From the IMG/VR virus record IMGVR_UViG_3300032204_000004: DNA of 46,966 nt, one strand, 5' to 3'. Both the position numbers and the translations under genes were made by a program. The notes under the pieces were generated by a model. It was not told where the DNA came from, searched no databases, and saw only the letters and a program-made list of their open reading frames with translations. This DNA is from a virus. How positions within the stretch are numbered: the stretch's first letter is position 1; each line of letters starts with the position of its first letter. Positions 1-46,966 of this stretch are shown here, piece after piece.

Positions 1-55
1 GATGAATACCGGTACCGGTTCGAATTGTGGGTCAAGCACAACCGCCCTCACTCCT
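1..55. repeat. terminal direct repeat copy 1 (identical to 46912..46966); circular closure or assembly overlap
   Basis: gatgaataccggtaccggttcgaattgtgggtcaagcacaaccgccctcactcct occurs at both window ends. An ORF reads through the junction in frame. Confidence 0.95.
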
Positions 56-193
56 GCACAAAACGTAACGTCATCTGCGCCGTCCGCAGATCACATCGAT
101 TTCGCAAGTATTCAAACTCCGCAAAGTGTCGCGCTTTGCGTTAACCCCAGCGTAAACACCATTGCCGCTCAGGTGTTTTACTCACAATTCTAG
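2..193 (+). CDS. 3' part of junction-spanning gene (continues 46694..46966); secreted beta-rich protein, about 136 aa in total
   Basis: The peptide MNTGTGSNCGSSTTALTP at 2.. matches the last codons of the open ORF at the window end. The frame is preserved across the 55-bp repeat. Confidence 0.8.
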   Translation: MNTGTGSNCGSSTTALTPAQNVTSSAPSADHIDFASIQTPQSVALCVNPSVNTIAAQVFYSQF

Positions 194-202
194 GAGACTA
201 AA

Positions 203-724
203 ATGGCTCGATGGAAATTAGCCTGCGCTCACTATCTCAATCTTACCGATTCGGCCAAGTGGGAATATTCGGAGGTTGATCGTCAAACTGGTCGGCCGAA
301 GAAGCGCGTGTTCAACGTCCCTACGCTTCTTGATCCGCAAGACCCTGCTTCGTGGAATAACGTCGTTGGCCGTGATGATGGAGAGATCATTGTCACCAAT
401 GATCCGAACTCGGATAACCGGGATTACATTTTCATTGGCAAACCCACCCCAGACATGATCCCGCTGGATGATGAAGCCAAGAAGCAATCGTCCGAACTGG
501 CAACCTATGTGCCGAACCAAGAAGGCCAGAACGGCGATGCGCTGATCCAGTCCTTCCAAGCTGAGATGGAAAAAATCCGCGAGACGCAATCGCAGCCGCA
601 GAAGATCGAAGGCGTTAGCGAACTGCTGACTGCTATCACGCAAATGATGGCGCAGAACCAGCAGATGATGACAGCTATGATTGGTGATAAAAGTGCTGCT
701 AAAAGTGAAGGACGCAGAGTCTAA
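203..724 (+). CDS. hypothetical virion-module protein
   Basis: ATG follows AGGAG (193..197). 173-aa ORF. Its stop overlaps the next start (TAATG). Confidence 0.7.
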   Translation: MARWKLACAHYLNLTDSAKWEYSEVDRQTGRPKKRVFNVPTLLDPQDPASWNNVVGRDDGEIIVTNDPNSDNRDYIFIGKPTPDMIPLDDEAKKQSSELATYVPNQEGQNGDALIQSFQAEMEKIRETQSQPQKIEGVSELLTAITQMMAQNQQMMTAMIGDKSAAKSEGRRV

Positions 725-1218
725 TGGCTCTAGACTTAGATAAATCTGGGCGTATTCCGCAAACAGTAGCGACCTATCTCGGTCCTACTGTTGGCTGGAA
801 ATATACCGACGCGCCTACGGATATCGAGTATGTGATCGGCGGTAGCACTGACACCTTTGGCATCGGGTATAAAGGTGGCCTCCTAATCCCAGACTGGCTT
901 GTAATCAACAATTGGTTCATAACCTCTCCCAATCCCGGTTCAATATCCATCGACGTATGGCTAGTTAGCCAAGCAAACCTTCTTACTGGTACCGTTCCTT
1001 CTGCCGCCAATTCAATCTGTGGTGGTAACTATCCAGTCCTCACCAACCAAACTGCGGCGTCAGGGCCACCCACAGGTTGGAATACTAACAACGGTCCGAG
1101 TGTACCTCTCACGCAGATCAACCAAAATGACTTCCTTGGTTTCAACGTGAGATCAACCTCCAACCTAACCCTCGTCACATTTGTCTTACAATGTGTGCGA
1201 GTCATTGGCCCTTCATAG
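724..1218 (+). CDS. hypothetical beta-rich protein, possible member of the local paralog set
   Basis: TAATG coupling to the previous gene. 164 aa, rich in G/T/S/N. The C-terminal strand pattern (LGFNV..TLVTFVLQC) resembles its neighbours. Confidence 0.65.
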   Translation: MALDLDKSGRIPQTVATYLGPTVGWKYTDAPTDIEYVIGGSTDTFGIGYKGGLLIPDWLVINNWFITSPNPGSISIDVWLVSQANLLTGTVPSAANSICGGNYPVLTNQTAASGPPTGWNTNNGPSVPLTQINQNDFLGFNVRSTSNLTLVTFVLQCVRVIGPS

Positions 1219-1231
1219 AAAGGTATGCCTT

Positions 1232-1720
1232 ATGGCACAATACTCCTTCAATAACACCAATGCGGGAACGCAGCAGAATCTGTCGTCCTCGTTTAAGACT
1301 ATCAACCTTGTTACCGCTGCGACTGGTGCAACCACCCTTCGCCGTGGCTGGATTTACGAACTCGAGGTCGGTGCTGACAACGTCCCGAACGCAACGGATT
1401 GCCCAATCAATTGGGACATCTCGTCGCAGACGGCAGCGGGCACCATCACCTCCAACACCCCAAACCCAATCGATCAGGGTGGCGGTGATGCTGCAGCGCT
1501 TTTGACCTATGGTTCAAACGCAACGGCCGAAGGTACGATCACAGCCAACTCGTCGGTATTCTACCTTCCACTGAACCAGCGCGCTACGCAACGCTGGATC
1601 GCTCGTGATCAATCTTCGTGCTTGATTGTTGCGGCGGTCAACCTTAAGGGATTTGCACTCCGCGCAAAATCTCCGAACTACGCCTCGACGGTTGGCGCAA
1701 CCATGTTTGTTCAGGAATAA
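1232..1720 (+). CDS. hypothetical beta-rich protein, paralog-like to 46072..46692
   Basis: Track ORF 1181..1720 trimmed to ATG 1232, which follows GAAAGG. The C-terminus (SSCLIVAAVNL...ATMFVQE) parallels QQICINLNAV...NMFWTEQ. Confidence 0.7.
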   Translation: MAQYSFNNTNAGTQQNLSSSFKTINLVTAATGATTLRRGWIYELEVGADNVPNATDCPINWDISSQTAAGTITSNTPNPIDQGGGDAAALLTYGSNATAEGTITANSSVFYLPLNQRATQRWIARDQSSCLIVAAVNLKGFALRAKSPNYASTVGATMFVQE

Positions 1721-1729
1721 GGAGCTACT

Positions 1730-2011
1730 ATGACTGTCACTCTTGAAACTCGCCAACAGGCTTATGACAAGGCCAAGAAAGCGTATGATGATGCAGTAGC
1801 GGCAAATAAGAAGCTGCCGCGTTCACAGCGCGCACCGCTGCCTGATCTTCCAGAGCCTCTGGTTATCCCAGCCGATGGCATTGCGTCGAAAGACGTAAAC
1901 GCTACTGATGTTCGTGCCGTTGATTCGGACACTGGCATCTCTAGCGGTTGGAGCAAGTCCGAAGCAGAAGCCAAGGATGCGCTTTCGAGCGCAATTCTGG
2001 ACGCTCAGTAA
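1730..2011 (+). CDS. hypothetical protein
   Basis: AAGGAG lies 6 nt upstream of the ATG. 93 aa. Its stop overlaps the next start. Confidence 0.65.
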   Translation: MTVTLETRQQAYDKAKKAYDDAVAANKKLPRSQRAPLPDLPEPLVIPADGIASKDVNATDVRAVDSDTGISSGWSKSEAEAKDALSSAILDAQ

Positions 2012-2310
2012 TGCTACGGGCCGAAGGCTATAGCATCATCACTTCCCCCGGTGAACGTGACAAAGAACACGACACGTTCACCTGTGCCCATTGTAACGCA
2101 ATCACCTTCACCAAATCGGGGCTCAACGGCCCGTTAGAGGTGGCTGTGATTAAGGTCGATGGGTCGGTTGAGATGAAACCTGCCGCCTTTTGCCGCAACT
2201 GTTTCCGTCACATCTGCCCTAGGTGTGACGGAAAGGATTGTGTTCCGCTTATGAAGAAAATCGAATGCGAGGAAGTTCAATCTCGCAAGCTGCTCATGCC
2301 TTGGGAATGA
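2011..2310 (+). CDS. Cys-rich (zinc-ribbon-like) small protein
   Basis: Track ORF 1948..2310 trimmed to ATG 2011 (TAATG overlap). Contains CAHC ... CRNCFRHICPRC ... C motifs. Confidence 0.6.
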   Translation: MLRAEGYSIITSPGERDKEHDTFTCAHCNAITFTKSGLNGPLEVAVIKVDGSVEMKPAAFCRNCFRHICPRCDGKDCVPLMKKIECEEVQSRKLLMPWE

Positions 2311-2311
2311 G

Positions 2312-3079
2312 ATGTTCGGAAACGATCAATTTACCACTACCCTACTTCACTGTGATGGGGCTAATGGTGGTACAACCTTTACTGACAATTGTGCGGGCGT
2401 AGCGGCTCACAGCTGGTCGCGTGTTGGTACGCAATCCACAACGGACACGTCTCAATTTGTATTCGGCACAGCATCACTTCGGGCTGCGACAGCCAATGCA
2501 CAGATTGCGACAGGATACATAAATACAGCTTCTAGTACTGATTTTGACGTAGGTTCGGGAGATGCTACTTGGGACTATTGGATTCAGTTTAACGGAACCG
2601 GTGATGCCGGTACTAATGGTATTAGCTTTTTTCAGAAATGGGGTGTAGTAGGCCAACGCTCATTTAGTCTTGCATTTTTCAGTGGCAATTATCAGTTCAA
2701 CTGGACCACTGATGGAAGCACAACCAAGACGACATCTTACGCAGCCTCTACTCCCTCAACAGGTCAATGGTATCATCACGCTTGGGTGCGAACTGCTGGG
2801 GCGGTCAAGTTTTATCTAAACGGCACATCACTAACCTCAGCTGGAACTGCGATTAGCACAGATGTAATCTTTGCTAGCACTACTGCCTTAGGCTTTGGCG
2901 GAGGTGCAGGTGGCGGTTGGGCTTCGACTAATGGTTGGCTTGATGAAGGCCGCTTGTCAAAAGGCACCGCCCGATGGACCGCAAACTTCACCACACCAAA
3001 TGAACCCTATGACGTTCCCGTATTCCAACGTCCTTGGTGGTGGGATTATGATACCGGTGTACAGCAGGTGTCATATTGA
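2312..3079 (+). CDS. LamG / concanavalin A-like lectin domain protein (candidate receptor-binding protein)
   Basis: The pattern HCDG..TTFTD, DATWDYWIQF, QWYHHAWVR, VKFYLNG, WLDEGRLSKG is typical of Laminin_G_3 jelly-roll proteins. Confidence 0.6.
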   Translation: MFGNDQFTTTLLHCDGANGGTTFTDNCAGVAAHSWSRVGTQSTTDTSQFVFGTASLRAATANAQIATGYINTASSTDFDVGSGDATWDYWIQFNGTGDAGTNGISFFQKWGVVGQRSFSLAFFSGNYQFNWTTDGSTTKTTSYAASTPSTGQWYHHAWVRTAGAVKFYLNGTSLTSAGTAISTDVIFASTTALGFGGGAGGGWASTNGWLDEGRLSKGTARWTANFTTPNEPYDVPVFQRPWWWDYDTGVQQVSY

Positions 3080-3852
3080 AACAGATACAGCATCAGACTA
3101 GCCTCACCACGCTACCAGTACCTACGGCAGCGACGAATACCAACGCCGGTATTCCGTGGATGGTTGCGTGGACGCCACCGTTCTTCCCGAAGAAGATGCC
3201 ATCGCAGTTGATGCAGACTGAGATGGAGGTGTTGACACCTGATACATTACCTGCTGGTATCTCTGGTATTGCTTGGATGAAAGGTTGGGAGCCGCCATAC
3301 TTCCCGTTGCGCGTTAAGCCTGAGCTAATGCAATCGGAAATGGAAGTGTTAACTCCTGACACACTTCCAGTTCCAAATTCTGGTCTTTCTTGGTGGCGCC
3401 CATTCGATCAACCTGACCAGCGCAAGGTTCCAGTTCAGCTAATCCCAACCGAAGCTAAAACACTCTACCCCGGATCGTTGCCTCCTCCTATTTCTGGACA
3501 CGCTTGGAACCGTAAGTGGGAGGATCCATATTTCCCAAAACGGGTGAAGATTGAGTTGATGCAAACTCAAGCCTTCCCAACACCTCCATCGACGCTCCCA
3601 ACCAAAATCGCTGGTATGGCTTGGCGTGTTGCGTGGGAGCTACCGACATATAAATGCTACGATCAATTTGGCCTTCAATTCAACTTCCGGGTTAACTTCA
3701 TCCCATCCAACGTTCCATCGGCTTGGTGGTACGCACCATTCGATCAACCGAAACAGGTTAAGGTGCCTGTTGAATTACAAATGACTACGGTGCAAACTCT
3801 ACGTCCATATCCATACCAATTCGCGCGTGGATATATCATAGGACCAGCTTAA
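3076..3852 (+). CDS. tandem-repeat protein (5-6 copies of a ~39-aa W/P-rich unit)
   Basis: TTG start overlaps the previous stop (TTGA) and follows AGGTG. Repeat units: G(I/L)(A/S/P)W..(A/G/K)W(E/T)PP(Y/F)FP...(E/Q)LMQ(T/S)EMEVLTPDTLP. Confidence 0.7.
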   Translation: MKQIQHQTSLTTLPVPTAATNTNAGIPWMVAWTPPFFPKKMPSQLMQTEMEVLTPDTLPAGISGIAWMKGWEPPYFPLRVKPELMQSEMEVLTPDTLPVPNSGLSWWRPFDQPDQRKVPVQLIPTEAKTLYPGSLPPPISGHAWNRKWEDPYFPKRVKIELMQTQAFPTPPSTLPTKIAGMAWRVAWELPTYKCYDQFGLQFNFRVNFIPSNVPSAWWYAPFDQPKQVKVPVELQMTTVQTLRPYPYQFARGYIIGPA

Positions 3853-4223
3853 TGTCAGAAGAAAAGACCCTTGATGTAAACGCCGTGATTTTGCGGGAAT
3901 TGGTCACAATCCGCAAACTTGTCAGCGAAGCCCTATTCGCCATGCGCGAAGCTGAGGCTGAGGTTCCAGAAAAGATGCGACGGTTTATCATGTACATGCA
4001 CGATATGCATGACGTGAAGAATCTCTACGACGAACATGGCCTTCCGTGCCCCGGCCACGTCCTCCGCGAAGTCGAACGCTGTGACGATCGCCTGCGCCAA
4101 ATTCTCGAGAGCCTCCACACCGACGGAGGTGCATTTGAGAAGGTCCGCGCCGAAATGGCCAAGGACCCGAATAACCGCTACGAGCACACCCGGCAACTAG
4201 CCAAACCACAGGAGCCAAAATGA
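3852..4223 (+). CDS. hypothetical protein
   Basis: TAATG coupling. 123-aa helical, charged ORF. Confidence 0.65.
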   Translation: MSEEKTLDVNAVILRELVTIRKLVSEALFAMREAEAEVPEKMRRFIMYMHDMHDVKNLYDEHGLPCPGHVLREVERCDDRLRQILESLHTDGGAFEKVRAEMAKDPNNRYEHTRQLAKPQEPK

Positions 4224-4423
4224 AACAGGGTCGAGCAACTACCTCAATGGTTGGGTCAACCAAAGTTGAGCCCAAATCTCGCGCCGTCAATCCCGGTGCA
4301 GTATCGGAGATCGGCATTCATCAAGTCCGCACCACATCACTCCCGATGTATGAAGGCCGCGGACTTGAGGCGCCGATGAAGAGCGAGACGAGTTATAACA
4401 AAGGTTCACAAGGCAAGCACTGA
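4220..4423 (+). CDS. hypothetical small protein
   Basis: ATGA overlap with the previous gene. AGGAG upstream. 67 aa. Confidence 0.55.
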   Translation: MKQGRATTSMVGSTKVEPKSRAVNPGAVSEIGIHQVRTTSLPMYEGRGLEAPMKSETSYNKGSQGKH

Positions 4424-4434
4424 AAGGATCAATC

Positions 4435-4644
4435 ATGGACTATGAACAAGTAAAAGCTTTGCTCTATATCTGGGCAAATACCTCTGGGCATCCGCCGCTC
4501 AAGTATATCAACGCGGCTGCCATTGCTGAGTTGAAAGAAATCAATGACTCGTTCGCGCCAAAGAATTCGGCAACTCAGGCAATCCCGTCGGCAACTGAAA
4601 CAACTGATGAAACGGATGACGACGAAGGAGATGATAATGAGTAA
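4435..4644 (+). CDS. hypothetical small protein with acidic C-terminal tail
   Basis: AAGGA upstream. 69 aa, ending TDETDDDEGDDNE. Confidence 0.55.
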   Translation: MDYEQVKALLYIWANTSGHPPLKYINAAAIAELKEINDSFAPKNSATQAIPSATETTDETDDDEGDDNE

Positions 4645-4831
4645 CGATATCCTCAGCGAATACGGCAACGATAGCGGTCCGGGTCAAGGTCCGCGCGCAA
4701 CCAATGGTGGATGCCCAGAGGTTAAACCGCTGGCCTATTCTCCTCCAAAAGGTCCAACGGGCCAGATGCAGGAAGGACCCGGAATTCACGGTACCAACCA
4801 CGGAAATTGTGGAACACAAGGACGCCGCTAA
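4637..4831 (+). CDS. hypothetical Gly/Pro-rich small protein
   Basis: Track ORF 4544..4831 trimmed to ATG 4637, which lies 6 nt after GAAGGAG (4624..4630). Confidence 0.5.
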   Translation: MSNDILSEYGNDSGPGQGPRATNGGCPEVKPLAYSPPKGPTGQMQEGPGIHGTNHGNCGTQGRR

Positions 4832-5926
4832 ATGACCACCCCAACAGACATTGTCAATCGAGCGCTACAGGCGATCGGCACTCGTACAACAGTGACTGAT
4901 GCGGAACTAGCGGGCAATCTCACCAACGAAGCCATTCAAGCAAATCTTATCATGAATACCCTTCGTGATGATTTGCTTCGAATGGCTCCTTGGGATTGCG
5001 CCCTTAAGGTAGCGAATATCACCTATATCACCTCTGCGCCGGGAACGCCAGAGAACTCTTCTCCACAAACCCAACTTTGGCAACCGGGTCAGCCCGCACC
5101 TCCTTGGGCTTATGAATATCAATACCCCGTTGATTGCCTCCGCGCTTGTTGGATCATTCCCACCAACCAACTTGGGTATGGCACCGGAGTGCCTATCACA
5201 ACCGCTGTAACGGGCGCCGCCACGAGTTTTTGGCAAGGGCCGCCGGTGCGGTTCAAAGTTCAAACCGACCAGTTCTACCCTGTTACGGCTGCGGCTGTGG
5301 CTAATGGCGGCTCGGGATATAACGTTGGTGATATCTGGACTGGTGCCCGCGGTATTAGCGGCAACCCACCAATCGGCGCTCCGGTTCAGCTTCTAGTCAC
5401 GTCCGTTGGCGGCGGTGGCGTTATCACTGGCGTTACGGTTGTCAACGTGATTATGGACGCCACTATTACCGGAGGCGGTTCATACTTTGCGCGTCAAGCT
5501 AACCCCGTAGCGCAGGGATCGACATCTAGAAACGGCTCTGGCGCAACCTTCAACCTGACCTTCGGCGCGGCACAAATTAGCCAGCGCGTTATTCTCACCA
5601 ATCAAGAATTTGCTACGCTAACGTACATTCAACAAGTTAGCGATCCGAATGTGATGGACAAGCTATTCCAAACAGCTTGGTACAAAATCCTTGGCGCATC
5701 ACTTTCCCGCACATTCACCGGAGATAAAAAACTCGCGAACGATCTTATCGAGGAAGCTAACGGCACAATTACCGAAGCGCGTTCGATTGACGCAAACGAG
5801 GGTTATACCGTTAATGATGTAACGCCTGACTGGATTCGGGCGCGGGGCCTAAACTACACCGAAGGCTATACCAGCGGTCCATACACTGGCTATGATTGGG
5901 GCGGTCTCTGGCCGTTGTACCTCTAA
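4832..5926 (+). CDS. tail tubular protein A / head-tail adaptor-like protein
   Basis: The N-terminus (IVNRALQAIGTRTTV...NEAIQANL..LRDDLLRMAPWDCA) follows the T7 gp11-type pattern VN.IL..IGE..V....A....L....R....W.F. Lies directly upstream of the large nozzle-like gene. Confidence 0.45.
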   Translation: MTTPTDIVNRALQAIGTRTTVTDAELAGNLTNEAIQANLIMNTLRDDLLRMAPWDCALKVANITYITSAPGTPENSSPQTQLWQPGQPAPPWAYEYQYPVDCLRACWIIPTNQLGYGTGVPITTAVTGAATSFWQGPPVRFKVQTDQFYPVTAAAVANGGSGYNVGDIWTGARGISGNPPIGAPVQLLVTSVGGGGVITGVTVVNVIMDATITGGGSYFARQANPVAQGSTSRNGSGATFNLTFGAAQISQRVILTNQEFATLTYIQQVSDPNVMDKLFQTAWYKILGASLSRTFTGDKKLANDLIEEANGTITEARSIDANEGYTVNDVTPDWIRARGLNYTEGYTSGPYTGYDWGGLWPLYL

Positions 5927-8772
5927 TGTCGCAACTCGGAATTCAGGCATCCTTCAATTCCGGTGAGTGGGCACCAAGCCTTCGCGCTAGAGTGGACTTG
6001 CAGAAGTATCGCTCGGGCGCCGCAATTCTCGAGAACTTCTTCGTCGACTATCGCGGTGGTGCTAGTACTCGTGCGGGCACTCGGTATGTTATTCAAGCAT
6101 ATAAATCCGCAACGGCTGTTAGGCTAATCCCTTTCCAAGCCTCGTTTACGGTGAACTATGTTTTAGAATTTGGCGACAAGTATATTCGGTTTATCAACAA
6201 CGGTACGCCTATTCTAGAAACCGCAATCGCTGCGACCGGCGCGACCAATGCCAACCCCTGTTCAATATCGATAGTCGCACCTTGGAATGTTGGCGATTGG
6301 GTCTATGCAGCTAGCTTTGTTGGCATCACGCAACTAAACGGGAATTACTATCAAATCCTCTCCAATAGCGGTACGGCTGTAACCCTAGGGGATTTGAATG
6401 GCAATCAAATCGACTCCACACTCTATGGCGCCTATGTTAGTGGCGGAACTCTTTCGCGCATCTACACCCTCCAATCCCCATACGCTGCCGCAGATTTGAA
6501 GCTGATAAAATTCGCGCAGAATGTTAGCTCCTTAATCCTCTGCCACCCAAATTACAACCCCTATGTTTTAACCCTCGTCACCTCCGCGAATTGGACGTTG
6601 AACCAAATTCAGTTCGGGGCCACGGTTACATCTCCGACAGGGCTTAGCATAGGTTCCAATTTAGGCACGTTGGGCTCAGGTGTTTGGACCTATAGCTATG
6701 TCGTTACCTCTGTTGATGCCACTGGACAAGAAAGCCCGCCATCTGCGGTGATTACTCTTGCACAACGCCCGTATCTTGGAACTGCAACGAGTGGAGAGAT
6801 AAATATCTCATGGTCCGCCGTAGCGGGTGCACAGAGCTACAACATATACAAAGCTCTTCCATTATCTAATCCAACGCCACTAACCGGTCAAGCCTACGGT
6901 TATATTGGCAACACCACTGGAACGACGTTTTACGAAAACTATCCGGGGATAGCGGCGAACTTTAACATCACCCCACCCATCGCGCAAAATCCATTCTTCG
7001 GCGCGGGCGTCGCTTCGGTCACGTTAACCAACCAAGGCACTAACTATCTAGTTGTCCCAACAGTTGCCTTTAGTGCCAGCCCAGCAGGGTCCACCGCTAT
7101 CGGCGCCGCAGTTATGCAAGCCTATGCGGTTAGCGTTGGTTCGTCGTCTAATGGATGGAATGTTGGGGATCAGGCCATTGGACCGAATGGCATAGTCCTC
7201 ATCGTTGCTTCCGTTTCGGCTCCGGGAGGTACGGTTTCGTCCTTTCAACCACTTTCCTATCCGGGGTCAAATCCGGGTTCTATGACCACGACGGCGCAAC
7301 TTGTAACTCCCATTTTGGTTAGCAATGCTAATGGTAGTGGTGCGGTGGCCAGCGTTAATACCCAATATCAAATCGCAAACATCCTAATCACCAGCCCCGG
7401 TTCGGGCTACTCAGCCGCACCTACTGTAACCTTTGGAACAGCGCCCGGTGCGGGTACTGCGGTGCTACAGGCGACCACCGCGCTAAATCCTGCTGTGCCG
7501 GGGTTCTATGCGCAACGCCTATTCCTTGGTGGTCCAACGGCCAATCCGCAACAGTTCTACATGAGCCAAACGGGATCGTACTATAACTTCAACGTCAACA
7601 ATCCCATCCAAGCGAACAATGGCCTCTCCGGTACGCTCATCTCTGGTCAGCTAAACACAATCAAATCCGTTGTACCAATGCCTTCCGGGCTCATCGTCCT
7701 ATGCGATCGCCAAGCATGGTTGATCAACGATGGCTCAGCTAAGTCTGGTGTTGACCCAATCAACATCGTTGCGAACTCTCAAGCATACAACGGCTCGGCC
7801 AATCTACCGCCGATTGTTGCGAACTTTGATATCCTCTACGTTCAGGCTAAGGGTTCGATTGTTCGCGATCTAACGTATAATTTCTACACCAACATCTTCA
7901 CCGGTACCGACATCACTGTCCTATCCTCACACCTATTCTATGGCTATACACTCCAAGAATGGGCATTCTGTGAAGAGCCGTTTAAGGTCGTCTGGGCCGT
8001 ACGCAACGATGGCGTTCTCCTCTCCCTAACCTTCCTCAAGGAGCAAGAATTCCTTGCATGGACACATCACAAAACTAATGGTCTCTTCAAATCCGTCTGC
8101 ACCGTAACGGAACAGGTTGCGGTGGGTTCGGTTGATGCCCTCTACACCGTAGTACAGCGAGTGGTCAATGGTAACACAGTTCAATACATCGAACGTATGG
8201 CCGAACGATACTTCCCAAATGGAGTTGCCGATGCTTGGTGCGTTGACGCAGGAATCCAATACATCGGTGCCCCAGCCACAAACTTCAGCGGCGCAACCCA
8301 CCTTGCAGGACTCACCGTTACCGGAGTTGCTGACGGAGCAATTATACCTCCCTTTAAGATGCCCACAAACGGGAGCTTTACTCTTCCAACCGCTGCCGCA
8401 AAAGTAACGGTTGGGATTGGCTACACCTGCACCCTTCAAACCCTGCCTATCGATATGGGTGAGCCTACGGTTCAAGGGAAGATAAAGAAAATCCCCAACG
8501 CCACGGTTAGGGTTGCGGATACTCTTGGCCTATCAATCGGAAGCACCCCAACTACTACCGTTCCGATGAAGGATTTGATCATCGGAAATGTTAGCTCTAT
8601 GCTTACTGGACAGGCTTCACAAATCGTTACCGGCCTCGTTGACGGCGATGCGCGAACGTTTATCGACTCCTCCTACACCGTTCCGGGGCAATACTACATA
8701 ATCCAATCAAACCCCTACCCCGCATCAATTCTTGGCGTGTTTCCGAACTATGTTCCGGGAGATGAAAAATGA
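5926..8772 (+). CDS. tail tubular protein B / nozzle-like large structural protein
   Basis: Track ORF trimmed to ATG 5926 (TAATG overlap). 948 aa. The N-terminus (FNSGEWAPSLRARVDLQKYRSGAAILENFFVDYRGGASTRAGTRY) is typical of podovirus tail-tube B-like proteins. Assignment is also positional. Confidence 0.5.
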   Translation: MSQLGIQASFNSGEWAPSLRARVDLQKYRSGAAILENFFVDYRGGASTRAGTRYVIQAYKSATAVRLIPFQASFTVNYVLEFGDKYIRFINNGTPILETAIAATGATNANPCSISIVAPWNVGDWVYAASFVGITQLNGNYYQILSNSGTAVTLGDLNGNQIDSTLYGAYVSGGTLSRIYTLQSPYAAADLKLIKFAQNVSSLILCHPNYNPYVLTLVTSANWTLNQIQFGATVTSPTGLSIGSNLGTLGSGVWTYSYVVTSVDATGQESPPSAVITLAQRPYLGTATSGEINISWSAVAGAQSYNIYKALPLSNPTPLTGQAYGYIGNTTGTTFYENYPGIAANFNITPPIAQNPFFGAGVASVTLTNQGTNYLVVPTVAFSASPAGSTAIGAAVMQAYAVSVGSSSNGWNVGDQAIGPNGIVLIVASVSAPGGTVSSFQPLSYPGSNPGSMTTTAQLVTPILVSNANGSGAVASVNTQYQIANILITSPGSGYSAAPTVTFGTAPGAGTAVLQATTALNPAVPGFYAQRLFLGGPTANPQQFYMSQTGSYYNFNVNNPIQANNGLSGTLISGQLNTIKSVVPMPSGLIVLCDRQAWLINDGSAKSGVDPINIVANSQAYNGSANLPPIVANFDILYVQAKGSIVRDLTYNFYTNIFTGTDITVLSSHLFYGYTLQEWAFCEEPFKVVWAVRNDGVLLSLTFLKEQEFLAWTHHKTNGLFKSVCTVTEQVAVGSVDALYTVVQRVVNGNTVQYIERMAERYFPNGVADAWCVDAGIQYIGAPATNFSGATHLAGLTVTGVADGAIIPPFKMPTNGSFTLPTAAAKVTVGIGYTCTLQTLPIDMGEPTVQGKIKKIPNATVRVADTLGLSIGSTPTTTVPMKDLIIGNVSSMLTGQASQIVTGLVDGDARTFIDSSYTVPGQYYIIQSNPYPASILGVFPNYVPGDEK

Positions 8773-9188
8773 GAACGGTTGTGGATCGCCTTTCGGCAGA
8801 TGAACTTTTAGGCTTGATTTCTCCCACGATCTTATCCACAATGTCAGATGAAGCCCAAGAGATTATGCGCCGATCGATCTATAATTCAGATATGATCTGG
8901 TTGGGGACGGTGGATAATAAGATACTCGGTTTCTGGGGATTGGTAGTGCCTACGCTTCTAAGTCAGCAAGCCTATCTTTGGCTCTACAGCATCCCCGATC
9001 TCGAGAACCATGTGTTTCTATTTGTGCGCCATTCGCAACGCGTTGTGCAGAATATGTTGAAATTATACCCACGGATAGTTGGGCACTGTGTTGTGGGTGC
9101 GGATAAATCGCATCGGTGGCTAGAATGGCTGGGCGCAAAGTTTGGCGAACCGCAAGGCAAGTTCCTTCCTTTTGAGATAACAGCATGA
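8769..9188 (+). CDS. hypothetical protein, positional analogue of T7 gp13; possibly GNAT-like fold
   Basis: ATGA coupling. 139 aa. The RWLEWLGAKF-type C-terminus is the only hint of a fold, so this call is weak. Confidence 0.55.
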   Translation: MRTVVDRLSADELLGLISPTILSTMSDEAQEIMRRSIYNSDMIWLGTVDNKILGFWGLVVPTLLSQQAYLWLYSIPDLENHVFLFVRHSQRVVQNMLKLYPRIVGHCVVGADKSHRWLEWLGAKFGEPQGKFLPFEITA

Positions 9189-9787
9189 CCGCATCAACAG
9201 TTGGAACAGTTGGCCTTGGATCAACCCTCGCTGGCGGGTTACTTAGTGCGTTTGGCGCAACATCTTCGGCGAAGGCTACGTCGCAGATGTATAACTACCA
9301 AGCGGCGGTGGCGCGGATCAATGCCCAGATCGATCAACAGAATGCGGATTATGCCATCGGCGTAGGCGAGAGTCAGGCCAAGATTTCTGGCGAAAAGGGT
9401 GCGCAAACTCTTGGGTTCATTCGTTCATCACAAGGCGCATCGGGATTGGATGTTAATAGCGGATCGGCGAAGCAGGTTTACAATTCGCAGAGCGGTGTGC
9501 TTGCGGAAGATCAAAATACAATCCGCCAAAATGCTGCAAAGACTGCGTATGATTACAAAACCAAAGCAGGCTTCGATACGGCCCAAGCGGGAATGTATGA
9601 TGCGGCGTCGAAGAATGCAACTACCGCTGGATGGATTAACGCAGGGTCATCGCTTATCTCAACCGCAGGAAGCGTGAGTTCTAAATGGATGCAGGGCAAT
9701 ACCGCTGGGCTTTGGGGATCGAGCGGATCGGGCGGACCTATCACGCTTTATGGGCCTAACCAAAATGTTGTGGGGTATACATCATAA
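9185..9787 (+). CDS. internal virion / ejection protein (gp14-like position)
   Basis: ATGA coupling. 200 aa. Gly-zipper hydrophobic N-terminus (GLGSTLAGGLLSAFGA) followed by an A/Q/S-rich helical region. Confidence 0.5.
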   Translation: MTASTVGTVGLGSTLAGGLLSAFGATSSAKATSQMYNYQAAVARINAQIDQQNADYAIGVGESQAKISGEKGAQTLGFIRSSQGASGLDVNSGSAKQVYNSQSGVLAEDQNTIRQNAAKTAYDYKTKAGFDTAQAGMYDAASKNATTAGWINAGSSLISTAGSVSSKWMQGNTAGLWGSSGSGGPITLYGPNQNVVGYTS

Positions 9788-11910
9788 TGCCTCAAGTTCC
9801 TTACACAGGTGCTTCTACAGTACCACTTAGCGAAAACCCAACTCCTACCGAATCGATTAACACCCCCCTCGCGTCGTTTGGTGGCGATGTCGCACAGGCA
9901 ACTAGTCATCTTGGGAGTGCTGTAGCTGGTGCGGGTGATGAACTGTTCAAGCGCGGAATGGCGATGCAAGAGCTTGCCAATCATTCCGAAGCCAATCTCG
10001 CCACTGCAGATTACATGCAAAAGGCTGGAGAATTGCACGCTAACTTCTCCTCCCTCCAAGGAAAGGATGCAGTTGACGCTTATCCGGATTATATCAAGAG
10101 TTTGAAAAAGCTGCGCTCAGGAATTCAAGACGGCCTGTCGAATGACATGTCGCGGAAATTGTTCGAAACCGAATCCCTATCCACGATGGGCCGAACAATT
10201 TTCAATGGCGCGGGATACGCGGCTACGCAGAACAAGGCCTACGCAATCGGCTCCAATGAGGCTCGTATTCAAGCCGTACGCTCAGCAGCCTTGGCGCAAC
10301 CAGATGATGAGCATGCATTTCAGGCGGGCCTTACACTAACCGAACAACAGACGCGGCAGAAGGGCCAGCTTGAGGGTAAGTCTGAGGATGCGATCCTCAA
10401 TGACATCCATCAGGCGCAAGGGAAACTTTGGACTGATCGTATTACCGGCCTCGCCAAGACCCAACCATTCACCGCACAGAAGATGTTGGATGACGCTTCA
10501 AAGCGAGGGGATATCACCGGTGAGGATTTGGGACGCCTGACGAATGTTGTTCAGGGAGCGAAGAACACCGTTGGAGCGCGCCAGATCAGTGCGGAGATTC
10601 GATCTGGGGCAGACCTAAGTTTTGGCTCCAAGGTTGTTAGTCCTTCATCCGCTCGGGATGCAATCGGTACCTACGAATCGGGAAACAACTACGGTGCGCT
10701 TGGCGTTGAGGTTCCGGGCCGTGGTAGGGCACTTGGTAAGTATCAGGTGATGCCTGAGAACCTCCAACCTTGGCTTAAGCAAGCTGGGCTTCCTGCGATG
10801 TCGGAACAGGAGTTCCTCAAATCTCCATCCGCACAGGACAAGGTTTTCGATACGGTGTTTGGTCAGTATATGAAAGATACCGGCTCGTTCAATGACGCTG
10901 CGGCCAAATGGTTCTCGGGTCGCACAATGGCTGAGGCGGGCAATGCAAAGGACCAAACCGGCACATCCGTTCAGAAATATGTGAGCGGAACAAACGCACT
11001 ACTTGCAAAGAATGCTTCACTTAAAGACCTTGTGGATCGGGGTACTGCCCGCGCTCAAGAGATCGCACCAAATGATGTTCTCCTTCCCGATTATGTTCAA
11101 CAGCGGGTTACTAGTGATTATAATCAAAACCTCGCTATCAAACGCAATGACGAGTTTAACAACAAACAAATCGTTGTTTCCGGTATCCTCGGTGGACAGG
11201 ATGGTAAGCTCCCGACTACGCTTGAGGAGTTGAAGGCTAAGGACCCGAATATCGAAAAGGCTTGGAATGATCTGAACCCAACTACCCAACGCCAGTACCT
11301 CGGTTATCTGGCCCAGAATACTAAGGCGGATAATAACTGGACGCCTGATCGTCTGCGCGAAAATCAGCGCCTGAAAGGTTTAGCCCAATCCGACCCCGCG
11401 GCCTTCATTGACGAGGACATCGTCGGCAAGAACCTTCCAACTTCCGCGAAGAAATCACTCATGGAGCTTCAAGTCAAAGTCAAAGGTAACGCCGAACAAG
11501 ACCCACGTGTCACACATGCCCTCCAAGTCTTGCGTCCAATGATCGAGCCTGCTGGCCTGAGCCGCAAGACTGATACCAATGGCTTTGATCAATTCGTCGG
11601 CGCGCTACAAGAAGCCCTCGACGTTGAGCAACAAGATAGCAAGAAACCCCCGACGGCCGAGAAGATCAAAGAGATCGGCACACGGCTTCTGCAAGAGCAA
11701 TCTGGAACTGGTTGGTTCGGCTCTAGCTTCGGTGCACAGAAGATGTACCAAGTCTCTGTCCCAGATAAGGAAGCGGATGCGATCCGCAAGGCTTATCAGC
11801 AGGAGAAGGGTGCAATCCCAACCGACGAGCGCATTCAGGAAATCTACGTTCGCCAGCTTTATCGCAAACTCTACTCCAAGCCCCCAAAGGTAGCCGATGG
11901 CGGACAATGA
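9787..11910 (+). CDS. internal virion protein with lytic transglycosylase (SLT-like) domain
   Basis: GTYESGNNYGALG...GKYQVMPENL...QDKVFD motif, with the putative catalytic Glu codon at 10675..10677. 707 aa. TAATG coupling. Confidence 0.75.
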   Translation: MPQVPYTGASTVPLSENPTPTESINTPLASFGGDVAQATSHLGSAVAGAGDELFKRGMAMQELANHSEANLATADYMQKAGELHANFSSLQGKDAVDAYPDYIKSLKKLRSGIQDGLSNDMSRKLFETESLSTMGRTIFNGAGYAATQNKAYAIGSNEARIQAVRSAALAQPDDEHAFQAGLTLTEQQTRQKGQLEGKSEDAILNDIHQAQGKLWTDRITGLAKTQPFTAQKMLDDASKRGDITGEDLGRLTNVVQGAKNTVGARQISAEIRSGADLSFGSKVVSPSSARDAIGTYESGNNYGALGVEVPGRGRALGKYQVMPENLQPWLKQAGLPAMSEQEFLKSPSAQDKVFDTVFGQYMKDTGSFNDAAAKWFSGRTMAEAGNAKDQTGTSVQKYVSGTNALLAKNASLKDLVDRGTARAQEIAPNDVLLPDYVQQRVTSDYNQNLAIKRNDEFNNKQIVVSGILGGQDGKLPTTLEELKAKDPNIEKAWNDLNPTTQRQYLGYLAQNTKADNNWTPDRLRENQRLKGLAQSDPAAFIDEDIVGKNLPTSAKKSLMELQVKVKGNAEQDPRVTHALQVLRPMIEPAGLSRKTDTNGFDQFVGALQEALDVEQQDSKKPPTAEKIKEIGTRLLQEQSGTGWFGSSFGAQKMYQVSVPDKEADAIRKAYQQEKGAIPTDERIQEIYVRQLYRKLYSKPPKVADGGQ

Positions 11911-14900
11911 TTACACGAACATAATCCAAGGCGACTTTGGCAACCTTGCGCGTCAACAAGCTGTGTCCTATTCTGGAGCATCAGCCGATGATGCGGCGCG
12001 GTCGCTTGAGCTTGAGAAGGCGACTGGCATTCCCTCGACGGTTATCAACTCCGACCTTCCAACTTTTGAAGCTCAGCACAAAGCACAACTAACCGGCGAC
12101 ATCGTTGGAAACAATGAATACCTCGGTGATTTCGTTCGCTCTCATCCACTCGCTGCATCTGTTGCGAATGATGACTACGGCACGCTAGACGAAATCTCCA
12201 ACAATCTAACCTCGCTGCAAAAAATCCACAACTACCTTATGCCCTTCAATCGTTGGGACTCGATGGTTAAGAAGGACCCCCTTAAACATTTCAAAGGGGA
12301 ACTCGGAAGTTGGATGCCTGAGGAGGATAAGAAGGCATATCCAGCGATGGCGACTGCGCTTAAGTGGCTTGGCGCACCGGTTGAACTTGTCTTCCGTGGT
12401 ATCACCGGAACCTTTGGCACCGCAATTGAATTAATCTCGGATACCGCGACTTCGGTTGGTGGGGAACAGTTTGGTCGTGAAGTGGCTGGGTTGGCTGAGG
12501 CCGAGTTCATGGGCCTTACAGGTCGTGGTCATATGCACCTGCCTGAGTTTCGCGCCAAGAATAACGAGATCGCGCTTAAGTCTCTTGATGAGGCCGTTTC
12601 TTCCGCACAGGGTTCGGCCCTCAAAGAACGCTCACCAGACATGTTCCAGAAGTTCGTGGAACAGCATGTTGAAAACAACCAGATGGAGCTTAGTGGGCGA
12701 AAGGCTGCGGAGCTTTATGGCGAAAAGCAGCCGATGCCTGATGATGGCCTCTTGGGCTGGATACCGAATATCGATGAGCAGTTAGCGGTTGCGAAGGAAA
12801 CCGGAGCGAACATTTCCGTACCGATGGCGGATTGGATCGCCAAGGTTGACCCTGCGGTTCATCGAGAACTCAAGGACGACCTTCGGGTTGTTCGAGATGG
12901 GCTGTCGAGGAATGAGGCGGCTGAGCAATCCGCAATTCCACCGATCCCAACGATTGACGAAACCCTGCCAAAGATGCGCGAGGCCTTTGCGGCTGAGCCG
13001 TTGTTTTCGATTGGGGATCGGAAGCTACAGATACAACGAATGGCCCCTGTCAAGGATGATTTTACCAGCGCAATTGATCGGGCCGCGCATAATGCAGGGA
13101 TGAACGCTAGCTATACTTCTGGGTTTCATGATTTCGACCTTGTAAACGAACATGGCCAGAAAGTTGGATGGATTAATGCCTCAATCCAAGACGGAGGCAA
13201 GGGCCTATACATCGACATGGTTGGTGGCAATGGCGAATATTACAATCCGAATAATTTTGGTCCTGCACTTATGCGGGATATTGCGAGACAGCTTAAAGCG
13301 GAGTTTCCGGAAACCGAATACATAACAGGTCATCGAGTTAGTGGCGCGCGATTTAAGGATGGTGAATCACGTGGTATTGAAATTCCAAAAGTCCGCTTTG
13401 CCGAATTCGAGCGCGATCCGCAACAGGCCGCAAGGTTCTCTGAACTCATGCATGGTGCGTGGGCGGATATTGATAGCTATGGCATTCGTGGTTATGCCAA
13501 GAATCCAGATTTCTGGCGCGGTCATGAGACTGAGTTAGTTGATCGGCTCCATGATGAAATGGCGCGTATTGCACCAAAGGCTAGGTTTATTCCGTTCAGC
13601 GCAATTGAGTATGGGAAGGGGCATGGGATTCATGGTGTCTTTTTTCCCAAATATCGTTTCCTCGATTCGTTAATCGGTATTAGCCTCAATAGCCCAGATC
13701 AAGTTGGTACCCTTCGACACGAAATCATTCACCATCTCTACCGCGATGGATTCTTCTCAAAGAACGAATGGGCCGCGCTTGAGAAGGCAGCGGTGGATGA
13801 GGGTTGGATAGATCGATTCCAGATCAAGGAGCGTTATCCCCACGGTGACGCTGCACTCCATCTCGAAGAAGCCATTGCGGAAGGTTATCGTCAATGGCAA
13901 GGTGAGTATGATGTACGCAAGCGCCAAGAGGGGTTCAAGGATTCGCCGATTGATAAAATTTTCCTAAAGCTCAAGGACCTATTCGATTCGATCAAGAAGG
14001 TCTTTGCGGATGTACTTGGCCGTGAGCCGACGTTTGAGGACATCTTCCAGAAGATTGATCAGGGTGAGATCGGGCGCAGGGAATCTGGTGAGGGGTTGGA
14101 TCGCGCAGGACCTGCGTTCCAAACCGATGGTCCAATCGACGCTGGTCCGGGCACCGACGTAGTCCCTCCATTCCGTAAGGCCCAAGACGTTGGGATGACG
14201 ATCGATCAATACAAGCGATATATTAAACTAATCGAAGAACGTCAACAGGCGGACATCAAAGCCTCGACCACACGGATTCAGAAGCAACAAGAGAAGCGGT
14301 TGTCGAAGGAGTGGAAAGACCGATCCGAGGCAATGCGGCCCGATGTCGTCAAGGACCTCAATTCGCGCCCTGACGTCGCAGCGGATAAATTCCTTGGCCT
14401 AGGCGAACTCTATGGCGAAAAGTTGGATAAGACCTATCGACTGGATTGGGAGAAGCTGACTCCCGAACAGCGAGAGGTGCTCCCAGAGTCCTACACAGTC
14501 CGCAAGGGTGGTGTTGATCCTGACCAGATCGCATCGTTGTTTGGTTACAAAACCGGTGACGAGATGATTAACGCCGTTGCGGGCTTTGACCAAATGCGGC
14601 GCGCAAGTGGCAAGAATCGCGATGCCTTCCAGCGTCAACTCATCCAACTCGAAATAAACAAGCGTATGGAAATGGAACATGGTTTCCTTGAGAAGAATAT
14701 TCTCGAAGAAACTATGGACCAAGTTATGTCCGAGAATCAACTCAACCTCCTCCACGAGGAAACCACCGCGCTGGCTATGATGGCGGGCGAGAAGGGGTTT
14801 GACCTCACTCGGGATCAGTTGGCGACTCAGATCAAGGCCAAGTTCGATCGGCTCCAAGTCGGGTTTGTGCAGAGTCAGAAGTTCATGGACGCTGCGGGCA

Positions 14901-17485
14901 AGAATGGCAAAGCGGCTGAAATGGCGCTGCTGCAACAGAAGCCGAAGGATGCGTTCATCGCCAAACAAGCGCAATACTACAACATGCTCTATGCGGACCT
15001 TGCGCGTCGGTTGGAGAAGGAAGTTGGGAAACTTGAGAAGGCCGCAAAGCCATTTTCCAAGCGGGACATCAAGAATATCGAACCGGAATATCTAAACCAT
15101 ATCCAAGACCTCCTCGGTCAAGGAGGGTTCAAGATTGGGCGGTCAGCGGAGAATATTCAAGAGAACCTCCTGCGTCGTGGAGGCAAGACCCTTGAACAAT
15201 TCGCAGATGAGAAGTTGGCGGAAAGTTTCGGCTACCGCGACATCCCGGTGGCTGATGCGATTATTGACAAGAAGGTCAAAGACATCCATCAGATGTCCAC
15301 GCAGGACTTCCTTGGGTATAAGCAAACCATCGACGCGCTGATTAAGAACGCCCGAGACGAGCAGAAGATTTACCGCGAAGGTGAAACTGCGGATCGCAAG
15401 GCTGTTCTAGATGAGATGAAGGATTTGATTAAAGACAAGTTCGAAGTCCGTTCGGATATTGAGGCTACTCCAAGTCGTTGGTCGAAGGTTAAGGAACTTC
15501 CGCGAACCTTCATTGCTGGGCTCACTAATATGGAGACCTTCCTTAATCGCCTTGGTAGTCGCGATCCAAATTCCGTATTCAACAAGTACGTTGTCTATCC
15601 AGCCGCTGCTGCGGCCAATCGTAAGTCTGCTCTCCAACGTGAGTTCGCACGATACTACAAGGATATTGGCGAGGTCAAGGATGCAACCAAACTCGTCGAT
15701 GCTCCGCTGATCGATCCGTTAACCGGCGAGAAGATGCGGAACTTCACCCGCGCGAATGTGGCACAGATGATTGCCAATGCGGGGAATAAGTCGAATTGGG
15801 ACGTATTGGCCAAAGGCTACAAGGCCGATCCGGCGCAATTGATGGATTGGTTAGTCAAGAACTCAACCCGCGAGGATTGGGAGCGCGCACAGAAGCAGGG
15901 CAAGGACATCTTCGGTCGGTTGATCAAACTCGCCGATCAAGAATATGAGCGCATCAATGGCGTGACGGTGGATAAAATCCCACTCGAAAGTTTTACCAAC
16001 GCTCATGGAACATTTGAAGGATGGTATCACCCGCTTATTGCTGATCCAATTCGTAAAGGCAAACAGCCGCTCCGTGGCGATGCTTGGGATGATAGCGATT
16101 TTGGTCATATCACTACGTCTAATGGTTACACGAAAAAGCGTAGTGGCGCCGCCTATCCCCTCGATCTGAATTCAAACATGACCCCGATCCGGATCAACCA
16201 GATGATCCATGACATCTCGTTCCGGGATTTTGTCTTGCAGACCCAGAAGCTGTTTAAGGATTCGGACCTATCCAACACGATCACCTCTCGGTATGGTGCG
16301 GAATATAACGGTTCCAACTTCCTGATCCCTTGGCTACGCGGTATCTCTGGTTCGGAATCCATCCCTTCCAAGGCAATGGCTACTGCCTCAAGGGTTTCGG
16401 AATACCTGCGTCAGAATGTAATCTCAACCTATATCGGATTCAATCCTTTCACCGCGTTCAAGCACGGCCCAACGGCACTGTTCCTCTCAACCAACGAAGT
16501 CGGCGCAAAGCCTTTCCTTCAAGCCGTCCGCGACCTCTACTCGAAGAGCCCAGAGGAAGGCCTTGCCAATCACGAATTCGCAATGAAGTGGTCGGAGGAA
16601 CTCCAGCGCCGTGAGCGTCATTGGCAAGATACGATGTTTGGTGCACATAAGGAAATCACCGGTGCCACCACCCTCCGCGATAGCGTGATCGAGAAGGGTT
16701 CGTGGCTTGTGGCCCAATCCGATATGATGTCGGCAAAGCCCACGTGGCTTGCGGCCTATCGCAACGCTCAAGAAGAAGGCCTATCTCATGGCGACTCCAT
16801 CGACCGAGCCGACGCTGCTGTACGACGTGCTCATGGCTCTACCGCTGTCACTAACCAGCCTAGCCTTGTTCGTGGTGGTGGCCCTGTACACGGCTGGCTT
16901 ACCTCGGTCTATGGGTTCTTCGGCACCGCGATGCAACGGCGAATCGAACTCGCGCATGACCTCAACGACACCTACAAACTTGTCAAAGAGGGAGAGATAA
17001 GCAAGGCAGCGGGAAATATCCCGGGCCTCACAGCGGACATGTTTGCCTATATAATCTGGCCAACCATTGTTGAGGAGTATGTAACGGGTATGACCACGGA
17101 TGACAAGCGAGGTTGGGGACACCATGTTATCGCGGGTGCGTTCCTTGGACTCTCCTCTTCCGTCTTATACCTCCGAGACATAATCCGCGGGGTGGAAGGT
17201 GGACAAGACATAGGTGTGGGGTTGATTTCTTCTCCGCTACATGATACTGTTAAAATGGTCAATGACCTCAAACGCAAGGATGCGTTCTCGAAGGCGCGGG
17301 CCGGGAAAACGATTGGGGATACCCTATCAGTGTTGGGGCACGGTACAGGTATGGCGCCAAAGACAATCGACAATGCCATCCGTTTTGGTATTGATCTTGT
17401 GAATAACGTTGCGCATCCGAGGTCGGCTGGGGATTGGTTCCGTGGCGTAACAAAGGGCACAACCAAAGCTAGAGAGGTTAAGTAA
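11897..17485 (+). CDS. giant internal virion / polyvalent-type protein with zincin HExxH motif
   Basis: 1862-aa ORF. HEIIH at 13718..13732, followed by EEAIAEGY. Hydrophobic segments in the C-terminal third. Occupies the gp16-like position, directly before the lysis genes. Confidence 0.7.
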   Translation: MADNDYTNIIQGDFGNLARQQAVSYSGASADDAARSLELEKATGIPSTVINSDLPTFEAQHKAQLTGDIVGNNEYLGDFVRSHPLAASVANDDYGTLDEISNNLTSLQKIHNYLMPFNRWDSMVKKDPLKHFKGELGSWMPEEDKKAYPAMATALKWLGAPVELVFRGITGTFGTAIELISDTATSVGGEQFGREVAGLAEAEFMGLTGRGHMHLPEFRAKNNEIALKSLDEAVSSAQGSALKERSPDMFQKFVEQHVENNQMELSGRKAAELYGEKQPMPDDGLLGWIPNIDEQLAVAKETGANISVPMADWIAKVDPAVHRELKDDLRVVRDGLSRNEAAEQSAIPPIPTIDETLPKMREAFAAEPLFSIGDRKLQIQRMAPVKDDFTSAIDRAAHNAGMNASYTSGFHDFDLVNEHGQKVGWINASIQDGGKGLYIDMVGGNGEYYNPNNFGPALMRDIARQLKAEFPETEYITGHRVSGARFKDGESRGIEIPKVRFAEFERDPQQAARFSELMHGAWADIDSYGIRGYAKNPDFWRGHETELVDRLHDEMARIAPKARFIPFSAIEYGKGHGIHGVFFPKYRFLDSLIGISLNSPDQVGTLRHEIIHHLYRDGFFSKNEWAALEKAAVDEGWIDRFQIKERYPHGDAALHLEEAIAEGYRQWQGEYDVRKRQEGFKDSPIDKIFLKLKDLFDSIKKVFADVLGREPTFEDIFQKIDQGEIGRRESGEGLDRAGPAFQTDGPIDAGPGTDVVPPFRKAQDVGMTIDQYKRYIKLIEERQQADIKASTTRIQKQQEKRLSKEWKDRSEAMRPDVVKDLNSRPDVAADKFLGLGELYGEKLDKTYRLDWEKLTPEQREVLPESYTVRKGGVDPDQIASLFGYKTGDEMINAVAGFDQMRRASGKNRDAFQRQLIQLEINKRMEMEHGFLEKNILEETMDQVMSENQLNLLHEETTALAMMAGEKGFDLTRDQLATQIKAKFDRLQVGFVQSQKFMDAAGKNGKAAEMALLQQKPKDAFIAKQAQYYNMLYADLARRLEKEVGKLEKAAKPFSKRDIKNIEPEYLNHIQDLLGQGGFKIGRSAENIQENLLRRGGKTLEQFADEKLAESFGYRDIPVADAIIDKKVKDIHQMSTQDFLGYKQTIDALIKNARDEQKIYREGETADRKAVLDEMKDLIKDKFEVRSDIEATPSRWSKVKELPRTFIAGLTNMETFLNRLGSRDPNSVFNKYVVYPAAAAANRKSALQREFARYYKDIGEVKDATKLVDAPLIDPLTGEKMRNFTRANVAQMIANAGNKSNWDVLAKGYKADPAQLMDWLVKNSTREDWERAQKQGKDIFGRLIKLADQEYERINGVTVDKIPLESFTNAHGTFEGWYHPLIADPIRKGKQPLRGDAWDDSDFGHITTSNGYTKKRSGAAYPLDLNSNMTPIRINQMIHDISFRDFVLQTQKLFKDSDLSNTITSRYGAEYNGSNFLIPWLRGISGSESIPSKAMATASRVSEYLRQNVISTYIGFNPFTAFKHGPTALFLSTNEVGAKPFLQAVRDLYSKSPEEGLANHEFAMKWSEELQRRERHWQDTMFGAHKEITGATTLRDSVIEKGSWLVAQSDMMSAKPTWLAAYRNAQEEGLSHGDSIDRADAAVRRAHGSTAVTNQPSLVRGGGPVHGWLTSVYGFFGTAMQRRIELAHDLNDTYKLVKEGEISKAAGNIPGLTADMFAYIIWPTIVEEYVTGMTTDDKRGWGHHVIAGAFLGLSSSVLYLRDIIRGVEGGQDIGVGLISSPLHDTVKMVNDLKRKDAFSKARAGKTIGDTLSVLGHGTGMAPKTIDNAIRFGIDLVNNVAHPRSAGDWFRGVTKGTTKAREVK

Positions 17486-18009
17486 TGGCCGCGATTAGTT
17501 TTGACCAGTCTCTCAAATACATCCTCGAAGATGAAGGCGGGAATGACGACGATCCGTTGGATCACGGCGGGCGTACGTCACGTGGTATAACCCAACGCGA
17601 ATATGATGCTTGGTGTAATGAGCATGGTACTCCTCGCCATGACGTATGGACCGCATCACAATCAGATATCCGGGATATTTACCGGCAGGAATATTGGCAG
17701 CCACAATGCGATCTGCTCCCGGTTGGGGTGGATTATCTATTCTTCAACATGGCTGTCAATGGAGGACCGTATCGCGCATCGGTCCTACTTCAACGGGCGG
17801 TGAATGTTGTTGACGATGGTCGGATTGGTCCGATGACGCGGCAAGCAATTGCCAAGTTTGACGCCAAGACCCTCGTGAACAATTTCACTATGTCAGCGGA
17901 GCGGTTCTATCGGTCCCTGCATCAACCTCGCTTCCTCAAAGGTTGGCTCAATCGCAATAAGCGAGTACAGCTTCGGGCCCTCGCGATGATAGAAGGAACT
18001 ACCAAATGA
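17485..18009 (+). CDS. endolysin, glycoside hydrolase family 108 with PG_binding_3 domain
   Basis: ILEDEGGNDDDPLDHGGRTSRGIT matches the GH108 signature E-GG...DP.D.GG.T..GIT. VDDGRIGPMTRQAI matches the peptidoglycan-binding repeat. Confidence 0.85.
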   Translation: MAAISFDQSLKYILEDEGGNDDDPLDHGGRTSRGITQREYDAWCNEHGTPRHDVWTASQSDIRDIYRQEYWQPQCDLLPVGVDYLFFNMAVNGGPYRASVLLQRAVNVVDDGRIGPMTRQAIAKFDAKTLVNNFTMSAERFYRSLHQPRFLKGWLNRNKRVQLRALAMIEGTTK

Positions 18010-18527
18010 AGTTAGGCATCACCATTCTTGCGACTGTGTTTCTTAGTACGGCCGCTGCTCAGGCAGCACCACGACAGGAGTTTGTACCTTTGGCAAAAGC
18101 TCAAGGGGAGTCTTATGGGGGTTATGTTTCGATTGATCCAGTTGCCACGGTTGGGGCGATTGTTAAACTCCCACTTCGTGTAGCGCGTCGGGCTGTGGCG
18201 TACACCTCATCGGTAATTGGTGGGCGCCCTGCGGGCTGTCCGTACCAATATTGCGGATGCTATACGTCTCTTCAAGTTTTCGGACGGATTATTCCAAGTC
18301 TCAATCTAGCCCGCAATTGGTACCAATTCCCGCGCACCCATCACGCCGCAGGTATGGCCGAGGTAATCGGCAACCATCACGTGCGTTATATCGAAGCCGA
18401 TCTTGGTGGCGGCCGCTATCGCTTCCGTGACGGCAACTCTGGTCGTCACCTAACCCGCATTGTTGAAGGCCCGCCTCGTGGCATTGCGGTCAATCCTCAC
18501 GAGGGTCGTATCTCCTCAGCCCTCTGA
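18006..18527 (+). CDS. secreted NlpC/P60-CHAP-like (TIGR02594-like) cell wall peptidase
   Basis: Sec signal peptide (MKLGITILATVFLSTAAAQA). Contains YCGCY (candidate Cys nucleophile), NLARNW..FPR, NHHVRYI and DGNSG motifs. Confidence 0.55.
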   Translation: MKLGITILATVFLSTAAAQAAPRQEFVPLAKAQGESYGGYVSIDPVATVGAIVKLPLRVARRAVAYTSSVIGGRPAGCPYQYCGCYTSLQVFGRIIPSLNLARNWYQFPRTHHAAGMAEVIGNHHVRYIEADLGGGRYRFRDGNSGRHLTRIVEGPPRGIAVNPHEGRISSAL

Positions 18528-18538
18528 AAGGAACCAAT

Positions 18539-18886
18539 GTGAATATCACCCGTAACCAATGGATCGCAATTGCGGTTCTAGTCCTCAGCGTAAACATGGG
18601 CGCCACGGCTCAGCTTACCGATCTGTTCGGTCCCCATATCGCTAAGATCGTTGTCTCCCTCTCCAGCCTTGGAAGCTCAATCCTCGCAGGGGTTCAGCTT
18701 ATCCTTGGTGGCTCCGCACAGCTTGTTAAAGACGCTGCCGCATTGCCGGGAGTGGAGAAGATCACCGTCAACGCCGATGCTAACGTGGCGTTGGCTACCG
18801 TCGCCACTAGTGCCGATCAACCAAAGGTGGGTGCGTCCTCGCCTGAGGTTCGGGAAGTTCTTCAACAAACTGCAAAAGGAGCTTAA
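18539..18886 (+). CDS. holin candidate (two transmembrane segments)
   Basis: GTG start follows GAAAGGAA. Two TM segments (WIAIAVLVLSVNMGA and IVVSLSSLGSSILAGVQLILGG). Lies inside the lysis cluster. Confidence 0.5.
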   Translation: MNITRNQWIAIAVLVLSVNMGATAQLTDLFGPHIAKIVVSLSSLGSSILAGVQLILGGSAQLVKDAAALPGVEKITVNADANVALATVATSADQPKVGASSPEVREVLQQTAKGA

Positions 18887-18887
18887 G

Positions 18888-19301
18888 TTGAAAAAGATTA
18901 TCATCATCGCCGCACTCGCCATCAGTCTTGGGGGCTGTGCGGAAACTCAAAAGTTCTGGTCGAAGGTTGAAACCGGTGTCAGTCTTTTGACTTCGTCTGT
19001 TACCAATCCCGTAACCCCGGCGCGCTTGGCTGAGGTCGAGGCTTCAATCTCGGTAATCTTCACCGGGCTTAAGACCTACAAGACCGCCTGTGTGCAGGGC
19101 CTTGCAGATACCAATTGCAAAGCTAACATCGCCGCGATTCAGGTGTACACCCGTCAGGTTCCACCCTTGCTGACCCAACTTCGTGCGTTCGTGAAGAACA
19201 ACGATCAAGTTAACGCATCGGTGATTTACAATCAGGTGCAACAGCTGATCACAAATATCACCCCGCTGGCTAACGCCGCTCAAGTGAAGAAAGCATCGTA
19301 A
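18888..19301 (+). CDS. lipoprotein, outer-membrane spanin-like
   Basis: TTG start 6 nt after AAAGGAG. Signal peptide plus lipobox (KKIIIIAALAISLGG-C). The track's long form 18651..19301 overlaps the holin gene and was rejected. Confidence 0.55.
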   Translation: MKKIIIIAALAISLGGCAETQKFWSKVETGVSLLTSSVTNPVTPARLAEVEASISVIFTGLKTYKTACVQGLADTNCKANIAAIQVYTRQVPPLLTQLRAFVKNNDQVNASVIYNQVQQLITNITPLANAAQVKKAS

Positions 19302-19302
19302 C

Positions 19303-19515
19303 ATGGACATCACCGCAGTTCTCGCATTGGTTCAGAAGGCCATCCAGTATATTCCACTCGCTATCTCGGCGGGACAGGATATTGCGGCAGTTATCAATCT
19401 GGTCAAAACCACCGTTGATGGCGCACAGGCTGGCACTCTCACCGCTGACCAGTTGGCACAACAGGAAGCCGAACTCGACGCACTGATCGCAGATTTCAAT
19501 ACGCCTATTGATTAA
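19303..19515 (+). CDS. hypothetical small protein in lysis cluster
   Basis: 70-aa amphipathic, hydrophobic ORF. Confidence 0.5.
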   Translation: MDITAVLALVQKAIQYIPLAISAGQDIAAVINLVKTTVDGAQAGTLTADQLAQQEAELDALIADFNTPID

Positions 19516-19529
19516 GCTGGGAATGCCAA

Positions 19530-19919
19530 ATGACTGACACCGCGTGGATTGAACTAGCCGCATTACTCGTTACATGCGGTGTCACCATTGGTTCATGTAT
19601 CGTTACGATACGCAGAGGCACCGAAGATGTCAAAACATCCGTGTTCAAGAAGATCGATGAGATCGAGCATGACCGAACCGAATTTGAGTTTCAAATGGAG
19701 CGGCGCATGGGTGAGGTAGGCACGGCGCTTCGAGAGAAGATTTCCCAAGTCGAACTTCACATCCGCGACAACTATGTGGATAAGACAATCATGTCCCAGA
19801 TGGTAGATATGATGGTTAAGAATAGCGATAAACAGTTTGAACTAATCCGTTCGGATATGAAACGGCTTCATGATAAGATGGACTTTCTCAGAGGTCAGGG
19901 TCCCGCTCCGCAACCTTGA
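19530..19919 (+). CDS. i-spanin-like type II membrane coiled-coil protein
   Basis: N-terminal TM segment (WIELAALLVTCGVTIGSCIVTI) followed by a charged helical region. Last gene of the late operon. Confidence 0.45.
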   Translation: MTDTAWIELAALLVTCGVTIGSCIVTIRRGTEDVKTSVFKKIDEIEHDRTEFEFQMERRMGEVGTALREKISQVELHIRDNYVDKTIMSQMVDMMVKNSDKQFELIRSDMKRLHDKMDFLRGQGPAPQP

Positions 19920-21135
19920 ACGTCCGCTGTCCTGTCTTACGATCCATCCCCACCGCCTTTAACATTCCCGAATTTTGCATCACGTCGATAACCCGCATCA
20001 CAGAATGGAGCGGGAGACGTTCGCGCGCGAAGTTAACAATCCGCTGCTCTCCAACTCCCTGACCCCGATCGCTGGTTAGGACGAAGTGTTTGATTTCGTC
20101 AAGGGCTTGGCCATCAGCGTTGGACGAACCGGCTTTGAAGATTTCTGGCATCGCGCTTTCGGCTTCAACCAACCAACCCAATGCGCGGTCGAAATCCTCC
20201 TTCATCAGGATCAGCGTGTTCGATCGATCAATCGCAGAGATCATCGATAGCTTATAAAGATGAGCCCTTCGTCGAGTGACATAGTGAATGAGCTTGGGAT
20301 GGGAAGGAACAGGGAGTTCGCCTTTTCCTCGCCAGTCATTGACCGCGTCTCGATAATCTTCAGTGACTTCGAATTCCCCGTTGAGCGTATTGATAATACG
20401 TAGGTCGTGTTCGAGCGAAGTGGAATGGTTGATTGTCTTTGGGGCGAAATCGTCTCCGAGGATTCTTTCATCGCTGAACACCATGATTAGGCGGGAGGTG
20501 AAGCCTTGGTCCCATGCGCCTTCGGGCATGAACTTGAGGAGGTTCGAGGGGGTGCTGCCGCAGAGCATGTTTAGTTGAGGGCTTTTGATTTTGATATTCA
20601 AGTCGCGGGTGCGGCGAGTTTGGCTATACGGATCGGGATCGTAGAAGGCTGAGAGCCCCGCGATCATCTCATCGTCATACTTGCTTACGAAAGCGCCAAG
20701 CTCATCAGCAGCAATGAACATAGAATTATATTCGAGAGGAGCATCAGGCAGACGAACAACCATTCTCTTTGCAACCAGAAGTGCGTCAACCAAGCTAGCG
20801 AAAGTAAGACTAACAGGAGCAAGATGAAAGTCAGGAAGATCATGAACATAGGAACGGGCCTCGCGAATGGTTCGGGTCTTACCCACGCCGGGATGACCGA
20901 GGATTAGGATATACATATTTGGATAGAGTGGGCGTGAAGTCCGCACCCACACCTTCTGTTCCAAGACAGCCGCTATCGCGCTAATCGCAGACCACTTGCG
21001 GAATAGCTTCGGGCTATCCAGTGCGTCGGTTTGTTGTACGAATGCGTCGATCCAAGAGGTCAGCTTCCGGGACCCGCGTCCTTTTGTCTGGCCCTTTGTA
21101 GTCTTGGAGTCCGTTTGGATTTTTTGATGCATCAT
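19888..21135 (-). CDS. P-loop NTPase, putative replicative helicase (DUF3987-like)
   Basis: Walker A (LGHPGVGKT) and Walker B (MFIAADELG). Start taken at ATG 21135; the track's GTG 21144 is also possible. Overlaps the polymerase 3' end. Confidence 0.6.
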   Translation of the reverse strand: MMHQKIQTDSKTTKGQTKGRGSRKLTSWIDAFVQQTDALDSPKLFRKWSAISAIAAVLEQKVWVRTSRPLYPNMYILILGHPGVGKTRTIREARSYVHDLPDFHLAPVSLTFASLVDALLVAKRMVVRLPDAPLEYNSMFIAADELGAFVSKYDDEMIAGLSAFYDPDPYSQTRRTRDLNIKIKSPQLNMLCGSTPSNLLKFMPEGAWDQGFTSRLIMVFSDERILGDDFAPKTINHSTSLEHDLRIINTLNGEFEVTEDYRDAVNDWRGKGELPVPSHPKLIHYVTRRRAHLYKLSMISAIDRSNTLILMKEDFDRALGWLVEAESAMPEIFKAGSSNADGQALDEIKHFVLTSDRGQGVGEQRIVNFARERLPLHSVMRVIDVMQNSGMLKAVGMDRKTGQRTFKVAERDPDL

Positions 21136-22531
21136 ACTTTCCACGATTCCAGCCGACCTGACAGTCGTATGGTATTTCTAGCGTTCGACCATTGGCCAGT
21201 TTAATAGGGGTGATGAGATTGGCTTTAAGTTGTGGAAGAATGATTTCTTCGAGTTCTTGTGGGTATTGGAATGTGAGCGCGTCGTGATCTTGCATCATGA
21301 GGGTGGCGATGTTGAGTCGCCAAATGTTTAGCATCGCGGTGTTGACGATGTCGGCAAGGGAGCCTTGGGGGTCGAATGCGATAGCCGCACGGATGGTGTC
21401 TGGATCATTGCGGCGTCCCCAAAAATATCGCTTCCGGCCCATCAACGAGACGAGGTACCCTTTCGTCCAGACTTGGTCTTCGACCCACTCTTGCCAGCGT
21501 TGGTGCGCGGGGAAGGCCGAGAAGTATTTGGGCTGGAAATTCGAAACCACCCCAACGGGAAGCTTAGATTGCTGTGCGAGAGTGGTAGGTCGTCCGCCGT
21601 AGTTCGACCCGTGGCCGAGCTTCTTGCACATGAAACGGTAAGTGTAATGTCGGTAGAATGGGGTCTCCGCAATATCTTTATCTCTTGCAAAGTCTCCGGT
21701 CCATGAAAGTTCTGGCCAACAAATTCTTGCAACTGCTGTATGAACGTCCCCACTGTCAACCGCGTCGAGGTAGGTGGGGTCGTTGAAGAGGTTGTATTCG
21801 ATTGCGCCGACGACATAGGATTCTCCTGATTTTGCGTCGAATTTTGCGAACTTCATTCCGGAGTCGGAGATGAATATGCTTCTTAATGACTCTTCGATAT
21901 TCTGGAGATTCCCCCCGGTTCCATATTCACTGTAAGAAGATGAAAACCTACCTGTGTCAGTCCCTGCAATATTGTAAGAAGTTCGCATTCGTCCATCCGG
22001 GTCGATATCGGTTTTAAGGACTCCGATTTTCTTAGCAATCTCTCGCATAGTGGATATGTGAGCGATGATTGGCCGGGCGACGAGATACCCCTCCATCTTC
22101 TCCAAAGCGTTGCGATCAACGGTCGGTCTCCCTTGCTTTTTAATCGGTGGGATATTGAGTTTGGTGTAGAACAGGTGTTGTAGATCGGCATTAGAGCGCC
22201 AATTGAAGTGGGGCATACCCACCCCTTCGAGGACGAGACGAGACAACTGCCGTTCAAGAATGTCGAGTTGGTTGTAGAACTCATCCATAACCTCCATCTT
22301 ACGGACGTTGTCAATTTTGACCCCGCGCCCGTTCATTTCGAGAACGGGGCCTTGAAGGGCGCGGGAGAAGGCGTAGGTCTTGGCTTCGTGGGAGGTGGCT
22401 TCGTTTTCAGAGAACTTGATTGCTTCAAAGACCTCACGCGTGATACATACGTCAAGGCCGTTGTAGACCTGCTCACGCTCAAAGCCGGTTAGGGCAGAGG
22501 GTTCGATTTCAGCGGTTTTGATTATTTTCAT
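21014..22531 (-). CDS. family A DNA polymerase, C-terminal part (Exo III motif + polymerase domain)
   Basis: Contains QVYNGLD (YxxxD), DTGRFSSS...GGNLQNI (motif A region), KLGHGSNYGG (motif B) and MQDHDAL (motif C). Start taken at ATG 22531. Confidence 0.9.
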   Translation of the reverse strand: MKIIKTAEIEPSALTGFEREQVYNGLDVCITREVFEAIKFSENEATSHEAKTYAFSRALQGPVLEMNGRGVKIDNVRKMEVMDEFYNQLDILERQLSRLVLEGVGMPHFNWRSNADLQHLFYTKLNIPPIKKQGRPTVDRNALEKMEGYLVARPIIAHISTMREIAKKIGVLKTDIDPDGRMRTSYNIAGTDTGRFSSSYSEYGTGGNLQNIEESLRSIFISDSGMKFAKFDAKSGESYVVGAIEYNLFNDPTYLDAVDSGDVHTAVARICWPELSWTGDFARDKDIAETPFYRHYTYRFMCKKLGHGSNYGGRPTTLAQQSKLPVGVVSNFQPKYFSAFPAHQRWQEWVEDQVWTKGYLVSLMGRKRYFWGRRNDPDTIRAAIAFDPQGSLADIVNTAMLNIWRLNIATLMMQDHDALTFQYPQELEEIILPQLKANLITPIKLANGRTLEIPYDCQVGWNRGKYDASKNPNGLQDYKGPDKRTRVPEADLLDRRIRTTNRRTG

Positions 22532-22533
22532 TT

Positions 22534-22788
22534 TCAATGTAACTTAGAACATTGTGGACAAGTAACATCATTACCATTCCTCCGCCACCCTATTTCCGCA
22601 AACATTTTTGGTGCCATTTCTTCTATTAAAATTCTTATAGCATTGTCTACATTTCCAGCATCATAAGCAATACCTACCATTCCTTGATCCTTGTGCAAAA
22701 CACACCAGTCACTTTGTGATTTACATATACAACATTTATATGCAACCATAGCTATATGTGGAGGTTTCGGTTTACCAATAACCCACAT
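22534..22788 (-). CDS. AT-rich Cys-rich mini-ORF splitting the polymerase gene
   Basis: 84 aa with CCIC...CPQC. TAATG overlap with the upstream ORF. Its stop lies 2 nt before the polymerase ATG. Composition is visibly AT-rich compared with both flanks. Confidence 0.6.
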   Translation of the reverse strand: MWVIGKPKPPHIAMVAYKCCICKSQSDWCVLHKDQGMVGIAYDAGNVDNAIRILIEEMAPKMFAEIGWRRNGNDVTCPQCSKLH

Positions 22789-23891
22789 TACGAATCCCTC
22801 TTAATCGTATCAGCTTCTTTCCGCATATGTTTCCAACTTCCATGATCAGTATACACCGATCCCAGATAACCTAATCCTTTGAGACTTTCCGGCTGCCTTG
22901 CGTGGTGGAGGAGCATCGTATCCTCCGCCGCCCCAAGCGTCCGAATTCCGTACGAACGGTAGAGGAATTGGATGTCGTAGACTCCGTTTTGGAACAACTT
23001 GCGGATTGATGCATCCTCAAGAACTCCACGGATAATTTGCCAACACTCATATTCAAGCTCTGAAGTAGGCCAATAACTTCCTCCCGGCTTTCGGGAGTCA
23101 TCGAACGGTATAACGATTGCAAGGTCTCCTCGGACGCCGAAGCCAATACATGTAACCCTTGTTCCAGATGTTTCGATGTCAACAGACAATAGCCCTTCTG
23201 GAGCCACAAAGCGGCCCATGAAGTCTCGAATATCGTCAAGGGTTGGTTCGATCCAGATTTCACAGTTCGGCCTCCTTATTTCCTGAAACGCTGATTCTCG
23301 CTTGGCTTTGACTAAATCCATTATGGTCGTGGGTCGAAGCTCCCATTGTCGAAGCACAGCAGAAGGGTGGTAAGTAGGCAGAAGCTTAAAGCCACCAACA
23401 GTGTGTGTAGAGAGGAGCGTCGTGCCTCGTAGTTTAGTGACTCCACTTTTGCCAGTAAGCGCCCAGAGAGCAGTATTGCCCAGAGCAATGATGAGATTTG
23501 GATCGTGGTCAACAATTTCGTCCCCTAAGCGATCGAGTTCGGATTGGTATTGGGCGAGGAGGTATTTGCCTTTGATGAGTGCAGGGTATCCGGCTACGCC
23601 TTCACGGCTGCCGCCACAGATATTGTTGAGATCGTTGGCGTGGGGGTGGAATTGGAAAACGTTGGTACGGAAAACGGTTGCGGAATGATTGTGCCAGACT
23701 TCGTCAACGGCTGTTGCGTCACCGTTGTTGTAGAACCTCGAAATGAGTGCGCGATCTTCGATTGTGAGGCTGATAATCTTGGCTTCGTCAAGCTGGCGCA
23801 AAAGCTCAATGCCAGAAGGCCCGACAAAACAAGAATTAATTTTTTGTTCATTTGCACCTTTTGCCTCCCCCACGATAACTATAGGTGTCAT
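22788..23891 (-). CDS. DNA polymerase N-terminal part: UDG-like domain + 3'-5' exonuclease motifs Exo I and Exo II
   Basis: UDG family 4-type motifs: GEAKGANEQ...CFVGPSG, FRTNVFQFHP, TYHPSAVLR. Exonuclease motifs: VDIET (Exo I), FQNGVYD (Exo II) and EDTML. Confidence 0.8.
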   Translation of the reverse strand: MTPIVIVGEAKGANEQKINSCFVGPSGIELLRQLDEAKIISLTIEDRALISRFYNNGDATAVDEVWHNHSATVFRTNVFQFHPHANDLNNICGGSREGVAGYPALIKGKYLLAQYQSELDRLGDEIVDHDPNLIIALGNTALWALTGKSGVTKLRGTTLLSTHTVGGFKLLPTYHPSAVLRQWELRPTTIMDLVKAKRESAFQEIRRPNCEIWIEPTLDDIRDFMGRFVAPEGLLSVDIETSGTRVTCIGFGVRGDLAIVIPFDDSRKPGGSYWPTSELEYECWQIIRGVLEDASIRKLFQNGVYDIQFLYRSYGIRTLGAAEDTMLLHHARQPESLKGLGYLGSVYTDHGSWKHMRKEADTIKRDS

Positions 23892-24328
23892 ATCATTCTT
23901 CCCAGATTGTCACGTTCTCTTTTACTAGCATGTTCCGAGGTATGGCAATATGAACATAAAATTTCTAAATTTTCAGGAATGTTGTTTGTTCTATCTTGAT
24001 CCTTATGATGTATGTGATGATTCATATCTTGTCGAACAAATCCACATCTTTCACAAATATGTAAATTACGATTCAAGGATTTCATTAGTGCTTGGTTATG
24101 TCGTCTTATAGTACGTTTTGATAATCCTGTAACATGAGCATTCTTATTGCCATATTGGGCACCTTGTTTCCATCCAATTATATTACAGGAAGCAGCAAAA
24201 ACTCTAATTGTTGATACGTGACATGAAAGATAATCAGCTATTTCATGTTGATTCATATCAAGATCGCGTAGAGCCATAATAGCTTCTTTTCTTTGATCAA
24301 AGCCTAGCTGCTTCCAGTATAGTTTCAT
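23859..24328 (-). mobile_element. HNH homing-endonuclease cassette (HNH ORF plus recoded copy of the target 5' end)
   Basis: AT-rich block. It lies between the leftover copy at 24325..24360 and the recoded copy at 23859..23891. Confidence 0.6.
23888..24328 (-). CDS. HNH homing endonuclease with N-terminal HTH
   Basis: Track ORF trimmed to ATG 24328. HNH motif: CERCG...HHIHHKDQDRTNN..ENLEILCSYCHTSEH. ATGA overlap with the downstream polymerase gene. Confidence 0.8.
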   Translation of the reverse strand: MKLYWKQLGFDQRKEAIMALRDLDMNQHEIADYLSCHVSTIRVFAASCNIIGWKQGAQYGNKNAHVTGLSKRTIRRHNQALMKSLNRNLHICERCGFVRQDMNHHIHHKDQDRTNNIPENLEILCSYCHTSEHASKRERDNLGRMI

Positions 24329-24360
24329 TTGGCCTCGCCGATTATGACGATGGGTGTCAC
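24325..24360 (-). pseudogene. leftover original 5' end of the UDG-exonuclease gene (mini-ORF VTPIVIIGEAK-stop)
   Basis: GTG ACA CCC ATC GTC ATA ATC GGC GAG GCC AAA TGA duplicates MTPIVIVGEAK at 23859..23891. GTGA overlap with the upstream gene. Its stop overlaps the HNH ATG. Confidence 0.65.
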
Positions 24361-24614
24361 TTACACTTTTCCTCAACGAGGACAGCATAGCCACGCACAT
24401 CTTCCCAATGCTGCTTCGAGAGGGACTTGCCGGAGAGGATACGCGAGAACTTGAGAGCAATCATATCCATCGCCTCGCGTTCGATATACGACAGTCGATG
24501 CCAGCCTACAGCGGACTGGAAAACGGTTTTGATCCGCTGGGAGAGTTGAGCATTCTCCTCAAACGATCCGTGGGTGGTTTCACGTTCAGCGAGGAGCGGG
24601 TCGCGTTCGGTCAT
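24357..24614 (-). CDS. small all-alpha protein, MazG-like / DUF6378-like
   Basis: The HGSFEENAQ...EREAMDMIALKFSRIL...WEDVRGYAVL pattern recalls phage nucleotide pyrophosphohydrolase N-terminal domains. Call is from memory only. Confidence 0.4.
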   Translation of the reverse strand: MTERDPLLAERETTHGSFEENAQLSQRIKTVFQSAVGWHRLSYIEREAMDMIALKFSRILSGKSLSKQHWEDVRGYAVLVEEKCK

Positions 24615-24635
24615 TTTAGTCTCCGATGTGAAAGT

Positions 24636-24657
24636 GGGTGGGACCGAAGCCCCACCC
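24636..24657 (-). terminator. stable UUCG-tetraloop hairpin between genes (terminator or RNA stability element)
   Basis: Minus-strand RNA GGGUGGGGC-UUCG-GUCCCACCC forms 9 bp, including a G-U pair that would be an A-C mismatch on the plus strand. Followed by ACUUUCAC. Confidence 0.45.
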
Positions 24658-24665
24658 TGTTTGGG

Positions 24666-25127
24666 TTAGTCCTCAACCGGTGCGGTCTTGCCGATGTTGG
24701 CATAGACCGACGAACCATCCTTGGACGCGGTGTGAACAATCGCACCAACGAACTGGCAATTTGGCGAGTTATCAATCGCCTGTGCCGTCGTCTCGCCATC
24801 ATTCGCCGCGCCGCAATGGACGAGGAAGCTTTGAAGGCGATACAACGAATCCTCGGTGATATAGAAGGTAATCTTCTGCGTCACCTCGGTCAGCTTCCGC
24901 ATGGAGCCATCCGACTTGGTGGCCCAATCCTTCAAAGCTTCCTCGTCCACGTCGTCGAGAGCCGATACGCACTTGACTTGGAATTCGTAGAACGGGGTCT
25001 GCTTCTCCTTCGACTTGTCAAAGCGAGGGAGGCCTTGAATAGACCAAACGTAGGAACCGACTGGGAGCGGTTTCGGGCGATCAATTTGTGTAGCTGGTTT
25101 TGAGAGGATGTCTTCGAATGTTGTCAT
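24666..25127 (-). CDS. putative ssDNA-binding protein (DUF669-like)
   Basis: Track ORF trimmed to ATG 25127. PLPVGSYVWSI motif near the N-terminus. Lies in the same module as the Sak4-like ATPase. Confidence 0.4.
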   Translation of the reverse strand: MTTFEDILSKPATQIDRPKPLPVGSYVWSIQGLPRFDKSKEKQTPFYEFQVKCVSALDDVDEEALKDWATKSDGSMRKLTEVTQKITFYITEDSLYRLQSFLVHCGAANDGETTAQAIDNSPNCQFVGAIVHTASKDGSSVYANIGKTAPVED

Positions 25128-25128
25128 T

Positions 25129-25401
25129 TTAGGTTTCCGGGTTGGTTGCTGGTTCGTATGTAGCCTCAAAAATGTCAGGTTTACATGGGTAAACTTCTCC
25201 CTTTACTCCTTTGATAATCCAATCTCCAGCATCAGCTTTCATGATACCTTCGAGAGTTTCGATAAACATATTTGGAAAGTTGATAGTAACCTTTCCGTGT
25301 TCTATCAAATCAACAATCCACTCTGGGTCCTCGATTTGATATACATCACCTGACCATTTGAAAGCTTCAATGGTTATAGGCTTTTTGCGATAGTATCCCA
25401 T
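25129..25401 (-). CDS. hypothetical small protein (AT-rich gene)
   Basis: 90-aa ORF with GDWIIKGVKGEVYPCKPDIFEATYE, a motif common in small phage proteins. Confidence 0.6.
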   Translation of the reverse strand: MGYYRKKPITIEAFKWSGDVYQIEDPEWIVDLIEHGKVTINFPNMFIETLEGIMKADAGDWIIKGVKGEVYPCKPDIFEATYEPATNPET

Positions 25402-26255
25402 TAGGATGCTTTCTTTACGGGTTTGGGAGCGGTGGTGATAGACTTTGGCGCCTCCCGTAGTACGCCAAAGAATTCGGCGAGGCCTGTTTCGATTGGGTAC
25501 GATTTAGCCATCGCAAAGGGTTTGGGATTTTTCAGGTCGATGAGGGCGGTTGCGGCGGTTTGGAGAGTCCTTTTGCCACCCTTGCTTTCACAGAGCGCGA
25601 CAGAGTTAAAGTAACGCGGGATGACGGGACCGAGGGCAGACCCAACGCTTGTTGGATAACCTTTCCGTGATCCGTCAGGGTTTTCGATATATCGGATGTG
25701 ACTTGTGACGATAACATTTGTTCTAAATGCTTCGCTTGTGAGCAGGGCCAAGACACTCTCAATTGCGTTTTGCGCATCTTTGTAAACCGCCCTTGCATCG
25801 TACTTGCCGTCCTTACCACGTACAGCCAGAGGCTCCCTAAAGGCAAAGGCCGCATCTGACATAAAGGTGAGGGAATCGACCACAAGTATACATTCTGGCC
25901 CCCATTCTGCTGGAACGCCAAGGTCAGTTTCAACTCCATCTTCCGTGTACTTCCAACGGTCAAGGAGCTTAGTAGCTTCGACAAATGCCTTGGGGGCTCC
26001 CGCAATAACAGGTCCTTCGGGTGAAGATTTATACTTATCTCGAAGTGTCCGGAACTCAACATTGTCCACCTTATCTGGGCACTGGTTGGTGACGAAGGCT
26101 TTGAGCGGGTCTAAGCCGTTGTCGAAGTCTAAGATGCGGAGTTTGTATCCTGCGGCGACGAGGGAGGTAAGGGCGCCGGTTTTTCCGCTACCGCTGTCGC
26201 CTTCTATCAAAAGTTTTGTGAATTCGTTGGATTGGTGTTTGGAGAGGGAGGGCAT
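25401..26255 (-). CDS. RecA-fold ATPase, AAA_24 / Sak4-like recombination protein
   Basis: KLLIEGDSGSGKTG (Walker A), RILDFDNG, ILVVDSLT (Walker B). Confidence 0.7.
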   Translation of the reverse strand: MPSLSKHQSNEFTKLLIEGDSGSGKTGALTSLVAAGYKLRILDFDNGLDPLKAFVTNQCPDKVDNVEFRTLRDKYKSSPEGPVIAGAPKAFVEATKLLDRWKYTEDGVETDLGVPAEWGPECILVVDSLTFMSDAAFAFREPLAVRGKDGKYDARAVYKDAQNAIESVLALLTSEAFRTNVIVTSHIRYIENPDGSRKGYPTSVGSALGPVIPRYFNSVALCESKGGKRTLQTAATALIDLKNPKPFAMAKSYPIETGLAEFFGVLREAPKSITTAPKPVKKAS

Positions 26256-26431
26256 TCAGTTTCCAATTCTACGATTAAGTTAACACGATCAAATAGGGTG
26301 GCGGAATCGATAGGGAGTTTGAGTTGGACACCTAAGAGTTGAACGGCGAGATTGCCTTCGTTGTCGTAGGTCCAAGGGAGATTGAGGCAGATGTATCTTG
26401 TTTTATTCAACGCGGACGAAGCGGATTCCAT
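26207..26431 (-). CDS. possible small ORF filling the exonuclease/ATPase gap
   Basis: Only ORF spanning the 150-nt gap 26256..26406. It overlaps both neighbours (25 and 49 nt) and has no clear RBS. Confidence 0.25.
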   Translation of the reverse strand: MESASSALNKTRYICLNLPWTYDNEGNLAVQLLGVQLKLPIDSATLFDRVNLIVELETECPPSPNTNPTNSQNF

Positions 26432-27348
26432 CTGTCCTCCGGAGCTAGCTTGATAAAGTCCGCCTCAAGGAACCGTTCGCGAACAGATGGGTCTTTGGAG
26501 CAGACGCCACGAAAACGACAGCCACCAAACTTGTCACAAGCGGTGTCGTTCATTGGCCAATATCCCACTGTAGCATAGTTCTCAGCGGATGTCAACCAGA
26601 ACTTGAGATCGTCGAGCCATTCGTGTGTTTGGGCAGGTGTGCGGAAGGTGAAGCCTCGGACGTAGTTGTTGGGCTTTTCGAGCAGGACTTGCGCGGCGTC
26701 GATTACGACACCTTTGACTACAGTGTTGAGAACGATCTGGCCCGCGAGGGTGTAGAGGGACATTTGGTTGTTTGGACTATACTGGTCGAAGTAGTATGAT
26801 CCAGGCGTGGTTGTGGTCGTCTTGCGATCCATGACGAGGGTTTCGCCATTGAAGTCAACCACACGGTCGAGATGGCCGCTTAGGAGGAATGGTTGGTTGG
26901 TTCCGCTTTGAGGTCCAAATGGAAGTTCAAAACGGAAGCTCACCTCAGTCGCGGCCTTCCCACTCTCCAACACCTTTGTCTGTGCGGGGTCGTCCTTATA
27001 CCGATCGAGATAATCAATCACCAATGAAAGAAGGGTCCGTGGGTTTTTATACGCACCAGCGCGGCTAGTAATATCAGGGTCCCAATCGTGGATACGAATA
27101 AGAAGGTCTCGAACCGCGTCCAATAGCGCGTCATCATGCTTTTTGCCAGCCAATTTGTGAGCATCGTATTCCTCAAGGGCTTTGTGATATTCAATCCCGA
27201 AACGGAGGTGAACGGAGTCGTCCTTTGGAGCCCAGCCTTCGATCATTATATAGTAATACAGTTTTGGGCACGTCTTGAGATAGCCCAAGCTGGTACTATC
27301 AAAAGCGTATTGTATATTAGTTCCCGGAAGAAATGGTGAAATTACCAC
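26407..27348 (-). CDS. Cas4-like PD-(D/E)XK exonuclease with 4-Cys cluster
   Basis: LKTCP (first Cys), HLDRV, LVMDRKT (DxK), QMSLYT (QxxxY), CDKFGGCRFRGVC. The start is uncertain: GTG 27348 matches the duplicated native N-terminus, and the track gives GTG 27429. Confidence 0.75.
   Translation of the reverse strand: MVISPFLPGTNIQYAFDSTSLGYLKTCPKLYYYIMIEGWAPKDDSVHLRFGIEYHKALEEYDAHKLAGKKHDDALLDAVRDLLIRIHDWDPDITSRAGAYKNPRTLLSLVIDYLDRYKDDPAQTKVLESGKAATEVSFRFELPFGPQSGTNQPFLLSGHLDRVVDFNGETLVMDRKTTTTTPGSYYFDQYSPNNQMSLYTLAGQIVLNTVVKGVVIDAAQVLLEKPNNYVRGFTFRTPAQTHEWLDDLKFWLTSAENYATVGYWPMNDTACDKFGGCRFRGVCSKDPSVRERFLEADFIKLAPEDRWNPLRPR
26567..26595 (-). promoter_or_regulatory. candidate internal sigma70-type promoter
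   Basis: Minus strand TTGACA-17 nt-TACAGT, located inside the exonuclease gene. Confidence 0.3.
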
Positions 27349-27796
27349 CGAGGTAACTTGATCCTTTTTCGCTGATATAATTCCAGACTGTGTTTCCAGA
27401 GAGATGGAGTCTTTTGGCGATTTCGTCACGGCTTAATCCTTGTTCATATAATGGTTTAATTCGTTTCCAAGTCTCTTGCCTTCGCCTTTCACCAACCAAA
27501 GGATCGTCTATTTTTCGTCCTTTAGATATCATGTCATTTGTATTATCTTGAGCAGTTCCTAAGAATAAATGATTGACATTTATACAAGCTCTATTATCAC
27601 ATTTATGTAGTACCATTTGATTTTGATCGTGTTCTGGATTTGATGCAAAATATACTATTCGATGCGCACGTTGTTTTACCTCACGACCAAAACTAATTGG
27701 GATATATCCTTTGGCATTTGGCCTCAGATGACTTACGAGACAGCCGTTTATATTAATGGAATTAGCTACAAGCCAATCAGCCTTTTGCTTAACCCA
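27304..27796 (-). mobile_element. HNH homing-endonuclease cassette (HNH body plus recoded copy of the exonuclease 5' end)
   Basis: AT-rich block lying between the resident copy (27797..27844) and the recoded copy (27304..27348) of the same peptide. Confidence 0.6.
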
Positions 27797-27844
27797 TGCG
27801 TATTGGATGTTGGTGTTGAGGAGGAACGGGGAAAGGACGGTCAT
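27317..27844 (-). CDS. HNH (HNH_3-type) homing endonuclease fused to the first 16 codons of the exonuclease gene; C-terminal HTH
   Basis: GGAGG lies 5 nt upstream of ATG 27844. HNH motif: AHRIVY...LHKCDNRACINVNHLFLGTAQDN. HTH: LSRDEIAKRLHLSGNTVWNYI. Confidence 0.8.
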   Translation of the reverse strand: MTVLSPFLLNTNIQYAWVKQKADWLVANSININGCLVSHLRPNAKGYIPISFGREVKQRAHRIVYFASNPEHDQNQMVLHKCDNRACINVNHLFLGTAQDNTNDMISKGRKIDDPLVGERRRQETWKRIKPLYEQGLSRDEIAKRLHLSGNTVWNYISEKGSSYLGGNFTISSGN

Positions 27845-28062
27845 CAAATCCTCCGTTTTACATCTGGACCCGCGACCTTCAAGCCAAGGGCCGTCAAATC
27901 AAGCTTGGTCTTTGGCCCCGCATCCTTTTTCGCCTTACCACCATTTTCGCGATAGGCGCGCTGATTGCGGTAGTAGGCGATGACGACTTTGAGATCGAGA
28001 TCGGTCATGGAGAGTGGGTCTTTGGACATGACTGTGTCAATGTCGTTGGGTTCATCGGTCAT
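27844..28062 (-). CDS. hypothetical protein
   Basis: Track ORF trimmed to ATG 28062 (ATGA overlap with the upstream gene). 72 aa. Confidence 0.55.
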   Translation of the reverse strand: MTDEPNDIDTVMSKDPLSMTDLDLKVVIAYYRNQRAYRENGGKAKKDAGPKTKLDLTALGLKVAGPDVKRRI

Positions 28063-28280
28063 TCCGGAAGCTTCGTTGTTTTGCGGCACATAAACACGGT
28101 GTCTGGGATATTGGGGAGGAATATCATGACCTCGGCGAAATTGGGATTGTTGGCGACTTCGCGTGCTTTGTAGAGTTCGGACGAGAGGAGCTTTGGGTCG
28201 TTGGTTTCGATAGCGATGCCGACCTCTGACTCGAAGGCGCGCTCCCAGAGAGGGATGTAGATGTTTGGATTGCGGGCCAT
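28059..28280 (-). CDS. hypothetical protein
   Basis: GGAGGA RBS. TGATG coupling. 73 aa. Confidence 0.6.
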   Translation of the reverse strand: MARNPNIYIPLWERAFESEVGIAIETNDPKLLSSELYKAREVANNPNFAEVMIFLPNIPDTVFMCRKTTKLPE

Positions 28281-28612
28281 CAGTCCTCCAAATCGCTCAG
28301 GCTCTCGGCTTCGGCCAAGGGCGTGAATTTATTATACGGTTCAAGATAGGCGAACCATGTGCCATCATCGCCTTCTTTGATTGAGATCATCAGGATGTCG
28401 TAGGCCGATTTGGCATAGAGCGGATCGCCGGGTTTGTGGAGTTGTTTGTTATCAGAGCGATCCAGCTTCCGTGCCATATGAGCGCGGGTTCGCCAACGCT
28501 CGGCGTCGGATTTATAATCAAAGGGAAGGCGAATACCCTTTGGGTCCTCAAGGGCTTTTTGGAACGCCTCGATGATGTCTTGGTAGGCGAGTAGGGAGGT
28601 GGAGAGGCTCAT
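28280..28612 (-). CDS. hypothetical protein
   Basis: 110-aa ORF directly downstream of the helicase gene. Confidence 0.6.
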   Translation of the reverse strand: MSLSTSLLAYQDIIEAFQKALEDPKGIRLPFDYKSDAERWRTRAHMARKLDRSDNKQLHKPGDPLYAKSAYDILMISIKEGDDGTWFAYLEPYNKFTPLAEAESLSDLED

Positions 28613-28616
28613 GAGG

Positions 28617-30056
28617 TTATTCCCAATTTATAGTTTCAGACGCGATGTGGTAGAGTTGGTCGTGGCTGCGCGTTTCGATCACATAACGTAGGTTTTTGTC
28701 CTGACGGCTATCACCAATCACATGCGGGTCGAGGTGATAGACGATGGGGAATTCGAGACCCTTGGATTTGTGGCCCGTCATCAGTTGGATCGACCCTCGT
28801 TGGCGGAACAGATGCTCGGCGTAGCTTATTGCTTGGCCGAGGCTATCGCCATGTCGTGCGAGTACGCGCATGCACTCAGCCATGTCAGGAGCAGTCTTTG
28901 ATCCTTTGGCGAGTTTGATTGCAAGCCACTCGTCGATTGCCGCAAGGCTAGCCGCTTGTGATAAAGATTCATCACCGAGTTTGCGCATTGTAGATACGAG
29001 TCGGGGCCCGATTTCAGTACCGGCGACGGAAATGGAATGTCCCGCCGCGATGAGCTTGAAAGCGAGGGCAAAAAGAGGAGCGTTAAGACGACAGATGAAC
29101 ACAGCGTTAGGTTCAAAATCTGACGCATGATGGAAGTCTCGGTTTTCAACGGTGCCTCCGGGGTTGTGCCATTTAAAGTGCGGAACGTGCCACCAAGAGT
29201 TGCGAACGATTGCCTCTGGGCAGCGAAACGAGATGGACAGGTCCATTGGGGTCATGTTGTAAGAGGCTTCGGCTTCTTCCATGCCTCCAGCGCGGGCGCC
29301 TCGGAAGCCGTAGATATTTTGGTACGGATCGCCAACGCCGATTAGACGACGGTCGCCGACGAGCTTGCGGATCATTTCGTGATTGCAGGGGTTTAGGTCT
29401 TGGTACTCATCTACAAGGGTGAGCGGAAACTTAGTGTATGTTCCCCCGAACAATGCGGACATGTAAATTTGATCGTTGTAATCAATGAGTCCGGCGTAGG
29501 ATTGTTTAATACAAGATCGTAATACTCCGTCGATAAGGTCCGATACCAAGTCATCGGGTTCTTCATCCAAGTAGTTATGGAAGGTAGCTTTATTGATAAG
29601 CCGCGTCGCATTTGGATATACATCTTCGGGCACATAACCGAGTGAACGCGCGAGATCAACGCCGGTTTTGACTTGCTCGTACGAGTTCCAGATTTCCCTT
29701 GCCGCTTCGCCTTTAACCTCATCCGCGAACTCCTTGATGATGTTGTAGATTTTGCGCGTTTCGAGTTTGAGCCGTGGGCCGATTGCGGATTGCCAGATTT
29801 GATGGCCAAGGGCGTTGAAGGTTTTAACAGTTGTGGTGCCGAGCATCCGATCGCGGGCCTCGTCAGCGTTGCGTTTGTTAAAGACGAGGTAGCAAGCGGG
29901 GCGCTGTTTGGTGATCTTGTCGATTTGTTCCAAGGTGGAAGTTTTGCCGCACCCGGCCAAGGCGCGCAGCATTAGGTTGTTGGTGGTAGATTTGGCCTCG
30001 GTGAAGATGGCCGATTGTTCGGGAGTGAAGGAACGGTTTGAGTTCATGTTAGACAC
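28617..30056 (-). CDS. UvrD/Rep-type superfamily 1 DNA helicase
   Basis: ALAGCGKTST (motif I), LVDEYQDLNP (motif II), GDPYQNIYGFRGA (motif III), TGHKSKGLEFPIV (motif VI region). Confidence 0.85.
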   Translation of the reverse strand: MSNMNSNRSFTPEQSAIFTEAKSTTNNLMLRALAGCGKTSTLEQIDKITKQRPACYLVFNKRNADEARDRMLGTTTVKTFNALGHQIWQSAIGPRLKLETRKIYNIIKEFADEVKGEAAREIWNSYEQVKTGVDLARSLGYVPEDVYPNATRLINKATFHNYLDEEPDDLVSDLIDGVLRSCIKQSYAGLIDYNDQIYMSALFGGTYTKFPLTLVDEYQDLNPCNHEMIRKLVGDRRLIGVGDPYQNIYGFRGARAGGMEEAEASYNMTPMDLSISFRCPEAIVRNSWWHVPHFKWHNPGGTVENRDFHHASDFEPNAVFICRLNAPLFALAFKLIAAGHSISVAGTEIGPRLVSTMRKLGDESLSQAASLAAIDEWLAIKLAKGSKTAPDMAECMRVLARHGDSLGQAISYAEHLFRQRGSIQLMTGHKSKGLEFPIVYHLDPHVIGDSRQDKNLRYVIETRSHDQLYHIASETINWE

Positions 30057-30192
30057 CGATATATTTGAAACCGGCGTTAATTAGTAACGCGCCGATTACC
30101 GAAGCGATAAGACCTTTCCATAAAGGGATATCGTGTGATGCGCAAAATACACCACAGAAGATACCCCAAATACAGCTAGCGAATAATGTCAT
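30049..30192 (-). CDS. small hydrophobic membrane protein (47 aa)
   Basis: Track ORF 30049..30399 trimmed to ATG 30192, which follows GAAGGA. Lies directly downstream of a consensus promoter. Two hydrophobic segments. Confidence 0.5.
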   Translation of the reverse strand: MTLFASCIWGIFCGVFCASHDIPLWKGLIASVIGALLINAGFKYIGV

Positions 30193-30220
30193 GTGAACGA
30201 TCCTTCTCTGATTGTCCCTG

Positions 30221-30249
30221 ATTATAGCATAGAGGTTGGAGGTTGTCAA
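30221..30249 (-). promoter_or_regulatory. sigma70-type promoter, perfect consensus
   Basis: Minus strand TTGACA-acctccaacctctatgc(17)-TATAAT in the gap between genes. Confidence 0.7.
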
Positions 30250-30263
30250 GCTCGGTTTGTGGA

Positions 30264-30500
30264 TTAGTGAAGCTTGGCGCCTGTTGCAAGTTCGGTAACC
30301 TGTTTGACCATCCGCTCCAAAAGTTGACCGATGCCGATGAAACCGGTACCGATTAGTTCGTCGTCGTTGGCCTTGCGCAGGTGGCCGATGGTATAGCAAG
30401 CCTCAGCGGCATAGCGAAGGTGTTCGCATAGGCGGGAGTAGGTTGCGGCTTCATTGGCTTGACCGCCGACGGTTTCGTAGGTTGGGTAGTCTTTACTCAC
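30264..30500 (-). CDS. hypothetical protein
   Basis: GTG start 6 nt after GGAGAG. 78 aa. Confidence 0.55.
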   Translation of the reverse strand: MSKDYPTYETVGGQANEAATYSRLCEHLRYAAEACYTIGHLRKANDDELIGTGFIGIGQLLERMVKQVTELATGAKLH

Positions 30501-30501
30501 T

Positions 30502-30816
30502 TTAAACTCTCCGCGGGATTTGTGGAACTGTTGATTTATCTTGGTAGGTTGCGTTCAATTCTGGGAGAAGAATATCTCGAATTCGATTGCTTTCGTTAAC
30601 CTTCCGCGCCATTGTCTGTTCATGAAGCGCAGCGAAGAATGGACGCATACTTTCCCACGACATCATTTGGCCCATCTTAAAGATTTGGTCATCCATTTCG
30701 CGGATGGTCTTGACGAGGTAGGTGATTTGGTTTTCTTTTGCGAGAAGTTCGCGCTCGAGGTTTGTGATTTTGGTTTCGTGCTGGTGATTACGCCGTTTGG
30801 TGAAGAAGTTGAACAT
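30502..30816 (-). CDS. hypothetical coiled-coil protein
   Basis: GGAGAA RBS. 104 aa. Confidence 0.6.
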   Translation of the reverse strand: MFNFFTKRRNHQHETKITNLERELLAKENQITYLVKTIREMDDQIFKMGQMMSWESMRPFFAALHEQTMARKVNESNRIRDILLPELNATYQDKSTVPQIPRRV

Positions 30817-31254
30817 TTAGATTCTCCGTTTGAGTTCGCCGCTAAGGGCATGGTGTTTACGCTCAACCGTTATCCCGATTGATTGGAGAAGGTTGAGGCC
30901 AGAATTGCGTTCTGCCTTCCGCTCGATTGCCGATGGTGCAACGGTGATGGACCAGAAATCTTGGAGGTCTTTGGGCATGGGCTTTGCCCTATCGGTGACG
31001 AATACGAAATCGTCGGAGGATAGGAAGTAGCCCAATTCGCATAATGGGTAGTCCCAAAAAGGGTAGGCCCGATGCCCGGTGGAGGGAAGTATCCACCAAA
31101 CTTCGCCGTCTTGGTTCATCTGCTCGGCAATGTCGAAGGCGAGGGCTCCGCGGACCTTGTGTGCGATTAGGTAGAGGTTGGCTACCCCAGATGGATTTGA
31201 ACCATCGCTAGCAGAGTCAAAGTCTACTGTGCTATCCGCTACACTATGGGGCAT
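30817..31254 (-). CDS. hypothetical protein
   Basis: TAATG coupling. 145 aa. Confidence 0.6.
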   Translation of the reverse strand: MPHSVADSTVDFDSASDGSNPSGVANLYLIAHKVRGALAFDIAEQMNQDGEVWWILPSTGHRAYPFWDYPLCELGYFLSSDDFVFVTDRAKPMPKDLQDFWSITVAPSAIERKAERNSGLNLLQSIGITVERKHHALSGELKRRI

Positions 31255-31571
31255 TAGACAATCCTCATCTTACGCAGTATGGCAAGGGCGGAGGTTCGAT
31301 CCGCTTCATTGGATTTGAACGCGTAGCCCTTGACGGTTTTAACAATCGGGTTGGGAGTGATGGTGTAGTTTTTTGAAGCGGTGGGAAGTTCGTCGTAGCG
31401 GGTTTTTAGAACTGATAGGGTCTTTGAGAGGCCCCCTTCGTTGAGGGGATATTTGGTGATGTAGGGCTGGCCTCCGGATAGAGTTGGCATGGCGACGTAG
31501 ATATGTCGATCGTCGGACCAGCAGGTTACTGCGTGGGCGGGGATGAAGGTTGGGTCTAGGGAGGCGGTCAT
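31254..31571 (-). CDS. hypothetical protein
   Basis: AAGGA RBS. 105 aa. Confidence 0.6.
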   Translation of the reverse strand: MTASLDPTFIPAHAVTCWSDDRHIYVAMPTLSGGQPYITKYPLNEGGLSKTLSVLKTRYDELPTASKNYTITPNPIVKTVKGYAFKSNEADRTSALAILRKMRIV

Positions 31572-31636
31572 CGATCTATCCTTGCGACTTGAGTCTCTTC
31601 TGAACCAAATCTTCCTTCTGATGTCCCGCGTTGTGG

Positions 31637-31924
31637 TCAGTCATCGGGTGCCTCCAAATAATGGCTTTTGAAGAAGTCCGCGCGTAGTCGAAACGGCGGC
31701 CTGAGAGAAATCTCAATGGAAAAAAGATCGGGCTCTGTTGAATGCCGCCATTGTGGCAGCACGATCAGACCGAAGCTGCGATAGTGCGCAAAATGCCGCC
31801 AGTTGAATTTTCCATCGACTGTCTGCGGGAAAACCCAAATAGATGCGAAAGCTCCCGGCACAAATACTGCATCAGCCACAAGGACGGTAGCGACGATGAA
31901 AATTCCGCAAGCGGCCTCAATCAC
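31637..31924 (-). CDS. hypothetical membrane protein
   Basis: Track ORF trimmed to GTG 31924 (AAGGAG 8 nt upstream, GTGA overlap). N-terminal TM segment (ACGIFIVATVLVADAVFV). Confidence 0.5.
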   Translation of the reverse strand: MIEAACGIFIVATVLVADAVFVPGAFASIWVFPQTVDGKFNWRHFAHYRSFGLIVLPQWRHSTEPDLFSIEISLRPPFRLRADFFKSHYLEAPDD

Positions 31925-32133
31925 TTCCCCGTCTCCTTTGCGAGTGCGGCGCGGCCTTTGTCGGTGATGCGAACGGTTGGCCCGCAATCACTTTCGGTCA
32001 ACCGAACCAAGTTCAACTTCTCCAGTTTGTTGGCTGCCCTTTCTACAACTGGCGAGTAGGCACAATATGCCCAACCATGCTCACTTGCATCGCGTAGCAA
32101 GTTTTTCTGTTCAACTGTCAGTTTCTCACTCAT
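31921..32133 (-). CDS. hypothetical small protein, possibly winged-helix DNA-binding
   Basis: ATGA coupling. 70 aa. Confidence 0.5.
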   Translation of the reverse strand: MSEKLTVEQKNLLRDASEHGWAYCAYSPVVERAANKLEKLNLVRLTESDCGPTVRITDKGRAALAKETGK

Positions 32134-32366
32134 TCAGATTGAGCTCCGGGTTGAGGGGTGGCGAAGTAAACGTAGCGTTCAGGAAAAGCGTAATTGGCAG
32201 GGAGATACTGAGGCTCTAGGAATTCAAATTCATTATCTTGTGGCGCGAGCGTTCTGCTTTGGCGCAGGATTAAATCCGTTAGCACTTCAAGGCGAGACCA
32301 ACCTAACCAACACATCGCCGGTTGCATTGGTCCTCGTCCGATGCTAAATAGTCTTGTGACGTTCAC
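32130..32366 (-). CDS. hypothetical protein
   Basis: Track ORF trimmed to GTG 32366 (GGAGGGGGAG upstream, GTGA overlap). Confidence 0.45.
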   Translation of the reverse strand: MNVTRLFSIGRGPMQPAMCWLGWSRLEVLTDLILRQSRTLAPQDNEFEFLEPQYLPANYAFPERYVYFATPQPGAQSE

Positions 32367-32899
32367 GACTTCTCCCCCTCCTGTACGGGGGCGGAGCGGC
32401 CAGCGAACCATGGCGGCGACCAGATTTCTGGTTGCTGACTGTACGGCACCATAAGCGGGTGGCGTGGGTGTCCGTCCTTTGCTGTTCCCAAACACATCAA
32501 CGGAGAGCCGAGGTGCGCCACATCGGCCATCTTAACGATCTTCTTCCAACGATCACGCAACGCCTCTGGTAGCTTTGCTAATGGCCCCCACGCGACTAGC
32601 AGAACGTCAGCGACTATCATCACATCTTGAATGGCTTCGTCATTGGCGGGGCCGACAGGATCAGACACGCCACGCAACTCGCGCACATCGGTTGCTCGGT
32701 AGGCGAACTTATTTGCTATGAGCAGTTTTCCCCAACCGTTACGCTCCGCGAATCCCTTCAGTTTTCGGATTGTAGCGTCGTCGGTTTCGGCGTCAGCAGT
32801 AGATGGATTGACCATGATAATGCCGCAGGTCTTTCCCGCACCAATTTCACGTTCAAGCTCGTAGCGATATTTCCCGCAAACCGAAATGACGGCGCTCAT
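32363..32899 (-). CDS. DUF1643-family protein (UDG-superfamily-like fold)
   Basis: Track ORF trimmed to ATG 32899 (ATGA overlap). Motifs: YRYELER...IIMVNPSTAD...DATIRK...NKFAYRAT...LVAWG...HPRHPL. Confidence 0.55.
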   Translation of the reverse strand: MSAVISVCGKYRYELEREIGAGKTCGIIMVNPSTADAETDDATIRKLKGFAERNGWGKLLIANKFAYRATDVRELRGVSDPVGPANDEAIQDVMIVADVLLVAWGPLAKLPEALRDRWKKIVKMADVAHLGSPLMCLGTAKDGHPRHPLMVPYSQQPEIWSPPWFAGRSAPVQEGEKS

Positions 32900-33102
32900 C
32901 CTTCCGTCTCCTTCACGGCACAGGGTTGTTCGGTGGGGGCGGCGAGAAGATCCGGCCATGCACTATCCAACTCAAGAAGATATGTTTCATGATCGCGTTG
33001 ATGCCATTGCCCATCGCGAAGATTTCGATCACGGCGCTCCCGAAGTTGAGCAATCTCTGTGATCTTTTCCGCCAACCCTTCCTTTATGCTTATGTCTGTC
33101 AT
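32896..33102 (-). CDS. hypothetical small protein
   Basis: ATGA coupling at both ends. 68 aa. Confidence 0.55.
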   Translation of the reverse strand: MTDISIKEGLAEKITEIAQLRERRDRNLRDGQWHQRDHETYLLELDSAWPDLLAAPTEQPCAVKETEG

Positions 33103-33404
33103 GGTAGCTTCCTCTCTGCAATGCAGATGGTGTCGTTGTGAGCACCGCCTTCGCTGTCACGCGACATCCCGAAGGGATACAGCGGCCCTTCCTTTTCGCG
33201 CTTCTCCCAAAGCTGGTGAGCCTTCAACGCCTCGTACATATCCGGGGCGGCGGCGATGAGACGGGCATCTTCTTCCGACAGATGATCGGTGCCGACTCGC
33301 ATGCCATTCGCGGCGTAAACGATTGCGCTGTAGCCGGACGAAAGTTTGTGGACCTCGTAAGACCACGGCCCCAGCGTGAATCCTGTATGCTTTCTCTCAG
33401 CCAT
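33099..33404 (-). CDS. hypothetical protein
   Basis: TAATG coupling. 101 aa. Contains a DARLIAAAPDMYEAL motif seen in many small phage proteins. Confidence 0.6.
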   Translation of the reverse strand: MAERKHTGFTLGPWSYEVHKLSSGYSAIVYAANGMRVGTDHLSEEDARLIAAAPDMYEALKAHQLWEKREKEGPLYPFGMSRDSEGGAHNDTICIAERKLP

Positions 33405-33652
33405 TAGTGTGACTCCGCGGTTGGTTCGAGGAATTGTCCAGATTTGAAATCGTAGAACATTCCGCTATCAAGAAAGCCATCGCGGCCAAGAAGAATCGGG
33501 AGCATCTGGCGATGACGGCAGGTTGGGCGATGACCTGCGGGACAGGCGCAGGCTTCGTGGCTTGTGATATAGGAGGACTCGACTTCGAGATCGGAGGTGA
33601 ATTTGGTGATGCGGAAACCGTCAGCGTCGGAACGGAGGTTGTAGAGGGTCAT
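33404..33652 (-). CDS. SWIM-type zinc finger protein
   Basis: CACPAGHRPTCRH fits the SWIM pattern CxC-x(n)-CxH. Confidence 0.55.
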   Translation of the reverse strand: MTLYNLRSDADGFRITKFTSDLEVESSYITSHEACACPAGHRPTCRHRQMLPILLGRDGFLDSGMFYDFKSGQFLEPTAESH

Positions 33653-33981
33653 TCAGCAAAGTCCTTCTTAGGATCAAACCAATCGTCTTTAAGAATGTGA
33701 CCGATTGCTTGAATTGATGACATATCACCACGAACTCGAATTGTCTTACCGGGAACTTTATTCCACTCACCAACGTCAGCTATTTGCAACACGCGCCAGA
33801 TGAAATGGCCACAATAGTTCCTGCTTATTGGATTGGTCCAACCATGTGGATTGTATAAGCCATAACCTCCAAATCCTTGACCTGAGCCACCATAGTCAAG
33901 ATGAAGCCATGCAGTTAGTAGTCCATGATCTTCGTTTGTTAAGGAAACGGATTTGATTATTGCGTTTCGAACTTCGATCAT
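33649..33981 (-). CDS. hypothetical protein (AT-rich gene)
   Basis: 110-aa ORF. ATGA coupling at both ends. Confidence 0.6.
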   Translation of the reverse strand: MIEVRNAIIKSVSLTNEDHGLLTAWLHLDYGGSGQGFGGYGLYNPHGWTNPISRNYCGHFIWRVLQIADVGEWNKVPGKTIRVRGDMSSIQAIGHILKDDWFDPKKDFAE

Positions 33982-34151
33982 CGACCTTGTTCCTCTTGTT
34001 CTTTGGTATCAATTGGTTGGTAGTAGTTTTCATTGAGCCAAGTTTGGATTTGGTCACGCGACCATTCGCCATCGTCGGGGATTAGGTGCGTGACGTTGGC
34101 GCGTTGTGCTGGGGTTAGGCGATCCCACTCGGAAAGGAGAGCGTAGGGCAT
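33978..34151 (-). CDS. small ORF (57 aa) below the track threshold
   Basis: Hand translation: MPYALLSEWDRLTPAQRANVTHLIPDDGEWSRDQIQTWLNENYYQPIDTKEQEEQGR. Its ATG overlaps the upstream stop (TAATG) and its stop overlaps the downstream ATG (ATGA). It fills an otherwise empty gap. Confidence 0.55.
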   Translation of the reverse strand: MPYALLSEWDRLTPAQRANVTHLIPDDGEWSRDQIQTWLNENYYQPIDTKEQEEQGR

Positions 34152-34618
34152 TAGACCACCTCGCTTAGTTGTTTAGCAAGGTGTTGGCATTCTGAGACAA
34201 CATAGGATTGGTTGCGATAGATATCACCGGCAAGGCCATATCGTAGTGTATAATCACCAGCGTGAGCACAATCAAAACCAAACCAATGGTATTTGGATGG
34301 TTCACTCCAAGGAAGATCACCAGCCCAAGTAATACCGCCATGAACTTCGAGGGCGAGAGAAATGCGGACGGTATCTTGATCTTTATCTAAGGCATGGAGG
34401 AATAAATCAATTACACCAACGCCATCATTGAATTTGCGTTCGGCAAAACCTTTGGGGAGGGGAACCTTGTCGTCGTAGTGTTTGCCAAACCAAGGATGAG
34501 TTGAAGGGATACCAACGTATCCACACCAAGCACCAGAGCTACCACGAGCCATTCGGCAAGGTAAGCCCTCTGCTTCAAAAGATACCTCGTCGAGTTCATT
34601 AAGCCATTCGCTGATCAT
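34151..34618 (-). CDS. hypothetical protein
   Basis: GGAGAA RBS. First gene after a consensus promoter. 155 aa, with VHGGITW...WFGFDCAHAGD motifs. Confidence 0.65.
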   Translation of the reverse strand: MISEWLNELDEVSFEAEGLPCRMARGSSGAWCGYVGIPSTHPWFGKHYDDKVPLPKGFAERKFNDGVGVIDLFLHALDKDQDTVRISLALEVHGGITWAGDLPWSEPSKYHWFGFDCAHAGDYTLRYGLAGDIYRNQSYVVSECQHLAKQLSEVV

Positions 34619-34644
34619 TGAACGGTTCTCCAGTTTATGTAAGC

Positions 34645-34673
34645 ATTATAACATAGGTAGGGAGGAATGTCAA
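34645..34673 (-). promoter_or_regulatory. sigma70-type promoter, perfect consensus
   Basis: Minus strand TTGACA-ttcctccctacctatgt(17)-TATAAT in the intergenic gap. Confidence 0.7.
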
Positions 34674-34737
34674 GCCCCTGATTTGTTAGATTAGAGAGGT
34701 GGCCCCACACTGGGATGTATGGAACCACCTTTGAGCG

Positions 34738-35256
34738 TTAGCGCCAGTAGTCCTCATCAGCGCCACCACCAGCAAGCCACTCAGCATGGTTGGGGTAGCC
34801 ACTATAACTGTGCTTGGTAAAGTCCTTATCAGCTTCCGTCAGTTCGGAGTATCGACGCCCAGCGTAGGGCTTGCTCGGCGGCGGAGTAATAAGCGGCGCG
34901 GCCTCTGGGGGAGTCACCGGCGGCGTAGGGGTTACTGTGGTGGTGTTCGTGGATGGAACAAGGATAGCCAATACCTGAGCAATCTTGTTGCGTTCCGCAG
35001 AGAGCAGATCATCGGCTTCGATATTCCGAAAGCCATAGCTGTCGCGCTCCGCCTCCACAGAGCGCAGCTTTGCGTTGAGTTCATCAATTTCCTTGTTCTT
35101 ATCAAGGAGAGAGATTTCGGTGGACTGAACTTGCTTGGCGTAGTTCTCAACCATTGAGTTGAGGCGTTCAACCTCAGCTTCGAGACGAGTATTGGCTTCC
35201 ATCGCTTTGCCCGCTTCCGCAAAGGCCGCGATGATGTCTTGTGTGTTGATCGTCAT
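34738..35256 (-). CDS. hypothetical coiled-coil protein with Pro-rich C-terminal half
   Basis: Second ATG (35256) follows GGAGAA. The track start is 35268. Confidence 0.6.
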   Translation of the reverse strand: MTINTQDIIAAFAEAGKAMEANTRLEAEVERLNSMVENYAKQVQSTEISLLDKNKEIDELNAKLRSVEAERDSYGFRNIEADDLLSAERNKIAQVLAILVPSTNTTTVTPTPPVTPPEAAPLITPPPSKPYAGRRYSELTEADKDFTKHSYSGYPNHAEWLAGGGADEDYWR

Positions 35257-35339
35257 GGAGTTCTCCATTTAAGGGTTTTGCACCACAAGCAGCTTGCGAC
35301 ATATGCGCGTTGTGCCTGTCTTTGGCAAGGCAGTAATAA

Positions 35340-35380
35340 CCTTCAGGGCCGTGGGAGATATACTCCTCGGTGCCTGAAGG
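35340..35380 (-). promoter_or_regulatory. long imperfect hairpin in a 224-nt noncoding gap
   Basis: ccttcagg/cctgaagg (8 bp) + ccg/cgg + ggag/ctcc around the loop atata. No U-tract on either strand. Confidence 0.35.
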
Positions 35381-35492
35381 GACTTAGAGAACGGACTTGC
35401 GATCCTAGACTTGCCTCATCGGGTCTTGCGTGGGCCTAAACCCAGATCACCTCAGATAGCTGTCTATTGCTGGCAAGTTTGCCTAGAACGGA

Positions 35493-36107
35493 TTAGGCGT
35501 TCGCCTGAGCAGGCTTGGACTTGCGTCCCTTAACCTGACCAGCTTGCTTGGCAGACAGCGGCTTGTCCTTCTTGGCAGCCGCAGCCTTCGCTTCGTTCTT
35601 GGCAACGAGGCCAGCATCCTCGTGAACAAGCGACTTGATGTCGATTGCCACTGGAGCCTTCTCGCGTTCTGCCAAGTTTGCCGTAGCCTGTTCGATGAAC
35701 GACGGATTGGTGTTAACCAGTTCCTTCGCTGCTGCCGTGATCTCGGATGCCTTAACATTCGAAATCTTCATACCAGCGGCCTTGATAGCGTCCTTAACGG
35801 CGATACGCGCCAGACGCATAGCTTCGGTATTAACAGCACCGGACACCTTCGTGGCCTTGGCCTTACCGGAGAACTTGATGTCGCCCTTCATAACCTTTTC
35901 GAGGTTCTTCTGGGCGATTGCCATTGCTTCGGCCTTCACAGCGTCAGCAGAGCCAAGTTCCTTTTCGGTGACTTTCGTCATTCCGCGATTTACGAGTGTC
36001 TTGAGGCCCAGAAGGAGGGCTTCGGCGAACACGTCTTGGGGAATGGCGTCGGTGTCAATCTCCACCACGCCTTTGCCCTTAACCACGGGGACTTGCATAA
36101 TTGCCAT
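35493..36107 (-). CDS. Lys/Ala-rich protein with histone H1-like basic tail (possible DNA-binding protein)
   Basis: Track ORF 35493..36125 (TTG) trimmed to the first ATG. The C-terminus is AKNEAKAAAAKKDKPLSAKQAGQVKGRKSKPAQANA. Confidence 0.6.
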   Translation of the reverse strand: MAIMQVPVVKGKGVVEIDTDAIPQDVFAEALLLGLKTLVNRGMTKVTEKELGSADAVKAEAMAIAQKNLEKVMKGDIKFSGKAKATKVSGAVNTEAMRLARIAVKDAIKAAGMKISNVKASEITAAAKELVNTNPSFIEQATANLAEREKAPVAIDIKSLVHEDAGLVAKNEAKAAAAKKDKPLSAKQAGQVKGRKSKPAQANA

Positions 36108-36330
36108 TTGATTGATCTTTCGCAATTATCTTAACCTGAGTCAGTCAGGCGGCTGTTGGTGCGGATGCACCGTCTCGCGTCGTCATCATAGTGCTGAGGG
36201 TCATTGCGGCTTGCAGCGCAGAGGTCGCTATCTCCTATGATCTTTAACGTGAGGAATTAGATGGACTGATTTGGTATTGGCCTCATCAGATGGCGCATGA
36301 CGCCATGACCCTGCGGGGCAGGGTTTCGAC

Positions 36331-36507
36331 CTAAGCGGATAGGGTGGCTTCACTCTCCCGAACATAAACCGGCTTCTCGGTTCCGTTGTCCTTGCGAACC
36401 CAGACGATAGCCCAGCCAACAGGGATGGCAGAGCCGTGGGCTGAGGAGCGTTTACCGGATTTGTTATAGTCGCGGGAGAGAACGGGATGGGTTTGGGAGT
36501 AATTCAT
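36331..36507 (-). CDS. hypothetical small protein
   Basis: Track ORF trimmed to ATG 36507, 7 nt after GGAG. First gene after the promoter at 36537..36565. Confidence 0.55.
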   Translation of the reverse strand: MNYSQTHPVLSRDYNKSGKRSSAHGSAIPVGWAIVWVRKDNGTEKPVYVRESEATLSA

Positions 36508-36536
36508 GGAAGTCTCCAAGTTTGACTAACGTGGTT

Positions 36537-36565
36537 ATTATCTCACGGCGCGGTGCGGCTGTCAA
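36537..36565 (-). promoter_or_regulatory. sigma70-type promoter
   Basis: Minus strand TTGACA-gccgcaccgcgccgtga(17)-GATAAT. Confidence 0.65.
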
Positions 36566-36605
36566 CTGCGTTTGGCGCATGGCTGGTATGCGCCCAGCGC
36601 ATGGC

Positions 36606-36770
36606 TCAATCTCCACAATAGTGGTCAATCATCACAGTATCGTTGTTTTCCTCATGATTGTGGACCGCATACAGTGCTTCGGTGTATTCGCTATCTTCTG
36701 CATCCCATACCAAGACAACGGTATGGGATGGCATCTGTTGCAGCTTTGCGATTAGTTCTGCTACGGTCAT
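36606..36770 (-). CDS. hypothetical small protein
   Basis: Track ORF trimmed to ATG 36770 (ATGA overlap with the 48-aa ORF upstream). Confidence 0.5.
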   Translation of the reverse strand: MTVAELIAKLQQMPSHTVVLVWDAEDSEYTEALYAVHNHEENNDTVMIDHYCGD

Positions 36771-36913
36771 GCCTTCTCCTCCACTTTCAAATAATCCACA
36801 AGTTTCACATATTGGCCGTTGGCCTTCTTGATCCAAAGCTGGCCGTGGTAGGTGACGATGTGTGCGCCGAAGGGCAGGGCTTCAAGGCAACGGATTGCGA
36901 ATTTGGGTTTCAT
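36767..36913 (-). CDS. small ORF (48 aa) below the track threshold
   Basis: Hand translation: MKPKFAIRCLEALPFGAHIVTYHGQLWIKKANGQYVKLVDYLKVEEKA. GGAG upstream. ATGA coupling downstream. Confidence 0.5.
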   Translation of the reverse strand: MKPKFAIRCLEALPFGAHIVTYHGQLWIKKANGQYVKLVDYLKVEEKA

Positions 36914-36949
36914 GGGTTAGGCTCCAAGTTTGTGTTGCACTATCGGCAA

Positions 36950-37177
36950 TCAGTTTAACTCTTTCCGTTCAGCATCATTCCAACATTTGACATAGATGAT
37001 AGCGCGTTTGGTATAGATGGCTTTGCGACTGAGTAGTAATTCAGCTGCTTCTAGCATTTCAGGAAATAACTTAGAACTGATCAGCATATCATGTTTAAGC
37101 ATTGCTTTAACTACATCTGTTAAAGCAAAGTCTAACGTACATTCCGCAACAGTCTTAAACCCAAGTGGTTGGTTCAT
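36950..37177 (-). CDS. hypothetical small protein (AT-rich gene)
   Basis: ATG 37177 lies 5 nt after a perfect AGGAGG. The track start 37195 is the alternative. Confidence 0.6.
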   Translation of the reverse strand: MNQPLGFKTVAECTLDFALTDVVKAMLKHDMLISSKLFPEMLEAAELLLSRKAIYTKRAIIYVKCWNDAERKELN

Positions 37178-37191
37178 ATTAGCCTCCTGCC

Positions 37192-37407
37192 TCATTGCCT
37201 ATGGTGCAACGGAGTTTGGGTCGCCTGATCCATTTTCCCATCATACCACACACGCCGGTGATTGTCAACCACTATCTTCCACCGATTATTCCACGTCTGT
37301 CCCTCAAGGTCCCCTAGCGTAGTCCCTGATGAGTCCCTCATAGCCTGATTATCAAATCCAACCACATCCACCACACATTCCGCATGTTCGTCGGTTGGTC
37401 TGTCCAT
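37192..37407 (-). CDS. hypothetical protein, first gene of the leftward operon
   Basis: 71-aa ORF with a weak RBS, preceded by 400 nt of noncoding DNA. Confidence 0.5.
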   Translation of the reverse strand: MDRPTDEHAECVVDVVGFDNQAMRDSSGTTLGDLEGQTWNNRWKIVVDNHRRVWYDGKMDQATQTPLHHRQ

Positions 37408-37747
37408 CGCTTCGCGTGTGGTGTCCTCTGTCTGTTGTTCTAAAAAAAAAATGACTTACAAAGAAGATACACAAGGTGGACGACGGTGAACGACATACAC
37501 ACAACACACTCGCTGGTCGAACGAGACAACACGTCCAGATTTGCCAATCAGGCTATCAGGGGCGCTTGAGGGACCATGCTAGGGGATCATCAGGGGCCGT
37601 GCGGGCTGGCGCTTGACCGATTGCCAGATGCCCCGCCAAGCCCTTGAGAAGCCCGCCCATGCGCTTGCGCCCCGATCCAGCTACCCACCTACCTGCCCCG
37701 CCTTCGGCCTCTCCACGGCCCGGACATTTGGGGAACAAACCAAGGCA

Positions 37748-37783
37748 TATAAAAAGGGCGGCGAGTTTGCACCCACCGCCCTT
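37748..37783 (-). terminator. Rho-independent terminator (minus strand)
   Basis: Minus-strand RNA AAGGGCGG-(14 nt)-CCGCCCUU followed by UUUAU. The stem can extend through the loop with G-U pairs. There is no U-tract on the plus strand. Confidence 0.65.
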
Positions 37784-37806
37784 GAAACCCTAGCTATGTC
37801 TGAGGC

Positions 37807-38106
37807 TTAGACCGAACGGCCACTTGCCTTCTGTGCCGCGATGAAGTCCGCCAAGCTCTGTTTCGCTGGCTTCGCCTTAGCTGGCTTGCGATCATCATCC
37901 ACAATCGCAGCACTCAGCTTGCCGAAGTTGTATCCGAATACCATGCGCTTGCCGTCAGGCACATTTGCACCACACAGGCTCTCGAACGCTTCCCGTTGTG
38001 CTTTCATCTGGCGGTACATATCCTTGTATGCCTCATACGCCGCCTTCACATCCGCAGGTAGCGCATCAACATCAAGCTCGGTCCAAACCGCATCAGTCTT
38101 AGCCAT
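37807..38106 (-). CDS. hypothetical early protein in a stand-alone transcription unit
   Basis: ATG 38106 follows GGAGAG. 99 aa. A terminator lies immediately downstream. Confidence 0.65.
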   Translation of the reverse strand: MAKTDAVWTELDVDALPADVKAAYEAYKDMYRQMKAQREAFESLCGANVPDGKRMVFGYNFGKLSAAIVDDDRKPAKAKPAKQSLADFIAAQKASGRSV

Positions 38107-38165
38107 TCTACTCTCCATGTCCCGTAGGACGCTCTAGGCCGTGACACATCGCCATCGACCCGACC

Positions 38166-38195
38166 ACACTAACCCATGTTGCACCGCACCGTCAA
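38166..38195 (-). promoter_or_regulatory. candidate sigma70-type promoter for the 99-aa gene
   Basis: Minus strand TTGACG-18 nt-TAGTGT. Confidence 0.35.
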
Positions 38196-38434
38196 GTCAC
38201 GTTTTCGTGATCAATCAAATCAACGACTTACCGCGCCGCAGCTACCGCACCTGCGAGAAGCCATGCACCCGTCGCATATCTCCCATGCATTCCGCTCATA
38301 GCTGGCGGGGGTGGGCCAAAATTTTGCCGCTTGCCGTGTCGCATAGGCCTCCTCAGCAAAAATTATAAAATTTTGGAATCGGGAATAAAAAATATTTTTG
38401 TGGAAAATTTCGAACCGGGGCGAAAACATAGCGC

Positions 38435-38462
38435 TTGACAATCTTGCGAAGCCGTGTATAGT
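38435..38462 (+). promoter_or_regulatory. sigma70-type promoter of the rightward (late/structural) operon
   Basis: TTGACA-atcttgcgaagccgtg(16)-TATAGT, preceded by an AT-rich tract (38355..38412) that could act as an UP element. Confidence 0.65.
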
Positions 38463-38488
38463 GGGAGATAGGATAGGAGAAGTGTGTC

Positions 38489-38881
38489 ATGGAATTGGAT
38501 GGGTTTGTGGACATTAGTGCGGCGCTGCGTTGTGGTGTGTATGCGCTTGTCAAAGACGGCCGCATCATCTATGTCGGCAAGTCCAAGTCCATGTTGGGCC
38601 GCATCTACTCCCACAAGACCGCGAAGTCCAAGAAGAACCTTCCATCTTGGTTTCCGGTTAAGGGCCTGTCGTTCGATGAAGTCCACGTCCATCCATGCCA
38701 CCCAGACAACGTCGATGCGCTTGAGTACCAAATGATCAATCGCTACAAGCCGCGCTACAACACCCAACTCAAGAACGCGGTTAAAATCGACCAACCATTC
38801 AACATCCGGATCGGCGACCGAACCGTAACGTTGTGCGCTCCCCCGGCCCCTCAATCGACTGAGATCAATCGACGCATATGA
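38489..38881 (+). CDS. GIY-YIG nuclease
   Basis: GVYALVKDGRIIYVGKSKSMLGRIYSH (GIY...YIG...R..H) and EYQMINRYKPRYN (E...N). Confidence 0.7.
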   Translation: MELDGFVDISAALRCGVYALVKDGRIIYVGKSKSMLGRIYSHKTAKSKKNLPSWFPVKGLSFDEVHVHPCHPDNVDALEYQMINRYKPRYNTQLKNAVKIDQPFNIRIGDRTVTLCAPPAPQSTEINRRI

Positions 38882-39444
38882 GCCTCAATCGCGGACGCAT
38901 TGCAAAGCCTCTGGAGATTCGTGGGATTCGTGAACTTACCCGCGACGATCTCGGCTGCCTCCGCGAGAAGCGAGATGTTCAGGCGGTGGCGAAGTTGCGT
39001 CAGTCCCACCACCTCCTCGCTCGGCTCTTGGCTCTTGGCATCCGTCCCGAAGAAGCGGCCTACAAGTCAGGTTACTCGCTTTCACGCGTTTATGTCCTTC
39101 AAGCCGACCCGACGTTCAACAACCTTGTAACAGCCTATTCCAAGGATGTCGATGCGTCTTGGCGTGAAGCCACTGACGACTACGCGCAACTCGTCACCGA
39201 GAACATGATCCGCGCTGAGCGTATGATCTCTGACAAGCTCGACGAGGCTGAGGAAGAAGATGGTCCTAAGCTCTCGGTTCGGGAACTTGTAACCATCGGC
39301 CGCGATGCCGCAGACCGCATGGGCTATGGCAAAAAGACAACCAACACAAACCTCAATGTGGACCTTGCTGCCCGCATTGAGGGCGCGATCAAACGTAGCG
39401 GCAAAGTTATCGACGTAACTCCGCAAGTGGTTCGTCGTGTGTGA
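38878..39444 (+). CDS. putative terminase small subunit
   Basis: Lies upstream of terL. HTH-like segment GIRPEEAAYKSGYSLSRVYVL. 188 aa. ATGA coupling. Confidence 0.4.
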   Translation: MSLNRGRIAKPLEIRGIRELTRDDLGCLREKRDVQAVAKLRQSHHLLARLLALGIRPEEAAYKSGYSLSRVYVLQADPTFNNLVTAYSKDVDASWREATDDYAQLVTENMIRAERMISDKLDEAEEEDGPKLSVRELVTIGRDAADRMGYGKKTTNTNLNVDLAARIEGAIKRSGKVIDVTPQVVRRV

Positions 39445-39564
39445 TTGTGGGGTTTTCCTCCAAGTTTACCCCATAATGGGAGGCCCGGTTGATGGCTCGT
39501 ATGATTGAGGAACGGCGGTCATGCTTTGAGTCTCACCGGGCACTTTCGCATTTAGGGGCCTAAT

Positions 39565-41085
39565 GTGGATGATCGCCTAATCGAATGGCTTGCGGCATGC
39601 AAAGGCGATCCCCTAGCCTTTACGCTTGGCGCATATCCTTGGGGCGAACCCGGAACGGTATTGGAGAAGTTTGATGGCCCTGATCAATGGTCTAAAGACC
39701 TATTTGAACTCATCCGCCTCGGCCTACTTAATCCCTCAGAGGCAATTCAAATCGCAACTGCATCTGGCCACGGTATTGGTAAATCCGCTACAGTCAGTTG
39801 GATCATTCTCTGGGCATTTTGTACTTTCCCCGACACTAGAGGCGTCATCACAGCCAACACCGAAACCCAGCTAAAAACCAAAACATGGGCCGAACTCGGT
39901 AAGTGGTTCAACCTCTGCTTCTTCACCCGCGACCACTTCACCCTAACCGCCACCGCCCTATTCTCCAAAGACCCCGATCGTGAGCGCACTTGGCGCATCG
40001 ACATGATCCCGTGGTCTGAGAAGAACCCAGCCGCTTTCGCCGGTCTTCATAACCAAGGCAAGCGCATTCTGCTCATCTTCGACGAAGCCTCAGAAATCGC
40101 AGACATCATCTGGGAGACCGCAGAAGGCGCGCTCACCGACGATGACACCGAAATCCTTTGGCTCGTCTTTGGCAACCCAACCCGCAACTCCGGCCGTTTC
40201 CGTGAGTGCTTCGAAGGAGGCAGACATGCAGAGTTTTGGCAATCGAGACAGATCGACTCACGAGATGTTCGAGTCACAAACAAAGGCCGATTCGATAAAT
40301 GGATCAAAGCCTACGGAATCGATTCTGACTTTGTGCGCGTACGCGTACTTGGTCAATTTCCTCGTATCGGTGAAATGGAGTTCTTCTCCTCTGCTGACAT
40401 TGATGCTGCTATGTCTGCTGACCGTGAAGTATTCGTTGATGCTTTTACTCCTTTGGCCATTGGTGTGGACGTCGCGAGGTTCGGTTCCAACAATTCGGTA
40501 ATCTTCCCTCGCAAAGGAAGAGATGCACGTTCAATAAACCGCAAAGTTTACAACGGCATCAACACCGTCGAACTCGCCAACCGTGTTCACGACTGTTACA
40601 ACGAATGGCGCCCCGATGGAATCTTCATCGACGGAGGTGGCGTAGGTGGCGGCGTCGTTGACCAAGTCCGCAACCAGCGCCTCCATTGTATCGAAGTCCA
40701 GTTCGGTGGCAAAGATTCCATCACCGGCCTTACTGGCGACAATATGGGTGAGAAGTACGCCAACATGCGATCCGCAATGTATGGCGCCCTTCGTAGCTGG
40801 GTCAAATCAGGCGCGCTCCCTGCTGATGATACCCTCCGCACCGCAATGCTTTCGATCCGCTACACCTTCAACAAACGAGACGAAATCCAACTCGTCTCCA
40901 AAGAGGACCTTCTCGAAGATAACCCCGGCCTTATCCTCGACGACCTCGACGCTCTCGCCTTAACCTTCGGCGGCCCCCTCGCCAAGAACCGCAACGCTGG
41001 TGGTGAACACGCTGGCCTTCTTTCCAAGGCCGATGAATCCGAATACGAATACAACCCCTATGATGAAGAAAGGATGATTGCCTAA
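39565..41085 (+). CDS. terL: terminase large subunit
   Basis: TASGHGIGKSAT (Walker A-like), ILLIFDEASEI (Walker B), and a nuclease half with GVDVARFG. GTG start. Confidence 0.85.
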   Translation: MDDRLIEWLAACKGDPLAFTLGAYPWGEPGTVLEKFDGPDQWSKDLFELIRLGLLNPSEAIQIATASGHGIGKSATVSWIILWAFCTFPDTRGVITANTETQLKTKTWAELGKWFNLCFFTRDHFTLTATALFSKDPDRERTWRIDMIPWSEKNPAAFAGLHNQGKRILLIFDEASEIADIIWETAEGALTDDDTEILWLVFGNPTRNSGRFRECFEGGRHAEFWQSRQIDSRDVRVTNKGRFDKWIKAYGIDSDFVRVRVLGQFPRIGEMEFFSSADIDAAMSADREVFVDAFTPLAIGVDVARFGSNNSVIFPRKGRDARSINRKVYNGINTVELANRVHDCYNEWRPDGIFIDGGGVGGGVVDQVRNQRLHCIEVQFGGKDSITGLTGDNMGEKYANMRSAMYGALRSWVKSGALPADDTLRTAMLSIRYTFNKRDEIQLVSKEDLLEDNPGLILDDLDALALTFGGPLAKNRNAGGEHAGLLSKADESEYEYNPYDEERMIA

Positions 41086-41333
41086 TGGCCGATCCTGTAA
41101 CCCTAGCTGGTCTCGCTCTTGCTGGCGGAGGTCTCGCCTCCCTAGCCGGGTCCTCTGGGGCTGGTGTGTCCACGCCCCCAACGCCCTCCGCACCAGCCCC
41201 AATGGCACCACCACAACAGACCGCGCCGGTAGGCTCCAAGCCTCAGCCACAGTCCCAGCAACCCTCTTTCATTGGTGCTAGCGCTGTACCATCAGCGGGC
41301 GCCTTTGGACAGAAGAGCCTTGTGGGCCAATAA
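41085..41333 (+). CDS. hypothetical small protein, hydrophobic N-terminus and P/Q-rich tail
   Basis: TAATG coupling. 82 aa. Confidence 0.5.
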   Translation: MADPVTLAGLALAGGGLASLAGSSGAGVSTPPTPSAPAPMAPPQQTAPVGSKPQPQSQQPSFIGASAVPSAGAFGQKSLVGQ

Positions 41334-41521
41334 TGGCAATCGTTCCCTTCACTCCGCAAACCCAGCCATCAGCAATGGATGTGCCTTCTGGCTCTGGACA
41401 AGCCCCTGATAGCGCGTTCATGCTGATGGCTGCGGCCCAAATGCATGGTGAAGGTCGTCTTGTAGATTCAACCGAAAAACCAAAACCCAATGGCAAAGCC
41501 TCTCACTCCCGGCGAGTATAA
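41333..41521 (+). CDS. hypothetical small protein
   Basis: TAATG coupling. 62 aa. Overlaps the portal start by 32 nt. Confidence 0.45.
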   Translation: MAIVPFTPQTQPSAMDVPSGSGQAPDSAFMLMAAAQMHGEGRLVDSTEKPKPNGKASHSRRV

Positions 41522-43217
41522 ACTCTACAAGTTCTGTGAGGGGCGCATTATGGGCCTCCGCGTAAACCGTTACTCATGGTGGACGCATTGGCGCCAACTC
41601 GCCGATTACTTCCTCCCGCGCCGCTACCGCTGGATCGTGACCCCCAACATGATGGGGCGCGGTTCTCCAATCAACCAACACATCCTCGATTCAACCGGAG
41701 TAATTTGCGCGCGCAACCTTGCTGCTGGTCTGGTTAGTGGTAAGTCCAGTCCTACTCGCCCTTGGTTCAGGTTACGTGTTGGGACGTTCGACTCAACCAC
41801 AACTAGCCCAATCAGCTTGTGGCTTGCCGAATGCGAACGCATCCTCTATCTCATCTTCGCCGAATCAAACTTCTACAACAACATCGCCCAATTCTACTAC
41901 GACCTCGTTATCTTCGGCACAGCCTCGCTCCTGATCTATGAGGACTACGAGAACGTAATCAACTGCTACAACCCTTGCGCTGGGGAATACTACGTCGATA
42001 TCGACGGTCGCTATCGCCCTGTGATATTCTATCGCGAATTCACCATGACGGTCGATGCGGTTGTCAATCGCTTCGGAATCGAAAACGTAACCGAATCAAC
42101 AAAGCAACTATACAATGACCCAACGGGCGCTAACCGTACCAGAGAAATCATTGTGGCACATGGTATTGAGCCTAATGATGATGGCAACGCTAAGTCCTTT
42201 GGTATCCCTGAACATTTCAAATACCGTGAAGTATATTGGGAGTGGGGAGGTTCCGCAAGTCCTCAAGGAGGTGCAAACAACGTTCCTGCGTTCCTTTCCA
42301 AACGTGGCTTTTACGAATCCCCATCAATCGTTGGCCGCTGGGATTTGGTTTCAAATGACCCCTATGGGCGCTCCCCGGGAATGGATGCGCTGCCCGACCA
42401 GATGCAGATTCAACTCGAAACTCGGCGCAAGGCACAAGCCATCGACAAGATGGTCAACCCTCCGCTCGTTGCCGACGTACAATTAAAAAACCAACCGGTC
42501 TCACTCCTTCCGGGAGGATTGAACTTCGTAACCAACTACGCCGCATCCGGCAAACCGGGAATGTCATCCGTCTACGACACCAAATTCCCTGTCACCGAAA
42601 TCACCGAGGACCTCAACGAAGTCAAACAGCGCATCTCCAAAACCTTCTTCAACGACGTGCTGATGACTGCCTCGCAGTTCGAAACCCGCTCCAACGTAAC
42701 CGCTGTCGAATGGGACATGCGTAAAGCCGAATCTATGGTTCTCCTTGGCCCGGCATTGGAGCGGATTGATTATGAGGTTCTATCCCCCATCTTGGATCGT
42801 ACGTTTGCTATTGCTAGTCGGGCTGGCATCCTACCTCCGGCGCCACCGGAAATCCAAGGCCAAATGATCAATGTCGACTACGTTTCAATGCTAGCTCAAG
42901 CGCAGCAGTCAGTTGCCGCTGGTGGCATCGAACGCCTTATGCAACTCGCGGGCTCACTAGTCGCGGTCGATCCCGCAGTTCTCGACAACATTGACATCGA
43001 TTACACACTTGACAAATATTCCCACCTCATGAACAATGATCCTAAGATGATCAGAAGTCCGGAAGCTTTGGATCAAATTCGCAAGCAACGTCAAGAAGCA
43101 CAGCAACAAGCGCAACAGGCTGCTATGGCAGAGCAATTGGCAAAGGCGGGTAAGACACTCTCCGAGACGAATCTTGGCGGTGGTGTTGCGCCAGGCGGCG
43201 GAGGTCTTCCACAATGA
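41490..43217 (+). CDS. portal (head-to-tail connector) protein
   Basis: 575 aa. The N-terminal WRQLADYFLPRRYRW pattern resembles the T7-type connector family. Position is terL - portal - scaffold - capsid. ATG 41550 is an alternative start. Confidence 0.75.
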   Translation: MAKPLTPGEYKLYKFCEGRIMGLRVNRYSWWTHWRQLADYFLPRRYRWIVTPNMMGRGSPINQHILDSTGVICARNLAAGLVSGKSSPTRPWFRLRVGTFDSTTTSPISLWLAECERILYLIFAESNFYNNIAQFYYDLVIFGTASLLIYEDYENVINCYNPCAGEYYVDIDGRYRPVIFYREFTMTVDAVVNRFGIENVTESTKQLYNDPTGANRTREIIVAHGIEPNDDGNAKSFGIPEHFKYREVYWEWGGSASPQGGANNVPAFLSKRGFYESPSIVGRWDLVSNDPYGRSPGMDALPDQMQIQLETRRKAQAIDKMVNPPLVADVQLKNQPVSLLPGGLNFVTNYAASGKPGMSSVYDTKFPVTEITEDLNEVKQRISKTFFNDVLMTASQFETRSNVTAVEWDMRKAESMVLLGPALERIDYEVLSPILDRTFAIASRAGILPPAPPEIQGQMINVDYVSMLAQAQQSVAAGGIERLMQLAGSLVAVDPAVLDNIDIDYTLDKYSHLMNNDPKMIRSPEALDQIRKQRQEAQQQAQQAAMAEQLAKAGKTLSETNLGGGVAPGGGGLPQ

Positions 43218-43396
43218 GCCTCATCCGCTTTGTCGCCGATAGCAACATGAATCTCTATCTCGTTACCGCTATGCACACGCGTGAGGACAAACCTACAAAC
43301 GAACCGGCTTTCGCTACCACGCTAGTCGTAAAGTTCCGTGAAGGCGACTATCGTGTTCTATCAACAGAGGATGTAATCATACACACCTTGCAATGA
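43214..43396 (+). CDS. hypothetical small protein
   Basis: ATGA coupling at both ends. 60 aa. Confidence 0.5.
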   Translation: MSLIRFVADSNMNLYLVTAMHTREDKPTNEPAFATTLVVKFREGDYRVLSTEDVIIHTLQ

Positions 43397-43851
43397 CACA
43401 AACAAGTGCAAGTGATAGAAAGGATATACGAAAGGCAGAGAAGAAGGCAAGACTAGATGAATCCCTGAGATTTGAATTCGTTCGTTCAATGATGTCAGGA
43501 CCTGCTGGTCGAGCTTATGCCTACAACCAATTGGAGCGCTGTCATCTGTTCCGTAGCTCTTTCGACCGCGATCCAATACAAGCTGCTTTTAATGAAGGCG
43601 AACGGAATTCAGGACTACAACTACTCAACGATATATTATCCACCGTTCCGGATCAATATATCACAATGATAAGGGAAGCAAATGAGCGACGTAACAGTAA
43701 CGACCGAGACACCAACAACCCCAACGATGGAAGCGCCGCTGCCGAACAGTCCGGAAGCGCGGACCGAGGACGGATCGCTGAAATCCCCAGCGACTACTCC
43801 TTCCACGGAAACGACGACGCTGACGACGAAGGAGACCCCATCGAAGCCTGA
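43393..43851 (+). CDS. hypothetical protein with acidic low-complexity tail
   Basis: 152-aa ORF. Its last 170 nt overlap the scaffold gene out of frame. Confidence 0.55.
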   Translation: MTQTSASDRKDIRKAEKKARLDESLRFEFVRSMMSGPAGRAYAYNQLERCHLFRSSFDRDPIQAAFNEGERNSGLQLLNDILSTVPDQYITMIREANERRNSNDRDTNNPNDGSAAAEQSGSADRGRIAEIPSDYSFHGNDDADDEGDPIEA

Positions 43852-44362
43852 GGGTGCGCCTGAGAAATACGAAACGTTCAAGGCGCCAGAAGGATACGAA
43901 CTTGGTGCTGATCTTATCGAAGCCGCAACGCCGATCTTCAAAGAACTCGGCCTCAATCAAGATGCCGCACAGAAGCTTGTGGACTTCTACGCGAAGCAGC
44001 AAATCGATGCGGCGAAGGCCCCCGAAAACGCATACAAAGCAATGCGTGACGGATGGCGTGGCGACGTAATGAAAGACAGCACCCTCAGCGATGGCAAGGC
44101 ACTCCGCCCCGAAATCTCTGAGAGCATCGGAAAACTGATCAATTCCCTTCCAGCTGATCAGGCCGCAAAATTCCGTGAAGTTATGGACACAACCGGTGTG
44201 GGGGACAATGCGACTATGATTCGCGCCCTCGCCGAATGGTCCAAGAACTTCGTCGAACCCAAACACGTCGCAGGTGGTGGGCCTAGCCCTCACGGACAAA
44301 AGTCACCGGGAGCTAGTGAGCGCCCAACGGCTGCGTCGTCGATGTATCCTAATTTGAAATGA
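43682..44362 (+). CDS. scaffolding protein
   Basis: AAGGGAAG RBS. APEKYETFKAPEGYELG...ELGLNQDAAQKLVDFY pattern. Lies directly upstream of the capsid gene. Confidence 0.6.
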   Translation: MSDVTVTTETPTTPTMEAPLPNSPEARTEDGSLKSPATTPSTETTTLTTKETPSKPEGAPEKYETFKAPEGYELGADLIEAATPIFKELGLNQDAAQKLVDFYAKQQIDAAKAPENAYKAMRDGWRGDVMKDSTLSDGKALRPEISESIGKLINSLPADQAAKFREVMDTTGVGDNATMIRALAEWSKNFVEPKHVAGGGPSPHGQKSPGASERPTAASSMYPNLK

Positions 44363-44372
44363 TCGAGCCTCA

Positions 44373-44434
44373 GAGAGGTTGAAAGCAAATGGCCAGATCG
44401 ATCAGTTCAGATAACGCTGAAACTTCAACCTCTC
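44373..44434 (+). promoter_or_regulatory. long-range 11-bp stem enclosing most of the scaffold/capsid intergenic region
   Basis: gagaggttgaa (44373..44383) pairs with ttcaacctctc (44424..44434). The 3' arm ends 4 nt before the AGGAG RBS of the capsid gene. Confidence 0.45.
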
Positions 44435-44450
44435 GCAGGAGAACAAACCT

Positions 44451-45494
44451 ATGGCAACTGTAGGCTCATTGGCGCTTACATACGCTGATTGGGCGAAGCG
44501 AATGGATGACGGCTATAAGGTCGCCACCATCATCGAGCTTTTGTCCCAAACGAACGAAATCCTTGACGACATGCAGGTTATGGAGGGCAACCTTCCAACC
44601 GGCCACAAAACCACGGTACGTACCGGATTGCCTCAGGCAACTTGGCGCTTGCTGAATACCGGCGTTCCAAACGCTAAGTCGACCACGGCACAGATTGTCG
44701 ATACGTGCGGCAATCTCGAAACCTACTCCGTGATCGACAAGGACATCGCTGACCTCAACGGCAACACCGCTGAGTTCCGTCTGTCCGAAGTTCGCGCCTT
44801 CCTCGAAGGTATGTCGCAGCAGGTTGCGTCCACGCTGATCTATGGCAATCAGGGCATCAATCCTGAGCGCTTCACTGGATTTGCGCCGCGCTATTCTACG
44901 GTCAACACCGCAAACTCGCAGACCGCAAATAACGTCCTTGACGCAGGTGGAACGTCCAATACCAACACTTCGATTTGGATCAACACTTGGGGCTCGGACA
45001 CTTGCCACGCAACTTTCCCGAAAGGCAAGATCACTGGCCTCCAACACCGCGACATGGGTGAATGGCCTGTGCAGGATGCGTCAGGTAATACCTACCAAGC
45101 CTATCGTGACCACTTCAAGTGGGAAATCGGTTTGGTGCTTCGTGACTGGCGCTATACGGCGCGCATTGCGAACATCGACGTTACCCAACTCACTGGCGTT
45201 AGCGCCGCAAACCTGATCAACCTTCTGGTTCGCGCTCTCTATCGTCTCCCAACTGCACCGGCGCAGGCAACTGCAATTCAGACCTCGGATACTCCCGAAG
45301 TCCGTGCAAACATGGGTCGTGTTGTTGTATATTGCAACCGCATCGTACGCACCTATCTCGATCTGCAAGCGATGAACAAAACCAACGTCCTGCTTCGTCT
45401 TGAGGAATTCCAAGGTAAGGTGATCACCACCTTCCGTGGGTTGCCTGTGCGAACTTGCGACGCAATTCTCTCTAACGAAGCGCAAGTGACCTAA
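44451..45494 (+). CDS. major capsid protein
   Basis: 347 aa, following the scaffold gene, with an AGGAG RBS. The motif run SIWINTWG...FPKG...GLVLRDWRYTARIANID is typical of podovirus HK97-fold capsid proteins, as I recall them. Confidence 0.75.
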   Translation: MATVGSLALTYADWAKRMDDGYKVATIIELLSQTNEILDDMQVMEGNLPTGHKTTVRTGLPQATWRLLNTGVPNAKSTTAQIVDTCGNLETYSVIDKDIADLNGNTAEFRLSEVRAFLEGMSQQVASTLIYGNQGINPERFTGFAPRYSTVNTANSQTANNVLDAGGTSNTNTSIWINTWGSDTCHATFPKGKITGLQHRDMGEWPVQDASGNTYQAYRDHFKWEIGLVLRDWRYTARIANIDVTQLTGVSAANLINLLVRALYRLPTAPAQATAIQTSDTPEVRANMGRVVVYCNRIVRTYLDLQAMNKTNVLLRLEEFQGKVITTFRGLPVRTCDAILSNEAQVT

Positions 45495-45505
45495 GGAGGC
45501 ATGAA

Positions 45506-46060
45506 ATGATTCTCGACGGTTTACTCACCTTCACAGGTACCTCAAACGGCGCTAGCGGTGGCATCACCTCCGGAGCGCAAACTGACTCACCGACGACCGG
45601 CACTCAAGTCGCGTCAAACATCCTTGACCTTGGCGTTGCGGGTCTCCCGACTTCGGCCAACGGTGGTGGTGCACGCGACATTGGTGTCGGCGACGATCCG
45701 ATGCTCAAACTGTCGGCTATCGTTACCGCAGCCTTTACTGGCGGTACGTCGCTACAGCTTGAACTCTCTGGCGCACCGGATAACGGTTCTGGCGCACCCG
45801 GTTCGTACACTGTTATGTGGACTGGCCCGGCTATTGCCGAAGCCACCCTCGTTGCAGGTTCGCAACTCGCCAATATCGATGTGCCGCGTGTAATCGCCGG
45901 GCAAGTGCTGCCGCGCTATCTGCGTCTGCGCTTTATCTCCGTCGGTACTCATGGTGCTGGCTCAATCGAATGCCAGATCGTTATTGATCGTGTGGATCAG
46001 ATTGTTGGCACTGGTGGTGCTCTGTCCGGCTATGGCGCCGGTATCACTGTTGCGAACTAA
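45506..46060 (+). CDS. putative capsid decoration / cement protein
   Basis: Strong AAGGAGG RBS directly after the capsid gene. G/A/T-rich beta protein with an LPRYLRLRF motif. Confidence 0.4.
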   Translation: MILDGLLTFTGTSNGASGGITSGAQTDSPTTGTQVASNILDLGVAGLPTSANGGGARDIGVGDDPMLKLSAIVTAAFTGGTSLQLELSGAPDNGSGAPGSYTVMWTGPAIAEATLVAGSQLANIDVPRVIAGQVLPRYLRLRFISVGTHGAGSIECQIVIDRVDQIVGTGGALSGYGAGITVAN

Positions 46061-46071
46061 GGAGGATTACG

Positions 46072-46692
46072 ATGCGTAAACTTCCTCTCACGCTCTCGGC
46101 TTTGGTCCTTTCGGGGACCATTGCCACCGCACAGGTTAACACTGTGCCGCAAGTTGGTACCATCTCGGCTGTGCAGAAGCAATATTCCTATAGCGCTTCG
46201 GCAATCGCATTGGTACCTGCGGCATCCGCAACGGACATCTTCTGTATCTCGCCGGGTACGTCTCGCAATATCGCTATCAAGCGTATCGAGATTTCGGGCA
46301 CGGCAGGTACGGCAATCACCACTCCTTTCTTGGTGTATCGCCGTGCTTCGTTAGATACGGGTGGTACCGCTGCAACGGGTTTGGCTCTACCGGTTGCCGG
46401 TAAGCTCAATCCGGCTGATCCTGCGTCTTCCGCAACGCTTACCGCATACACCGCAAATCCAACGATCGTCGATTCGTCGCCAGTTTTGTTGGATTCGATT
46501 CTGCCGACATTAGCTGTCACTACGACCGCTAACAATGGCATTGTCGCTGGTGATTATGGTGAGAGCATGGCGTGGTTTATCCACTCCTTGATCTTACAGA
46601 AGGGCACCACGCAGCAGATTTGTATCAACTTAAATGCTGTCAGTGTCTCTTCTGGCGTTGTAAACATCAACATGTTCTGGACGGAACAGTAA
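46072..46692 (+). CDS. secreted beta-rich protein (Sec signal peptide), paralog set member
   Basis: AAGGAGG RBS. MRKLPLTLSALVLSGTIATAQ signal-like N-terminus. 206 aa. Confidence 0.7.
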   Translation: MRKLPLTLSALVLSGTIATAQVNTVPQVGTISAVQKQYSYSASAIALVPAASATDIFCISPGTSRNIAIKRIEISGTAGTAITTPFLVYRRASLDTGGTAATGLALPVAGKLNPADPASSATLTAYTANPTIVDSSPVLLDSILPTLAVTTTANNGIVAGDYGESMAWFIHSLILQKGTTQQICINLNAVSVSSGVVNINMFWTEQ

Positions 46693-46693
46693 T

Positions 46694-46966
46694 ATGAAAA
46701 AGCTTTGGCTGGCGCTATGTCTAGTAGTCTTGGGCTTCGCGCCAGCCCAAGCACAAACCGTAGGCCCAACGAATTCCATCCTGTGCAACAAGATGGCTTA
46801 TGTCGCTGTTGGTTCTACGGGTAACCAACAGATCGTTGCCGCCGTAACTGGTCAGCGAATCTTCATCTGTGGTTGGCATGTAACCAACACAGGTACCTCA
46901 GGAACGTGGGCGATGAATACCGGTACCGGTTCGAATTGTGGGTCAAGCACAACCGCCCTCACTCCT
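46694..46966 (+). CDS. 5' part of junction-spanning gene (continues at 56..193 in circular coordinates); Sec signal peptide
   Basis: ATG 46694. MKKLWLALCLVVLGFAPAQAQ. The ORF is open to the window end and in frame with 2..193. Confidence 0.75.
   Translation, partial: MKKLWLALCLVVLGFAPAQAQTVGPTNSILCNKMAYVAVGSTGNQQIVAAVTGQRIFICGWHVTNTGTSGTWAMNTGTGSNCGSSTTALTP
46912..46966. repeat. terminal direct repeat copy 2 (identical to 1..55)
   Basis: Exact 55-nt match to the window start. Confidence 0.95.

Follow-up and report, generated by a model that had tools for sequence, protein, structure and literature searches.

The window analysed here, a 46,966 nt stretch of viral DNA (IMG/VR record IMGVR_UViG_3300032204_000004), encodes a family A DNA polymerase in two adjacent genes. 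With a probability of roughly 0.8, the products form a two-subunit polymerase, and the 84-codon ORF found between the genes entered the seam, i.e. the junction of the two halves, as a late insertion. The ORF is accessory cargo and not the cause of the split. The features concerned are as follows.

22788..23891, minus strand: N-fragment, 367 aa, with a UDG domain, VDIET (Exo I), FQNGVYD (Exo II) and DTML
22795..22802, minus strand: Shine–Dalgarno-like AAGAGGGA, within the final codons of the N-fragment (K-R-D)
22534..22788, minus strand: 84-codon ORF, AT-rich and Cys-rich (CxxC...C...CPxC), between the polymerase halves
22532..22533, minus strand: 2-nt spacer AA between the ORF TGA and the C-fragment ATG; ORF plus spacer is the 257-nt insertion relative to an empty seam
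21014..22531, minus strand: C-fragment, 505 aa, beginning MKIIKTAEIEPSALTGFEREQVYNGLDVCIT; a leader of ~17 aa, then Exo III (Y23-N-G-L-D27)

Organization of the divided polymerase

The three genes are packed stop to start in the order that the original prediction had given, a UDG–Exo I–Exo II gene, the AT-rich Cys-rich ORF and an Exo III–polymerase gene. The N-fragment stop (22790–22788) and the ORF ATG (22788–22786) overlap as TAATG, and the ORF TGA (22536–22534) is followed 2 nt further on by the C-fragment ATG (22531). The N-fragment matches the Pfam UDG family (PF03167, E 1.6e-12) and positions 23–123 of the 173 in the DNA_pol_A_exo1 profile, where the match ends. The C-fragment matches DNA_pol_A (PF00476, E 1.1e-32), and its Exo III motif is followed by thumb, palm and fingers with polymerase motifs A, B and C. 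The PHROG 17 profile is divided in the same manner, the N-fragment covering it up to position 799 and the C-fragment from 809. Matches of the N-fragment to Thermotoga TM0511 and family-4 UDG structures indicate an N-terminal family-4 UDG-like domain; the C-fragment matches Taq, Bst and Klenow structures (phmmer).

Exo I (DxE), Exo II (Nx2-3[FY]D) and Exo III (Yx3D) are therefore all present, but are divided between two polypeptides, Exo I and Exo II on one and Exo III with the polymerase motifs on the other, as had been claimed. No UDG–PolA in a single polypeptide is found in the window or in any relative of its clade; each has two ORFs. In an alignment of 17 relatives the Exo I and Exo II motif residues of the N-fragment are invariant, as are Y23..D27, D232, R299/K303/Y311/G313 and H416/D417 of the C-fragment. 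Purifying selection on both halves is evident from comparison with relative L023, 14 nt changes in one half giving 2 amino acid changes and 61 in the other giving 6.

Exonuclease-truncated PolAs exist (CCPol; PMC10201439), and on that precedent the halves might no longer cooperate, the N-fragment acting as a UDG/exonuclease-like protein in its own right and the C-fragment as a polymerase devoid of exonuclease. This is very improbable. Throughout a deep clade to which phage Kuura belongs, the C-fragment keeps the Y-x3-D of Exo III unchanged, and the N-fragment likewise keeps Exo I and Exo II; the two genes are apparently coupled and, in the relatives scanned, always adjacent and co-oriented; and the exonuclease domain is reportedly required for the stability of PolAs (PMC10201439).

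Restoration of a single-chain polymerase by a group I/II intron, a split intein, ribosomal bypass or a frameshift is scarcely credible, even though introns and inteins are frequent in phage polymerase genes (PMC10580990), and in two relatives (L016 and L021) a single TAG is all that separates halves sharing one frame. A search of Rfam at E ≤ 1 over 22300–23000 gave no match, nor was there any Rfam match in the inserts of four relatives. Conserved ORF fills 255 of the 257 nt of the insert, so that a ribozyme core could not be accommodated. A split intein would need more than the ~18 residues added at the break, and intein-like junction residues are absent. The frame relation between the halves varies, being +2 in most relatives and 0 in some; thus, there is no conserved recoding signal. 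Earlier statements that the seam holds neither an intron ribozyme core nor an intein are in agreement with these results.

Position and age of the break

The break was mapped by blastp coordinates and by an X-joined alignment with fused homologues. The exonuclease domain of P0010, a contiguous homologue, comprises residues 202–373; the break maps to ~342–354 and so lies inside this domain, in the interval between Exo II and Exo III, where the original prediction had placed it. In the alignment with fused forms it falls between 'SWK' and 'YNxxD', within the PF01612 envelope of P0010. The gene is thus cut in two at a point that is continuous in its homologues. Set against 120 fused homologues, the split form has additional residues at the break (median 18), with ~8 residues at the N-fragment end and ~17 at the C-fragment start.

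It had also been proposed that the 84-codon ORF itself split the gene, and this does not hold, as the break is common to all relatives examined. Across 20 IMG/VR relatives the residues at which the N-fragment ends and the C-fragment starts do not change, and a wider scan of related loci with both halves visible found the same break in 76/76, 21 of them with an empty seam. It is likewise present in L029 and L030, and in the cultured Caulobacter phage Kuura (gp29/gp26, 33–39% identity). Given that the split occurs in empty-seam and distant relatives, the ORF is a late, lineage-specific arrival at a pre-existing boundary. Kuura is a plaque-forming isolate (PMC9959647), so the split arrangement sustains replication.

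Fused homologues are 775–830 aa in length and share at most 37% identity with the lineage of the window. An unrooted tree has a branch that separates all 10 split forms from 20 fused forms (SH-aLRT 100); the fused sample was picked by similarity, and the inference of a single origin hangs on both the rooting and this sampling. Stand-alone N-fragment-like proteins form 4057 clusters (E ≤ 1e-20, length range 201–643 aa), the best 120 of which are all 345–388 aa with 60–79% identity.

These observations are best explained by an ancient fission, most simply one event, in which a contiguous UDG–Exo–Pol gene was cut within the loop that leads from Exo II to the helix of Exo III, with ~18 new residues arising there. 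The two proteins would then reassemble non-covalently to give a composite proofreading site.

Other polymerases and genes in pieces

Split polymerases and genes in pieces are already known (LUZ24, S-SBP1, MEP401, Aeh1 NrdA), and the window adds a variant. In LUZ24-like Pseudomonas phages (Bruynoghevirus) the family A polymerase is also encoded in pieces ('exonuclease subunit/part I' and 'part II'), between which the UFV-P2 table (PMC3890496) and the LUZ24 annotation place eight to ten small ORFs and endonuclease genes. The sequence of LUZ24 gp25 carries D-x-E, N-x3-D and Y-x3-D all on the exonuclease subunit, and the cut there is therefore at the domain border. In the window, by contrast, Exo III is on the polymerase subunit; moreover, LUZ24 has no UDG domain and the lineages are unrelated.

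Fission of PolA into adjacent exo and pol genes has likewise been described in an S-SBP1-like T7-type cyanophage (Czernecki et al. 2023, PMC10201439), for which new solvent-exposed termini and non-covalent reassembly were inferred. Unlike the split in the window, that one was caused by a frameshift, has no intervening ORF and is described as falling between domains, in a T7-like PolA subfamily that lacks UDG. MEP401 resembles the window in having PolA in two ORFs with a small ORF of unknown function between them, an arrangement kept in most related metagenomic genomes. Its break, however, is inside the polymerase domain (ORF13 comprises exo and the N-terminal part of pol), and its authors left the intron question open; a survey of seam variability, such as the seam counts given below, was not reported for it.

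The nrdA gene of Aeromonas phage Aeh1, which is split by the free-standing mobE (Crona et al. 2011, PMC3045599), is likewise an essential gene in pieces. That report describes a mobile endonuclease at a conserved site and an active enzyme made of two polypeptides with new terminal tails. Such tails also occur at the break in the window (median 18 residues), and by analogy Aeh1 nrdA–mobE is the best model both for how the split arose and for the ~18 extra residues. The enzyme is a different one, and an endonuclease between the pieces is absent in the window and present in nine relatives only. UDG–PolA fusions (N4-like cluster 17, SPO1-type; PMC10201439) share the N-terminal family-4 UDG-like, exo and pol domains but are single-chain; the window matches other, uncharacterised fused UDG–PolAs, at ≤37% identity.

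For a large, mostly uncultured podophage group the annotation is corrected by the two-subunit reading: what is listed there as a separate 'uracil-DNA glycosylase' or as 'hypothetical', Kuura gp29 for instance, encodes one of the two parts of the replicative polymerase. The enzyme is a naturally occurring family A polymerase whose proofreading site is apparently built from two chains, whereas the examined LUZ24 subunit keeps its exonuclease domain on one. With Kuura available in culture and dozens of seams, empty or occupied, provided by nature, this is a tractable system in which to study the survival of a fragmented essential gene and the way a seam turns into a hotspot of homing nucleases and novel small genes.

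The seam and its occupants

The 76 related seams differ widely in content: 21 are empty (ATGA or TAATG overlap), 4 have a short spacer and 51 contain an ORF, the latter falling into about 35 unrelated families. Seam state differs even among near-identical sisters, and the seam of the closest relative, L029 (79% identity), is empty. Homing-type nucleases are located at the seam in nine relatives, with Pfam matches to HNH_3 (E 7e-9 to 2e-10), Endonuclease_7 (E 2e-17) and LAGLIDADG_3 (E 2e-5); L011 (HNH), L059 (endonuclease VII type) and L008 (LAGLIDADG) are among them. The homing link suggested by the original prediction is thus genuine for the seam in these relatives. This gene boundary, located inside an essential, conserved operon, has become an insertion hotspot, with free-standing homing endonuclease genes and unrelated small ORFs coming in, displacing one another and disappearing.

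The 84-codon ORF has a GC content of 36.5% (GC3 22%) versus 51.4% for the window, in which only 1.2% of 255-nt segments are as AT-rich; this foreign composition indicates a recent arrival. The insertion is a precise 257 nt at the C-fragment start codon. Across the junctions of 20 loci, AAGAGGGA precedes the C-fragment ATG in empty-seam relatives, whereas here the ATG that it precedes, 6 nt downstream, is that of the ORF, and the C-fragment is left with no recognisable Shine–Dalgarno sequence. No promoter or terminator was found on the coding strand. In the ancestral state the halves would have been translationally coupled through an ATGA/TAATG overlap, with AAGAGGGA in the K-R-D codons as the ribosome-binding site (RBS). 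The ORF is most likely a recent, compositionally foreign, ORF-precise cargo cassette at the C-fragment start codon, which has taken the old RBS and would hand ribosomes to the polymerase half by termination–reinitiation, its stop being 2 nt before the ATG.

In the 84-aa product, C19/C22 and C77/C80 form CxxC pairs. When 1.84 billion proteins were searched exhaustively, a full-length homologue of 80 aa was recovered, P0003 (E 1.5e-13, 40% identity), which keeps C19xxC22, C29 and C77PxC80; the His after the third Cys is not conserved. A full-length homologue with conserved cysteines makes the ORF more than a chance reading frame. P0003 is the sole clear homologue, and its gene is located in a run of small phage ORFs and not between polymerase halves. 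Zn-ribbon Pfam matches to P0003 are all below threshold (E 0.011–0.19). An AlphaFold2 model from a 3-row alignment has a pLDDT of 45.8, a confidence so low that it is only the conserved cysteines that speak for a zinc ribbon. The look-alikes in the ESM Atlas are small proteins of viruses, and a few of these have Zn-ribbon families. The product is a small phage protein with 4–5 Cys, putatively zinc-ribbon-like and zinc-binding, which most likely acts outside the polymerase in an accessory or host-directed role without nuclease activity.

Several other searches added little. The GenBank phage collection gave no match, as DNA or protein, to the region or the 84-aa ORF, and a word-indexed protein search with the ORF returned only itself. 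Phmmer matches to TPR proteins (P0002, P0004–P0006 and P0009) were rejected as repeat-summed artefacts of 5–7 short stretches on TPR_12 repeats, and PHROG 8303 (function unknown; E 1.2e-3) was too weak to use.

An identical 84-aa protein occurs on 10 contigs, always between the halves (six places from six samples among those listed), and is absent from the 76 related seams. The Cys-rich seam ORF of L006 (95 aa) is weakly similar to it (pairwise E 6e-4), and some seam proteins could, on this alignment score, be related after all. Both observations, together with the translational embedding of the ORF between the halves, would fit a co-opted third subunit or assembly factor that bridges or regulates them, its position reflecting function. 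Such a role, entertained in the original prediction, is improbable. The same seam is empty in 21 relatives, the closest included, and in 51 others is occupied by ORFs from about 35 unrelated families; the gene of the one clear homologue has no polymerase next to it; and the foreign composition is that of a recent arrival.

The presence of intact HNH, endonuclease VII and LAGLIDADG genes at the seam in nine relatives raises the question of whether the ORF is what is left of a decayed homing endonuclease (e.g. of its DNA-binding or zinc-finger region), or else a selfish cassette that lacks a nuclease and spreads by hitch-hiking on double-strand-break repair, set off by nucleases cutting near the seam. 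Two HNH genes are in the same replication module of the window, one of them 1.1 kb upstream, the AT-rich composition of the ORF resembles theirs, and CxxC pairs flank many HNH motifs as well. Differences from L023 cluster in two patches, one on each side of the ORF, which itself shows none. Its zero mismatches were considered as a sign of special conservation and rejected as such, since the remaining genome outside the two patches is equally near-identical. No nuclease family was matched by the 84-aa protein in Pfam even at E ≤ 1, and hhalign against the HNH proteins of the window and of L011 gave probabilities of 0.2–0.3%. The His after the third Cys is not kept in P0003, which is full length and conserved, as expected of a functional protein and not of a remnant. 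A decayed homing element, as originally proposed, is hence unlikely, and so is the nuclease-free selfish cassette.

As ordinary accessory cargo, the 84-codon ORF is a deflationary result. A more speculative possibility, of low probability, is that the seam is a dedicated, start-codon-precise expression slot, in which ORF-only cassettes take the downstream RBS and pass ribosomes on, so locking accessory genes to polymerase expression, with homing nucleases driving cassette exchange between co-infecting phages. Were this so, accessory genes, possibly for anti-defence or host takeover (e.g. the 84-aa zinc-ribbon protein), would be tied to the polymerase.

As a separate observation on seam architecture, the HNH gene of L011 overlaps the start of the C-fragment.

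Gene layout and the position of the break

The polymerase is encoded by two genes, here called the N-fragment and C-fragment genes, and the boundary between them (the seam) holds a small ORF. All three lie on the minus strand in stop-to-start packing:

22788–23891, minus strand: N-fragment gene, 367 aa, matching Pfam UDG and the first part of DNA_pol_A_exo1 (profile positions 23–123 of 173)
22534–22788, minus strand: 84-codon ORF, its ATG overlapping the N-fragment stop as TAATG
21014–22531, minus strand: C-fragment gene, 505 aa, matching Pfam DNA_pol_A, its ATG 2 nt past the TGA of the 84-codon ORF

On a single PHROG polymerase profile the N-fragment covers up to position 799 and the C-fragment continues from position 809. 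The 84-codon ORF has no Pfam match and a GC content of 36.5 % (GC3 22 %) against 51.4 % for the genome. Gene coordinates, Pfam, the PHROG profile and GC agree, and thus the layout, motifs, AT-rich ORF and tight packing described in the original prediction are correct in every detail; its interpretation is partly supported.

Contiguous UDG-Exo-Pol proteins of 775–830 aa exist, with 37 % identity or less. When both fragments were mapped on 120 such homologues no residues were missing, and a median of 18 extra residues was found at the break, which lies in the loop that joins a conserved ‘SWK’ to the Exo III helix ‘YNxxD’. In one of the fused proteins, P0010, residues 202–373 make up the Pfam exonuclease domain and the break maps to about 342–354, and therefore the cut is inside the proofreading domain, between Exo II and Exo III, as had been proposed. 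Exo I (D238, E240) and Exo II (N302, Y305, D306) do not vary among 17 N-fragments, nor do Exo III (Y23...D27) and polymerase motifs A, B and C among 17 C-fragments. Because of where the cut falls the proofreading site would have to be composite, and we infer, with good motivation, that the halves assemble. Additionally, the motifs of family-4 UDGs (G-E-A-x-G close to the N-terminus, and H-P-[SA]; N-fragment residues 8–12 and 175–176) are invariant in 17 relatives, and thus the UDG-like domain may be capable of catalysis, in contrast to its counterpart in N4-type UDG-PolAs.

Age and spread of the split

In Caulobacter phage Kuura, the closest cultured relative, both genes are present and the cut is at the identical position (gp29, annotated ‘hypothetical’, 39 % identity; gp26, annotated ‘DNA polymerase’, 33 %), with two unrelated small ORFs between them. 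Kuura_029 (OQ067476, 2219–3328) is the UDG-exonuclease half of the Kuura DNA polymerase; a text search of the published Kuura description for ‘split’ found no mention of a split polymerase. In all of 20 IMG/VR relatives (58–76 % identity) the N-fragment ends and the C-fragment starts at the same residues, and in a wider scan the gene is split in 76/76 loci showing both halves. The seam is empty in 21 of these (ATGA or TAATG overlap, or 2–3 nt), is a short ORF-less spacer in 4 and holds an ORF in 51. L029, which at 79 % identity is the nearest relative, has an empty seam, as does L030. The 84-codon ORF, which had been suggested to split the polymerase, is therefore not the maker of the split. 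The split form is abundant: the best 120 of 4057 clusters (E≤1e-20) hold stand-alone N-fragment-like proteins of 345–388 aa at 60–79 % identity. In a tree built from 10 split and 20 fused forms, a branch with support 100 separates all the split ones, Kuura included, from the fused ones; one old fission would be the most economical reading.

The frame between the halves varies among relatives, being +2 in most and 0 with an in-frame stop in some, and therefore there is no conserved recoding signal. Rfam gave no match in the insert of the window nor in those of four relatives, in keeping with the proposed lack of an intron at the seam.

Split family A polymerases have already been described. In LUZ24-like phages, eight to ten small ORFs and endonuclease genes separate the exonuclease subunit from a ‘part II’; in LUZ24 the three Exo motifs are all on a single chain, gp25, whereas here Exo III is on the polymerase chain. 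S-SBP1-like cyanophages show an exo|pol fission of the gene (PMC10201439), and in MEP401-type phages a small ORF of unknown function lies within the polymerase domain. What sets the present clade apart is the cut between Exo II and Exo III, the UDG domain carried on the exonuclease chain, its depth and size, and the documented turnover at the seam. Aeh1 nrdA-mobE shows how an essential gene can be broken up by a mobile nuclease, with tails left behind that help reassembly (PMC3045599). LUZ24 itself (NC_010325, 4000–6306) encodes the gp25 exonuclease subunit, gp34 ‘part II’ and gp36, a 93-aa ‘DNA polymerase’, with an endonuclease VII gene (gp35) between gp34 and gp36; its polymerase appears to be in three pieces.

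Inserts at the seam

The seam is an insertion hotspot. Its ORFs group into about 35 mutually unrelated families, and two empty seams and three different ORFs occur within very close sisters (branch lengths 0.03–0.07). Most of the inserts are AT-rich and coupled to both neighbours through overlapping stops and starts. Homing-type nucleases occupy nine seams; other ORFs match Pam3_gp59 or nothing known.

Homing-type nucleases at the seams of relatives
HNH_3: L043, L048, L051, L062, L102, L011
Endonuclease VII type: L059, L060
LAGLIDADG: L008

In L011 the HNH gene (1145–1606) starts MAII, resembling the usual C-fragment start (MKII/MARII), while the C-fragment (1587–3143) starts MALKKIN and overlaps the end of the HNH gene by 20 nt; the start of the host gene appears to have been captured by the nuclease, which provided another in its place. 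A 144-aa seam ORF (L082, 4088–4522) has no Pfam match; at this length it may encode an enzyme and not a small ORFan.

The 84-codon ORF is cargo of an ordinary kind. Its product has a single clear homologue in an exhaustive phmmer search (P0003, 80 aa, 40 % identity, full length), sharing MW.I.KP, KCxxC, SDWC, APKMF.E.GW and CPxC and encoded within a run of small ORFs with no polymerase adjoining. There is weak pairwise similarity to the Cys-rich seam ORF of L006 (E 6e-4). Matches to TPR proteins were rejected as repeat artefacts. Neither Pfam nor profile comparison with HNH proteins detected any nuclease relation, which argues against the earlier suggestion of a decayed homing element. The fold model is poor, and the look-alikes in the ESM Atlas are small viral proteins without a known function. 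Ten contigs carry the identical protein, in every case at the seam (six places listed, from six samples). We regard it as a putative accessory protein, small and zinc-ribbon-like, lodged at the seam.

Empty seams read ...AAG AGG GAT GA[ATG A]AG ATC..., with a Shine-Dalgarno-like AAGAGGGA encoded within the last codons of the N-fragment and serving the C-fragment. In the window the same AAGAGGGA, at 22802–22795, stands 6 nt before the start codon (ATG) of the 84-codon ORF; the C-fragment ATG, 2 nt past the ORF stop, is without a Shine-Dalgarno of its own. Comparison of the junctions thus defines an insertion of 257 nt that is ORF-precise and AATG-bounded. No promoter or terminator signal was found on the coding strand. 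The three genes would be co-transcribed, with termination-reinitiation feeding the polymerase half.

Strain differences and low-GC islands

Over about 6 kb the window hardly differs from strain L023 outside two patches flanking the 84-codon ORF; the ORF and the next 200 nt are identical.

21800–22331: 61 differences (about 11 %)
22800–23336: 14 differences (about 2.6 %)

This pattern points to tracts of recombination or gene conversion around the seam. In L024, a near-identical strain differing at 2 positions in 3600 nt, the upstream HNH gene has TGG changed to TGA, Trp to stop, which looks like homing-endonuclease decay in progress.

23888–24460, minus strand: HNH gene upstream of the N-fragment, with the L024 nonsense change at window position 24171

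Five islands of 40 % GC or less are present in the 51 % GC genome, containing two HNH genes, the 84-codon ORF and two other small ORFs; all five are probably recent insertions.

Low-GC islands
22461–22900
23741–24395
25071–25445
27241–27835
36881–37210

Follow-up and report, generated by a model that had tools for sequence, protein, structure and literature searches.

A locus on the minus strand of a virus record from IMG/VR (IMGVR_UViG_3300032204_000004; the whole stretch analysed, 46,966 nucleotides, is referred to as the window) raises the question of why the first codons of a replication gene are present twice, once before and once after a gene for an HNH endonuclease, HNH1. The replication gene encodes a UDG-like domain and a 3'-5' exonuclease, corresponds to the N-terminal portion of a family-A DNA polymerase that is naturally split, and is the target gene of HNH1; it is referred to below as the polymerase gene. 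The explanation that is considered probable here is that HNH1 is a homing endonuclease gene (HEG) that arrived together with a replacement for the start of its target gene and left the original start behind.

The order of the genes at the locus is given in the table. The DUF6378 gene ends in TGT AAG TGA (stop TGA 24359..24357), and its last codons (GAGGA) are the ancestral SD for the polymerase start. The GTG at 24360 shares a GTGA overlap with this stop and opens a mini-ORF of 11 codons, as an earlier note on this DNA had described; this reading was confirmed base by base on the minus strand, as were the two further overlaps reported there, in which the mini-ORF stop TGA overlaps the HNH1 ATG (24328) inside AAATGA and the HNH1 stop (23888) overlaps the polymerase ATG (23891) in ATGA. 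The two polymerase starts are 469 nt apart; 441 nt of this distance belong to the HNH1 ORF, and 28 nt of the insert lie outside it. The ORF is out of frame with the leftover, with stop codons between them. A possible SD (GAGG, 4-nt spacer) precedes the HNH1 ATG itself, and HNH1 may thus not need coupling to the mini-ORF. Two independent assemblies, L022 and L021, are both 100% identical to the window, and the arrangement is therefore not an assembly artefact; L022 spans both HNH1 junctions, and L021, which begins within the mini-ORF, covers only the right one.

Table. Features of the two HNH loci in the window, in order of discussion
Feature	Coordinates	Strand	Description
DUF6378 gene, 85 aa	24614..24357	-	Pfam DUF6378 E=3.1e-5; directly 5' of the mini-ORF
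Leftover mini-ORF, 11 codons	24360..24325	-	GTG ACA CCC ATC GTC ATA ATC GGC GAG GCC AAA TGA = VTPIVIIGEAK*
HNH1, 146 aa	24328..23888	-	Pfam PF01844 E=1.3e-7; N-terminal HTH, C-terminal HNH motif
Downstream duplicate of the leftover	23891..23859	-	ATG ACA CCT ATA GTT ATC GTG GGG GAG GCA AAA = MTPIVIVGEAK
Probable replacement polymerase 5' end, ~22 AT3-rich codons	23891..23826	-	GC3 change-point after codon 22
UDG-like + 3'-5' exonuclease (polymerase) gene, 367 aa	23891..22788	-	Pfam UDG E=1.6e-12, DNA_pol_A_exo1 E=9e-6
HNH2 (HNH_3, then C-terminal HTH)	27317..27847	-	PF13392; codons 1-17 = leftover
PD-(D/E)XK nuclease gene	26407..27348	-	Pfam PDDEXK_1 E=9e-16; replacement start GTG 27348

Homologues of the polymerase with 58-76% identity were found in 20 related IMG/VR loci, from which HNH1 is absent, and 18 of these loci are syntenic relatives that span the junction. 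In all 18, the polymerase gene starts with [GAT]TGAC.CC at a 4-nt overlap with the upstream gene, without an insert and in a synteny otherwise identical to that of the window; the gene directly upstream is a DUF6378 homologue in 11 of them. Because the polymerase gene of these relatives begins exactly where the mini-ORF begins, the comparison supports the mini-ORF as the original start of the resident gene, still in its original 4-nt overlap, and the lack of HNH1 in the 18 relatives bears out the earlier proposal that HNH1 is an insertion. The reconstructed HEG-free junction is the 3' end of DUF6378, GTGACACCCATCGTCATAATCGGCGAGGCCAAAGG and the downstream polymerase, native codons 12-22 not being retained in the window. 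Among GenBank phages there was no nucleotide match to the window, and these gave no insert-free allele, since the best protein match was only 39.5% (Caulobacter phage Kuura).

The leftover and the downstream copy share 24 of 33 nt and 10 of 11 amino acids. Of the nine nucleotide differences, seven are synonymous third-position changes, one is in the start codon (GTG/ATG) and one is a first-position change (I to V), in agreement with the nearly identical peptide and the roughly seven wobble-type differences that had been noted. A chance origin of the match is excluded by a six-frame scan and by shuffling. The scan of the whole 47-kb window gave one other peptide pair with an identity of at least 9/10 within 1 kb, a genuine DNA repeat at ~3208-3370, and the best match among 5000 shuffled versions of the 1 kb upstream reached 7/10, compared with the 9/10 observed, so that the duplicate proved significant. 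The AT-richness seen earlier in HNH1 and in the polymerase 5' end is also real: HNH1 has a GC of 0.34 and a GC3 of 0.20, and the GC3 of the polymerase gene is 0.23 in codons 1-22 and 0.51 after these (change-point LLR 3.4, which is modest), compared with 0.46-0.75 for the 5' ends of other genes. The leftover is native-like in composition and the downstream copy is foreign and AT-rich like HNH1. In addition, over 30 nt the leftover matches the 18 relatives at a mean of 19.8 positions and the downstream copy at 18.5; the leftover is the better match in 13 of the 18, with two ties, a small effect among relatives that are not independent.

These observations support the downstream copy as a compositionally foreign replacement, and about 22 codons of the polymerase 5' end probably came in with HNH1. 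The length of this donor tract in the window is based on composition; a close (>90% nucleotide identity) HEG-free relative of the window phage was not found. As seven of the nine differences are synonymous third-position changes, the copies appear to have diverged in separate genomes, which fits two functional alleles and not an in-situ duplication followed by decay. The earlier description of a duplicated and recoded target stands for the duplication; the recoding need not have been selected for immunity, the differences being what a diverged donor allele would give.

HNH1 carries the C-terminal motif CxxC...HH..D..N..CxxH..H. Its match to PF01844 is above the curated Pfam cut-off and the HTH_38/HTH_23 matches at the N-terminus are below it. 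Members of its family were retrieved only by exhaustive phmmer (39 proteins at E<=1e-10, with only intact HNH ORFs retrieved); a word-indexed protein search with HNH1 returned the identical protein only, and a pattern scan of IMG/VR with HNH1 alone gave no matches. The catalytic and zinc residues (CxxC/HH/D/N/CxxH/H) are invariant in 29 family members. Ten members have genomic context, and each of them directly precedes the UDG-exonuclease polymerase gene, with the 3' end of the HNH gene overlapping the polymerase start in all ten. An insert of this type is therefore present at the same locus in nine genomes besides the window, one of which (L103) has an HNH with 36% identity by tblastn, and the HEG-carrying genomes are scattered over the polymerase tree. 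Features by which free-standing HEGs are recognised were found for HNH1: a nuclease domain next to a DNA-binding domain (PF01844 passing, HTH sub-threshold) and a presence/absence polymorphism at one locus in syntenic relatives. Judging from its sequence and its relatives, HNH1 is a free-standing HEG, and its family is dedicated to the 5' end of the polymerase gene in this group of phages.

A further such feature, co-conversion of the flanking sequence, was found in the near-isogenic pair L006 (HEG-free) and L189 (HEG-carrying), which differ by a precise ATGA-to-ATGA insertion; in the window the corresponding signal is compositional only. The two are 80-97% identical over the last 125 nt of DUF6378, a left flank compared by anchored, ungapped alignment, 70% identical over polymerase nt 1-135 and 92% identical over nt 136-384. 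The tract of low identity, about 45 polymerase codons next to the insert, is read as co-conversion, the signature of homing.

The length of the leftover varies within the HNH1 family, from 0-1 codon (L185, L189, L190, L191) through 3 codons (L023, L103) and ~4 codons (L186) to 10-11 codons (L187, L183 and the window), and no leftover in the family is longer. The three long leftovers end right after GGCGAAGC, which is the most conserved DNA stretch of the HEG-free polymerase alleles and encodes GEA of the UDG-like domain. Because the leftover lengths never exceed 10-11 codons, this suggests that the family would cut just 3' of GGCGAAGC. Cleavage by HNH enzymes often takes place at a distance from the insertion site, and the end of the leftover therefore need not be the cut site. 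It was considered that a change of GGC to GGR in the Gly codon of GEA confers immunity on the new copy, which fitted three HEG-carrying alleles. This was ruled out by L183 and L187, whose new copies retain the conserved GGCGAAGC (GGC GAA GCT), so that changes in this stretch alone cannot explain the presumed immunity. The leftover is fused in frame to the HNH gene in L183, L187 and L103, the fusion in L187 keeping the HNH's own SD and ATG, and it forms a separate mini-ORF in the window, where it ends at the HNH start, and in L023, where it ends 2 nt before it. Each genome's leftover is closer to its own new copy than to the leftovers of other genomes. L189 and L190 are clean insertions at the stop/start overlap without a leftover, the simplest state in the family, and since such insertions exist, the leftover appears at least as likely to be a repair scar as a strategy.

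The earlier note had placed HNH1 and a second HNH gene of the window, HNH2, in different subfamilies, as is evident from a BLASTP E of 0.34 and from their opposite domain orders (HTH then PF01844 in HNH1, PF13392 then HTH in HNH2). The insertion geometry that it had described for both is indeed parallel, but instead of 11-16 codons and a separate mini-ORF the leftover of HNH2 consists of 17 codons (27844..27794; MTVLSPFLLNTNIQYAW) fused in frame to the HNH2 body. These codons are evidently the original start of the resident PD-(D/E)XK gene, and the N-termini of its relatives read ..VLSPFLPGT.IQYAW|DSTSLGY. The replacement start reads VISPFLPGTNIQYAF... and has a 32-nt overlap with the 3' end of HNH2. 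The duplicate scores 56, compared with a null maximum of 35. The GC3 of HNH2 is 0.71 over ORF codons 2-25, which are mostly leftover, and 0.26 in the body, and that of the PD-(D/E)XK gene is 0.17 before codon 18 and 0.58 after it (LLR 6.1), its first ~18 codons being AT3-rich. Site specificity of HNH2 at the family level was dropped, as the only detectable relative, L188, lies in an unrelated context.

The signature, an upstream copy of a downstream gene's first codons, brought to light two further cases among 80 viral HNH loci, and a twin of one of them. In the unrelated phage L044, a methyltransferase is broken at its SPPY motif (TS|PPY) in the same geometry, and the HNH has its own SD; the methyltransferase was compared with the N-terminal consensus of its family only, no close HEG-free relative having been found (<=59% identity). 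In the unrelated phage L024, which has a metagenome twin (L104), a PDDEXK_15 gene shows the same geometry with the leftover fused in frame. L154, with a duplication score of 56, was rejected as a case, its repeat being a tRNA fragment beside a tRNA-Leu gene and not a protein 5' end. In the window, an element-borne, diverged copy of the host gene joins the expressed gene, and a diverged copy continuous with the gene was also found at L187, L183, L044, L024 and HNH2. The general homing-site strategy proposed earlier is upheld as a recurrent arrangement (the HNH1 family, HNH2, L044 and L024); as a strategy, it is no more likely than a repair scar.

In the proposed mechanism, the mobile unit would consist of the HNH gene, acting as a nuclease, and a replacement, of donor origin, for the first ~20-45 codons of the polymerase gene, whose new start codon would be packed against or inside the HNH 3' end. 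The right junction in the window would have formed by homologous recombination within the polymerase gene at about codon 22, and the left junction after resident codon 11, probably at the double-strand break itself, via a CAAA microhomology of 4 nt. The resident start and 11 codons would thereby have been left behind as the mini-ORF. As the whole gene would be rebuilt downstream, the element could sit inside an essential coding sequence without an intron or intein. Translation would probably proceed along a chain of stop/start overlaps, from DUF6378 (GTGA) to the mini-ORF (ATGA), the HNH gene (ATGA) and the polymerase gene; such threading of HNH1, which had been put forward before, is suggested by the geometry.

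A possible, though less favoured, reading is that the leftover is an adaptive module that captures the ribosome loading of the host gene, so that the polymerase is translated by way of the HEG, and that it may also be a portable left homology arm, which might let the cassette home into genomes with other upstream genes. It accords with the unbroken translational path that leads from the ancestral start to the HNH gene in all five leftover-bearing members (three fusions and two mini-ORFs), the in-frame fusions of HNH2 and L024, the absence of a coding-strand promoter from the insert, and the greatest resemblance of each leftover to its own genome's new copy, as reported for the homR segment of MobA. 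However, four members (L185, L189, L190, L191) have no leftover, the L187 fusion keeps its own SD and ATG and the L044 HNH its own SD, 33 nt is short for a homology arm, and the retrieval of intact HNH ORFs only introduces survivorship bias. Domestication of HNH1, which would then serve the replication module as an accessory factor (for example a regulator or a processing nuclease) and for that reason be co-expressed with the polymerase, would account for its conserved position in ten divergent phages, the intact ORFs and the invariant catalytic residues. This is improbable given that HNH1 is missing from the 18 syntenic relatives, including those nearest to the window, that its composition is foreign, that leftover starts and a co-conversion tract are footprints of insertion, and that HEGs of other types (GIY-YIG, HNH_3) are strewn through this module in relatives.

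The two similar copies that flank HNH1 could also come from a tandem duplication of the 5' end in situ, followed by drift and the landing of an HNH gene between the copies. This is very unlikely: seven synonymous differences in nine have a binomial P of about 0.008 under neutral decay, the downstream copy is AT-rich like HNH1 where the upstream one is native, and the same pattern is present in L024 and L187. HNH genes of phage polymerase genes are often intron-borne, for example I-HmuI of SPO1, and a group I intron, an intein or an assembly chimera were therefore weighed as well; together they retain hardly any probability. No intron-like RNA was found at the insert among Rfam families at gathering score or E<=1, and the insert consists almost entirely of the HNH1 ORF; an intein is contradicted by the frame of HNH1, by the stops that bound it and by Pfam matches at E<=0.01 that are HNH and HTH families only, and a chimera by the identical independent assemblies.

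Homing with a replacement gene start would be a third route, besides introns and inteins, by which a selfish nuclease can enter an essential phage coding sequence, and it provides a concrete cut-site prediction for an uncharacterised HEG family. The upstream copy is a simple computational signature, and the arrangement would explain annotation artefacts in phages, such as orphan mini-ORFs, HNH ORFs that are extended at the N-terminus, and wrongly called starts of genes for polymerases, nucleases and methyltransferases; it also flags chimeric 5' ends, which can mislead phylogenies. A more speculative extension, which is rather doubtful, takes the leftovers as break-point fossils, the longest in each HEG family marking the cut site, and the overlap chain as a translational "addiction" that protects the HEG. 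If this were true, metagenomes would directly reveal where uncharacterised phage HEGs cut and which motifs they target, and the translation of an essential gene would depend on that of the HEG, protecting the selfish gene from inactivation.

The replacement-cassette principle has precedent in T4 MobA and in the mORFs of fungal mitochondria. The T4-type MobA element combines mobA with the gene 60 bypass cassette (Bonocora et al. 2011 PNAS; bioRxiv 10.1101/2022.08.31.505936). Its homR is a divergent copy of a host segment with 67-81% nucleotide identity, and the downstream ORF starts in an out-of-frame overlap of 8-32 nt with the HNH ORF (bioRxiv 10.1101/2022.08.31.505936). Like HNH1, MobA is a free-standing HEG of the HNH family inside the ORF of an essential replication gene, without an intron or intein; it brings along a divergent version of a host segment and supplies the ORF downstream with a new start, and its insertions are of recent origin, patchy in distribution and found repeatedly at a single site, with the element's copy resembling the local parental gene. 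Unlike HNH1, it interrupts the middle of a gene, which then encodes two functional polypeptides, its parental segment is deleted and not duplicated, and a 50-nt ribosomal bypass is needed for immunity. In the HNH1 case, the insertion lies 1-11 codons into the gene, the complete protein is restored downstream, what remains upstream is a non-functional leftover or mini-ORF, and there is no bypass.

T-even Seg/Mob genes (SegF, SegG) and nrdA/mobE of Aeh1 are examples of intronless homing or genes in pieces. A clean insertion with a co-conversion tract, as in L189, corresponds exactly to intronless homing of the Seg/Mob type, for which no duplicated, displaced gene start has been described; the left junction in the window lies inside the coding sequence. 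Free-standing HEGs of this type adjoin or sit in conserved genes, cleave the neighbour and co-convert flanking markers, as also described in the introduction to PMC10448857. A keyword search of open-access text gave no phage precedent for the duplication of a 5' end by a HEG, which does not prove its absence.

The mORFs have been reported for atp6 in Allomyces (Paquin et al. 1994), atp6, atp9, cox2 and nad3 in Glomus (PMC3630166), and atp6 and cob in Endoconidiophora (PMC6279837). As in the HNH1 case, an endonuclease ORF has entered close to one end of a gene and has brought a foreign version of this end, and the native one persists as a displaced leftover. The native copy is the more similar of the two to relatives, also in the window, where the effect is small, and the inserted copy has diverged mostly at synonymous sites. 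The mORFs differ in that the 3' end is replaced, that the enzymes are LAGLIDADG or GIY-YIG, that they are mitochondrial and that neither a start codon nor translational coupling plays a part. Neither the mid-gene split with bypass that defines MobA nor the mitochondrial 3'-end replacement that defines mORFs is found at HNH1. HNH1 thus works like the cassettes of MobA and the mORFs and is a member of neither group, the replacement of a 5' end being a new variation.

On the minus strand, the mini-ORF, the GTGA and ATGA overlaps and both 11-codon sequences are present exactly as the earlier note had described them. The ATG of the endonuclease gene HNH1 is formed by an A of the final sense codon of the mini-ORF and the TG of its stop codon, and the HNH1 ORF occupies 441 of the 469 nt separating the start of the mini-ORF from that of the downstream target gene, which encodes the N-terminal part of a naturally split family-A DNA polymerase (Pfam UDG and DNA_pol_A_exo1). 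The mini-ORF and the polymerase 5' end are identical at 24 of 33 nt and 10 of 11 residues. Of the nine differences, seven are synonymous and at third positions, in agreement with the roughly seven wobble-type differences counted earlier. The duplicate also proved significant by shuffling, as the best match in the shuffled upstream kilobase was at most 7/10 in 5000 shuffles, compared with 9/10 observed. Translation of the window in all six frames revealed only one other peptide pair as similar within 1 kb, which is a genuine DNA repeat. Tandem protein repeats near the left end of the window dominate duplication scans. HNH1 contains the Pfam HNH domain PF01844 with an HTH N-terminal to it (HTH matches sub-threshold for Pfam), and GC across the gene is 0.29-0.37 versus about 0.5-0.57 in the flanks. 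The window sequence recurs at 100% identity in two independent assemblies, one covering both junctions (L022) and one beginning within the mini-ORF (L021); therefore, the arrangement is real. No intron-like RNA was detectable at the HNH1 locus, even at E<=1. The sole Rfam match in the window is a single tRNA gene (RF00005, 59 bits).

Features of the window around the two nuclease genes, with further ORFs and repeats
Feature	Coordinates	Strand	Remarks
DUF6378 gene, 85 aa	24614..24357	-	TGA stop overlapped by GTG 24360 (GTGA)
Mini-ORF, 11 codons, VTPIVIIGEAK*	starts GTG 24360	-	GTG ACA CCC ATC GTC ATA ATC GGC GAG GCC AAA TGA
HNH1 ORF, 146 aa	ATG 24328, stop TGA 23890..23888	-	
UDG-plus-exonuclease (polymerase) gene, 367 aa	ATG 23891	-	ATG overlaps HNH1 TGA; ATG ACA CCT ATA GTT ATC GTG GGG GAG GCA AAA (MTPIVIVGEAK)
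HNH2	27847..27317	-	Pfam HNH_3, then HTH
PD-(D/E)XK gene restart	GTG 27348	-	VISPFLPGTNIQYAFDSTSLGY; 32-nt overlap with HNH2 3' end
84-aa ORF, CxxC...CxxC	22534..22788	-	between exonuclease and polA genes; stop/start overlaps with both
90-aa ORF	25129..25401	-	between g284 (AAA_24-like) and g167
tRNA gene	31182..31253	-	
Tandem protein repeats, ~117 nt (39 aa)	3145..3600	+	within ORF ending 3852; unit ..ELMQ[TS]EMEVLTPDTLP..GI.W...W.PP.FP..

No close relative of the window was found among GenBank phages. In IMG/VR, 20 syntenic loci carry an N-terminal polymerase gene 58-76% identical to that of the window. Eighteen of these extend to the junction, and in every one this gene starts with [G/A/T]TGAC.CC..., overlapping the upstream stop by 4 nt, and no insert is present; the upstream gene is a DUF6378 homologue in 11 of them. 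Because all 18 relatives start at this position without an insert, the mini-ORF can be identified, by sequence comparison, as the original start and first 11 codons of the resident polymerase gene, still in the original translational-coupling position. The displaced codons (the leftover) match the relatives slightly better, at a mean of 19.8 of 30 nt, versus 18.5 for the downstream copy, and match better in 13 of the 18, with ties in two; at third positions, the means are 4.0 and 2.2 of 10. The composition of the leftover is native. The AT-richness noticed in HNH1 and the first ~25 polymerase codons is borne out, with a GC3 of 0.20 in HNH1 and 0.23 in a tract of ~22 codons that includes the downstream copy, versus 0.51 afterwards. 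None of the 5' ends of other neighbourhood genes resembles this tract (GC3 0.46-0.75). Taken together, the surplus of synonymous changes and the composition point to two alleles that evolved apart, each as a functional gene in its own genome; duplication in situ followed by decay would be expected to leave a different pattern. The HNH1 start itself (24316..24328, minus strand) reads ATGAAAC-TATAC and, allowing a 1-nt deletion, is like the "K-type" polymerase start ATGAAACCTATC of two other loci (L187, 699..711, and L016). This statistically weak likeness may reflect an older, eroded leftover from a previous host, nested in the current one.

A homing signature was found in L189, which carries the nearest HNH relative of HNH1 (51% identity). 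L006, a locus free of a homing endonuclease gene (HEG), is almost isogenic with L189 around the site: the identity is 80-97% over the final 125 nt of DUF6378 and 92% over polymerase nt 136-384, but only 70% over nt 1-135, mostly through synonymous-site differences. This low-identity tract adjoins the precise ATGA-to-ATGA insertion and is the co-conversion tract that homing would be expected to leave. In the polymerase tree, the window is a HEG carrier nested among the HEG-free genomes of a crown clade and the remaining carriers are on deeper branches; therefore, the HEG distribution is patchy. L189 has two further HNH_3 genes (217..714 and 1758..2192), one after the PD-(D/E)XK gene and the other after the AAA_24 gene, and its replication module is saturated with HEGs.

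An exhaustive phmmer search (E<=1e-10) yielded an HNH1 family of 39 proteins, all about 145 aa with a common architecture. The N-terminal DNA-binding region of the family profile (A2, positions 7-73) matches PDB 8vd6_A ("CAP REPEAT", E=1.2e-13); the HNH1 sequence by itself gave no significant PDB match. All ten members with context (window, L023, L103, L183, P0037 contig/L185, L186, L187, L189, L190 and L191) are directly followed by a UDG-type polymerase gene whose start overlaps the HNH 3' end. In six, Pfam, tblastn or alignment confirmed the polymerase; in the other four, where the contig ends early, it is recognized by the N-terminal motif only. The family is specialised on the 5' end of this gene. 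Leftover length differs among members. In L189 and L190, no leftover is present and nothing is common beyond the upstream stop overlapping the HNH ATG (ATGA), and L185 and L191 also lack a leftover, with the HNH having its own start. Three codons remain in L023, where native-composition DNA ends at GGAGGaaaaaATGACCCCG (M-T-P), followed by a 20-codon mini-ORF with its stop 2 nt before the HNH GTG, and in L103, where the HNH ORF starts ATG ACT CGC and the polymerase gene ATG ACT CGT. About four possibly remain in L186. The longest leftovers, 10-11 codons, are those of L187, L183 and the window. In L187, MKPIFLVGEA is joined in frame to the HNH, and its new copy, KPIFLVGEA, differs at 5/27 nt, all five synonymous; in L183, MPKPLVLLSEA is fused in frame. 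No leftover exceeds 11 codons, and the three long ones stop immediately 3' of GGCGAAGC, the stretch at which HEG-free alleles are most conserved in DNA sequence.

HNH1 and HNH2 belong to different subfamilies, as had been proposed: PF01844 follows the HTH in HNH1, HNH_3 precedes it in HNH2, and no significant similarity was found between them. The resident ATG of the PD-(D/E)XK gene shares one base with the stop of an upstream 81-aa gene, and HNH2 is an in-frame fusion to this start and the first 17 codons (MTVLSPFLLNTNIQYAW). The break is placed after codon 17 because relatives read ..VLSPFLPGT.IQYAW/DSTSLGY. The first ~18 codons of the restarted gene are AT3-rich (GC3 0.17 versus 0.58), and the first 25 codons of the HNH2 ORF, which hold the leftover, have a native GC3 of 0.71 versus 0.26 in the HNH2 body. 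The same geometry is seen in the displaced start and AT3-rich restart, with a leftover beyond the 11-16 codons claimed.

Recurrence was assessed by comparing the first 25 residues of the gene 3' of each HNH with the translated 700 nt upstream, with a reversed-peptide null as control (maxima of 35 for viral and 38 for metagenome loci). The HNH1 and HNH2 cases scored 47 and 56, and two further cases, L044 and L024, were found among 80 viral HNH loci. L044 has a 40-aa leftover (MEFNKIIQGECSEVMSTFPDECISLTVTS..) broken exactly at the methyltransferase SPPY motif, then an HTH-HNH with its own SD and a complete N6_N4 methyltransferase gene restarting inside the HNH 3' end. In L024, a GC3-rich leftover (VASTPASRKARG) fused in frame to the HNH is followed by a PDDEXK_15 gene with an AT3-rich replacement start. 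The metagenome set (80 loci, 54 testable) recovered L104, a twin of L024. In L209 (~1500..1620), an otherwise different methyltransferase starts MIDQYVNKIIQGN, almost identical to the L044 replacement start MIDQYVNKVIHGN (3197..3260), which hints at the donor lineage of that 5' end. The metagenome locus L154 was set aside as a tRNA-flanked HNH, a different phenomenon. There (2590..3528), a tRNA-Leu gene (3456..3528) lies downstream of the HNH and a tRNA-like fragment (~2657), translating as WVRFPP, upstream; this could be the duplication geometry applied to a tRNA gene. Overall, the observation in the earlier note is confirmed, and its interpretation is supported with caveats. The "recoding" of the duplicated target may simply be donor divergence, and the leftover could be a scar left by the insertion and not a strategy.

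The window has two further AT-rich stretches. The AT-rich 84-aa ORF (GC 0.36, GC3 0.22) has no Pfam match, and none of the 20 relatives carries it. In these, the exonuclease-polA gap varies from 0 to ~450 nt. The gap is occupied in L023 by a GIY-YIG-like ORF (4506..4943) and in the P0037 contig by an HNH_3 gene, and so has the look of a second mobile-gene hotspot inside the split polymerase. The 90-aa ORF forms a second AT-rich island (GC 0.40), absent from all relatives.

The most likely mechanism starts from the basic state of the family, a free-standing HEG placed exactly where the upstream stop and the polymerase start overlap. The nuclease probably cuts HEG-free genomes just inside the polymerase gene, at the conserved GEA-coding DNA. 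When donor and recipient have a common upstream gene, repair would give a clean L189-type product with a co-converted 5' tract. Which gene lies upstream varies across this phage group, and DUF6378 homologues of different genomes share only 45-74% identity. With poor left-side homology, homologous recombination would occur at the right end only and the left end would be joined illegitimately at or near the break, so that the recipient's start and up to about 11 codons stay. The window junction GCC AAA/TGA AAC and an L189-type donor (GAC AAA TGA) match at CAAA, which fits microhomology-mediated left-end joining. Presumably, only products with HNH and polymerase both still translatable survive, which could explain why every leftover-bearing member is an in-frame fusion or has a mini-ORF terminating at the HNH start. 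No coding-strand promoter was found within the insert and the HNH1 ATG is preceded only by a short-spaced GAGG; therefore, termination-reinitiation along the chain GTGA, ATGA, ATGA is plausible.

Keyword searches of the literature found no phage precedent, which is weak negative evidence, and the passages searched in a recent phage HEG survey (PMC10448857) make no mention of displaced gene starts. The principle of a HEG supplying a replacement piece of a host gene is already established. T4-type MobA, an HNH HEG inside a topoisomerase ORF, works likewise: it carries, as homR, a copy of a host segment (67-81% identity) that resembles the local parental gene, with a new start overlapping the MobA ORF (Bonocora et al. 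2011 PNAS; bioRxiv 10.1101/2022.08.31.505936). Unlike the window case, MobA interrupts its gene in the middle, removes the parental segment and depends on ribosomal bypass. Fungal mitochondrial mobile ORFs, which bring in a foreign 3' end and push the native one aside as a leftover, are the mirror image, at the opposite gene end and with other nuclease families. The HNH1 case is clean, well supported and generalisable, and through it the target of an uncharacterised HEG family becomes directly testable; current understanding is not overturned. Compared with these systems, a 5'-end form in which the host start is captured, the recurrence across unrelated phage genes and the leftover-length series as a putative cut-site read-out appear to be new.

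Follow-up and report, generated by a model that had tools for sequence, protein, structure and literature searches.

In fungal mitochondria, elements termed mORFs carry a foreign gene C-terminus into a host gene, as in atp6 of Allomyces macrogynus and in atp6, atp9, cox2 and nad3 of Glomus (PMC3630166). The native end of the Glomus genes is 91-98% identical to empty alleles and the inserted end 64-81% (PMC3630166), and partial C-terminal duplications of atp6 and cob are likewise flanked by ORFs of homing-endonuclease genes (HEGs) (PMC6279837). In phages, free-standing homing endonucleases of the T4 SegF/SegG/MobE type undergo intronless homing with co-conversion (PMC2790892, PMC2988022). In fractured genes such as the split nrdA of Aeh1, a free-standing HEG lies inside the coding region, and its 3' end overlaps the downstream gene part by 6-69 bp and supplies the initiator codon; it was proposed that a start site kept at the HEG 3' end aids invasion (PMC2677866). 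Hidden HNH insertions of the ShiLan type are found in phage methylase genes (PMC11855218).

The locus described here lies in a window of 46,966 nt, the whole stretch of viral DNA that was analysed, and all its features are on the minus strand. We consider it probable that it holds a homing-endonuclease cassette, inserted at the Ala|Trp boundary of the motif …IQ(Y/F)A|WDSTS of a Cas4-like exonuclease and belonging to a recurrent phage family.

The gene upstream of the pair encodes 81 aa (27844..28089) and is coupled to the next reading frame through TGATG, in which its TGA stop (27846..27844) and the following ATG overlap; homologues of this gene stand immediately 5' of the exonuclease or of the HNH gene in most related loci. 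A GGAGG Shine-Dalgarno (SD) sequence, read at 27850..27854, is the original signal of the exonuclease and now serves the HNH ORF, and relatives have a similar GGAGG/AGGAG…TG|ATG context before the first gene of the pair. From the ATG, copy A (MTVLSPFLLNTNIQYA; ATG 27844 to GCA 27797) gives the resident first 16 codons of the exonuclease. It is followed by TGG, a Trp codon (27796..27794) that may also be resident, and runs in frame into an ORF for an HNH_3 + HTH nuclease (27317..27844, 175 aa plus stop), with the HNH_3 domain at about 27670..27542 (Pfam) and the C-terminal HTH region at about 27466..27371. Copy B (VVISPFLPGTNIQYA; GTG 27348 to GCT 27304) is the replacement exonuclease N-terminus, differently coded, and a Phe codon (27303..27301) stands after it where homologues have Trp. 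It belongs to an intact PD-(D/E)XK exonuclease gene (26407..27429; Pfam PDDEXK_1), whose first Cys codon (LKTCP) is at 27270..27268. The imported cassette would extend over 27301..27796 and comprise the HNH body, which has no start of its own, together with the replacement exonuclease 5' end; with the junctions placed at Ala|Trp, its length in the window is ~493 nt. Joining copy A to the exonuclease body reconstructs an empty site that reads …ACCAACATCCAATACGCA|TGGGATAGTACC… and, around the junction, …AACATCCAATACGCA|TGGGAT…, and the natural copy-B junction reads …ACTAATATACAATACGCT|TTTGATAGTACC….

The sequence and the Pfam matches bear out the basic layout proposed in the earlier note, in which copy A keeps GGAGG and TGATG and leads in frame into the HNH ORF, copy B leads into an exonuclease body with a Cys cluster, and the SPFL..TNIQYA core is identical at 10 of 12 residues between the copies. 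Six-frame translation of the window finds this motif exactly twice. The same HNH arrangement is carried by all seven contigs that were read with this exonuclease, which excludes an assembly artefact.

The nuclease carries the catalytic domain of HNH (His-Me finger) homing endonucleases (HNH_3, 32.1 bits, 8.9e-8, cut-off 24.8). Nine residues are invariant in 16 HNH homologues (C35, H39, H80, C82, D83, C87, H92, D100 and N101), and the ORF of the window is intact and retains every one of them. The C-terminal HTH matches several Pfam HTH families at E values of 4e-5 to 2e-3, all slightly under their cut-offs, and the AF2 model of the protein (pLDDT 86.6) places three helices at residues 117-157. 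The best PDB fold matches are weak (I-PpoI, E 9e-3, and I-HmuI, E 1.5e-2; TM ~0.36, 19% identity), and a PDB sequence search returned HTH matches only. I-HmuI and I-PpoI (PDB 1U3E, 1EVW) share with the window protein an N-terminal His-Me/HNH catalytic module, and I-HmuI also a C-terminal HTH; unlike the window HNH, both are intron-encoded. A scan of IMG/VR for near HNH relatives gave a single remote match. Between copy A and Met~79 the HNH frame contains no start codon, and the HNH protein hence depends on the ATG of copy A.

The exonuclease (PDDEXK_1, 59.4 bits, 6.8e-16, cut-off 22) has 2,668 homologues at E<=1e-40, the best with 79% amino-acid identity. Its translation contains LKTCP, DRK, QMSLY and a C-x5-C-x5-C cluster, so that the PDDEXK_1 domain is accompanied by one N-terminal and three C-terminal cysteines, and since the N-terminal Cys is downstream of copy B the full enzyme is encoded. 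The public gene call (P0056) is shortened to 279 aa and begins at an internal ATG. The most likely start, judged from positional homology, is GTG 27427..27429, which gives a protein of 340 aa and corresponds to the ATG of relatives (M[K/T]KS…). It is preceded by an AAGGA SD sequence (27437..27441) inside the HNH codons for …EQGL…, and this AAGGA-N7-GTG is the positional homologue of the embedded SD and ATG of relatives: the pattern (A/C)AAGG(A/G/C)-N7-9-ATG is found at the homologous position, within the HTH-coding part of the HNH gene, in 13 of the 16 loci that carry one. The alternative GTG 27348 has AAGGA 13 nt away. From 27429 to 27317 the two genes overlap by 113 nt, with the HNH C-terminus in frame 0 and the N-terminal extension of the exonuclease in the +1 frame; the +1 offset recurs in all full-length HNH-bearing loci, with the exonuclease frame open throughout the overlap. 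The HLTxG-type extension is widespread. Two statements of the earlier note have to be corrected here: the exonuclease did not lose its initiation signals, given the conserved SD and start to which GTG 27429 is homologous, and GTG 27348 and GTG 27429 are not the only in-frame starts before the first Cys, as a TTG (27288) is also present.

An in-frame fusion at this very codon boundary (…IQ[Y/F]A | W DSTS) recurs in 8 other metagenomic loci, 9 in total, and six HNH homologues with 48-67% identity share the fusion column. In loci L029-L034 and L037-L039 the HNH gene is directly 5' of the PDDEXK_1 gene and overlaps it, in the same synteny. Two truncated gene calls, P0095 and P0118, probably mark additional occupied loci. 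HNH-less relatives have a single uninterrupted gene starting M…SPFLPGTxIQ[YF]AWDSTS, as had been predicted. Two pairs of occupied and empty alleles show presence/absence polymorphism at one defined site. Locus L030 (occupied) and L113 (empty) have flanks that are 89-99.7% identical around an insert of 511 nt; copy A of L030 is identical to the empty allele at 74/78 nt and copy B at 43/78, and past the junction, the first 120 nt contain 10 mismatches and the following 120 nt none. Between L035 (occupied) and L117 (empty), identity is 98.2% over 2,005 nt of upstream sequence that reach through copy A, and the insert is 530 nt; here copy A matches the empty allele at 57/57 nt and copy B at 25/57. 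The HNH of L035 belongs to another clade and has its own ATG, which means that two HNH clades share the insertion point. The independent junctions coincide within ~4 nt, the insertion boundaries are sharp, and the co-conversion tract is ~6 to 120 nt in the two pairs. In these relatives, the earlier proposals that copy A is the resident gene start, and that the HNH gene and copy B form an imported cassette with co-conversion, are thus upheld. The searches gave no near-isogenic empty counterpart of the window (7/7 contigs occupied, best exonuclease homologue 79%), and we therefore infer the insertion in the window from composition and from analogy with the pairs.

The distribution of the cassette is incongruent with the phylogeny of the host gene: the nearest relatives of the window exonuclease are HNH-less genes (74-79%), its identity to any HNH-bearing one is at most 64%, and the window HNH is closest to that of L029 (67-69%). 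In the phylogeny, the HNHs fused in frame group together in one clade, with L031 placed outside it, a placement compatible with either one or several origins of the in-frame junction. Three configurations of the cassette are found, free-standing, out-of-frame mini-ORF and in-frame fusion; the free-standing sister clade sits between the 81-aa gene and the exonuclease. Judged from these sequence comparisons, this is a recurrent cassette family rather than one accident. In a protein-level chimerism test of the window exonuclease, locus L012 ranked first for residues 20-45, marginally, and the N-terminus is conserved in all homologues. Among GenBank phages, megablast of the 3-kb region gave no match and tblastn only distant relatives (Caulobacter phage Kuura, 40%).

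Composition marks the limits of the putative cassette in the window. The GC3 is 0.82 in copy A, resembling the neighbouring genes, 0.27 in the rest of the HNH ORF, 0.17 in exonuclease codons 1-18 and 0.57 thereafter, with 0.17-0.25 for copy B, and windowed GC falls to 0.30-0.43 across the locus against 0.51 for the whole window. The profile is therefore not flat, with sharp GC3 steps at both cassette ends, as the earlier note had foreseen; the AT-rich tract, which it had extended ~100 nt into the exonuclease, is shorter, ~54 nt, since the change-point falls at codon 18 (~27294, permutation p = 0.02). Recoding at third positions is also evident in the core, where 8 of 10 synonymous codons differ (7 from G/C to A/T and 1 from A to T), and just 2 of the 11 residues identical in copies A and B share a codon in the window. 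Across loci, the same codon is used at 28/125 identical residues, compared with 40.5 expected (p ~0.006). The direction of recoding towards A/T holds for the window and does not hold as a general rule, being restricted to some cassette lineages: the AT3 shift of copy B is strong only in the window, L029, L030 and L039 and absent in L031, L032, L034 and L038, and a consistent AT shift of copy B was rejected (MWU p = 0.12 versus HNH-less genes). The Trp after copy B is changed to Phe or Leu in some loci but not all; L030, L034 and L036-L039 keep it, and its replacement was rejected as a general signature of immunity. Copy A of the window has itself drifted from the family consensus (LLNT versus LPGT).

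One position separates empty from occupied sites. At position -10, 14/17 empty alleles have C, against 1/16 occupied ones (p = 1.3e-5, with sites >90% identical collapsed and kinship otherwise ignored in the test). Copy B of the window has ATA, and not ATC, at the corresponding Ile codon, and ATCCA is kept in 9/10 copy A segments, L032 having CTCCA. This pattern fits target immunisation, that is, the suggestion that the recoding would destroy the nuclease's own target. The predicted target site is …ATCCA(A/G)T(A/T)CGCN|TGGGA…, with -10, -4 and +2/+3 as predicted immunising positions.

In the explanation that we favour, the mobile unit would consist of the HNH+HTH nuclease gene and a spare, differently coded exonuclease 5' end (copy B), whose SD and start codon would be embedded in the +1 frame of the HTH-coding region. 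Insertion would leave the resident 5' end (copy A) upstream. In the clade of the window, the HNH gene would have lost its own start and become fused in frame to copy A, so that it would be translated from the original GGAGG/TGATG-coupled ATG of the exonuclease, and the exonuclease would remain intact, with initiation at the embedded start (in the window, GTG 27429). The HNH protein may cleave or nick the empty site near Ala|Trp, and the cassette may spread by double-strand-break repair. The divergence of the copies may have been selected for immunity or stability: the junction of copy B and body would no longer match the empty target, and copies A and B have hardly any nucleotide identity, so that recombination across the direct repeat would not readily remove the element. 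Tentatively, and with somewhat more doubt than belief, we extend this to a general third way, besides introns and inteins, into essential coding sequence, in which a spare, maximally re-coded 5' end with a hidden start is brought along and the displaced start is taken over, the divergence is actively selected against excision and for immunity, and the three configurations are successive steps of one pathway.

Other explanations account for parts of these data. The element could be a fossil that arrived by homing and is now fixed, possibly inactive or domesticated, with copy A left in frame by chance. We regard this as unlikely, although the occupancy of all 7 contigs, the lack of a close empty allele, the distance to the nearest HNH relative (only 67-69% identical) and the drift of copy A would agree with it; the HNH ORF is intact with all family-invariant residues, its structure model is confident and near-isogenic presence/absence pairs exist in sister lineages. 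This alternative also concerns present activity and not origin, and it overlaps the best explanation. A functional partnership, in which the HNH protein was co-opted by the recombination module and the shared N-terminal peptide docks both proteins on one partner, has little to recommend it. The exonuclease-type leader is indeed kept in frame across a whole HNH clade, and the locus holds a fixed position in a conserved module of UvrD helicase, exonuclease and AAA_24. The HNH gene is, however, patchy on the exonuclease tree, with near-isogenic occupied and empty pairs, the free-standing and mini-ORF configurations have no in-frame leader, the leader is predicted to be unstructured, with coil at residues 1-14, and the composition is atypical for the genome.

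It is still harder to explain the locus by a tandem duplication of the gene start in situ, after which the copies diverged, with the HNH gene inserted between them and copy B not mobile. In L029 and L030, some lineage-type features of the N-terminal extension are indeed common to copies A and B. In both pairs, however, copy B is 44-55% identical to the empty allele and the adjoining DNA nearly identical, an identity step that local divergence cannot give; moreover, the GC3 boundaries are sharp, and copy B of L030 is closer to other sublineages (…GATSPFI…, P0134) than to its own copy A. Least credible, in our judgement, is a splicing or recoding element (group I/II intron, intein or programmed frameshift), through which the insert would be excised or the HNH protein and the exonuclease joined into one polypeptide. 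It was considered because the insert is inside coding sequence at a conserved motif, like introns and inteins, and because the two reading frames share 113 nt, offset by +1. No ribozyme of the kind that flanks group I/II intron-encoded endonucleases was found, as no Rfam intron family matches 26300..28300 even at E<=1, and copy B is incompatible with exon ligation, so that an intron does not fit. An intein does not agree with an ORF that ends at a TAA stop (27319..27317), with the exonuclease in the +1 frame. Splicing would render copy B redundant, yet its protein sequence is conserved, and the conserved SD and start already account for exonuclease expression without frameshifting.

If the homing-cassette explanation is correct, the most conserved segment of a phage recombination gene can harbour a selfish nuclease with no inactivation and no splicing machinery. 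The near-isogenic pairs yield a concrete and testable target site, and the re-coded duplicate is a natural experiment on the minimum nucleotide identity of direct repeats for stability in a recombination-proficient phage. For annotation, the consequence is that gene callers shorten the exonuclease, so that the first Fe-S cysteine is lost, and name the HNH protein a response regulator. The link between phage and mitochondrial mORF points to gene-end replacement as a strategy that homing elements use in general.

Compared with known systems, the cassette resembles the T4 free-standing type in having no intron or intein, in its probable spread by break repair with short co-conversion tracts, in its polymorphism among close relatives and in being AT-rich relative to the genome. 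Classical free-standing HEGs (SegF/SegG type) occupy intergenic positions and cut at a distance, in a neighbouring gene, whereas the phage cassette sits inside coding sequence at its putative target and makes up for this with a spare gene start. It shares with Aeh1 nrdA the overlap of the HEG 3' end with the downstream gene, including its start (~113 nt here). In Aeh1, however, the host protein is split and rejoined by split inteins or subunit assembly, whereas the exonuclease is unsplit, the whole gene being re-encoded downstream with a duplicate 5' end. As in the ShiLan type, an HNH gene with no intron or intein features is inside phage coding sequence with overlapping frames; there, the host frame continues across the insert, which adds a loop to the protein, and the HNH is coded in a different frame, whereas here the HNH is in the host frame and ends translation, and the host gene restarts from the duplicate. 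The literature searched gave no phage precedent for replacement of a 5' end, within a coverage that is incomplete and does not prove absence, and earlier descriptions of such an arrangement concern mainly the ends of fungal mitochondrial genes.

The nearest known counterpart of the cassette is the mORF element, in mirror image. In both, an endonuclease ORF travels with a foreign gene end that has diverged mainly at synonymous sites, as seen here in two pairs, and the native end is kept as a displaced duplicate that is nearer to empty alleles (in the phage pairs, 95-100% identity for copy A versus 44-55% for copy B); the element can also be in phase with the host gene. The mORF replaces a 3' end and thus the C-terminus, in an organellar host, and encodes a LAGLIDADG or GIY-YIG endonuclease (PMC3630166), whereas the phage cassette replaces the 5' end and the N-terminus, in a dsDNA phage, and encodes an HNH nuclease. 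The displaced native piece is no dead remnant in the phage, where it gives the endonuclease its ribosome-binding site, start and leader, and the replacement end requires a translation start of its own, which it has, embedded in the HNH codons. The phage cassette thus works like a mORF but stands outside that group.

The arrangement reported in the earlier note, an HNH ORF inserted in a Cas4-like exonuclease gene together with a recoded duplicate of its target, was confirmed from the window sequence and Pfam domains. On the minus strand, the TGA stop of an 81-aa gene (28089..27844) overlaps ATG 27844, which is preceded by GGAGG (27854..27850) and opens copy A, the first 16 exonuclease codons (27844..27797; MTVLSPFLLNTNIQYA). 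Copy A continues in frame via TGG into a 175-aa ORF (ATG 27844 to 27317) that matches HNH_3 in Pfam (32.1 bits, cut-off 24.8) and, at its C-terminus, several HTH families just below their cut-offs. Copy B, opened by GTG 27348 in the +1 frame, reads VVISPFLPGTNIQYA, then F, then DSTSLGYLKTCP…, and heads a PDDEXK_1 exonuclease (59.4 bits) with the motifs DRK, QMSLY and a C-x5-C-x5-C cluster. Copies A and B are identical at 10 of the 12 residues of the core, with differing synonymous codons at 8 of these 10, and their motif occurs exactly twice in a six-frame translation of the window. An assembly artefact is excluded for this arrangement, since all seven contigs read with this exonuclease also carry the HNH. 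As the earlier note anticipated, the GC3 profile is not flat: it runs from 0.82 in copy A to 0.27 in the remainder of the HNH ORF, 0.17 in exonuclease codons 1-18 and 0.57 beyond. The change-point lies at exonuclease codon 18, about 27294 (permutation p = 0.02), so the AT-rich tract does enter the exonuclease, but for about 54 nt and not the roughly 100 nt first proposed.

We compared 27 IMG/VR loci carrying the exonuclease (46-74% identity). As the earlier note predicted, those without the HNH at this position have one uninterrupted gene starting M…SPFLPGTxIQ(Y/F)AWDSTS, usually directly after a homologue of the 81-aa gene, and among the best 116 full-length homologues, of 2,668 at E<=1e-40, Trp follows IQ(Y/F)A in 106. 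The closest of the 2,668 is only 79% identical, and thus the set holds no near-isogenic empty (HNH-less) allele of the window phage. Two such pairs were found among relatives: empty L113 with in-frame L030 (flank identity 89-99.7%), and empty L117 with occupied L035 (98.2% over 2,005 nt upstream, through copy A). Copy A matches the empty allele at 74/78 nt in L030, up to the Ala codon, and at 57/57 nt in L035, versus 43/78 and 25/57 nt for copy B; the inserts measure 511 and 530 nt, respectively. Past the junction, L030 and L113 differ at 10 positions in the first 120 nt and at none in the following 120 nt, while L035 and L117 display almost no co-conversion (3, 0, 1, 0, 0… mismatches per 30 nt). 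The HNH and copy B together make up the mobile unit; both pairs agree that copy A is resident and the remainder imported, as tested in relatives and not in the window's own lineage. Because L030 is in-frame and the HNH of L035 belongs to the free-standing clade (below), the two HNH clades have inserted at a common point, Ala|Trp, to within about 4 nt.

The abrupt change in identity at the edges of the cassette, seen in either pair, rejects a local duplication that later diverged. An intron was likewise rejected, with no intron family in Rfam at E<=1, as was an intein, since the HNH ORF stops and the frame changes. The AF2 model of the HNH, derived from 16 homologues, is confident (pLDDT 86.6), with leader residues 1-14 in coil. 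In a fold search of the PDB it comes closest to I-PpoI and I-HmuI, at high Foldseek probability but with weak E-values of about 1e-2 and TM of about 0.36, and a PDB sequence search retrieved HTH proteins alone. Given these weak fold matches and HTH-only sequence matches, its activity and specificity are putative. JGI labels this ORF 'NarL/FixJ response regulator'.

With the HNH ORF as query, six homologues (48-67% identity) open with an exonuclease-type leader, …SPFLPGTNIQ(Y/F)A, that passes into the HNH at one and the same alignment column, and the remaining ones start MGRxAKTxEEIVEYLL. Four contig look-ups and one metagenome scan gave nine in-frame loci (the window, L029, L030, L031, L032, L033/34, L037, L038 and L039), each with a downstream PDDEXK_1 gene of the same module that the HNH overlaps. 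In about eight free-standing loci (L012, L036, L040-L045) the HNH, without copy A, follows the 81-aa gene in the TGATG-coupled slot ahead of the exonuclease. The frame offset from HNH to exonuclease is +1 in all full-length cases. A neighbour-joining tree of the HNH core groups all in-frame loci but L031, whose placement is uncertain, in a single clade, which also lacks a SIDRGGRER insertion. L035 represents a third configuration, in which a free-standing-clade HNH has its own ATG 2 nt past the Ala codon and copy A is a 22-codon mini-ORF (1951..2016; MTNSSILSPFLPGTSIQYASCQ*). The mini-ORF stop, 7 nt beyond the HNH ATG, suggests termination-reinitiation coupling.

The exonuclease was thought to have lost its start, which is contradicted by (A/C)AAGG(A/G/C)-N7-9-ATG in 13 of 16 HNH-bearing loci, embedded in the +1 frame within the HTH codons for QGL(D/S/N)R(Y/H/D)EIA and opening a protein that reads M(K/T)KS…QSGT…SPFL. 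In L029 and L030 the start is instead an ATG immediately ahead of the HNH stop. At the same position the window has AAGGA (27441..27437, minus strand), a 7-nt spacer and GTG 27429, and its exonuclease is therefore likely the 340-aa ORF 27429..26407, whose first 113 nt lie within the HNH ORF. The public call P0056 (279 aa, 26407..27246) starts at an internal ATG (MIEGW…), without the conserved N-terminal motif and the LKTCP cysteine, the first Fe-S cysteine. Two more shortened exonuclease calls, P0095 and P0118, may point to additional occupied loci.

Of the 125 residues identical between copies A and B in the nine in-frame loci, 28 have the same codon in both, against 40.5 expected from independent draws on host-type and HNH-type codon usage (p about 0.006, approximate because L037 and L038 are related). 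The AT-ward recoding noted earlier is strong in the window, L029, L030 and L039, but is not general, being absent in L031, L032, L034 and L038. When alleles were compared column by column (17 empty, 16 occupied), with near-identical sites collapsed and positions counted from the insertion point, only -10, the third base of an Ile codon, passes Bonferroni (C in 14/17 empty versus 1/16 occupied, p = 1.3e-5); -4, +2/+3 and a Ser change from TCN to AGY are suggestive. This first Ser codon past the junction (+7..+9; window 27297..27295) is AGY in 9/16 occupied alleles, AGT in the window, and TCN in most empty ones (nominal p = 0.03). Going from TCN to AGY takes 2-3 substitutions, and the immunised target may in this way reach to the right of the insertion point. 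Empty-type ATCCA is retained in 9/10 copy A segments, with CTCCA in L032. These patterns support, without proving, target-immunising changes in copy B. The very low identity between the copies would also guard against repeat-mediated deletion, in a phage with a recombination module of its own.

HNH-less L001 (3764..3985, 73 aa) and L113 (875..1075, 66 aa) carry different small ORFs of no known family exactly at the junction of the 81-aa gene with the exonuclease start, which is a general hot spot for insertions. In L036 (4483..4983) and L025 (665..901) a further HNH_3 gene lies directly 3' of the exonuclease, before an AAA_24 gene, so that both ends of the exonuclease gene are hot spots for homing endonuclease genes. 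A small gene after AAA_24 in L031 (3434..3667) and L036 (5805..6077) matches Pfam Acb2_Tad1_hairpin, an anti-CBASS/anti-Thoeris sponge fold; window ORF 25129..25401 (90 aa) corresponds to it by position. Elsewhere in the window, an unrelated HNH ORF (23888..24460, minus strand, 190 aa; PF01844, 31.3 bits, and a weak HTH_38 match), probably another homing endonuclease, lies in an AT-rich island (GC 0.375) directly upstream of the UDG/3'-5' exonuclease part of a family-A DNA polymerase. The polymerase (21014..23891, minus strand) is in two ORFs, UDG plus DNA_pol_A_exo1 (22788..23891, 367 aa) and DNA_pol_A (21014..22537, 507 aa), separated by a Cys-rich 84-aa ORF without a Pfam match (22534..22788), which lies in an AT-rich island (GC 0.40). 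The arrangement might represent a split gene that holds an inserted element.

The core interpretation of the earlier note thus stands, with the exonuclease start, tract length and generality corrected: the element is a probable homing endonuclease that comes with a gene-end-replacement cassette. Its interest lies in its recurrence, in its nucleotide-level mapping from natural pairs and in the specific biochemical predictions that it yields. A literature search of incomplete coverage turned up no account of a phage element that replaces a gene's 5' end. By analogy, its closest counterpart is the fungal mitochondrial mORF, in which a LAGLIDADG or GIY-YIG ORF travels together with a gene C-terminus of foreign origin, diverged mostly at synonymous sites, and leaves the native C-terminus behind as a remnant (PMC3630166, PMC6279837). 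The phage element is the N-terminal mirror image, and its displaced native piece has become the endonuclease's own translation start. An invading free-standing homing endonuclease gene that extends into the downstream gene and provides the initiator codon for it was already described for 'fractured genes' (PMC2677866). Like the ShiLan-type hidden HNH insertions, the element is an intragenic solution without intron or intein (PMC11855218).
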